Part shown: positions 1-45,069 of the stretch, piece by piece
Position numbering within the stretch: position 1 is the first letter of the stretch
Layout of the letters: every line of letters begins with the position of its first letter
NCBI GenBank assembly: GCA_900088475.1
Contig: FLMG01000909.1
Span: forward strand, 1-45,069
Reading direction: 5' to 3'
Origin: Hyphochytrium catenoides
Taxonomy: Eukaryota; Protista; Hyphochytriomycota
Length of the DNA: 45,069 nt
Made by a program: the position numbers and the translations under genes
The notes under the pieces: model-generated
The model's database searches: none
What the model was told of the DNA's origin: nothing
Seen by the model: the letters and a program-made list of their open reading frames with translations, nothing else

Positions 1-440
1 TCTGATAAGCTGAGAGATACGCTGAAGGTGATAAGACCGCCAGGAAAAGAGAGAGAGGCAGAGAAAAAGAAGTAGGAGAGACCTCCCGGAGAACAGGGAA
101 GGGAGAAAAAGAGAGAGAGAGAACAGGAGGAAAGAGAGCGGCGGTATTAAGGGATATGCGATATCAAAGACATGCGGCCAAAGTGAGAGGAAGATATCCT
201 CGAGAGCAGATAACTATTGGCCGCTTGGACAACAAGAGAGAGAGGAAGGGAACGAGAGAGAAGAGAGATCACTGAAAAAGAGAAAGAGAGCAGGAAGCAA
301 AGAGAGAGTCGAGAGAAGGAAGGAACGGAGAGGGTCGAGAGAAGACCGCTAATGGGCAGAAGAAGGAAGCAGACTCCCTCCTCTATTTGGTCCGTCCTTT
401 GACCCTATTGTGGTGTGCCTGTCTGCTTACTCTCTTTCTC

Positions 441-486
441 CTCTCTCTCCACCCTCTTGCTCTTCTCTTTGTTCTCTCTCTCTCTC

Positions 487-517
<31 letters not shown>
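441..517 (+). repeat. (CT)n microsatellite / polypyrimidine tract in a LIG4 intron, representative of many in the window (e.g. 1112-1150, 37491-37600)
   Basis: Directly visible ctctctct runs. Confidence 0.9.
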
Positions 518-518
<1 letters not shown>

Positions 519-547
519 ACATACATGCCTCATGTCTCGCTGATCAG

Positions 548-3500
548 GGCCAGACAGTGTACCCGATCCTGCGTCTTCTGTGCCCGCAGCAAGACATCCA
601 TCGCAGCGCCTACAGGCTGAAGAGCTCTCTCATAGCAAAGTAAGCCCTCATGTAGCTCTCTCTGTTACTCTTTATTTCCTTTCTCCTTTCTCCTGTGCCA
701 TCCTTTAAATCTTCACAGGTTTAATCTGGGCCATGACCAGCAAGCTAGGACATCCCAAACCCTCTCGACTTGGTCCCCGCCTCTTCCTTTCTTTCTTTCT
801 CACTCTCTGTCTCTCTCTCTCTAACTCTGTGTGTGTCTGTCTTTCAGTTCGCATCCCATCTCATCTATTCTTCTTTCTCCCTTTCCCTCTCACTCATCAT
901 CTTTCTTCTCCTTCTTACTCAGGATCTACATAAAAAATCTCGCTCTGAGCCCTGAACATCCTGACGCCAAGGTTCTTCTTAACTGGAAGGTTGGTTAGAT
1001 ATGTACAACCCTTCTCTTTCTGCATCTCTCTCCGTTGGCCTTCGACAGGATTCCCTTATGTATGTAAAGATATTCTCTTCTAAGCCGAAGTGGACGCCCT
1101 TAACACTCCGTTCTCTCTCTCTCTCTCTCTCTTCTCTCTCGCTCTCTCTTCCCTCATCCCCAATCCAGGATCCGACGCAGGTCCAGAGCCGCCTCTCCAC
1201 TCCGTCGGGAAAGCAGCTGACCGGGGACTTTGCTGGCATTTTGGCAGAGATTCTCCGACCTCGCTCTATATCCAGAGGAAAACGCACCGTGGGAGAGACT
1301 AATGAGGTCTCGACTCTCTTCTCTTCTTGCAGTGATTCTTCTTTTGAGCTCTCTCTCTCTTTCTCTCCCGCAAGCCCTTGACGAAGCCGCTGGCTCTCGC
1401 AACCTGTGCCGTTTGTCCCTTTGGTATTGCTCCATTCTCCAGCATCTGTCCTTCTCTCTCCCTTGCTCTGTCTTTCCAAGATTGATGATGGCTTCTTCCC
1501 TTGCTCTTCTCCGTGTCCGCCTTTCTCTCTCTCCTTTCTTTTCTCTTTCTCAGATGCTGGACAAGGTGGCTATCGCGAAGGATTTTGAAGCGAAGAGAAA
1601 GCTCTTCATGGGTCAGTTCTAACGAGACTATGTTCCTTTCTTTCTTTCCTGTCCGCTTCTCTCTTCTTAGTCTTCTCCGTTCTGTAGTCAAATGCCCAGA
1701 GCCAGCAACCCTCCGACCTGTGTAGCCGTGTCTGATGGGCTAATCATTCCAAGGTCTCCTAGTGACGTTGGTTGCGTAGTTCTACATCTCTTTCTCCTCT
1801 CTCGTTTTCCCCCTCTTCGTCTATTATCCCACCTCTGTTAGCACCTCTCGTTCTCTGTCCTGCCTTGGGATGCTTCCCCGCTCTGTTGTCCTTAAATCTC
1901 TCCTTGTCTTCCTCGCTTAATTGGCTCTTTCAGAGATCCTGCAAAACTACACAGCCTTAGAGCAGAAGTACATCGTGCGCATGATGCATGACAAGGAAAT
2001 CAAGATCGGACTCAACTACAAATCGGTAGAGCCTCCTGAGCTTATCGTCTCTCCCTCTGTGTGCTAACGGCTCTTTCTTCCCTTTTGGGTCTCTGCGTTG
2101 CTCTTCTTCTACCCCGAAGCCCTCCTCTTGGGTCTCATTGTGCCTCTTACTCTCAAACGACCGATGGCTCGTTGCTTTTCTGCTAGCTTTTGAGGAGGAG
2201 CTCTTCCTTTTCCCGTGGTCCGGCACATTCTCAGACCACTTCCACCTCGTGTAGGTTCTACGGCACCTTCATCCAGATGCTCTAGAGTTCTTTAGCACCA
2301 CGACAGACCTACGGCGGCTTTGCTACGAGCTCAGAGATCCTAAGATCCGCATGGCCTGCAACGTGGAAGTGAGTCAGACATGACGGTAGAGTGAGGGCAA
2401 GAATGAGAGTTCACTTATCTGGGCGCCAATAGGAAAGAATAGGGCATCTGCGAAAGCAGTAGGAGCCAGCGGGAAGAGATATCGGACAGTGGGTGAGGCT
2501 CTCAAAGGGAAAGGTACAGGCAATCTAATGCACGTATATCGTGTCTTGGCGCTGGACCAAAAAGCAGAGCAGAAGGAAGAGCAGATTTACCTCTCGCTTT
2601 TGTCGCTCACCCCGCTATTCCTGATCTTTATAATGGCTTTAGGTTGGTACTCCCTTCCAGCCGATGCTAGCGAAGCACACAGACTATCATCAGCTCCAAT
2701 TTTCGCTGACCTATGACTTTGTCATAGAGCCAAAGTTTGATGGAGAACGTATTGTTTGCCATAAAGATGGGGATAGGGTAAGAAGAATGGGCTGCAGCTT
2801 GCTTGATTATCTCCCTTCCTCTCTTCCGTGGGCTCCTCCTGTCCACTAATGTGTTCCGATACCATCGGCGCCGCCCCTCTCTTCTCTTACTCCATTTGTC
2901 CATTCCCAGCTATGCGCTCTCCCCTTGAATGCTTCCGGAAGCCTTATTTATAGTCTGCTTGAACTTTTCTTCCCTTGCGAGCTACAGGGAGGCGGGGTGA
3001 CTCGTGCTCTTCATCTGTTCAAATCCTTGCTGACTGCATTTCTACCTTTTCTGTCGCCCCAACAGGTTTGTTTCTTCACACGGAAGGCCAACGATTATTC
3101 CGAGCGATACGGACCTAGCATCGCTCCTCATATTAGGAGCGAGGTGACCGTGGAGCGCTGTATTCTAGACGGAGAAATGATTGCGTGGGACAGCGAGCTG
3201 CAGAAAGCCATACCTTTTGGCAGTAACAGGGTAAGACAAGAGAAATGGTGGATCCAAGGACAGACCACAGATGGGCCGAGAGAAGACGCGAAGTTAGACT
3301 TATGCTCGCATGGCCAGGAGTGCGCTTGTGGAGGCATGGACTCCCATGTTTTCGTCTTGCTTGCGCCGCTTTAGGTCTACTTCATCCTCCTCTTGGCGTC
3401 CTTGGCGTTTACATTATGGCGGCGTGTTAGCCCCTCTCTTTACATGTCACTTATCAGCACCTCTCTGCGCTATAATATTTTCTCTTTTCATCACACTAAC

Positions 3501-6500
3501 TCTCTTATCTTGGCTCTGCTGTGATAGACGGTTGCCAAACAGCAATCCAAAGCCCAAGAAGATGGAGAAGAGGAGGGCAATCAGTATCTTGTGAGTCCAA
3601 TATCAAAGAGCGGAGAGAATAAGTTACCTCTCCTCTCTTCCCCTCTTTTGGGCTCAACTCAGCAATCTCATCTCACGCTCATCTCACTGGTCCTTCCCTT
3701 CCATTCACACCAAATTTCTCTCGCCTTGTGACCCCTTAATCCTTCCAGCTCCACAACTTCAGTTTAAAGAGCTCGCCTCTATGTACACGGCTGTCGCCGC
3801 CTGTGTCATCAACCATCCTTCAAACTTCCCGCTTTTGCTCCCGAGTTCTCTTGCTTCAGCCACTGCTTTAGTGCTACCCTCCAACCTAATTCTCCAAATA
3901 CTCATCAGCGCTCCCGTAGTGGTACAAGGTCTTCGATGTTGTCTACATCTCCGACCCGCGCGGGCTAGAGATTGTCCGATCCGTCATTCCGGCCGTGGTT
4001 CCTCAGGGGAAGGGCGAAGGTCTGAATCTGATGGGATTGCCTCTGACCGCGAGAAGGAAGATCCTAGAGAAGATTCTCTCGCCTTTTCATGCTAGAGTGG
4101 ATGCTGTGGACCAGGTTGTGGTAGACCAGGGCACACCTGCGGAGAGATATGAGGTAAGTGTGAGATGATGATCCAGAAAGATGAGGAGACGCTTCGACAG
4201 AGCTGATGACAAGCCGTAGAGGGAAGGTTACCAGGACCTCGATTATCATGAGAGGAAAGAGAGGAAAGGGCGAAGGTTGTCGCTGGGATTGCGAATCTTA
4301 AACCATGTCTCCTCCTTCCGCCGTCTAATATGTCGGAGAGGCTTAACCTCCTTTTACCTCTGCACCTAACGATTGTGTTTGTCCTCATCTCTCTCACTTT
4401 TCATGCTCTTTCTTGGGCATTTGTCCCACTTTCTGTGTCATAGCGCGTGATGCAAGAGCTTAACTCCAAGGTTGAGGAAGGCTACGAGGGTCTTATTTGC
4501 AAGTCCCTGACGAGTAGTTACGTCACCGGGCTCAGACGAGGCGAAGAGTGGATCAAAATCAAGCCAGAATTCGCCGTAGGACGCTTCCCTCTCGGAAATC
4601 TTCTATCTCTCTTTCCTTCTCCTCTCATTTTTCTTGCACCTCTCCCTCCCCTCTGCTCCTTACACTTCTGTTCGCTTCAGTTCGCGGGTCCTGCCCTCAA
4701 AACACCTTACGTTCCTCTCACCACATCGGCTTTGTTGTCGCCTCACTTATTCTATCATCTCCCTTTTTGACACTGCTTTTCTAGGGGATCCTGAGTCATT
4801 TGGACGTACTAATATTGGGCGCCTACTACGGAGAGGGAACGGTAGGACCCTTTTCTATCTTTAGTGCCCACATGCCCATCGCCATATCGTCGCTGCCCTG
4901 GCCATTCCTCTCTCTCTCTGTTTCCCCCCCTTAAATGACGTCGCTCTTTCTTCTCTCGTCTCGGGGCTGTCTCTACGTTTGAACCGAACAGAGACGGTCT
5001 GGCCAACTGTCCCACTTCCTCATTGGAGTGCTGGCCAACCCCTCGCTTGACCAAAACAACGAAGAAGAAGCTCCAGATTGCTATACTCTAGCTAAGGTGA
5101 ACCTGACGACCCTTCTCCATGGCCTTTCCTAGCCGACCTTACTTACTTTCCTCATCTATGTCGTAGCACACGACGCGACCAATCAGTAATGAACTTCCGT
5201 CTCCGTCTTTCTTAGATGCTTAGTATCTTTGGCTTAGGACTCTGTTCGCTTCTTCTATCATGCTGCTCGTGTCTATCCTCCAAACCCGTAGGTGAAGAGT
5301 TCTGATGTTCGTCTCTGGTACCATGATACTCCAGGTTGGCAGTGGGTACTCTCTGACGGACCTGCAGGTGTTAAATGAGAAACTGAATGAGCACTGGCAG
5401 CCTTTTGATCACAAACGGCCACCGAAGCATCTTCCAGACTGGACGCCATCAGTAATTGACAGACCAGGTCAGAGTGAACGGTCCAGCCCGCTAACGATAG
5501 AGAGCGAATGAGGCTACTCCAGTAAGGGGAAGCCTGGCAAAGTAAAATAGAGTGAGCACGGCAGTGATTGATCTTTGACAGGCAAGGGGCAAAGGTTGAC
5601 CTGCTTGCCAGTGCTGTCCCGTCATGAGCACAATTCATGCGCTACCTCCATCATCGTCGTCACTTTCGGTGTATACTCCGCGCAATCTCATTTGTTCTCT
5701 TCTTCCTCCTGGGCTGGCTTGTCTCTTGTCTCCTTGCTTTAGACCGTTGGATCGACCCTAGGAAGACAGTGGTCCTAGAAATTAAGGGAATGGAACTCGT
5801 AGCCACGAACACCTTCAGCTGTGGCTTCACCATCCGGTTCCCGCGGGTGCAACAGATCCGGTGGGATAAAGTAAGCGCCTTCTACTGTTTCTGGTTACTG
5901 CATTGATAGTCTCTATCTCATATCACCCTCCTTTACTCCATGGCCTAGGCTGCCCGTTAGGCCGCCCTCTGGCCCTCTTCAGCCTATTCCCCCTTTTCCG
6001 CTTTCTTCCATGGCTCTTGGCTCTATTTTTGCTTCTGCTTCTGCGTCTGACACATTCTCTATCTCATACCTAGAATTGGTTTGAGGCAATGACGCTGCGG
6101 GAAGTGAGCGACCTTCGGGATAAGGGAATGAAGCGCTCACACGACGAGTAAGTCCATTCTAAGAGCCTTGTACTAAGAGACGTAAGCTGGACGGCAAGAG
6201 AGCCGCCTGGGGGGAATCGTCTTCATAATTTTTGAGGTTGGCTGGAGTCCTTGAGATAGGATGAGACAAACGAGAAACAAGATAAGGAGTCAATTGGGAA
6301 CTGCAGCCTCGACAAAACTTGAAAATTGCACGGGATAGAGCAATAAGCGTAGAACAGGGGAGAGGGGATCCGGTTGCGTCTGATGGTCTAAGTCCGGCGG
6401 CGAGGGGATTGCGGTTGAAGCAGGCTCATATTTACTACTTGGTTTGGCTGCCACGAATTGAGCTCTCTTAGCAATGTATTCTCTCTCAAACTGCTCCTTC

Positions 6501-9157
6501 TCTATTTGATCGGTCTTGAGGTCCATGACTGCTAAGACGTCTCTGAACTCTTCCTTACACACCTCTTGTGCTAGTGAGCCCGCGCAACGGAAGCGTCAAG
6601 TAACTCGAAAAGTTCTAAAGTCGAATGACAAGGGTGTCATCTCTGCTTTCCGCGCCCCAGATCTCTCATCAGTAACGAAGCAGGGCGAAGAGTTCAAAGG
6701 ATTAGAGATGAGAGTCATTGCTGGCACGTACAAGGACATCATAAAGTAGGTACCGGCGTTCTGTCTCCTTGACTCCCATAAGCGACCACCTCCTGCTCGA
6801 TCCTTTGACGACGCCTTTGGTCCATTCATCGTCCACTTGAACGTCATTAAAGATATGCTGTCTTTGTCTCTTTGCTGTCTAAGTCTTATTCCACCTGAGT
6901 TCTTGCACTAACTCTTCCACTGTGTCTTTGCTCTGCCATCCTTCCTTGTGTCTTCGGGTCCTCCTTGTGGTCGATTCTCACTTCTGCAGCAATAAGAAGA
7001 TAACCTCAGACGCGCTAGCGGCTCTCATAGCGTCACATGGAGGAAAGCTTACAATGAACCAGACGCCAAACACAAAGTATGTGATAGCCGCCCCAGAGGC
7101 CACCAACAAGCTTGTGGTAAGTATGTCCATTGCCACGTCAGGGGACAGAGGATGCCGACTCCTAGCAGCATCGGCAGCAACCCACCGCATGAACCTCTTG
7201 TTACCTGTTATGGTTCTTGACCTTCCTCCCGCTGGCAAATGGCGATTGTGGAATCACCTCACGACGCAGTTCTTAGTGTTTCCACTTCCAGTGATCCATG
7301 CCGTAGCCGTAGCTCACCATGGCTTTTCTAATCATCAGGTGAAGAACATCATTCGGAGTGACTCTCACAACATTCTCACCTCCGAATGGGTATTTGAGGT
7401 ACGGGGGATACTCAAGCGAGGGTCCTGACCTAGGTCATTTTGCATCTTTTATTTGTCCACCGCACCAGTGAAGCTCCTTGCTTTATCACACATGGACGTA
7501 ACTCCCCTCGCTGTATCTAGCTTTGCTCCTTGTTGCAGCTTTTAAAGTTTGTTGAACTTCCTTCTGTTTCGTCGTGTTTGCAGTGCATTAGAGAGAAGCA
7601 GCTTATTGAGCCCAAACGCCGGCATTATCTGCACCTCACACGAAGCTCTAAGGAGGCACTGAGCTCCATCTATGACCGCTTCGGAGACCCATGGACCTCT
7701 CCCTCTTCTATTGATGAGATGCCCATTATAATAGCGGAGGTAAGGGGCTCAAGGGTATAGAGGAGATACCTGGAAACTCCAAGTAGCTAGAAAAGCAACG
7801 GAGAGCAATTGGGGGAGACGACGCAAGAGGTAAACGGTACAGAAAGGAGATGGAGGGCCAAGAGAGCCAACTTGAGAATGGAATCGAGACAGAAAGACTA
7901 ACTGCGTATAGGGCGTGTTGCGTTAAGTGGTACGCATACGGAACATATAGAGGACAACACAGTGGAGAAGAGTTATATAGACTAGACGAGCGAAAAGGCG
8001 AAAGTGTGCCTAACAAGTTCACTGTTAACTCTAGGTTGACCGGCTCAGAGAGCAAGGAGAGGTTCCTCCCATACGTCCAAACTGGCGTAGCTACGTAGAA
8101 GAGCATTTCTTGTTAGAGGAGCAGAAGATGCTAGACCAGAACCCATATCTCTACATGTGGAGAAGCAAAATCTACTTTGGTGAGGCTGCTCACCCTCTTA
8201 GCCAAGCGGCTTGCTTATCCTCTTGTTCTACGGATGCGGACCCTAACGTTGGGGCTTCCAAGGGGTTCTCTTGTTGCTCGCTCCTTTCTCTCTCTTATCC
8301 TCAAGTTCCAGAGATTGCGTAACAATACCTAAAGCTAACGAGGATCCTTTCGTATCGTGACCTCCGCTCTTCCCCTTCTCTTAGGTGACGAAGTGAGTGA
8401 ACAATTGAAGTGAGAAGGTTTACTGCTTGGTTGCTTGGTCACCGCTCCCTCTCCTTCGTTTGAGAATCAATGTCGACACGGAGTCTGGTGGCGTTTACGC
8501 CAGAGCATCAATCTCCGCCTCCGTGTTCATGTATCTCTTTCCCTCGTTTCTGCATCTGCCGCTTAGGAATATGGAGAGAATGAATTAGGAGTGCATCCGC
8601 TCGCCTATGAAAAGGATGTGATGAGACGGCGAGGAGCAGCAGTCGCAGAAAATCTGGACAGGTCGACCGCTTTACTTAAGTCTCTCTCCCTCTGCCTGTA
8701 GACCTCTGGCTTCAGACTCTCCAAAGGCTTCACTAATCTTTGCGCAAGGCACTTAATCGCTGGCTCCTTGCCTTACTTGGATCGTAGGTCCGTCACCCAC
8801 GTGGTCCTTGACACCAACCATGACAGGTGAGCCAGTAGGAACAGCTCTGGCTGACTTCTGATTAAATTTGTAAGAGGGGTGCGTGCCCGCACCGGTGCCC
8901 AAGACCGAGAACTATTCTAGTTCGATCTTGCTCTCAAAAGCTCCCTTCTTCCCTCCATTTGGTACGATGATGGACGGTAACCTTTGCTTGCTTTCCGGGC
9001 CAGACATAATGAAATACTTCGATCTGTGTTTGCCAAGATCCGGTCATTCCATTCCGTGAAGCGAGCAGCAGTCGTCTCTCAAAAGTGGGTCAAGGAAAGC
9101 GTGGAGCAGGGGCAACAGCTTCTGCCAGATGATTACATGCTGAATATTCATTCATAA
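548..9157 (+). CDS. LIG4: DNA ligase IV (NHEJ ATP-dependent ligase with two C-terminal BRCT domains); spliced, N-terminus lies upstream of the window
   Basis: Phase-consistent GT-AG exons: 548-639, 923-989, 1169-1306, 1554-1611, 1934-2025, 2255-2368, 2643-2777, 3066-3230, 3528-3590, 3920-4153, 4444-4575, 4785-4841, 4992-5096, 5335-5467, 5743-5870, 6074-6147, 6575-6745, 6990-7116, 7339-7398, 7584-7739, 8035-8179, 8385-8392, 8567-8661, 8788-8826, 9004-9157. Motifs: YPILRLLCPQ (DNA-binding domain), EPKFDGER (adenylated Lys), ILDGEM, YKVFDVV, EGLICK, WIKIKPEF, KVGSGYS, IRFPRVQQIRWDK, YDRFGD, and BRCT-type HGGK..THVV..WV motifs. Stop TAA at 9155-9157. Confidence 0.95.
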
Positions 9158-9480
9158 GGCCAATCAGGATGGCGGAAGAACGGTCTTCTTTGTTCTGTGT
9201 AATCAGGTGCTACTCTATCGTCGATGTCTTCTCCCTTCTCTTTATTTATGTTTGAGTTCCCTCTGTCTCCAAAGGTCTTTTCCGCATCTTTTGCTCGGTC
9301 CATCTCCCTTCCTCACTCACCGACATAGTCTAGCCGGTCGTGGCTATAATCTGTACATTGTAATACCAGCCACTTAAGGGGAACGCGTGCTAAAGCTGTC
9401 ATATCTAGCACTCCGTAGTGCATCCCTGAAAAACCTGACCGCTTACCTTCATAGCCTTCCTTCATTTTAGCCTCATACGC

Positions 9481-12400
9481 CTATCCCCGAGAATCTTGGC
9501 GCTTCGGTAACTGATCGGAGCCATCTGGCGCAATCTCTTTTCTCCTTCGCTTGACGATTGCTTAGGAAAGCGCTTCCGAGGTGTTGTGAAGGTTTTGATA
9601 AGCTATTGGGAAGAGATTTGGCTCGGTGCAAGGTGAGGTGTTTGAGCTGCTTCCGAGGCAGCTGGGGAAGAAAGAATAAATAAGAGATGACATTTAACAG
9701 TTATCGGATCGCTGCTAAACGCCTGGGTTATTCTGGGACATTGTCCTCTTCATGACCTCCTCTTGAGAGAGGAGGTTGAGCTTGCGCCTTCTTGCCTGCA
9801 ACCAACTTCCCAGCTTTACCCTTTGGCTATTTCCTGGAGACCATGAGAAAGACATCGACAAACCGCCACGTCAAGTACAAGCAATAGCGCTTGGTAAAGG
9901 AAGAGGACTGCGCTACCTGAACTAGTTGAATCTTGAGTTGACTTTTCTGGATCAGTCTGACTCGCAAACGGTGTTCCGCTCGAATCCGCATCTTTGTCCT
10001 GTCCTCCTGATTCGTCACTCGTCTTCAGAGCAGAGCCGGGGAGAGACTTCAAGAGCCTAAAATTGCCTGGTCGACTACCCAAGGTACCTCCGCGGCCCCT
10101 TCCAAATGACTGAGGTTTACCTCCTCTTACGCATTGCGGCCCTACTCCTCTTCCTGCGACTGTCCTATCTGCTAAGCCTCCTGGCTGTGTATGGCCATGC
10201 CTCACGAAGAACTCCTGCATGGAAGGGAGAGATTCCGCTAGGGTGCCATACTTCTTTATGCTACCGCGAATCCATTTAGAGAAATGTGCAGGCACATTTC
10301 CATTCTGATATCGTGGATCTAACAGTATAACTGCGCCGTAGTCATTGATATGTCGGATGCAGCGCCCTGTTGGACAAGGGCCGTAGGAAGTTAGGAGAAG
10401 CAAGCATCAGTCAACTGCGATAGATGCAAAGGAGACGGGAGAATCCACTTCCAGCAATTTATATGACAAAAGCTACCTCACCGATGGCTTGATTCAGTGC
10501 TCGAAAGGTCTGATGCTGGTACCATGTCTCTCCATCAAGAACTGGCCGGCGCTTGCTGCATGTCAAGAAAGGTATTAACTCGTAAGGACAAAAGCGCATC
10601 TTGGGGCTACAGAGCACTATCTAGTCGATAATGGGCGATTCGTCAAATACTAGGGAGAGAGCGATTTAGAGCAAAGCATGCAAACGCGTGTCAAATTGAG
10701 CCAATGGCTGCACCATCAAGGCACGACGATGAGAGCTAGACGGGAAAGCCTGAGATCAAGCACCATTGGATATTCTGATATCTTTTCTTCAGCACCAGTT
10801 GCAGGTCCTTTACGTTGGGATACGGAATGCCGACTACAATTACCGCTCTGGCATTATCATCTGCAAAATCGATGCCCTCACTAATCTTCCCTCTACAAAC
10901 AGCGAAGAAGACAGCGCCTGTTTGGCTGGGTCGGTTTGCGAAAGAACTCCGTCCTCCATGATGTTGCGTGCTCTTACTAGAGTGTTGCTGCACTGCCCCT
11001 CTGAGAAAGAAGGAGATAGACAAGACGGATGTTCAGAGCGAAGTCCAAAGGGGCTTTAGAAGGATGATTAGTGATGAAGAAACAGGTTTTGGTAGGTTTT
11101 CTGCAGTGCTAGAATCGAGCCTGGAGGGTTGGTGAGGTGAAGGCCAGGAAGGAGATAAACAAACATTTTGTTACTAAGGCCTGCGCACCTAAAGCTGACA
11201 AGTGATTCTTCAAAGGCTGCACCGGATTCTCGAGGCTCAATCATCAAAAGCTTCCTTGCTGCCATCCGAGACCATAGCCCTATAGCACAGGGTAAGAATC
11301 AGCCCTGAACCAAACCCAGCTTCTCCTGTTTCAGGTTTAGCGGAGTGTCCTTTCTTTGCTATCCCTCCCAGTCCAAGCCGCTTATCTCTGCCAGTCAAAG
11401 CAACACATGCAAGGTTAAGCTGCTTCGTGGCCTTACCCGTGGACTGCCATCGGCCCTGAAGCTTCTCGATAAGGGTGTAGGATGGAAAGAAGACTAAAAT
11501 TCCTCCTGGAATGGTGGTGAAGTATTGAGCCAGTGTCTCCCCCAGCGCATCTTGGTAATCAAAGCCGTCTTGGTTCTTGTACCGTCCACTGAGCGAAACA
11601 CTTCTAGGACCGCAGGCAACCGACCCTGCCCATAGCTATAGATGGCGAAAAAGAAGGGGATAAGGCCTTTCTTCCATCTAGTCGTACGCAGTGGCCCCCT
11701 TATCCCTTTTAGCCTGGCAACTATTCTTTTCGCCGTCTCTCTGACAGTACGTATTCTTATCACATCTAGCAGATTCTGTCCTGTTTGTTGGCATTCACAC
11801 CGCCGATATCATGAGCTTGCCAAGGCATCCTTCAAGTATTCTGTCAAACTGGAGTTGTAGGCCGCAATAAGGCAGCAGGACACTGAACTAATCGCACTAT
11901 CTCACCTGATTTGCTACATCGATGACGTGGTTGGCCTCAAGCCGCACAGGGAAGTCAACACCCAGCTCTGAGGCAAACGATTCGAGTGGAGAAAGTGTCC
12001 CACTCGCCAAAATAATGGAGCGAGCCTTGGTCTTCAGTTCGGTGAACGCCACTGCTGGATTAAGGCACCAAAAACAGAGCTTGCAGACCCATCGGGGCCG
12101 TCGAGTCGTTCGATCCCACTCCCGCGCCTATTGCGCCATACAAGCAAGACAGTATCAGTAGGTAAAACACTAGACCACAAGACTTGGATGGAGGACTTGA
12201 CCTAGTAAGGTCGATATGGCTAAATATGGGCGATATGGCGCAGAAGATGAGGAGAGTCCACAATTCAGAGCGACCCCAACACCGAAGAGATAATACCAAC
12301 CTTTAGAGCAACCATTCTGTAGTCTGCAGTGTGGAGCCCATCATCATTGAAAATGAAACCTAAGATAAAGAACAAGTTCTCGAGAGTGGTGTACACAAGC

Positions 12401-14757
12401 GGTGGTAGAGACTGGTCCCCTCCTTCATTTCTCCTCTCAACTTCATCCGACATTAGTTGCACAAATTTTTCTGAGAGCGTAGGGAATATCTAAAGCATAC
12501 ATTTTAGTCGTGAGAAAGCGATGGTCCAGAAGACAGAGACAGCATTGCACAGCTGGGAGGACGACGAAACGGCAGTCATTCGCGACATATGGAGTGGTCC
12601 AACTGCTTACCGTCGGTGTTACCATTGCGTGGTTTGCAAGAATGTCAAGCATTGCCTCCCCTTCCCAGACGTTATGTTCCTTCTCATAGTCACTAGGCGT
12701 TAGCTTATCCTCCATCTCCCTACACGGTGTAAATAACATAACCCTTTTTAGTCAAGACATTGAGGCGCGATATCTAGCAACTATCAGAATGTGAGACGAA
12801 TCGCTATGTTAAGGGGTGGCGCTGCGAGGACGCCGGCAGTGCAGAGCAAGAGAAATAGGACCAAATGAGTCATAGACCCTATGGCATACACTTACTTGAG
12901 CCACTTTGCCAGGCCTTCCACAATCAGTAACATAGTCCTATGAACAGCATTATCGTCCAGTCTTTTTATGTTGACGACCTCCCATAACTGTCGCACGCAA
13001 TCCTGCAGAATTGAGAGCTCAACTTCCCAACTCGCGCTACTTCGGGCGATGTCTTCCATGTTGTGGGCTTCGTCTAGAATGATGACAGCGTCCTGCAGAT
13101 CTACGTCCATGGCCTTTCTTACTCTGGGATCGATAAGGTAGTTGTAGGGGCAGAATGCGATGTTGGCTTCTGCTAGGAGAAGTTTGGCGGTGAAATAGGG
13201 GCACGCCTTGTGGTCATTGCCCTCGCTCATTATGTCTTCAATATCCCACATCGGCGGCATACTGTTCTTAAGGCCCTACGACGTGTGAGAGGTGAGGGAC
13301 AAGGCGCGCCAGCTATGAGCGGATGTATGAAGTAGATATAGCACCTCTTTTGCTTTGTACTCCACATAGACCTCGAGTTGACAATGAAGGGAGGCAGTTT
13401 GCGACAGCTTACCTTAACCCCCTTGAAGTTTCTGCACTTGTTGGCGTCCAGCAGTTTCTTGCACTCATCATCCTTGTTTGGCGCTCTCGACACCTTGTTA
13501 TGATTGCAATAGTGTGCTCGAGATCCTAAAATGGTCATGCTTAGAGGGCCCCGTTCCTCTATTCTCTGATATACTCCGGGCAATCTCTTCAACTCCTGTA
13601 TGACCTAAGGACGAGAGATGTAGCAAAGAGCATTCACAGTTGCCAGGGAAACATTAGAGGCTTTCAAGCAACAAGTGCAGAGAATAAGACGCGATCACCA
13701 ACAAGCGGGCGAGAGTACCTGGTTTAGCTGAGAATGGGTGCGAGAGGCGAAGTATATCCTGGGAAGCTTTTTCCTTTTCATCCTTTTGTTGGCCATAACC
13801 TTAAGAGCTGATTTGGTGGCACGGCTCTCTATCATTTCCTTGCTCTCAGGAGATTTCGAACTTGGTTCATAAGATAGCTCTACTTTTGGAGGAGCTGTCT
13901 TCGCGACAGTCTTGGGCCCGATCACTTCAAAGTCATCATCTTCGTCTGCTTCCTCCTGAATTGATCCTTTGAATTTGTACATTTTCAATCTATCTTTCAC
14001 TGATAAGGCAAAGGGTGAGTGAATGCTGAAAATAATGTCGAATAGGGAGGATTTGGCGTGAACTAGTTCTTTCGAAAAATAAGGCAGACAAGGAGCGAAA
14101 GGGGAGAAAGCGAGCGCCGCAGAATAGACAAGTTGGAGGAAGAGAAGATTCCGTATGAGGTAGACTTGTGACAGTTCAGGCAACGACGGAAGCTGGCCGA
14201 CAGTGGCTTACCTGTGCTTGTATCTTGTCCTTCAGTTGCTTGCCTTGAGAGTCTTTCCATCTCACTCTTTTTCACTCTGTCAAACTCTTGCTGATATTCT
14301 TCATCCTCTTCCTTTAGGAGCGCTTCGGACTCTTTCTTCTGCCAAGATAGGGCTGAGCACATCAGCGCTAAGGTCTTACCAGTACCGGTAGGTGATTCAA
14401 TGAGAGCATTTTTCTTGGTCTTTAGCGCAAAAAGGACCTGAAAGGTGGGTCCTTTTGAGTGCCTTGCTCTCGCTGGTCGTCCTGGTTACGGGGATAAGGC
14501 TGTGTTACCTTTGACATAATGGCTAGCTGGGCTGGGAAGGGCTTCTTGTCAGCTGGAAAATATACAGGGTAACCCATAACCGGGAACACGGAATGGCTGT
14601 CAAGCTTGAGAGCATCCCCCGCTTGCGACTTTGGAATACTGACACTACATGGTTTCAGGTGCTCTAGAATTGATGGTGGAAGAGTCCGTTTCTTGCCTTT
14701 GTTCCGTATCCCGGGGGCTTCCTCCCCATTGTGCTGGTCGTCGTCCAACGGCGACAT
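9481..14757 (-). CDS. BRIP1: FANCJ/BRIP1-like XPD-family Fe-S DEAH helicase, multi-exon
   Basis: Q-motif PFPAQ; Walker [10 protein letters not shown]; [13 protein letters not shown]; Fe-S cysteines in [23 protein letters not shown]; ILDEAHN; [10 protein letters not shown]; [10 protein letters not shown]; [29 protein letters not shown]; [27 protein letters not shown]. First in-frame ATG is at 14757 (an in-frame stop lies upstream at 14866-14868). The last one or two exons and the stop at 9481 are less certain. RTEL1 is the main alternative assignment. Confidence 0.88.
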
Positions 14758-15975
14758 CGCGAAAGAACGAATGTCTACCTCAGGCACCCTTTCGGCTCTT
14801 GCTATGTAGGGCTTGATTCGCCAATAATGTGAATCGTGGGTCGCTCTTCTAGGGGAGCTGATCCTCTAGCCGCTCGTACTGATATTCCTGAATGTTCTGT
14901 TCTATCACTCATCCAGCTGAGCCTTAAGTATTAAACTCTTTCTTCCAATGACGCCCCTGCAGATTTCTGACAGACGAGCTCTTTAATGCCCAAAGCTCCT
15001 ATAATATAGCGAAGGAGCTGCGAAGAGCTTCCCATACGCAAAAGCGATAAATAAAATAGCTGGAAACCAATCCGCAGACAACGCAAATATTAGAAGACAA
15101 CAATTCGAAAATAATATTAGCGCGGAAAGTGTTGTTGGTTCCCGCCATAATTAGCGGTTAGCGGCTCTTTCTTTTGACAGAGACATTCATACCGCAGCTG
15201 ACGGGATCTTCTGCTGCAGTGCGGACTAACAGGATCTATGGCCTCGCTGTATGGCATCATACCTGCGACCTGAGGTCGTTGTTCAACTGTCTGTCTCATC
15301 GTCGTCATCGCCAGATAGGTAGTGCCACTGATGGGTGCGCTGAAAGAAGGTTTAACAGACCGGAGGACGAGGAAAGCGAGTCATGTAGGTCCAAGCCGAT
15401 CAGTTGATGAATACGGGGCCTAGTTAATCGTCTTCCGGAGTGAGGAGCGGCGGAGTACAGTTCATTCTTCTTTCTAGTGCTTCTTCATGGTGATGATGAG
15501 AGATGCGTAGCTGCAGAGTCGCCTTGAAAAGGATCTGATGAATCGGCGAAGACAACAGAGTCCGTGAGGTGCTCCTGCATCATCATGAATGAGCATTACT
15601 ACTCTGAGTCATTTGACCTATGGGGTTGAACGATAGATCTACAGCCGGCACCCAAAGATGTTAGTCTTGGCACGGTACTGGGGCATACTAGAGGTCTGCC
15701 TGTGAAGTACCTAGGTAAGCAACTACTACTTCTTTCTTGAAGAAATGCTGCTAGGACGGGGTATTCATCGTCATTTGTCAACTTTTTTAGAGTTCAGCAA
15801 TAAATAAGTAGTAGAGAAGACCATGTTTTTCCTAGGGCTAGCTACATCGTGCGTACAAACAGTAAGCTCTGCTATGACTGTGGATGGGCAGCGCTTGCTC
15901 AACCCCTCAAAATAAGACAAAAGCATTGTGCTCGCCTTCGTTTCTAGTAGTGTCACGCTTAACTGATTTGTCCTT

Positions 15976-16452
15976 TTAGAGGCGGAACTTGTAGTTCGCT
16001 CCATACTTGCTGTCCCACTTTCCATCTTCATTTTGAAGAGCAACCTCTACATCCCATGCGTTGGCCTTGCCATTATGGTCGTAGGCGTAGAAGAAGAGCG
16101 CGCTCTCCTCCTTGGGAGGAGGATCATAGGTAAAGCAGCAGGTGACATTTTGGATGTCACCGATCTCCTTGTACTCATAGTGGGTATAGTTTTTGAGCTT
16201 GAAGGTCCCTGAGCGAGAGTTCAGCTGAACCCAGGCGCTCACCTTCCCTGGGCTTTCGGTGTGAAGGTAGCCACTGTATCGTAGAGCCACGCGGGGTACG
16301 CTAAAGTCTTTGTTAATGGCGCAGACTTCCAAGGGACCGTCGGTCTTGCACTCTCTCTGAATGGGATAATTAGGCCCGTAAAGAGATGCCTCACCGAAGG
16401 TACTGGCCAGCAATGCTACAGCTACAGTAGCAACGAACTTGAAGAATGCCAT
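15976..16452 (-). CDS. Secreted small protein of unknown function, paralog 1 (158 aa, intronless)
   Basis: Hydrophobic signal peptide MAFFKFVATVAVALLASTFGEA|S. The 136-aa mature part aligns without gaps to the paralogs at 18974-19456 and 22406-22897. Confidence 0.9.
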   Translation of the reverse strand: MAFFKFVATVAVALLASTFGEASLYGPNYPIQRECKTDGPLEVCAINKDFSVPRVALRYSGYLHTESPGKVSAWVQLNSRSGTFKLKNYTHYEYKEIGDIQNVTCCFTYDPPPKEESALFFYAYDHNGKANAWDVEVALQNEDGKWDSKYGANYKFRL

Positions 16453-18973
16453 GCTGGTTCACAAGAGATGATATGCAAAGCGGGGAGTGACTATACGAGG
16501 ACTCTTCTTAGAGATAATGATCGTTGTTGCTTTGGTCCCCCACGGCAATCTTTGGAATGAGCCCAACTCTGACCGGACTCCTAGAAGGAGACTTCTGAGC
16601 AATCTATTACTAGAGTGATGTGCCAAAGTGAAAAGTTCTGTTGTTAATTGATAACACCTCGCAATCTATAAATAACAATATGACGAGCGAAGCATTGACG
16701 GATGGCAATTTATCAGAGAAGGCAGCAGGCAGGGAGCCAGAAGAAATCAGACGAGGGAAGTGGCGCGAGGGCGTTACGACCTATTCTTTTATCGCTAGAA
16801 AAAGGTTGTTGCTAACCCACCACGACGACCTCTTCTGAACCCTTGCTGTCGTTACATTATTGTATGGTTCTTGCCACTCCTCGTCATATCTCCTCCTTGC
16901 ACCTCATAGGGAGCTCGCGTTCTCAGCTGGGGACCTCAACTAGGAGGAGCACATAACAAACCAAGATATACATACATATACATAACATGTATATGGCTCA
17001 GAACCCTGACAGGAGCTTCGAACATTTCTCCAGCAGCGAGTTGGACAGCCGCATCAGCAAGAGAAAAAGAGGTCAAAATAAAGACATGGATCCGTCGAGG
17101 AGATGAAGCCATGTCCTGCCAGCAGGCCTGTTTCCTTCTTTCCTGTCCGTCGGCAAAGATTCTCGTAGTTGGAGGATCAGCCTTGTGAAAGTTATGACAC
17201 ATAAGAACACGTCCAAAGGTCATGCTTGGCCTTGTTCCTCTTCATTAGTCGCCTCAATTCATTCTCTTCCAACGAATCAGCCCGAGGTAGTAGCTTTGAT
17301 GGCCGACTAAATAGGTTACTGGCTGTTTTCGGGGCATTGTTCTCCTGTTTGCTGGAGGGCAAGGGGCTTGTCCTTCCTCTACCCACCCGACCCCACGGAT
17401 CATTGTCACACCTCCCAGGTTCTAGAAAAAAGTATTGGTCCCTCTTAGTATGGTTCGCCATCCAAGACGACGAAAGAGAGAAATGCCTCATTCTTTTGCT
17501 CTCATCATATACATGTATATATATACGACCAATGCTGGTCAGTGTCTTCAGTCAAAGATGATAATCATCAGAAGTGTAGCAACAGCTTGACAGCAGCCAC
17601 TAGGAGGAAGGAATGCTCCGCTTCTGGACTCTGCTTCAAGATCATGAGGAGCTGCCTCCTCGTTGGTCATAATAATCCATGCACTAAGTCAACTTGTTTT
17701 GGCTTTACCAGCAGCCACCCACAAACAAGAAAGAAGATAATAGCACTAGAGAACAACAGAAGAGCAAGTAAGAATAGGAGAAGAACGATAGCAGCGAACC
17801 TCAGCAGGCTGGTGGTGGTGGGACGATGTGATTTATTAGCAATGCACCACCTTCTGCAGCATCCCACCACCACGAGGATTAGCTTGATGCCCTTGTTGTT
17901 GCTTCTTCCTTCTTGGTTGCTGTTGGAGGACGCTGCTGTTCGCTGCCGCTGCTGCTGGCGGGTGCTGATGATTGAGTGGTGATGATGCTCATCCTCTCTC
18001 CCCTTCACTTCCTGCGCTCGCCCATTACGACTCTCTACGCGCAGTTTGGACGGATGATCTGACTGAGGAACCTGTAGGAATGGCGCTGACAGTGATGGCC
18101 AAACCCCCGCACGACCATTCTTCGAGTTTCCTTTAGTTACAGTACGAGTACCTATTCTTGAAATTCGGTCACTTCGCCCCCATCACACAGGACATCGAGA
18201 GTTCATCATGATAAGGGGTGCCGATACTAACGATTGACAACCGAAAATAGAAGATGCAACTACTGCATCGATCCACAGATCCCCCAGGTGCGGGCTCCGT
18301 TACAAGCCGAGTTTGTTGTACTCGGAGTAGTAAAGGCAGGAGGGTACGAGGGGAGACTGGGGGTTTGGCGGCTGGGCTCACGAACAGCCGTCATTCACCA
18401 GCAGGAATGAGCACATCGACTCATCACTGGGATGATAATGGCTTTCACTATTCGGGGGGCGAGGAGGAGGAGGCCACTCTAGCAGAATAGAAGAAGAAAG
18501 GAAGAAGTAAAGACAGAGCCCGATTCAGCAGTATGTGTGGCCTGACGATTGCAAAGGAATAATGGGATAGTAGTAGTACTCATCATCAGAACAGGTTCTT
18601 GTTGGGTGGGAGCCGCCATCATCGTGCTTGCTGCCTTGACGACGGAAAGAACGAAGAAGGAATGATAATGACGAATTACTCATCAACCTAGTGTTCTTAG
18701 TTATTGTGGAGCCGTCGTCCTATGCTTGCCTCAGTCCCAGGCCCCGGCGAACTGATTATACTCATCAACGAGGGTTTGTGCTGACTAGTAAGATGTCGGT
18801 TGATAGCAGCTCAGTCTGTCTGGCTTTTAGAAAGAGGATAGCGATGGTTATAGCAACTATTCAACAACGAATACTCTATCTTGCTTTTATTTTCTTTTGA
18901 AATAAGTAGTGCCAGGACCCTATTTTTATTATGGTGAATCTTGCTCGTCGTTCTTCGGCGGCCCCACGATCAC

Positions 18974-19456
18974 CTACAGACGGAACTTATAGTTGGCGCC
19001 AAACTTGCTATCCCACTTCTTGTCTTCGTTGAAGAGCGCTACCTCTACATCCCAAGCGTTTGCCTTTCCGTTCTGGTCGTAGGCATAGAAGAAAATTGCA
19101 CTTTCGTCTTTGGGAACTGGATCATAGTTCCAGCAGCAGGTGACGTTCTGGATGTCCCCAATATCCTTCTGCTCATAGTTGGTGTAGTTGTTGAGCTTGA
19201 AGGTACCAGAACGAGAGTTCAGTTGAACCCATGCATTCACCTTGCCAGGGGTCTCATTGTGCAGAAATCCGTTGTATTTAACAGACAGGCGAGGCACGCG
19301 ATAGTCCTTGTTGATGGCGCAGACCTCTACGGGACCATCCTGTCTGCAGTCTCTCTGAACCGGGTAGTTTGGTGGGTAGTTGGAAGCCTCCACCGGGGTG
19401 CTGACAATGGCTGCGACGGCTGCAGCCGCAATAGCGATAGCTCTTAGAAAGACCAT
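18974..19456 (-). CDS. Secreted small protein of unknown function, paralog 2 (160 aa, intronless)
   Basis: The true start is the ATG at 19456 (MVFLRAIAIAAAAVAAIVSTPVEA|S), not the longer ORF start at 19684. By hand count, 31 of 136 mature residues differ from paralog 1, and most changes are conservative. Confidence 0.9.
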   Translation of the reverse strand: MVFLRAIAIAAAAVAAIVSTPVEASNYPPNYPVQRDCRQDGPVEVCAINKDYRVPRLSVKYNGFLHNETPGKVNAWVQLNSRSGTFKLNNYTNYEQKDIGDIQNVTCCWNYDPVPKDESAIFFYAYDQNGKANAWDVEVALFNEDKKWDSKFGANYKFRL

Positions 19457-21773
19457 GATAATTCTGGTTCTTTGCAGAAGCGAGAGCCGAACGTGTAGAC
19501 AGAAGACCGCAAGTGTTGGTGAATGCTGGGCAGCTGGAAATTTTTGGAATGAAATACTGAATCCTGGTTGTGTACCGCACTCTGCAACCAATGACGACAA
19601 TGCCCTAGTTCGAGGTGAGGATATGTTTATAGAAGGATGCAGACGACAGAGAGGGTAATGAGCTTGATTATATGGTCCGAGCATAGGAGATCAATTACAT
19701 CTTCATATAATAATTCTATAGATAGTCCCCAGCGCAGAGCGGAGCGAGCAGCAGGAGGCAGGAAGACACGGTTGTGCAGAAAGAGGGCGGGACGGGACCT
19801 GGGGCACGAGGCAACCAAGAAGAGCAGCAGAAAATAAGATCATCATTCGTTCTCATACGATCTCGCAGGAGAAAAGCCAGTAGTAGTGTTACGACAACAA
19901 CAGCCTTTGTGCTGGCTCTCTGCTAGTAAGCCTGCTTCCATTATTGTCGCATCTCCAACTTAGATAGTGGATCCCGCCGCGTGAAGAGCAAATAAAGGAG
20001 AGGACTAGCCCGCGTGTTCGACAAGGAGAGCAGCCTTGCAGGTGCCGCGGGAAGAAGGAGCGAAGGGAAGGAAGGGCCCTGGTAGTAGTAAAGTGCGGGT
20101 ACCTTTTTCTTTTTAGTTATAATAGCAGGAAGTAGTTCTTTCTGCTACAGAGACACACGGATGTTTTCCAGCCACTTCTTCTTCTACATCGAAGTAGTAC
20201 TAGTCCCCACCGGCTGCTGGGTCTTCTGGCCTACTACCATCTCCATCATCAGGAGGCTGGTCACGGATGACCATCTGGATGCAAAAAAAAAGTTATGACA
20301 CAGTAAGAACAAGACCAAAAGTTCCGTTCCTTGGTCGCTCTCCTGCTCCTCCAGCACTTTAATGTGTCGTTGTGCTTGAGAGCCTAGGGAGACAGGGCGA
20401 TACACAGGTGATACGGATGTAGGTAGGTCTAATAATCAATAATAGAACTGCCATCTCAACTTCTAGAAGCTTGTGCTGGCTACTAAGGAACACCGCACTC
20501 TTCTTGCCTGTTGGCATTATCAGAACATTGATGCTTGCCTGCCTTCCTTTTACTTTTCGTCGACAGAAAGACAACTTCTTTGGCCTCCGTCCGTCCGCAC
20601 CCGAGCCCTGGAGGAGGGAGCAAGTGCTGCAAGTAGTGGCAGGAAGGAGTGGAGGGCAGGCAGAAGAGGCATGATGATGATGAGGTCATAGGCCCCAGGC
20701 AGGACGGATGACAGGAGGAGAGAAGGGAGTAGGAGGAGGAAAGAAAGGAAAGAATGGCCTGATGATGACGGTCCGCCGTCCTACCTCCTCCTGCCACTAC
20801 TTTGGCCAGCGACTCAACACCAAGGTAGTGCATCAATCTTTCTTGGCGGCGTGGAGGTAGTAAAGCATCTCCGCCTTGGCCATCTAGGTGGGTGGCCCAA
20901 GAACCGAAAATTATAAAGCAAGGTATACCGCCATGAGGGCCTTGGGTTTCCCTTATTTTGGGCCAAACATGATCACTTGCAACATACAATAGAAATCCGA
21001 CTTCTTAGTAGTTTCGGTCATGGTTAATTCTGGAGATGGAAGGTGGTATGATTGACGCTCTAATTGACTCCATCGGATCCCTCCCCTCCTTCCTCCTCCT
21101 CCTTCTTCGGCGATGATGTCGATGATGCAGCAGCGCTGTCCTGCAGATCAGAGTAGCAGCAGCGCTGTCCATCACTTCATGTTGATGTGAGGCTCCATAC
21201 ATAGTGCTCCGTACTAACAGGAGCTTTGTCTTTGTCTCCAGGTCCATCGGTTCTCCTCCCGTCGTCTTCTTCTTCTGCACTTCTGTCCTTCTTCTACTAG
21301 TCCTGCTGCTTGTCCTGGCGATACCTGGGTGGGGCTACGCTCGGTTCTATCGAACTTCTTTCTATGCGGTTATGTTGTGCCGCAAAGTCTTGTTCTGACC
21401 GTCCAAAGCAAGCTCGCCGACTCCGCATAGATTTCATCAAAAGCTGAGAGCACAAGGAACAGATAGAATAGTAGGGCGGTTGGACCACCTGTCTAACTTT
21501 AATTATTAGGAGCGACGAGGGCTCCAAACTGCTACGGGGAGTCCAAATGAGGTGGGAAGGAAAGAGAAGGGTCGCGATCTCTCCTCAACTGTTGCATCAC
21601 CGAATGAAGAATCTCATCATCACCTTCTGAGGTCACAATACACCGCTCATCTCTTATCCTTACTCGCTTTGTTAGGTCTCCCACTGTCTTCGTCAGGACA
21701 ATTAGGTTTAGCAGCTGTACAAAGCACACAATGAAGACCGCCAAAAGGTAGACAAAGATTACATCTGGGAATA

Positions 21774-21777
21774 NNNN
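21774..21777. other. Assembly gap (N run)
   Basis: nnnn. Confidence 0.99.
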
Positions 21778-22405
21778 CTTATGCGTCGCACTTCTTGCTT
21801 ACTTGGGGTCATCACTGATAGAATAAGGTAGAGAGTATATATAAGACCAAAGAACAGAGAAGTTCTCCCATCGTAGGCTTCTCCGGGCTGCGTAGCCAAT
21901 GTTGTCCTCAAAGTCCCTCCTGATAATGCAAGCAAGATGGAAGAACAAGGACCATACAGGGGTCAGCTAGGCACGAGAGAGCGTCGTAACGGATAAGCAG
22001 TTGAATGCGGCGAAGGAGCTTGATTGCACAAAGGGGTTGGATTGTTAACGGTCTCCTGGCGAGTGGCTCAGGTACTTGCCAGCTGGTCCAGTCGTATCGC
22101 TGCCTCACTACCACGTAACCGTAACTTGTTACCTGTAGGGATTTCTAGGACCTCACACTGCTGATGGTTGGTCCTTTTGTCTCCATAGTCTAGTTCACCG
22201 CCACCCATAGTGCTCACCACTGCTGCCTAGTGACTCCCTTCGATGACCATCTTCTAGAACCTACTTGATCATTTGCTCTGTGTTGCATTCCATGCCCACT
22301 CATCACATCCTTTGAGATGAAGCACCCACTTTACGTTCCTCCAACTAAAGCTAAGTCCAGAGCCACCAGCCTTCTTGTCAACAAGAAGCTCAAAAAGCAC
22401 GCAAG

Positions 22406-22897
22406 ATGATGCCCTACGTGATGAGACATCTCGCACTTGCGACTGTTTCCTTCTTAGCAGCGCTTTCAAGCTTCTGGGTGGAGGCTTCTCTCTATCCTCC
22501 CAACATGTCTCTTCAAAGAGAGTGCCAGCAAGAGGGTCCTCTAGAAGGTTGCGCCATCAACAAGAATTATAGGATCCCTCGGTTGTCAGTCAAGTACACC
22601 GGTTATCTTCACACTGAGAGTCCGGGCAAGGTGAGTGCCTGGGTTCAGCTCAACTCACGGTCTGGTACCTTCAGGCTCAGCGATTTCAAAACTTATCAGT
22701 ATAAGGAGATTGGTGACATTCAGAACGTTACCTGCTGCTTTAGCTACGATCCGCCTCCGAAGGAGGAAAGTGCTATCTTTTTCTACGCTTTTGATCAGAA
22801 TGGCAAGCCAAATGCCTGGGACGTAGAGGTCGCGCTATTCAACGACGAGGAGAAGTGGGACAGCAAGTACGGGGCCAACTACAAGTTCCGCGTATAG
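22406..22897 (+). CDS. Secreted small protein of unknown function, paralog 3 (about 160 aa, intronless, inverted relative to paralogs 1 and 2)
   Basis: Signal peptide ending ...SSFWVEA|S. Shares the cysteine pattern (C-x8-C, CC), AWVQLNSRSGTF, IGDIQNVTCC, and NAWDVEVAL..KWDSKYGANYKFR. The start could be 22406, 22409 or 22421. Confidence 0.9.
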   Translation: MMPYVMRHLALATVSFLAALSSFWVEASLYPPNMSLQRECQQEGPLEGCAINKNYRIPRLSVKYTGYLHTESPGKVSAWVQLNSRSGTFRLSDFKTYQYKEIGDIQNVTCCFSYDPPPKEESAIFFYAFDQNGKPNAWDVEVALFNDEEKWDSKYGANYKFRV

Positions 22898-24248
22898 AAG
22901 AAGCTCGCAGGAAGCCGATGACTTGGTCGTCAGTGACCGGACGATGGCGGTAGACGATCGGAGGAAGGACTCATTACGAGGATAAGGATATTTCGATAAT
23001 AGGAACGACAGGCGTACAAGAGAAGCCTCAAACGTATAGAGTGACAGCTTCTTCCACGCTTGTTGGCCCTCTATATAATATCATTGGGTCGTCGTCGAGT
23101 GCTTGTTACTGCGCGGTGGTGGAGGAAGAAGGAGGACGTCATCCCAAAGATTTCCTCTGGTGGTGCAGGCTACTATTTATCGTTATCATCATCAACATTT
23201 CCTACAATAATAAGAAGAAATGAAGCGTACATGTCAGCCTTATGCTTGAGTCCGTCCTCTCAGACTATCCCCTCTCTATATGGCGGTTAGCCATCCATCC
23301 AAACATTGTTCACTTCCACCCTGCTCTCCTATTATCATCTATTCTTCTCCTCCTCATTTCTGCTCTAGATCAAGTTTGAGTCATTGTCACACCGCTGGTC
23401 CTGATGAGGAGGGCTACTACTATCGCCCTATCCAGCGGCTGGCTTCTACTATGGACTCGACTGCTGTGAGTTCCTGCGTGGTGCTGCAGCTTTATTATTG
23501 TCCGCATCAGCATCAGCAGCAATGTCAATAACATCCACAATGAGACCATTCATAGTAGAGAGCAGGTGCGTGCTATAGTTGTTTCTTCGTGGCGATTGGT
23601 TTGTTCTCAACATACCACAGGAGAAGAAGGCTCGGAGGGATTAAGTGATCTGTCATTTAGACAGGCGGCCGCGGGGGGCAGACCTTGTCCCGTCTAGCGT
23701 GCAATGTTTTGAGTCCTTGACCCGGACAGGGCTTTATTAACCGCCACGTTCCTGATGAGGTGGGCTGAGTGTATGCAGGGTTAGACGAGGGAGGCGTAAC
23801 TTGCTTCTTTGCGCCTTCAATCACTCGTCGACAAGAATTCTGTCATCGATAATCAACAAAGTTTTGCCTCCCCTCTTTTATTCTGCTAGGGAAGATGGTG
23901 CCAACTGGAGACAAGGAAGAGCAACCAACAAGCTTTCTCATTATCAGTAGCTGCCCTGGGTTATTCGACCAACAGGGGGAGCAACATCAGTCTGATTTGT
24001 GAAAACCCAGAACAGGCCATTAAGTAGCCAGAAAGCGCAATCAATTCATTGCTGGAGAATCCACAATCATTCTGCTCACCCGTTAGTCGTGACAGAGCAC
24101 AAGGATGTATCATATAAGAAGCCTCTTGCTGGTTAGGAGGATCAACTGCCGCCTAATATTACCAGCCTGGGAGCTTTCCTTGCCGCCTGCCTGGCCAAGC
24201 GAAGGGAGGGCTCTTGGTCTTCGAAGAAGGAAGTGGTCTGCAATACCG

Positions 24249-24555
24249 ATACTGGCCCCTGCAGCCGTCGGTGGACGGCCGGGAAAGGTTCAGTCTCTCT
24301 ATTGGTGCGATGACCACTTCGGTGTAGAACCCGACATCGTCGATACAAGGTTTAGCGACGCATCCCTCGCTCTCCGTCGGGGCCATATCATTGGTCGCGG
24401 CAGACGTATATTGGGCCTAGAACATTTATCATGGCCCAAGGGAGAGCGAGGGCTGTTTGCTGAACCCTGTACCGATGTCATCGCACCAGTACCTGTAAAG
24501 ACTGAACCCTTCCCGCCGCCGGCCGTCCTCCACCGACGGCTGCAGGGGCCAGTAT
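24249..24555. repeat. Long imperfect inverted repeat (fold-back), about 307 nt
   Basis: 24249-24275 (atactggcccctgcagccgtcggtgga) is the exact reverse complement of 24529-24555. Pairing continues inward with bulges (ggttcagtct/agactgaacc, tggtgcgatgac/gtcatcgcacca, ccctcgctctcc/ggagagcgaggg, ggccat/atggcc) to about 24386/24431. Confidence 0.9.
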
Positions 24556-25480
24556 GTAGCGGAAGCGCCGTGTGATTGACTAATGAGAGAAGCCACGGCA
24601 CTGTAGAAGCCTGGAGAACCTGTTCACTTGAAAAGCGTGTACAAACGCGCTCTGTAACAGTCCATGGCGCGCGAGAACTGACCCCCAACATCTTCTACTA
24701 CCATGAATGCGTGGTGTTGTTGTTGAGTTAGTCGTCCCGATCATCACCACCGTCGTCTGATGTATGAATGCCCAACTCCAAAGGCGACGGCTCCTAAAGG
24801 AGCCTGGTCGACACCTGATGCCCGCCGTTTACTCATAAGGTCGCGTGCGAAGCCGAGGATGTGAGAAGCAGCGCCCGCCAGGCTTGCTCTCCATGGACCG
24901 ACAGGAGGCCGATGGCGGGCTGATGAGTGATGAGGAAGATCTGTCGTTGCGTTTCCTCATCGCTGGTACGAAGGTTACCATTAGAGTCTCCACACCTCCC
25001 CCATGACTGGGCCATCAGAACTCAGAAGTCTGAAACTTCAGAGTAGACTCTGGCGAAACCATCAAACTTACAGGTAGTCTACATCGACTTATATGATAAA
25101 TAAGAATACATCATCAGAAGAATAATGTCAGGCTCGCGACTAGGATTCGGGATTTGTATGATGGGCAACCCCTAATTGAGCTTGGGAGTGCGACAACGGA
25201 GACTGCAGGTCAACAAAGCAAAAGAGACCAAATTGCCATCGCAGTCGAAGATTTTATTGGATTTTTTTCGGGGGCTAGGCACTAGGCAGTTTATCTTGTA
25301 CAGCCCTCTGCCGGCCGTTCATCCCCTCTAGTCAGTCGCTAGGCGATTCATCCTCGGCTTTAACCTTTCGAATGGAGCGATAATAGCGACCTCCCTCCTC
25401 AACCTATTGCCGCCGGACGCCTTTAAGGGGCCAGTAAACTCCGTACCGGCCATCTTCGTCAAGGCGAGAACTTAGGAGCA

Positions 25481-28400
25481 ATGATTGCAATCAGCCATTA
25501 CCGATGCCGCAGGTTCCTGGCCGTTGGTATTCTGAGACAAGAAGCTTTATCTCGCTCTTCTGGCCCTCCATGTCAGGTAGGCAAGGAGGAGTGTTGAAAG
25601 GCCGATCCTGTGACTAGTCTAATCTGTCTCTTTCGTTATTCTCTCATATCGACCAAATACCGAAGGCGAGGATCGCTCTGTATGGTGAAGGTTGGCGTGT
25701 GGTCTCTTTGGCGGGGAAGAGGCAATGTCGTCGCCCTCTTTCATCTTCCTCTCAGAAGAGTTCCATCAACACCGAGGGCGTGGCCTTTGCGCTATCCCTT
25801 CCGGAGGCAGAAGAAGCCTTCCACAGGTTGCAGCCTGCCCCTGATCTGTCGTCTCTTCCTTCTCCTCCCTAATTTTGGCCTGTGGCTCTCTCCATATTCG
25901 CTCTCTCTTCGTCCTCCCTCTCTGATCTCTCTCCTCATCTCTCTTCCTCTTGCCAGAGGCTAAGCTGAACCATCAACCCTCGCACAACGTCGTCTGCAGT
26001 GCCTCCTGTTTGTGCGACATGCCTTCTGTCACTTTTTCATCTCGCAGGCTTCAGTCTCTCCCTTATATGTCGTCATCAATCCAACTTTCTCTATCCTCGT
26101 GCATATTGTCTCTTACGTTGTGTTCCCAGTGATGTGGACGCTCACTCTCTTTGTCCCTTAGGTGGTGTAAGAAGATGACTCCCTTCATAAAGAAGAGGAA
26201 GATAGAGCGTATTACTCCGGTCTATCTTCCTTTCTGGAGCTTTGAGGCCAACGTGGAGGTACGGAAGAGCATCAAAGATACTAGCAGAGGAAGCGTTACG
26301 GGGACAGAGGAGAAGGAGAAGGAGCGAGAGAATAGATAGGCACCAGTTAGCAGAAAGCTGCAAGACGTTAGTGACTGAGCCTCTGGTCCAGACAACTGTA
26401 GGAAGGAGGACGGAGCGAAGTGTGTTCTCTTTAAGAGGAGGAGACATTAAACAGATGCGGAGCGTTCTTCAGGTCTATGGAGGTCATACTTATCGCAGAG
26501 CTATGGTAGGGCGATCAGTTCTAGGCTATTCCACTGCTAGGGACTTCCTACTCGAGGAGACTTCTAGTCTTCCGTATCCCGACCGATGTGTGCCCCACCT
26601 GTTTATGTCCTCCCTTTCCTTACCTTTATCCTCACTCTCTTCGGTATCAATGAATAGCCTTCGTCTAATGGCCCTTTGTCTCCTGACCGTACTTCCCGAA
26701 TCTGTCGTCGTCTTAGCTGGAACCCATCAAGCCCTTTTTAGCCAGCCCTGGGCCAGCCTTCTCCGCTACCTTCCTCCATCTTCCGGGAGACAAATCGGGG
26801 TTCTCGATCGACATTGATCCCTGGACCATGTTTGAGACACTTGCCTGGCACCTCGTTGAGGAACAGATTAGACAGTATGCCCTCTCGCTTCTTCTACTAT
26901 CCTCCCTAATACTCCTGCTGCCAGTTCCCTCTTCATGGTCTTCTCACCAACGTAGCGTAGAACCTCCTTCATGCTCTTCTTTGATAGGCCCTAAGGTCAA
27001 CATACTCTTCGCATCCTCGCTAATGGCCTTTATCTTTCTTTTATCCTTGCTAAATAGGTGATCTCTATTGCGACATCTCTCTCTTTTCTTTCTCTCTGTC
27101 TTGTCATTTCTTTTAAGGTACGAGCAGCATAGAGTTAGGGAAGCTTATCTTCAGGCTCAGGCAGTTCCTCCACCGCCGTCCTCCATTACGGTGAGAGCCT
27201 TTAGGAGAAGGACCAGGCGGATATATGCACCTGCTTATTGCGTGGAGTACAAGCACATGAACAGATATTTTAGAGTTTTTGTGTCAGGTACTCATCCTAA
27301 ACCTCGCGCTTACTTGACTTCTGCCTTGGACATTGCCAATCGTTCTTACGGGCCTCCATCCGGATAATATGGTTACTCACTGGGTCTTAGCATTGTTGCA
27401 TGTTTTCTTTTCTCACTAATTGGCTCCTTTGCTAACCAAGCCCACAATGCACCGGCAGATGTATTTACTCATCTAGCTAGGCCTCACTTGTCTTCAATCT
27501 GCCTCACATTGGCTGTTATGCTAATAGTCCACGATCTCCTGCAGGATATTCGGGAGAAGCGTTTGGACTTCAGCAGCACGGAGTGATCCAAAGCTTCTTG
27601 GGGGCCATGCAGCGGACTTTCAGAAGTCTTCCATTCTTCCTCGCCTTCGTGCCGAGGCTTGTCTTGACTCCTTTCTTTGCTATTTCAAGTGTGGTTGCGG
27701 CATTTGTAAGAACGCTTCCGACCTTCTTCGTCTCCATCCTGTTTTATGATGGCCATACTACTTCGAAAGCCCACCTGTTCTCGGTCTTTCTTTCCTTCCC
27801 CCATCGTTCAGGTTTCTGTTGGGTGTCTATATCTCTTCTTTCGTCGCGGCTTCTTCGATTGTTTGTCTCGCTGTACTTGTCACCGCTTCCACGCTTTCTG
27901 ACAATATTAGTACTTATTTGTGCTATCCTTAGGGTTGGGCCGTGTTCAATAAGTATTCCGTGGTGGTGCGCCAGCGACTTTCTTTCCAAGAATGGAAGGA
28001 AACAAAGGAGAGAGAGATGCGCTTCCAAAGTCAGTATCCAGGAGAGGAATCATTCCAGAGGCATCAGGAAGAAACTGGTGCCGGATGGGGGTAAGTCTTT
28101 TTAGTCCTATCCGTTAAGCACGGCGACGTCGCTTTCTTTTGCCATGCCATACCGTCGTCTCTCACTTACATGTGGCTTCCTCTCTTAAGTCTACGCCTGT
28201 CTTTCCTTTCCTTGCTAAAAAGGACAGTACGCTTCGCACACGACACCTCTGCCTATACCGATCGTTAACTTGGGCTCGATTATGTAGCAGGCAAGAGAGA
28301 TACGAGAGTTATCAGCAGACACGAGAGCCACCGTATGGCAGGGCGGACAGTGGGACTAGGAGAAGAGAGGAAGAGAAGGTACCTGGGTCTCACCTATTTC

Positions 28401-29300
28401 TCCGTGGAACCGAGCATCAATTGAAAAAGGGAATAAATGAATGGCTGCGTGGACTCTAAATTTGTGGACAAGGCGGGAAGAGCTAGTCGTTATCTTTCCC
28501 CTCTTGATCCCCTTATGTTTCTCGCTCTCTCCCTCCACTCTAAACCTGTTGCGTTGTTTTTAAATGCGCCTTTACTCTCTTTCTTCCGTCGATTAGAGAC
28601 AGCAAGAGCGTCGTCGTATGGAGCTGGACGAAGAAGCCAGAAGGATGAGGGAAAGGAGGGAAAAAGCTCAAGCCAGGTGGAGAGAGCTAATTTCGTACTC
28701 TTTCTTGCTCTCTCTCTCCATCTATATCTCTGATACGGTACCTGTTATTTGTCTCGTTAATCTCCTTACCTTCCCGCCTGAACCGCTTTCATCTGTCTCA
28801 GAATCTATTAGGTTTGTCTTCACTACTTGCACTTGGTCCTGTTCTTGACTTCTCTTTTCTCTCTGTCTCCAGTGGTGAGCGCTATGACCCGAAGGACCAC
28901 TATAGAATGCTGGGCGTTAGTTCCACTGCCACCACGGACGAGGTCAAGAAAGCTTTCCGCCGTGAAGTAATGAAGGTCTGAGCTCTCAGCCTCTCTCTCT
29001 CTCCTTTTCCATGGAGGCTACTCGTCTCTGCGGCTTTCTTACGTGCTAACCTCTCAGCCTCTTTTGACCTGTCGCCTGTCTCACTCCGTTTCGTTGGCCT
29101 CTCTACAGTGGCATCCAGATATGCAGGAGAGAGGAATAGGAAACGTGGCGTACGCAGAAGAGAGGACAAAACACATCCTCCACAGCTATAACATCTTAAG
29201 AGACCCAAAGAAGAGAGAGGAGTACGATAGAGAGAGAAGTGCTCAGCAAGAGCAAAGCAAAGGAAAGTCTTCCTGGCCCTTCTCCGCCAAAGGTTGGTAG
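25481..29300 (+). CDS. DnaJ (C-terminal J-domain) protein with a basic N-terminal presequence-like region, an uncharacterised YLPFW-motif domain and a probable transmembrane segment
   Basis: Spliced exons give MIAISHYRCRRFLAVGILRQ..., AFALSLPEAEEAFHRW, ITPVYLPFWSFEANVE, QVYGGHTYRR, IDPWTMFE, YAPAYCVEYKHMNRYFRVFVSGYSGEAFG, a hydrophobic stretch LPFFLAFVPRLVLTPFFAISSVVAAFGWAVF, a charged linker, then DHYRMLGVSSTATTDEVKKAFRREVMK|WHPD...YNILRDPKKREEYD. Stop TAG at 29298-29300. Confidence 0.85.
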
Positions 29301-29707
29301 TTAGCGGAAGGTGGTCGCGAAAGCAAAGACAGAGAAAGAAGACAGAGCGCAGTGGTAAGCATACATATTTATTCTGCAGGCAAGTGGCATATGGTTACTG
29401 TCTGTCCTTCCATGAGAAGAACACCGTAACTTATAAAAAGAAATATTCAAAGGAGAGTGACGAGAGGAGAGGAGATTTTGCACGGCCACCACAATTCTTT
29501 GGAAGCTAGACAAGATAAAATAGCAGAATAACCCAAGAAGAGAGAGAAACAGAGGAGGGAGAGAGAGAGAGAGTTATAGAGTCGTAGCGTTGCATTGAGA
29601 ACCATAAGGAGCAGATTAGAAATGCCCCCCGATAACCTTAGAGATAGGCAGCGGGGAATAGGCGACTGCAGGCTGGGGTGCTAGCAGCTAGATTTCGGGG
29701 AAGCGTT

Positions 29708-30760
29708 CTATCTAGTTGGGCTGACAGGAACCTGCATCTCGAAGATGTCTAGGTCTCCCTCATGCTTCACTAGGGATTCGAGAGGGAACCAAGAGAAAAG
29801 ACTACATTAGAATGCGGGCGAGGCGAGAGGTGAAAGACCACAGGTATGAGCAGGAACGTTGACCCAGTGAAAGAGGACTAGGTCAGTTTGGTAGAGGTAA
29901 TCCAGTGTATGTTCTCACCTGACATTGTCACGTCCGCCCCATCAACGACCTTGATGTGCTTCTACTCAAGGATAGGTCAACGTGACGCCCGAAGGCAAAG
30001 AGGGAGAGAGAAGCTTTAATGGGAAGATAAAGACAAAGGATAATACAATGGAAGGAGCCAGGGAAAGTCTAATCAGACGTCAAGCAAATCTAATAACGCT
30101 GCGTCAAATACAGTCGATTCGCATCGACATGGGAAACGGGCCACAAAGCGTGGCTTCACCTTGACATAGGTAGCCAGAATCAGTGAACTCAAGGGTAAAA
30201 AGTAAGGCTGTACTGGTGACCGTAGAGAGAAACAAAGGATGCTGCAATATCTAAGGAGATAGTCGGCAAGGAAGTGTTGACAAAGATCAGAGGAAGGCTT
30301 TACCTGTACGATCTGTAAAAGCTCCTGCTGTAGGCTGGACATATCAACCGCAGAAAGCACCTGTGAGCCTCGTTGCTGTGCGAGGATGATCTGCAGTCGT
30401 TCCCGAGCAACATCCCGCGTTGATTTCTAATGAAAAATAAAGGCAAGAGAGTGGACAGCAGGGAGTGAGGAGGAGGTGATGAGAAGAGATGACAGACCAT
30501 CTCCCACAAGGGATCCTCGAAGAAACGCAAAGCGTACGAGAGAGGCAGAGATCCTAGAACAGACAAGGAGTTTCCGGGAAGCGGCTCATAGGAGGTACTT
30601 AGCCTAGCAGGAGAAGCCTAGTAGCGGCACAAACCAAAGAGAGGAAGAGGATGACAAGAGAAATACGGAAGGTCTACGAAGAGCATGCCATTGATGGCAG
30701 AGGTTCGGTCGATACGACAGGTTGAGTTAATATGTCAAATTGTGGCAGGTCTAACCTCAT
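29708..30760 (-). CDS. minE: MinE cell-division topological specificity factor, bacterial type, nucleus-encoded, probably mitochondrial (about 92 aa, 5 exons)
   Basis: Exons 30760-30756, 30553-30508, 30426-30304, 29961-29919 and 29769-29708 (all GT-AG, phase-consistent) translate to MRISASLVRFAFLRGSLKSTRDVARERLQIILAQQRGSQVLSAVDMSSLQQELLQIVQKHIKVVDGADVTMSVKHEGDLDIFEMQVPVSPTR*. This parallels E. coli MinE throughout (KNTANIAKERLQIIVAERR; LRKDILEVICKYVQID; GDISILELNVTLP). The first two exons are less certain than the last three. Confidence 0.88.
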
Positions 30761-31680
30761 GCTTGACTGAAAGTCCAGGCAGGGAGCTTTGGAATGCTCT
30801 AAGCCTCTGAACCAGCCTTCCTGCCATAGTCTGTCCCGTCTATTTTGAGTAAAGCCGGAATACTGCTCCTCCTAGAGCTCGATCACCACCGCCCACAAGC
30901 TTGAATATCTCAAACCCACAACGTGTCTCCGATCTCTTACTTTCACTATTGTATATTACGGGTAGGGAGCGAGTAAAGTCTTCGGAAGGTAGGGGACTCT
31001 TAGTTGGAGTTCTTGGCTGTCTTTTGTGAAGGGTGCGCAGAGATGCAGAGGCTCGAAGATAGAAAGTGGAGAAAGTCTTTTTGACATGAGCTTGGTCTTC
31101 AATTCATTCGCAGCGGTATCACCCGCGCACTCTGTCTTACGTAACACTATCGGTCTATATCTACTGATCATACCTCGTAAGGACTCTGTCTAGTTATGGT
31201 GAACTGCCTTCATTCTCTGATACCGATTGTCGCACCCTTCACAACAAAAGATCTGTCAAACGAGAAAAGAGCGCTGTACATTTGGAAATCAGCGTACAAT
31301 CTTGGGGACGGCTGTTCATTATCTGGGATAAAGTGCAAGTAATGCTTTCTTTAACTGGAATCGAAAGACGGTTATTTCCAATTGCGAATGATGGCAACTC
31401 GTGCCTCGTAATTTCGATTTTTATCGGAATTGAATTACGAAAGGAAATCACAATAGAGACCCAAACAGGAACAGGAAAGGCGATGCAGACCTCCAGATTT
31501 TTTGAAGATGAAGCTTATTGGAACTTCGTTTATAATGAAAAGCCAACCCGCTGTCAACATTATACCTATAAAACCTTTATTAGCTGTAACCGGAAAGGAT
31601 TTGGGTACATTATCTATTATGTAGGGTTCCCAAGACAAAGCTTGATGTCCTGAATGTCGGCTAGCCCGCTAAGCGCTTAA

Positions 31681-32859
31681 ATGATGAGCGACCCTCCAGA
31701 CAGGACCATACTCATGCGAGAAGAAGACTACAATAAAGACAGCTCTTTTGAGTCTATAGATGACGATGAGCGCAACGAAGCGGATAAAGTACAGCTTCAT
31801 CGTTTCCCGTCAGCACTTGACCCTGAGGCCTATTCCTCAGACTTCACAACTGGGGACGATCAGGACTATTGTTCTGAAGACTTCACTAATGATGAGAAGG
31901 AAGCGGTAAAAGAGGTTGAAGACGGGAGAGATGTTCTTTACTTTTTCCCGCTTAGCTGCCGATCAAGCAATTTTAACGTGAACAATGAAACTGAAGAGGA
32001 AAAGCAAGCGGCATTGGATGTGGCGAGTGAGGAGGGACCCGTTCCACGCTCTGATGTGAGCTCTTCGTCCTCACAGGCTTCCAGAGCAGGAATGGCATCC
32101 CAGTGCACGTCTCCATCCCCACTTCCTCCTACTAATCAGTTGGTCTCGGAAACTCTTCCGTCTCTCCATACGTCGGCGCTTTCCTCTCTGTCAGCCTCTA
32201 CACTTTCTTCTCTGACGGAGAAACTGTCCAGGTCGAAACAGATATCCCAAAAGCCAGCACAGAGAGGAATGAACGAGATCCAGCTGCTAGATAAAGACCC
32301 AATACTGGCCACGTTGGACTTCTCTCCTTGGCTTGAAAAGTTGAGGTTGCGCCAGTACAGAGAGGAAAGAGAAACACCTCATGATACAAGGTGTCATTCC
32401 GCTTCTACCACTCGCATGCCTCCCCCAAACCAAAGCCCATTTAACTATTTAGCGGAAAAAGAAAGAGTAGCGTCTCTCAGCCAAGTAAAAGTAGGTCATG
32501 GCTTGATGGAGAGGCTGCGCACAGCGAACTTGTTAGCAGAAATGAAGCGGTTTCTTCTACCCAGTCCCGCATCGTCACTTCCGCAGCGAGTGTCGCATGA
32601 AACAGGCCGACAGAGAGAAGAAGAGGGTAGGAGTGACGGGGAAAGGAGGAATGAGGGCCAAGAGATTCTCCTTCGCTTTCAGCGGTTAACTGTCTACAAG
32701 CTGCGTTCTCGGCTAGAGTCCTCTTGGGCGCAAAAAGTCTCCACGCGGGAGGCTCACATTCGTTCACTTTTCTTTACAACTGAAGATGCTGTGAGGCCGA
32801 TCAGAGCCTTTCGTGAGAAAGAACTAGCGAGCAAAGGGGAAGAGAAAAGCCAGAAGTAG
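31681..32859 (+). CDS. Hypothetical protein, 392 aa, single exon
   Basis: Longest uninterrupted ORF in the window, with an ATG start. Acidic N-terminus, Ser/Pro-rich middle, basic and probably helical C-terminus. No family recognised. Confidence 0.7.
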   Translation: MMSDPPDRTILMREEDYNKDSSFESIDDDERNEADKVQLHRFPSALDPEAYSSDFTTGDDQDYCSEDFTNDEKEAVKEVEDGRDVLYFFPLSCRSSNFNVNNETEEEKQAALDVASEEGPVPRSDVSSSSSQASRAGMASQCTSPSPLPPTNQLVSETLPSLHTSALSSLSASTLSSLTEKLSRSKQISQKPAQRGMNEIQLLDKDPILATLDFSPWLEKLRLRQYREERETPHDTRCHSASTTRMPPPNQSPFNYLAEKERVASLSQVKVGHGLMERLRTANLLAEMKRFLLPSPASSLPQRVSHETGRQREEEGRSDGERRNEGQEILLRFQRLTVYKLRSRLESSWAQKVSTREAHIRSLFFTTEDAVRPIRAFREKELASKGEEKSQK

Positions 32860-33233
32860 TCGGCAACCCGGTGGGTTAGGAAAGCGAAAGAAGATTGCAT
32901 TGAAGTGGAGACGATCCAGTAACTTATCAGCACCCTTCAACTTCTGATCAACAACAAGGCCTCCACGTGATGCGCTTCCTGCTCTCAAGGAGATGGAACC
33001 AATTTCTCAGCCCATTCTGCCTGTCAATGCTTCCTTCTGCAACGCTACATCTCGCTGCAACTCTGACTGCTCCACCGTTACATATGAACTTCTGATTCAG
33101 CGGGAGGTTATATCACTGGGGCATGCTTTTTCTCGTTAGCTGTAGAAATAAATAGGCGGATCAGCTTTTAGAAAGGACAGCTGCAATAAGAGGGTCCGAG
33201 AAGTTGATAAGCCTGAGGAATGAGCTTGCGCGC

Positions 33234-34967
33234 TCAGGCAGCCGGCGGGCAGGTGTCTTCATACTTCTGCACTAACAGACTGAGCTCCCAGTCCACGCTG
33301 CTCAGCAGCTCTTCCATTGTCGAGGAACATGAAAGCAGCCTCTCACGAGCAAGTCCATCCTGCTCTTTTAAGCTCTGCATTACTCGTGACAAAGCTAGCA
33401 CCTATTAGCAAATGGATGTTAGCCCATTCAAGGCACTCAGCTTGTATAAGATGTGAAGTGCACAGATACATGATTCACAAAGTAGAACGACGTCTCTGGT
33501 CCGAGAACGACCGGTAGCGTGGCATGTCCAAGAGAGAAAATCGAGAGTCACATCGTCCGGTACCTGTTCCACTCTCTCCCCGGCCTTGGCGAAGAAAGAA
33601 GAGAGCTCAAGATTCATCCGTTCCAGCTCCTTTTTCATGGACTCAACGTCGAACTCTGCACCTATCACGGGCAACACGTGGAACGAGTGTTCAAGAGCGG
33701 GCAGCAGTTGCATCTGCTGTTCCTTGTGTCTCTCTAACAGCTTGATTATGGACTGCAGGTTGTCCAGCTTCATAGATTGAAAGAGGTGAGAAGACGCTTA
33801 GAAAGCGGATGTCGTTCACAAGGTTGCAAAAGATTGGGAAACAGGCATAGTGATGCTGTTCAACAGACGAGGAGAACCAGATCTAGGGAGGTTGGACTGT
33901 CTTTCAAAGGAACCTATTTTTTTTTGAGCTGAAGGGGCAAACAGGGAGATCAAGCTTGGTCGGGCACATGGGTGCGTCCAATACCTGCTGATCAATTAGG
34001 CGATTGACTCTTAGTACGTGCTTCAACGAGTCCAATCTCATCTCCTGCTCATGCGCCGCCTGGGACCGAACCTGCAGCTCATTCCAAACGCTAAACAGGG
34101 CCTTCTGCGGGGAGGATGACAGCCAAGAGGAAGAGCGTTAGAGTTAGATACGACACACCATCTCAACAGAACCAAGAGGGTAAGGAGCAGAGATGAACAA
34201 GAAAACCAGCGACATTGAAAATGCCCGGTTAGAAAGCCATAAAGTAAGAGGAATCTGCTAGGTGCGATAATGATGCAAGATTCTACGGCGGGTACGTCTC
34301 TGTAGAAAGCACAGCACACTGACNNNNNNNNNNNNNNNNNNNNNNATGCCAAAGAAGAAGAGCTTGAAGGTGCCGTTGTTCCCAGTCGCTCCCCAACGTT
34401 TTCTTTTCCCTTCCTTGATGGTCCAGTCTGTTTGCAACTGTCAGTTACATTGGGGCGGGCCCTAGGACTGGCGCTTCTGTTCCGAACGGAGGAGTACTGA
34501 GACCTGGAAGCTGCTGCCGACGCTTCCGGTTGGACCTTCCGAGACGACAAAGAGATAGAGTCTGGACGACGTGGCGTGCTGTAGAGGCGACTGGGCACCT
34601 GCACCAAGGTCTGATGAGATCCTCGTTTGGCGACTGTCTTAGCGGAGGACGAAGATGGGGATGGTGCCTGGCCACGAAGGAGCGAAGAACCAGCTGCACT
34701 AGACACACGTGAGGACCGATCCGGAGTCGGCTTTGCTTTTTTCTTGGACTCCAAGTAAAGTCGTAATCGCTCTCTCGCTGTCGTTTCTCCGCTGCTACAT
34801 CCTGCAGAATTTTCTATACCTGAAGAGGTCGTCGTGGCAACAGACGGCTTCAGGCGAGGTGTGGCTGCTACTCCACCTGCATTTCTGGCATTAGGAGGCC
34901 TTGTACCTTGCCCCAATGCGGTTGTGGGAGGTGGAGATGGTGTCTTCTGCATTTTGCTTGGTTGCAT
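33234..34967 (-). CDS. QWRF-family / HAUS8 (augmin subunit 8)-like protein, interrupted by an assembly gap
   Basis: Basic Ser/Arg/Pro-rich disordered N-terminal exon. After the N-gap, spliced coiled-coil exons read VWNELQVRSQAAHEQEMRLDSLKHVLRVNRLIDQQ / ...LLPALEHSFHVLPVIGAEFDVESMKKELERM... / ...LLSCSSTMEELLSSVDWELSLLVQ, which resemble the QWRF/AUG8 C-terminal pattern (LPV.GA..D; E.SL..Q). The QWRF motif itself was not seen and may lie in the gap. Confidence 0.6.
34324..34345. other. Assembly gap (N run) inside the QWRF/HAUS8-like gene
   Basis: Run of 22 n. Confidence 0.99.
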
Positions 34968-35556
34968 TCACAAAGGGCGCCCATGCGCGCCCTGTGCGAG
35001 AGATCTAACACGCAGTTTTAAGGGAGAAGCGCAATGGTCGTAACTGCTCCTTAGTGCTTTGGGCAGATATTGCCGTCGTCCTTATGACTCATGTCCGCCG
35101 GAAAGATGTGTATCTCTCTCTATTGTTAGTTACTACGAAGCCAAGAGGTAAGCTTCAATGGCTCTGCGTTCGCGCCAAGCATCGTCTATATGGCCACTGT
35201 CAAAGCACCCCCTGAACCGTGAACCGCACAAGAAGTTTACCGTCTATCTAGGGTACGCCTGCAGCGCTATCTGCTAGTGTCTTTCCTGGGAATGAGAAAT
35301 ATCGGCCTCTCTTTTGCTCGTCAAAGACGTTGGCCGCCCTGAACATCAAGCCATTGATCTTCACTATTTTAGAGCCGCTCTTAGTGAAGCTTCGCGCGAA
35401 AAAAAGCCCGCCAATAAGAGTTCGAAATAACGGGAGACTATGCTAAAATCAAGCTGCTTTTATTCAGGATCCTCACGCAGCTGGTAATTTGCCAAACACC
35501 ACAAGAAATCCAAAATAACTCCGAGATTTGGGTAGACCTTCTCCATGGTGATGACC

Positions 35557-35606
35557 CACTACCGCAACTATCAATTTCGGACACTACCGCAACTATCAAT
35601 TTCGGA
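35557..35606. repeat. Perfect 25-bp tandem duplication (cactaccgcaactatcaatttcgga x2)
   Basis: 35557-35581 is identical to 35582-35606. It lies in the divergent intergenic region. Confidence 0.95.
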
Positions 35607-35948
35607 GTTTCTGGTGTGGTGGTGCAGATTTACGGGGCAACAGAGTTTGAGATCCGATGATCTCTGTCTAAGCTTTCTCAAGATTTTCTGAATATCAGAG
35701 CAATTAGACGGCGTGGATAAGTAGAAGCTGTGTAGGGCCGTTGTGATTCACAGCCTTCTTGTTCGCTTTTATGCTCTGGGTTGAGTCTGATTGTTACTTG
35801 ACATATTGTATAGGAGGCGCTGTGTGTAGAAGTGTGAGTATCTTACACCCAAAGCCAAATAACCTTTCCTGAGAAAGCACATAACCTAGCGCTGTGCTTG
35901 GTGTCAATTTAGCTTCTAGCGCCCAAACGTGATACATCTGCTGCAAGG

Positions 35949-36638
35949 ATGACTCTTGCAAAGGCCAAATGTAGGATAATGGAACATCATTTGGTCCTGC
36001 TCTCTATACTTGAAGTTGACAAGTTCTTCTCTCTTTTGCGTCTGCAGATATCAAAGTGAAGGACATCAGTCCAGGCACCGGGGGCCACAACCTAGTGGTG
36101 AAAGTCGTATCAGTAGAAACAGTCTTTGACAAGCCGAGGACCGACGGACAGCACACCAGGATTGCAGAAGTATTAGTTGGAGATGAGACCGGGTGCATAG
36201 TGTTCAAGGCTCGGAATGGTAATGCCAACAGCATCATTGCCTGCATCTCTGTATATAGCGCTTCTTTCTTCTAGCTCTTCTTTATAATTCTACTTCCTAA
36301 GTTATCGCTCTGGATTTTGAACTTATCGCTCTCCAGTCATCTGCTCATAGTTCCTCTCTCATTCTGCTTCGTCTATGCTTTCTGACATCGCCGCTCTGAT
36401 AGATCAAATTGAGAAGCTGGAAGTGGGCTCAACGGTGGTGATCCGGAATGCTTCGGTGGAGATGTACAAGTCTTCGTTCATGAGACTCGTCGTGACCATC
36501 TGGGGCAAGATCTCCTCTCATCCTGATGGAGTGGCCTCTACTCCTGCGGCGCCTCAATCCGTGAACGAGCAGAACAACCTATCAAAGGTGGAGTATGTGC
36601 TGGTCGATGCAGGTGACGGCAATGCTGACGCAGAATAA
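35949..36638 (+). CDS. Single OB-fold nucleic-acid-binding protein (At4g28440-like / SSB-like), 3 exons
   Basis: Exons ~35949-35970, 36048-36218 and 36403-36638 give MTLAKAKYIKVKDISPGTGGHNLVVKVVSV...RIAEVLVGDETGCIVFKARNDQIEKLEVGSTVVIRNASVEMYKSSFMRLVVTIWGKI...NNLSKVEYVLV. Confidence 0.88.
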
Positions 36639-37096
36639 AAAGGATGGAAGAAAAAGAATAGATAATGGGTTCAAAGAGAAACAGACTGGACAAAGGAGAG
36701 GACGAGGGGAAGTAGGTAGAAGAGGCAGCCGTAAGGGACGATAAGGTCAACTTCTCTCGAAGAAGAAAACGCACAAAAGGGGAAGCTCTGCTCTTTCTGG
36801 ATCGACGGCTGATAGAGTCTGGAAGCTTAAGTAGTTGAATCGCCACATCTACATCTCCCTCCGTCAGGCTTGCCCTGTCTTTCTCTTTCTTAGCGCCTCA
36901 GGATGGAGGATAAAGCAAGCCATGCTGTTAGCAAGAGAGTAAGGAGGAACCTCCGAGTGAGAGAGTCTCAATTGTTGCTGCTTCTCTCTCCTTGAGAGAT
37001 AAGGTCGAGTTGTCTCTCCTGCCGCGGAATGTTCTCAATATGGGAGACAGATTGTGAAGGAGAGGAATAGAACTCTACCGTCCGGTTCTTCTCTGA

Positions 37097-38007
37097 TCAT
37101 CGTCTGCCATCTTTCTTGCTAGTTGACTGACGGCTTGAGGATGATGATAAGGGCAGCGAAGTAGATTGGCCGCTCGGCACTCTTTTGATGTTTCCTATGG
37201 CGCGAGAGAGAAGTCTCCGCTCTGTCTGTCTCCTCGCCTCTGTCATCTCTTCCTTTGAGACTCCTCGTGCTACCTTCGCATAGACAATCTTGGGACCAGT
37301 GCGCATCAGTCGAGCTCGTTGGTCTTGGGTCAGATCTTCCAATAGGTCCGTCACGCCTGACTTGGGCTTCTTTCTGCAAAGCAGGGAGAAGAGGGAGGGA
37401 AAGAGCAGAACAAAGGTGGACAGAAAGGATGGGAATAGGGTTTCTTTGATGAGCAAGATGGCAAACACGGCGGAGAACCATTCCGTTTCTTTCTCTCTCC
37501 AGCTTCTGCTCTCTCTCTCCCTCCAGCTTCTGCTCTCTCTCTCTCTCTCCAGTTTGTGCTCTCCCTTTCCTTCTCTCTTCAACACTCTCTCTCTCCTTGG
37601 CTGCCTCTTTAACTTTCTCCCTCGTCTGTTACCTTGCGACCTCTCCTGCCCTAGATAACTAAGAGTGTTACTCCCTACCTGCTAGCAGTGGCGGTAGAAG
37701 ACAGGGCTAGTCCTGCAGCCGACTTGAGCTTCTCTCTGATCAGCAACGCTGCAGAGTTTGCTGTGTCCTGTCTCTCTGCTCGCACTGCCGCGTCTACGTC
37801 TTCCTCTCTCCCTCCTGCAGCTTCAGAGTGACAAGTGACCTCTTTCTCATTTTCCCGTGAAGCGTCAGAATGAACAGAGTGGTGTTTGTCCCTCAAGGCC
37901 GTCTTGGAAGCTTCTCCCTCTATCTTTTTGTTCTCATGTCCTGCCGTCTCTTGCTGTCTTCGTCTCTTCTTGCTAATATAGGGCCGTACAGCTTGCTCGA
38001 GTTCCAT
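37097..38007 (-). CDS. Hypothetical basic protein with an NLS-like KKRRR motif, 2 exons
   Basis: Exon 1 runs from the ATG at 38007 to ~37679 (donor gtag). A GA-repeat intron follows. Exon 2 runs from ~37374 to the stop at 37097, in phase (SRKKPKSGVTDLLEDL...). Confidence 0.6.
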
Positions 38008-38796
38008 ACTCCTTGCACTCTATAGCAGCAAAATAATTGCCCCTCTTCTGACTCGATAGCGGGCAGCACTAAGAGAGCAATGTGGCTTCTGATTATTTCA
38101 TTGAAGCGCTTTTAAGCTCTGCTTCCCCTTGCTGCGCCCCAGACCATCGCTGATTATCCTCGGCTGTCTCCACTGTCCTTCTCCTTCCTAAGCCACAGCT
38201 TCCTTCCTAGTACGAAATACTTCACTAGACTGGCTGAACGCCCTTCCTGACCATCAGACGGGATTATGGGAAAGAACGCTTCAAGTCAAGGATGCAGGAC
38301 AGGTGGAGAAGTGAAGCTGAGCAGGGGGCGCAAGACATAGGGTGACCATTGCATCAGATGGAGATTTTCTGTCTAAGTACTCTGAGCCGATGAGACCCAT
38401 GGTCGCCTCCTAAAACTGATATCTGAAGATTATTGGGTTTGTTATAGCCGTTAGCGGTAAAGATAGGCAGAAGTATTGATGCAGCTTCAGTAAATGAACT
38501 GGCAGCTGAGCCAAGCAGAGATCGTCCGGGCCACTGTCTCTGTATAGCCAGTCATGCCAAGGGCTTAGGGTTGATATACTTTGATGGAGACGTAAGGTCG
38601 TGGTACCACTCAATCCTGTCAGCACGAGCTAGGCTCCTTCAGCCTCCTAGCTGCTATTAATCTTCAACTGCACGTCAACAGCAAAGGCCCAGAGAGAGAG
38701 TTTGATGATCGAAGAGAGAGGAGGAGGCTCTAAGGAATCGCAATGAGGTTTCTTTACGCTTTATTGCTCTGGTGAGAAAGGAGGAGGAGGTAGAGA

Positions 38797-41700
38797 TCAC
38801 GTTGAGTCCACCGAGGATAGCCGCAGCCGCCTCTCCTGATGGATCAAGTCTAGGATCTGTCGACTGTTCCCTGATGTGTTCAGCCATTCCTGGCATAAGA
38901 GTGGCAGAGAGGGGGAGAGATTCACAGAGAGAGAGGGAGAGACAGAGGAGGAGGGTGAGAGGGGGTGTGAAGAGAAACACAGAGTGAGAGACGGAAAGAG
39001 AGAGAGCGAGAGAGGTGGGCGAGGGCGAGCAAGCGACCGAAGATGAAGAACGAGAGAAGAAATAAGAGAGGCGGCCGGAGGGAACTAGAGAGAAGAGCAA
39101 AGAGAAAAGAGTTCGTATGAGCAAACTCAAAGAGGGCCCACAGCGAACTAGAGACACTTGCTGATCCAGAAGTGCTGGCCATCACCTATCCGACGGCCGG
39201 GCAGGTTGAGGCAGAGAGGAAAGCCTAGAAGAGTCAGAGCGGTTGCCAAACGGAGGTGTCCACAAGAAGAGATAGTAAGACAGTGAGGGGGCATCCCACC
39301 TTGAAGCTTGCATGGATGGCGCCTTGAAGAGAATGTTGAGTCTCCATGTCCAAATTCGTATTCGAGATCAACTGCCGGAGCTCCGCCATCGCCTCTTGTC
39401 GCTGGTCTATTACCGCTTGATAGGCTGGAGGAAGAGGAAACGCTGTCGTGCGAACCTAAGAGGATAGAAAGAGGCCAGTCAGAGACACCATAAACTGCAG
39501 AGCCAAGACTTGCATTGATAACAGCCAGAGTCAGGCTTACGGCGAAGGTTAGGCAGCCAAAAGGCAAAAGAATGGGGCAGGGAAGGACTAAGGATGTTGA
39601 TGCTGACCGTGGCGGCGCTGTCGAAGACGCAGGGCACTACCAGCGCCTGGTAGTCTTGGGGAGCCTCTAACCGCACTACTTCCTCATCATCTTCAGTGCA
39701 ATTGGGGGAGTTGAAAGAGAGATGTCTGAGAGTCTGAGAGTCAACAACAAAAAAGGAGACCAAGCGCTTCCCAGACGATAAACAGGAGACGGGGAGCAAC
39801 GGAAGCAAGGGAAACAACGAGACGCGGGTCACAGAAAGGCAGCGGAAGGGAAGTTGTTGATCAGAGAGCGACTGGAGAACGTCGCAGAGAGCCATAGCAA
39901 TGAAACATACCATCTTCCGCAGGCGCTATGTTCCTGAACGCCTCGAAGACACCCCAAGGATGCTGTCCATCACTGGGTGCCAGGCCTGCCCGTGTCAGAT
40001 GCGCTTCCAAAGTGGGATAGTAGGTGTTATGGGGGCCAAAGCGTATCCCATGATTATCTCCGAACATCACCGGAGCTGTCGTTGTGAAGACACTGAACGT
40101 GGAGTCCAAGCAGTTGCTGAATGTGAAGAGAAATCAGTACAGAGTCGACAAAGCCCGCTAGTTAGACTGAAGATACATTACTGGAGATGACAGGTGCTTA
40201 ACGGGCCTTTAGCTAAAGGAATATAAAAAGGCAAAGGAGGCGAGAAGAACCATCATCAAAGAGCAGAACTGCACCAAGCAAGACACCGCGATTGTACGTC
40301 CGACCCATCCTTTCTTCCTTCTAACCGCCTAACAGCCTTCTCAGGTTAACATCAACTCCTTCTGGGCGGTTCTCCCTCAAGTGTTACGATGGGCCTTGGT
40401 AGTCTCCCTCTCACAATTACCTTAAGTGCAGATGTCTGGCTGCGACTGTTAACTGAACCTTCTCGCAACGATCTACCGTCACTATGGCTGAGGATGCACC
40501 GACTACGATGGTGCAGTTCCTGCAGGCGATAACGCTGACGCAGCGCAAGGGAAGCAGGACATAGATATACGAATCCTCACAAAAGGCAATGACAAGGTCT
40601 AGAAAAGGAAGTGACGACCCAGACGAAGAGAGGGTAGCCAATTCTTTCTCTGCTGTCTTCACCAGCGTCGACTTTACTTGGTTGCTGATGACGATTGTTC
40701 TACATCGAGTAAAAGCGGACCGAAAGCACCCAGCGTGAGCAGCAAGCACGGAGAGACATAGGAAAAAAGAAAGAGAGCGAGGAGAGAAATAGCTAAGAGT
40801 CTTTCCCTCACCTCACTAAGGGAGCTTCATTGCCAAGAGTCTTAGGCAACGCATTTCCCCCTGCCGGTCCTTCTGACAATAGCCAAAACAACTTAGATAA
40901 ACGTGCGCAATACGAATTTTATGAACGTGAGGGGAAAGGATAATTGAGGAGAGAGACGCCCAAGATCACTGACTCAGGAGCATGACTAACAGGAACAAGA
41001 TGGGTTAGAATGCAAAGGCGGTGCGCACCACTGATAGGCGGGCTCTTTATAATTCCTTGCTGATAGGGCTCAACGGCTGGATGGGAGATTTCGTTGACGG
41101 TGACGTGCTTCCGGATCCAGTCCTACGAGAGACATGCAACAAGGATACATTAGGAGAGGATGCCAAGGTAGATCGTTTGTCTAAACAATGGAAAAACAGT
41201 GCACCAAGAACGATACTACAGGGAAGAATGCCAAGGTAGTTCTACTGTCATCCCTTTGTCCTCGCTGTGGGCGGGATCATCTCCTACGTTGATCTCATAG
41301 TCTCCCACCAACTCACCGCAACTTCTTCCGCCGGCCTGGTAGTTTGTCCTTCTTCATCTACCCATCCTGGCATCAGTTCGCTCAATAGCCGGCACTGATG
41401 GAAGACATAGAGTGAGAGTGAGCGAGAGGTTGGATTGGAGCCAGAGTAATTGAGCATACACCACGAACCTTTCTATCCATAGCTGTCCCACCCTCAAGGA
41501 GAAAGGAAAGAAGATCCAAATGCCTCTTTTCTAGCCTTGTCTCCGTTGTTTTCTCTGTTGCACCTCCCTTCCCCGCCACGAGCTCTAGCAGAGCCATCAA
41601 GTTGCTCTTTAAAAAAGTAATTCTGTTTTGATCTGCTGTCGTGCGCAGAAGAAGCCCGACAGTCCTAGGTGAGTTCTGTGTATGGGTTGGAGAGGCATGA

Positions 41701-43509
41701 GAAGCGTGAGAGGAGGGTGAATGAGAGATATCCATGGCTTGAAGGGTTGTGAGCCGTGGATGAGGACTCTCGTCATGCCAACTGTGGAAGGAAGAAGGAT
41801 TGGAGTCAAGGTACCTACGGGCAGTGAGCTCATGGATGCGAAAAGAATTAAAGGCACAGGGCCCTTACTTGGCTACGTTAGGTATAAAGAAAGATAGAAT
41901 AAAGAGAAGACAAAAGAGTCTATGGAAGAGAGATACCACATGCAACAGAAAGGGTTGAGAAGAGAAACGAAAAAGAGAGCCGGAATGAGTGCCACGAAAA
42001 GAAAAGTGGAAAGAGCAAACTTGACAGGAAAGAGGAAAATGACAAAGGGAAAGAGAGAAAGAGAAACCGAGAACAGCGATCGCTCTGCCACAAGAGCAAA
42101 GTTAATGAGTTTGATAAGGATACACAGCATTAAGGGATTCTATTGTCTCTTTCCGCCTATAACTTGTGTCCAAGTGCGCAAAGAGGAACTGTGCCAGGAA
42201 GGCAAGAAGCAGTGCTCCGTCCTCCAGCATATAACCTTTCATGAGTGACAGAGAGGCAGATGGAAGTCAGTCCGAGCAAAACGTGCCCAAAACATGTAGC
42301 GAAGAACTTGGGCCTGGCAGTGGGGGCTACAGTTGTCAATAAAAGAGGTTGAAGAAGTTATTTGGATGAGAGCAAGAGCCGGGTAGACGAAGAGAGAAGG
42401 ATAATATTTACCCGATGCCTCCACCACTGGGGCCATATCCTGGGAGAAATAGAGCAATAGCTCCCAGAAGCTGATTGAAAGTCAAGAGAAAGTGGGCAGC
42501 AGGTAAGGAGCGGAAGGATACAAGGACATTGTGGACTGAAGGAGGCGTTTGAGGCACGCAGATAGAGATCATAAGAGGCGGCATAGCGGATCTCTTAACA
42601 GCCCAGTCCAAGACCAAAGTGGCCGATAGTGAGAGAGTGAGAAGGATAGCCGAACTAGAATGCAACTCAAACAGCGGCCACAAGCTTGGGTCACAAAAGG
42701 GGAAAGCATGAGAGACGGGACACTGTGAACATATGATGAGAGAACATTGATGCCGAAGGAAAATTGAAAACTGAAGCCAACGGAACTCCCTCATTAGACG
42801 GAAAGTGACACAAGTGGTTAGACGGAGCGATAGCAGCGCCGAAGGGCACTCTTACGTCTGGATCTCGCACGATGTCCAAGAGAGGTATTTTGAAGCAGCT
42901 TCTGTCCAGACCTTGTCACTGTAAAGGCCAACACAAGGAGAGAACGTAGCAGACCCGTAAACAACGGCAGAGAACTTGTCCTAATAGTCAAGGAAAGAAG
43001 CAACTGAATCGATAGATACGTCCAATGGTGGAAGAGAGAGGCTGGACTAGACAGACGGTAGACTAGCAACAAAATAGAAATGACCAGCTTTAGATCATTA
43101 AGAGGCTAAGGATCGCTGTTGCGCATCGATAAAGTGACCGCAGTGTATTCGTGGGAGCCACAGAAGAGCGTTCAAGAGCTAGAAGGCGGGCGGAAGGTGA
43201 CGCAAATATAGATAGAGAGTAAGAGCAAGCAAGTGGCGCACAGAAGGGAAAAAAAGAAATAGAGAAAAGAGAGAGGCGGTCAGAAGAGGCGAGAGCTCTA
43301 TAGATAGTAAGGGGGTAGGAGGAGAAGGATATGGGTCTAGAGGAGACTCGGAAGGGAGTTGACACATACGTGACAGCTACTGGGTTCTTCTGTCGCAGAT
43401 AGTTAATGAGGGAAGAGATGCTCTCCAGAGTAAGCGCCTTGCTCTTCCTTGAGGGATATAGCAGAACTCCATGCTCATAGAGCTCCGCACGAAGCCAGAG
43501 TATGGCCAT
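38797..43509 (-). CDS. TBCCD1: TBCC domain-containing protein 1 (C-CAP/cofactor C-like beta-helix), multi-exon
   Basis: N-terminus MAILWLRAELYEHGVL. TBCC domain: IAFCEDSYIYVLLPLRCVSVIACRNCTIVVGA...CEKVQLTVAARHLHL / SNCLDSTFSVFTTTAPVMFGDNHGIRFGPHNTYYPTLEAHL. Family-type C-terminus: FPLPPAY...IHASFK|EWLNTSGNSRQILDL. Stop TGA at 38799-38797. Confidence 0.88.
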
Positions 43510-45069
43510 GGTGTCCCCGGTGTACCCCTAGCAGGAGGGGAACAAAGACGCACCCAGTGATGGCTTCACTTCTCCTTCAGCGCACGCGGCGCCAGATGTG
43601 AAAAAGCTAAATGACACAGTGAGCAATTGTGCCGCAAGATACTGGAGGCCACCCTGTGTCTCCCCATGCTCACGCCTGAGATCCCCCGCAACCATCTCTA
43701 GCTACACAGTTGTCCCGCCGTGCAGGCTAGATTCTCTCTCTTAACCCGTAGTGCGTCCAAGACTGCTTACCTTAGCTGGTGCTCCCGCAAGCCGCTTTCA
43801 CTTGCGCCCAGTGAGAGACGGCTATTTATGGTAAGGGTGGCCAGCAGTCTCCAAGTCTCGTGGCCTCGTCGCCTCACGGTCTATCCTCAGCAAAGTAGGT
43901 GATTCCTTCTCTGATCTAATCTAACCCTGAGATGATTTTTGCTGTATGATGAAAGCTAAGACTATTTACCGTTTGAGCTCTAGATGTACCCTATCCTGGC
44001 CCTCTTCAGATGGACCGAAAGGGCCCGTGTGCTCTCATCTCTGTCTAACAATCTCTGTCTGCACTCTGTCTGCACTTCCAGACGCCGCCGCTGCTGCTGC
44101 TCTGATCCCGCAGCACCAAGGCCCGAGAGGAGGGGAGATCATTGATACGGAGACTAAACGTTTTCGATAACTAAGAAAGCAATGATTACTAAGAACTTTA
44201 CTGATTACCTTCTTCCAACGATAACTGATACGTAGCCCATAGTACAGTACGAGGCGTTATTTGAATGAATTGAGCTGGTGTATTTGTTGGTTGATCAGAA
44301 GGTCAGAAGCCACAAGAAAGCTGTACTGATGACGAAGTTGATGATGATGAAAGACGCTGCTACTACTAAGATTCTTCTAAGCGGTTACTCTTAGGCTCTC
44401 TGCTGTTTCCTACAATGCAGAAGGTCAATTCTTCTGAGTTCGGGAAGTCCGAGAGAAGAGGAGTGTTGACGAGCTTTGTACTTCTTCTGTCATATCCTAT
44501 GATCCTCCTGCTGAAGCTTTTTCTTTGAGAAATTATCGCCGCTAGCCCTTTCTCGAGTAAGCATCGTGGTGATATTCATGTCGTCCTCGCTTATCGGGTT
44601 CGTCAATTTTCCTCCGGTAACCTGTGTTGTTGTCCATGGACTGCGCTAGTCCTGCTCCCCATGTCAAGTATATATCTCTCTATTGCGTCCCTCCCGACAT
44701 TCACATCTCTGGTCCATCTCCCCACACTTACCACGAGGATATCCCAGAGACTGTCATGACCACTGCTATTGGTGATAGGTGACAAAGTGCCGTTATGCAC
44801 GACGTCGTTCCTAGCTCCAGGCAATCTATTATTGCTTCTTTGTTAATTTTACCTGGCGGAATGCACGCTGTTTAAACCAAATAAGAAGAGCTTTTGGTAG
44901 CTAATGATCAAGTGATGATATTATTGTTCCTCTTCTGCACCATATGATACTACAGAAGAGGATGACGAGGATAGCTCTTTCTCCATTGTTGGCATCAAAT
45001 GAGCGTTCTTAAGAGTACAAACGCTGAGCGGAAAGTCTAATAGTAGTAGGATAGCATGATTCCAGTATC

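Follow-up and report, generated by a model that had tools for sequence, protein, structure and literature searches.

Intron-free genes for small, predicted secreted proteins in Hyphochytrium catenoides belong to an unnamed family with an apparent remote relationship to CBM25 and a probable horizontal origin

Carbohydrate-binding modules of family CBM25 (Pfam PF03423; structures 2C3V-2C3X and the starch-binding domain of the Paenibacillus polymyxa beta/alpha-amylase, 2LAA) adopt an Ig-like beta-sandwich fold. DUF6209 (PF19714), an uncharacterized family of Myxococcota and Pseudomonadota, is built of a pair of modules in tandem, both of which end in LWF..GC.AWDSNxGxNYxF. CBM56 (5T7A, 6A6C) binds beta-1,3-glucan. 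Small, intron-free, secreted and locally duplicated gene families with relatives in bacteria or fungi have been described as horizontally acquired in oomycetes and Hyphochytrium (Richards/Savory et al.; PMC4447370). H. catenoides ATCC 18719, a pine-pollen isolate, averages 3.64 introns per gene (PMC5795050).

We analyzed a window of 45,069 nucleotides from H. catenoides (contig FLMG01000909.1, whole stretch), which carries three intron-free genes of one family: copy 1 on the minus strand at 15976-16452 (158 amino acids; stop codon 15976-15978), copy 2 on the minus strand at 18974-19456 (160 amino acids from the signal-peptide methionine) and copy 3 on the plus strand at 22406-22897 (163 amino acids), with copies 2 and 3 in divergent orientation. 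The predicted signal peptides occupy 16387-16452, 19385-19456 and 22406-22486, respectively, and the mature domains of 136 residues occupy 15979-16386, 18977-19384 and 22487-22894. The frame of copy 2 is open upstream to 19684; its homologues begin at the methionine at 19456. An open reading frame at 18941-19447 on the plus strand, antisense to copy 2, was set aside as a shadow ORF. The first-pass annotation, made from the sequence alone, had proposed three intron-free secreted paralogues of about 160 residues, and the details on which it relied were confirmed. The leaders end in GEA|S in copy 1 and VEA|S in copies 2 and 3, in keeping with the proposed xEA|S, and the mature domains align without gaps, copy 1 sharing 77% identity with copy 2 (about 77% had been estimated) and 75% with copy 3. 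All three copies have the four cysteines, as C-x8-C (C13, C22) and a vicinal C83-C84 pair, together with an NVT sequon and the C-terminal tail NAWDVEVAL..KWDSK(Y/F)GANYKFR(L/V). The reading of NVT as a glycosylation sequon stands only in part, as N-V is found again in some members from bacteria and chytrids and is partly a family motif.

A profile search of the H. catenoides genome recovered the three copies with E values of 4.9e-50, 8.3e-52 and 1.3e-48 and raised the family from the three copies first counted to eight members, all intron-free. Neighboring genes in the window are spliced, as had been noted; the Helicase_C_2 domain of one of them is spread over at least three exons (10266-11530). 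Contamination was rejected, since the copies sit between spliced eukaryotic genes on a 45-kb contig and their GC content (0.49 to 0.51) is the same as that of the surroundings. Among the copies, pN was 0.11 to 0.21 and pS was 0.64 to 0.82, dN/dS was about 0.04 to 0.22, and synonymous sites between paralogues were saturated. DNA similarity ended at the borders of the coding sequences, the flanks being unrelated, and homologues were found across kingdoms with E values down to 1.8e-45. The dN/dS values, the unrelated flanks and the cross-kingdom homologues, together with the confident structural model described below, indicate that the copies are real genes rather than chance reading frames. The paralogues are old and are held under purifying selection, which agrees with the local amplification under selection proposed at first.

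A word-index protein search was too insensitive (1, 7 and 3 matches). An exhaustive profile search yielded 168 protein clusters at an E value of ≤1e-3, 74 of them at ≤1e-10. Most relatives are stand-alone proteins of 160 to 200 residues with a leader and one domain, and 12 members have lipoprotein signals. The window proteins have hydrophobic leaders with small residues at -3 and -1, and in bacterial, chytrid and H. catenoides members alike the conserved domain follows directly on the leader or on a lipoprotein cysteine and linker; on this basis, we infer that the window proteins are secreted. The window proteins matched nothing in Pfam, in NCBIfam or among PDB sequences, and no cluster of the family was found in the Atlas, where the neighbors were clusters of DUF6209, CBM53 and CBM21. 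As the first reading had it, no named family can be assigned: the family is unnamed, being without a Pfam or NCBIfam model, and we found no description of it in the literature. Approximately 170 sequence clusters can now be defined as one family, with a confident predicted fold and a candidate binding site.

The WDSxxGxNY strand near the C terminus had been recognized earlier as being of CBM type, and profile comparisons trace it to CBM25. The Pfam CBM models did not match the three window proteins even at an E value of 10. In contrast, 18 of 122 relatives matched Pfam CBM_25 weakly (best E, 5.1e-5; family cutoff, 27.3 bits), the family profile matched the CBM25 structures 2LAA (E, 1.4e-5) and 2LAB (E, 4e-5), and hhalign against 36 CBM25 repeats gave a probability of 97.3% (E, 2.8e-11); the confident profile alignment spans only the 27 to 40 C-terminal residues. 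The distant multidomain matches of the family profile were true CBM25 arrays. The C-terminal strand pair G-x-W-D-(N/S)-x-x-G-x-N-Y aligned to 2LAA, 2LAB and 2C3V, with W124, D125, N131 and Y132 conserved in 95%, 99%, 94% and 90% of members, and aromatic residues are conserved at positions 52, 62, 111, 124 and 132. W124 aligned to residue 74 (Trp74) of 2c3v, the CBM25 of Bacillus halodurans, which we take to be its glucan-stacking residue. His26 (in IHY) and Trp34 (in G-x-WT) are presumably further binding-site residues of that module, as fits the alignment of the repeats, and an extended hhalign alignment of low confidence placed them near W52 and F62 (aromatic in 89% and 80% of members). These comparisons, which are of sequences and profiles, indicate that the last two strands are homologous to those of CBM25 and that the domain is apparently a remote CBM25 relative. 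It is related also to the DUF6209/CBM53/CBM21 group and keeps ..VEVAF..G-x-W-D-S-x-x-G-x-N-Y-x-F. Three of the 122 members touched the DUF6209 model (E ≥0.016), below its cutoff of 27.5 bits, and the best E value was 0.12 among nine sequences, the eight H. catenoides copies and one chytrid protein; CBM21 (PF03370) was not matched (one member at an E of 0.31; 2EEF at 0.57 over 17 residues). A six-frame search found no DUF6209 in H. catenoides, and neither of the two family-carrying Myxococcota genomes yielded one. Canonical CBM25 was likewise not found in the H. catenoides genome, in a weak search that also returned nothing from control genomes; descent from an endogenous CBM25 was rejected on this result.

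An AlphaFold2 model of the mature domain of copy 1, built with 122 relatives, had a pLDDT of 96.3 and a pTM of 0.89 and showed an Ig-like beta-sandwich, in line with the stand-alone CBM-type sandwich originally predicted. An earlier model from nine sequences (pLDDT, 65) was dropped, its Foldseek matches being meaningless. Foldseek with the 122-sequence model found nothing at an E of <1e-3 in the PDB or BFVD. With VIA-align, the N-terminal CBM48 of isoamylase (Z, 8.4 to 8.7) and CBM56 (Z, 7.3 to 8.3) scored highest, followed by CrdA (6.7), betaGRP/GNBP3 (6.2 to 6.5), CBM25 and CBM21 (5.7 to 6.0); by the tool's own guidance, Z values of 6 to 8.7 are common for beta-sandwiches, and FN3 and cytokine-receptor domains score alike. 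The CBM25 match, 2c3v, had a Z of 6.0 and an rmsd of 2.2 Å over 72 of 94 residues, within the background range for sandwiches, and its identity of 18 to 20% was the highest listed among the CBM structural matches.

These scores bear on the ligand. A protein of the same fold might bind another glycan, beta-1,3-glucan or a wall polymer of its own, of prey or of the substrate, as a wall-associated or shielding lectin modeled on CBM56 or insect betaGRP/GNBP3. Both of the latter score equal to or above CBM25, and their place among the best structural matches counts against fixing the ligand as an alpha-glucan. Myxococcota prey on other microbes, and the hyphochytrid and chytrid carriers have glucan/chitin walls. 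The wall of H. catenoides contains chitin (PMC5795050). The sequence signal, however, points entirely toward CBM25, DUF6209, CBM53 and CBM21, with none toward CBM56 or CBM39, and no PDB sequence match to CBM56 was found at an E of ≤10, so that we regard this alternative as rather unlikely. It is more doubtful still that the protein is a generic secreted sandwich whose ligand is a lipid, metal or protein, for instance an adhesion or sequestration factor resembling the ML-domain proteins MD-1/MD-2 or CrdA/FetP/P19. CrdA, MD-1, FetP/P19 and cytokine-receptor FN3 domains were the weak top Foldseek matches (E, 0.01 to 0.1), and the VIA-align score of CrdA points the same way. The conserved positions, in contrast, are the aromatics, Asp/Asn and Gly of a CBM25-type hairpin, with no similarity in sequence to families of the CrdA, MD-1 or FetP type. 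No conserved His, Met or Cys metal-site residues were present, and a metal-binding CrdA/FetP-like function was rejected because the ligand residues are not conserved.

The vicinal C83-C84 pair is explained by comparison with the relatives. Most of these have a loop of 20 to 40 residues between the two cysteines, which is absent from six of the eight H. catenoides copies, including the three in the window; the vicinal pair is therefore a collapsed disulfide loop. The collapse offers a neat natural experiment in domain minimization.

The distribution of the family is patchy. Its bacterial carriers include a Myxococcales metagenome-assembled genome and one further genome among 401 Myxococcota, in both of which the gene has bacterial context, and the 12 members with lipoprotein signals are also counted as bacterial; a locus search with a narrow alignment returned one bacterial genome locus. 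Two metagenome loci appeared to be the same Myxococcales gene, with 40% identity across an identical stretch of the query, and one metagenome scan for related loci found none. A viral vector was rejected, as no family loci were found in viral contigs, nor structures in BFVD at the threshold given above. Besides H. catenoides, all eukaryotic members that bear names are Chytridiomycota; because most relatives come from metagenome contigs, the family may still occur in oomycetes and other eukaryotes. As bacteria and chytrid fungi are the only other carriers found, the family has probably moved between kingdoms, and we conclude that H. catenoides probably acquired it horizontally.

The phylogeny leaves the donor as a bacterium or a chytrid, both of which fit. 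The careful tree placed copy 3 as sister to copy 1 (99/93), had a polytomy as its backbone and had bacterial members in both deep halves. Three divergent lineages coexist among the H. catenoides copies, and monophyly of all eight was not rejected by the AU test (p 0.37), nor was a joint clade with the chytrid copies (p 0.09). The bacterial origin first suggested therefore holds as far as a plausible horizontal one, the relatives being bacterial, chytrid or of unknown origin; the eukaryotic distribution is patchy as anticipated, but firm nesting among bacteria was not obtained.

Transfer from a chytrid, between organisms sharing pollen and detritus, has a real chance of being correct, though we would put it short of even. 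Copy 1 has its best single match in a protein of the chytrid Gaertneriomyces (34% identity). All six short H. catenoides copies have an aliphatic last residue followed immediately by the stop; in a chytrid clade of 17 members, 10 end in L/V and 10 stop directly after, whereas both features occur in only 3 of 97 other members. Both groups have tandem clusters, Phlyctochytrium planicorne carrying three members on one contig, and the AU test admits the joint clade. Against a chytrid donor, the free tree never united the two sets of copies, uniting them cost 31 lnL units, and the chytrid copies retain the Cys loop that six H. catenoides copies lack. In a quick tree, moreover, the H. catenoides clade was joined by a Myxococcales protein and by a relative of lipoprotein type (SH-aLRT 92).

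Vertical descent from an ancient eukaryotic or older family, widely lost and intron-free merely through its short genes, would suit the old paralogues with saturated dS, the three coexisting lineages, the GC content and the eukaryotic clade that the AU test tolerates. We nevertheless consider it improbable. The named eukaryotic carriers are confined to chytrids and a hyphochytrid, from two unrelated supergroups, and unlabeled sequences form only weakly supported pairings with the H. catenoides copies. The occurrence of bacterial members in both deep halves of the tree, and of no introns in any of eight copies in so intron-rich a genome, also argues against it.

On balance, we consider it probable that these proteins are stand-alone, disulfide-stabilized glycan binders with a single CBM25-like domain, of a family without a name, and that the gene was horizontally acquired and then duplicated. 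The signal peptide would be cut at A|S-x-Y-P-P and the protein released, and the released protein may bind an insoluble polysaccharide noncatalytically through an aromatic platform of W124-D125, probably with W52 and F62. The likeliest ligand would be an alpha-glucan (starch or glycogen), with beta-1,3-glucan as the alternative, and the protein could act in the manner of a lectin, attaching to the substrate or to walls, for a pollen and detritus saprotroph; the earlier effector reading is without support in such a free-living organism. After its putative entry from a bacterium or chytrid fungus, the gene would have duplicated into the old paralogues now under purifying selection, six of which, those in the window included, would have lost the loop to leave the vicinal cysteines. 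A wider reading is offered tentatively, as a possibility: an undescribed stand-alone lectin family, CBM25-like with an N-terminal S-x-Y-P-P cap and a disulfide loop of its own, exchanged among bacteria, chytrids and a hyphochytrid, which are not related to one another but live on the same pollen and detritus. If true, the family would mark gene sharing driven by a common niche, which would underlie the convergent "zoosporic saprotroph" lifestyle, and its ligand or role (pollen starch, wall glucan) might fall outside current CAZy families.

The closest parallel in kind is with the intron-free, horizontally acquired secreted families of oomycetes and Hyphochytrium, whose features listed at the outset it shares (PMC4447370); we found no description of the present family among them, and its donor may have been a bacterium or a chytrid. 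A borrowed secreted family without introns is an event of a kind already familiar in pseudofungi, to which this would add one more foreign-type secreted gene family, and the position of chytrids as the only named eukaryotic relatives is relevant to the question of how the fungus-like way of life came together. In structure, CBM56 and the CBM48 N-domain of isoamylase ISA2 give the best superpositions (Z, 7.3 to 8.7; 75 to 98 residues; rmsd, 2.4 to 2.9) but have no detectable sequence similarity (4 to 12% identity in the structural alignment), and such Z values are typical of any beta-sandwich. DUF6209 is the nearest language-model neighbor (0.89 to 0.92; hhalign probability 94%, E 9e-8), yet it has two modules, often in proteins of 500 to 1,000 residues, and other Cys positions, whereas the present family has a single module. 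With CBM25, the family shares the motif of the last strands, ..(V/A)(E/x)xAF..G-x-WD(S/N)xxGxNYxF, and, as predicted by the model, an Ig-like sandwich. It exceeds CBM25 in length by about 40 residues and differs further in the S-x-Y-P-P-x-Y segment at its N terminus, the C-x8-C hairpin and the extra disulfide loop present in most members. Known CBM25 modules are attached to enzymes and are often repeated in tandem, whereas all eight H. catenoides copies and most of their relatives stand alone, which adds free, putatively secreted proteins to the enzyme-appended modules of the CBM25/DUF6209 group.

The gene cluster consists of three intact open reading frames, copy 1 at 15976-16452 (-), copy 2 at 18974-19456 (-) and copy 3 at 22406-22897 (+); the open frame of copy 2 reaches 19684, and the Met at 19456 is its homologous start. 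Each copy starts with a hydrophobic leader ending in xEA|S, and the 136-aa mature parts align without gaps, with 77% and 75% identity to copy 1. All three share a C-x8-C pair, a vicinal CC, an NVT sequon and the C-terminal tail NAWDVEVAL...KWDSK(Y/F)GANYKFR, bearing out the leaders, gap-free domains, motifs and approximately 77% identity reported in the first-pass annotation. Similarity at the DNA level was limited to the coding parts, the flanking DNA being unrelated. Synonymous sites were saturated (pS 0.64-0.82) and pN was low (0.11-0.21), giving a dN/dS of ~0.04-0.22. The window copies are therefore old duplicates under purifying selection, as previously proposed, rather than chance ORFs. 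Downstream of copy 3, an imperfect inverted repeat of 41 nt (24361-24455; 71% complementary, 13-nt spacer) was observed inside or beside an ORF at 24105-24575.

The copies had been described as intronless genes among spliced neighbours. Each is indeed a single ORF, and the exons of a neighbouring DEAD_2/XPD-type helicase gene (10266-11530, -) encode a Helicase_C_2 domain in at least three pieces (10266-10370, 10772-10966 and 11423-11530), indicating that the contig is eukaryotic and spliced around the cluster. An ORF at 6922-7428 (+) with a weak, below-cut-off match to BRCT_2 (E 3.8e-5) probably represents an exon belonging to a larger, spliced gene. GC content was even along the whole contig.

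Protein and profile searches of the H. catenoides assembly (61 Mb, 4759 contigs) each identified eight family members, so that the earlier count of three holds for the window and the genome carries more. Two further copies lie divergently oriented on contig C563 and one on C685, and two divergent members are found on C643 (204 aa) and C2564 (217 aa). All eight are single ORFs with leaders and without introns. Family-wide conserved positions of the mature domain are S1-x-Y3-P4-P5, C13, C22, Y37-x-G39, an aromatic residue at 52, N56, F62, C84, N109-x-W111, A116 and G122-x-W124-D125-S126-x-x-G129-x-N131-Y132-x-F134. At the position of the CC in the six short H. catenoides copies (window, C563 and C685), most relatives carry a loop of 20-40 residues between two Cys; the loop is kept in the C2564 copy, and both Cys are missing from the C643 copy. 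It follows that the cysteines make up two independent pairs, the vicinal CC being the remnant of a deleted loop. The NVT sequon is present in the copies as first described, but its N-V is also seen in some members from bacteria and chytrids, so that it is partly a family motif that forms a sequon here by chance.

As the first-pass annotation had anticipated, the protein could not be assigned to a named family: neither Pfam nor NCBIfam holds a model for it, a PDB sequence search gave no match, and literature searches found no published description. A word-index search returned a single relative, a hypothetical protein from the chytrid genus Gaertneriomyces, and an exhaustive profile search returned 168 representative clusters at E<=1e-3 (74 at E<=1e-10). 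Nearly all are proteins of 160-200 aa with a leader and a single family domain, the motif S-x-Y-P-P-x-Y following the leader immediately. Those members to which a name is attached all belong to the Chytridiomycota (Gaertneriomyces, Phlyctochytrium planicorne, P. bullatum, Chytridium lagenaria, Kappamyces, Globomyces and Quaeritorhiza). P. planicorne carries three family genes on one 64.8-kb contig (P0016, P0022 and P0049; HDU97_001894, _001906 and _001910), and local amplification is therefore not unique to Hyphochytrium. Most members beyond the recognised chytrids and bacteria came from metagenome contigs. In two metagenome proteins, P0009 (503 aa) and P0011 (491 aa), the family domain is C-terminal to a leaderless region of ~350 aa without a Pfam match, which in P0011 shows a CxxC...DH...CxxCN spacing that resembles an HNH nuclease; this architecture could be a true fusion or a gene-calling artefact. 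Viral sequence searches found no viral copy.

Family membership extends to bacteria, with lipoprotein signal peptides in 12 members and genes in 2 of the 401 Myxococcota genomes searched, one of which is a Myxococcales MAG. One bacterial locus sits among sigma-54 activator, OMP and cytochrome c peroxidase genes. The other adjoins a GH123-like glycoside hydrolase gene tail-to-tail (L011:2104-3513 (-), Myxococcota genome G231), a possible hint towards glycan handling, although the first locus has no such neighbour.

A careful tree, built from 80 sequences, recovered the six short H. catenoides copies as one clade (99/98) and the chytrids as a second (97/95). Every eukaryotic copy fell within one half of this tree (100/99), but the tree's backbone is a polytomy, and bacterial sequences stood on both of its deep sides. 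A quick tree placed the H. catenoides clade near a Myxococcales protein (SH-aLRT 92). No unlabelled sequence grouped firmly with the H. catenoides copies in either tree; the only pairings with such sequences are weakly supported and involve the divergent C2564 and C643 copies. AU tests rejected neither monophyly of all eight copies (p 0.37) nor a joint clade with the chytrids (p 0.09; 31 lnL units worse). All six short copies end in an aliphatic residue followed at once by the stop; in the chytrid clade (n=17), L or V is last in 10/17 and the stop is direct in 10/17, and both features occur in only 3/97 other members. This is a soft shared character linking the short copies with chytrids. The patchy occurrence in bacteria and in two eukaryotic lineages unrelated to each other, the eight intron-free copies and the bacteria on both deep sides make horizontal acquisition the likeliest origin. 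We consider it probable that H. catenoides acquired the family in this way, a bacterium and a chytrid both fitting as the donor.

An AlphaFold2 model built from 122 sequences predicted an eight-strand beta-sandwich (pLDDT 96.3, pTM 0.89), for which Foldseek gave no match at E<1e-3. VIA-align placed it nearest the CBM48-type N-domain of isoamylase ISA2 (Z 8.4-8.7), followed by CBM56 (7.3-8.3), betaGRP/GNBP3 (6.2-6.5), CBM25 (6.0; rmsd 2.2 A over 72 residues, 18-20% identity) and CBM21 (5.7-6.0); FN3 and cytokine-receptor domains scored similarly. As VIA-align itself is calibrated, such values indicate an Ig-like sandwich and not a specific family. The best structural neighbours would be compatible with a beta-1,3-glucan ligand. 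An alpha-glucan ligand would fit the sequence relationship to CBM25 and the habitat, the strain having come from pine pollen (PMC5795050). Metal- or lipid-site residues are not among the conserved positions, making a non-glycan role less likely. We infer that the proteins are secreted and bind glycans.

The sequence evidence is more specific than the structural Z values. Pfam CBM_25 touched 18 of the 122 members (best E 5e-5), and multi-domain distant matches of the family profile were genuine CBM25 arrays. Among solved CBM25 domains, the profile matched 2LAA (E 1.4e-5), 2LAB (4e-5) and 2C3V (0.067), W124 aligning with residue 74 of 2C3V. Against 36 CBM25 repeats, hhalign matched the last two strands (97.3%, E 2.8e-11), and a relaxed alignment was colinear across the domain. 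The conserved WDS...NY hairpin, together with aromatic residues at positions 52 and 62, follows the same logic as the binding site of CBM25, which in BhCBM25, the Bacillus halodurans amylase module, is His26/Trp34/Trp74, a numbering that agrees with the repeat and 2C3V alignments. The hedged proposal of a secreted, CBM-like beta-sandwich thus stands on the predicted fold and the profile similarity, and the first-pass observations and interpretation hold as a whole. A search of the H. catenoides genome for a canonical CBM25 gave no match, but neither did the control of the same search in any genome.

The next relative after CBM25 was DUF6209 (hhalign 94%, E 9e-8), also the nearest language-model neighbour. 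DUF6209 comprises two tandem modules of ~115 aa, each with a CBM25-like end, LWF..GC.AWDSNxGxNYxF, resembling that of the family (L022-L027; Myxococcota genomes G077, G196, G072, G142, G195 and G012); it is frequently embedded in open frames spanning 500-1000 aa and is carried by 18 of the 201 Myxococcota genomes searched. On the CBM25 and DUF6209 profile and alignment evidence, this unnamed family represents a new branch within a known class of modules, the CBM25-like group, rather than CBM25 as defined.
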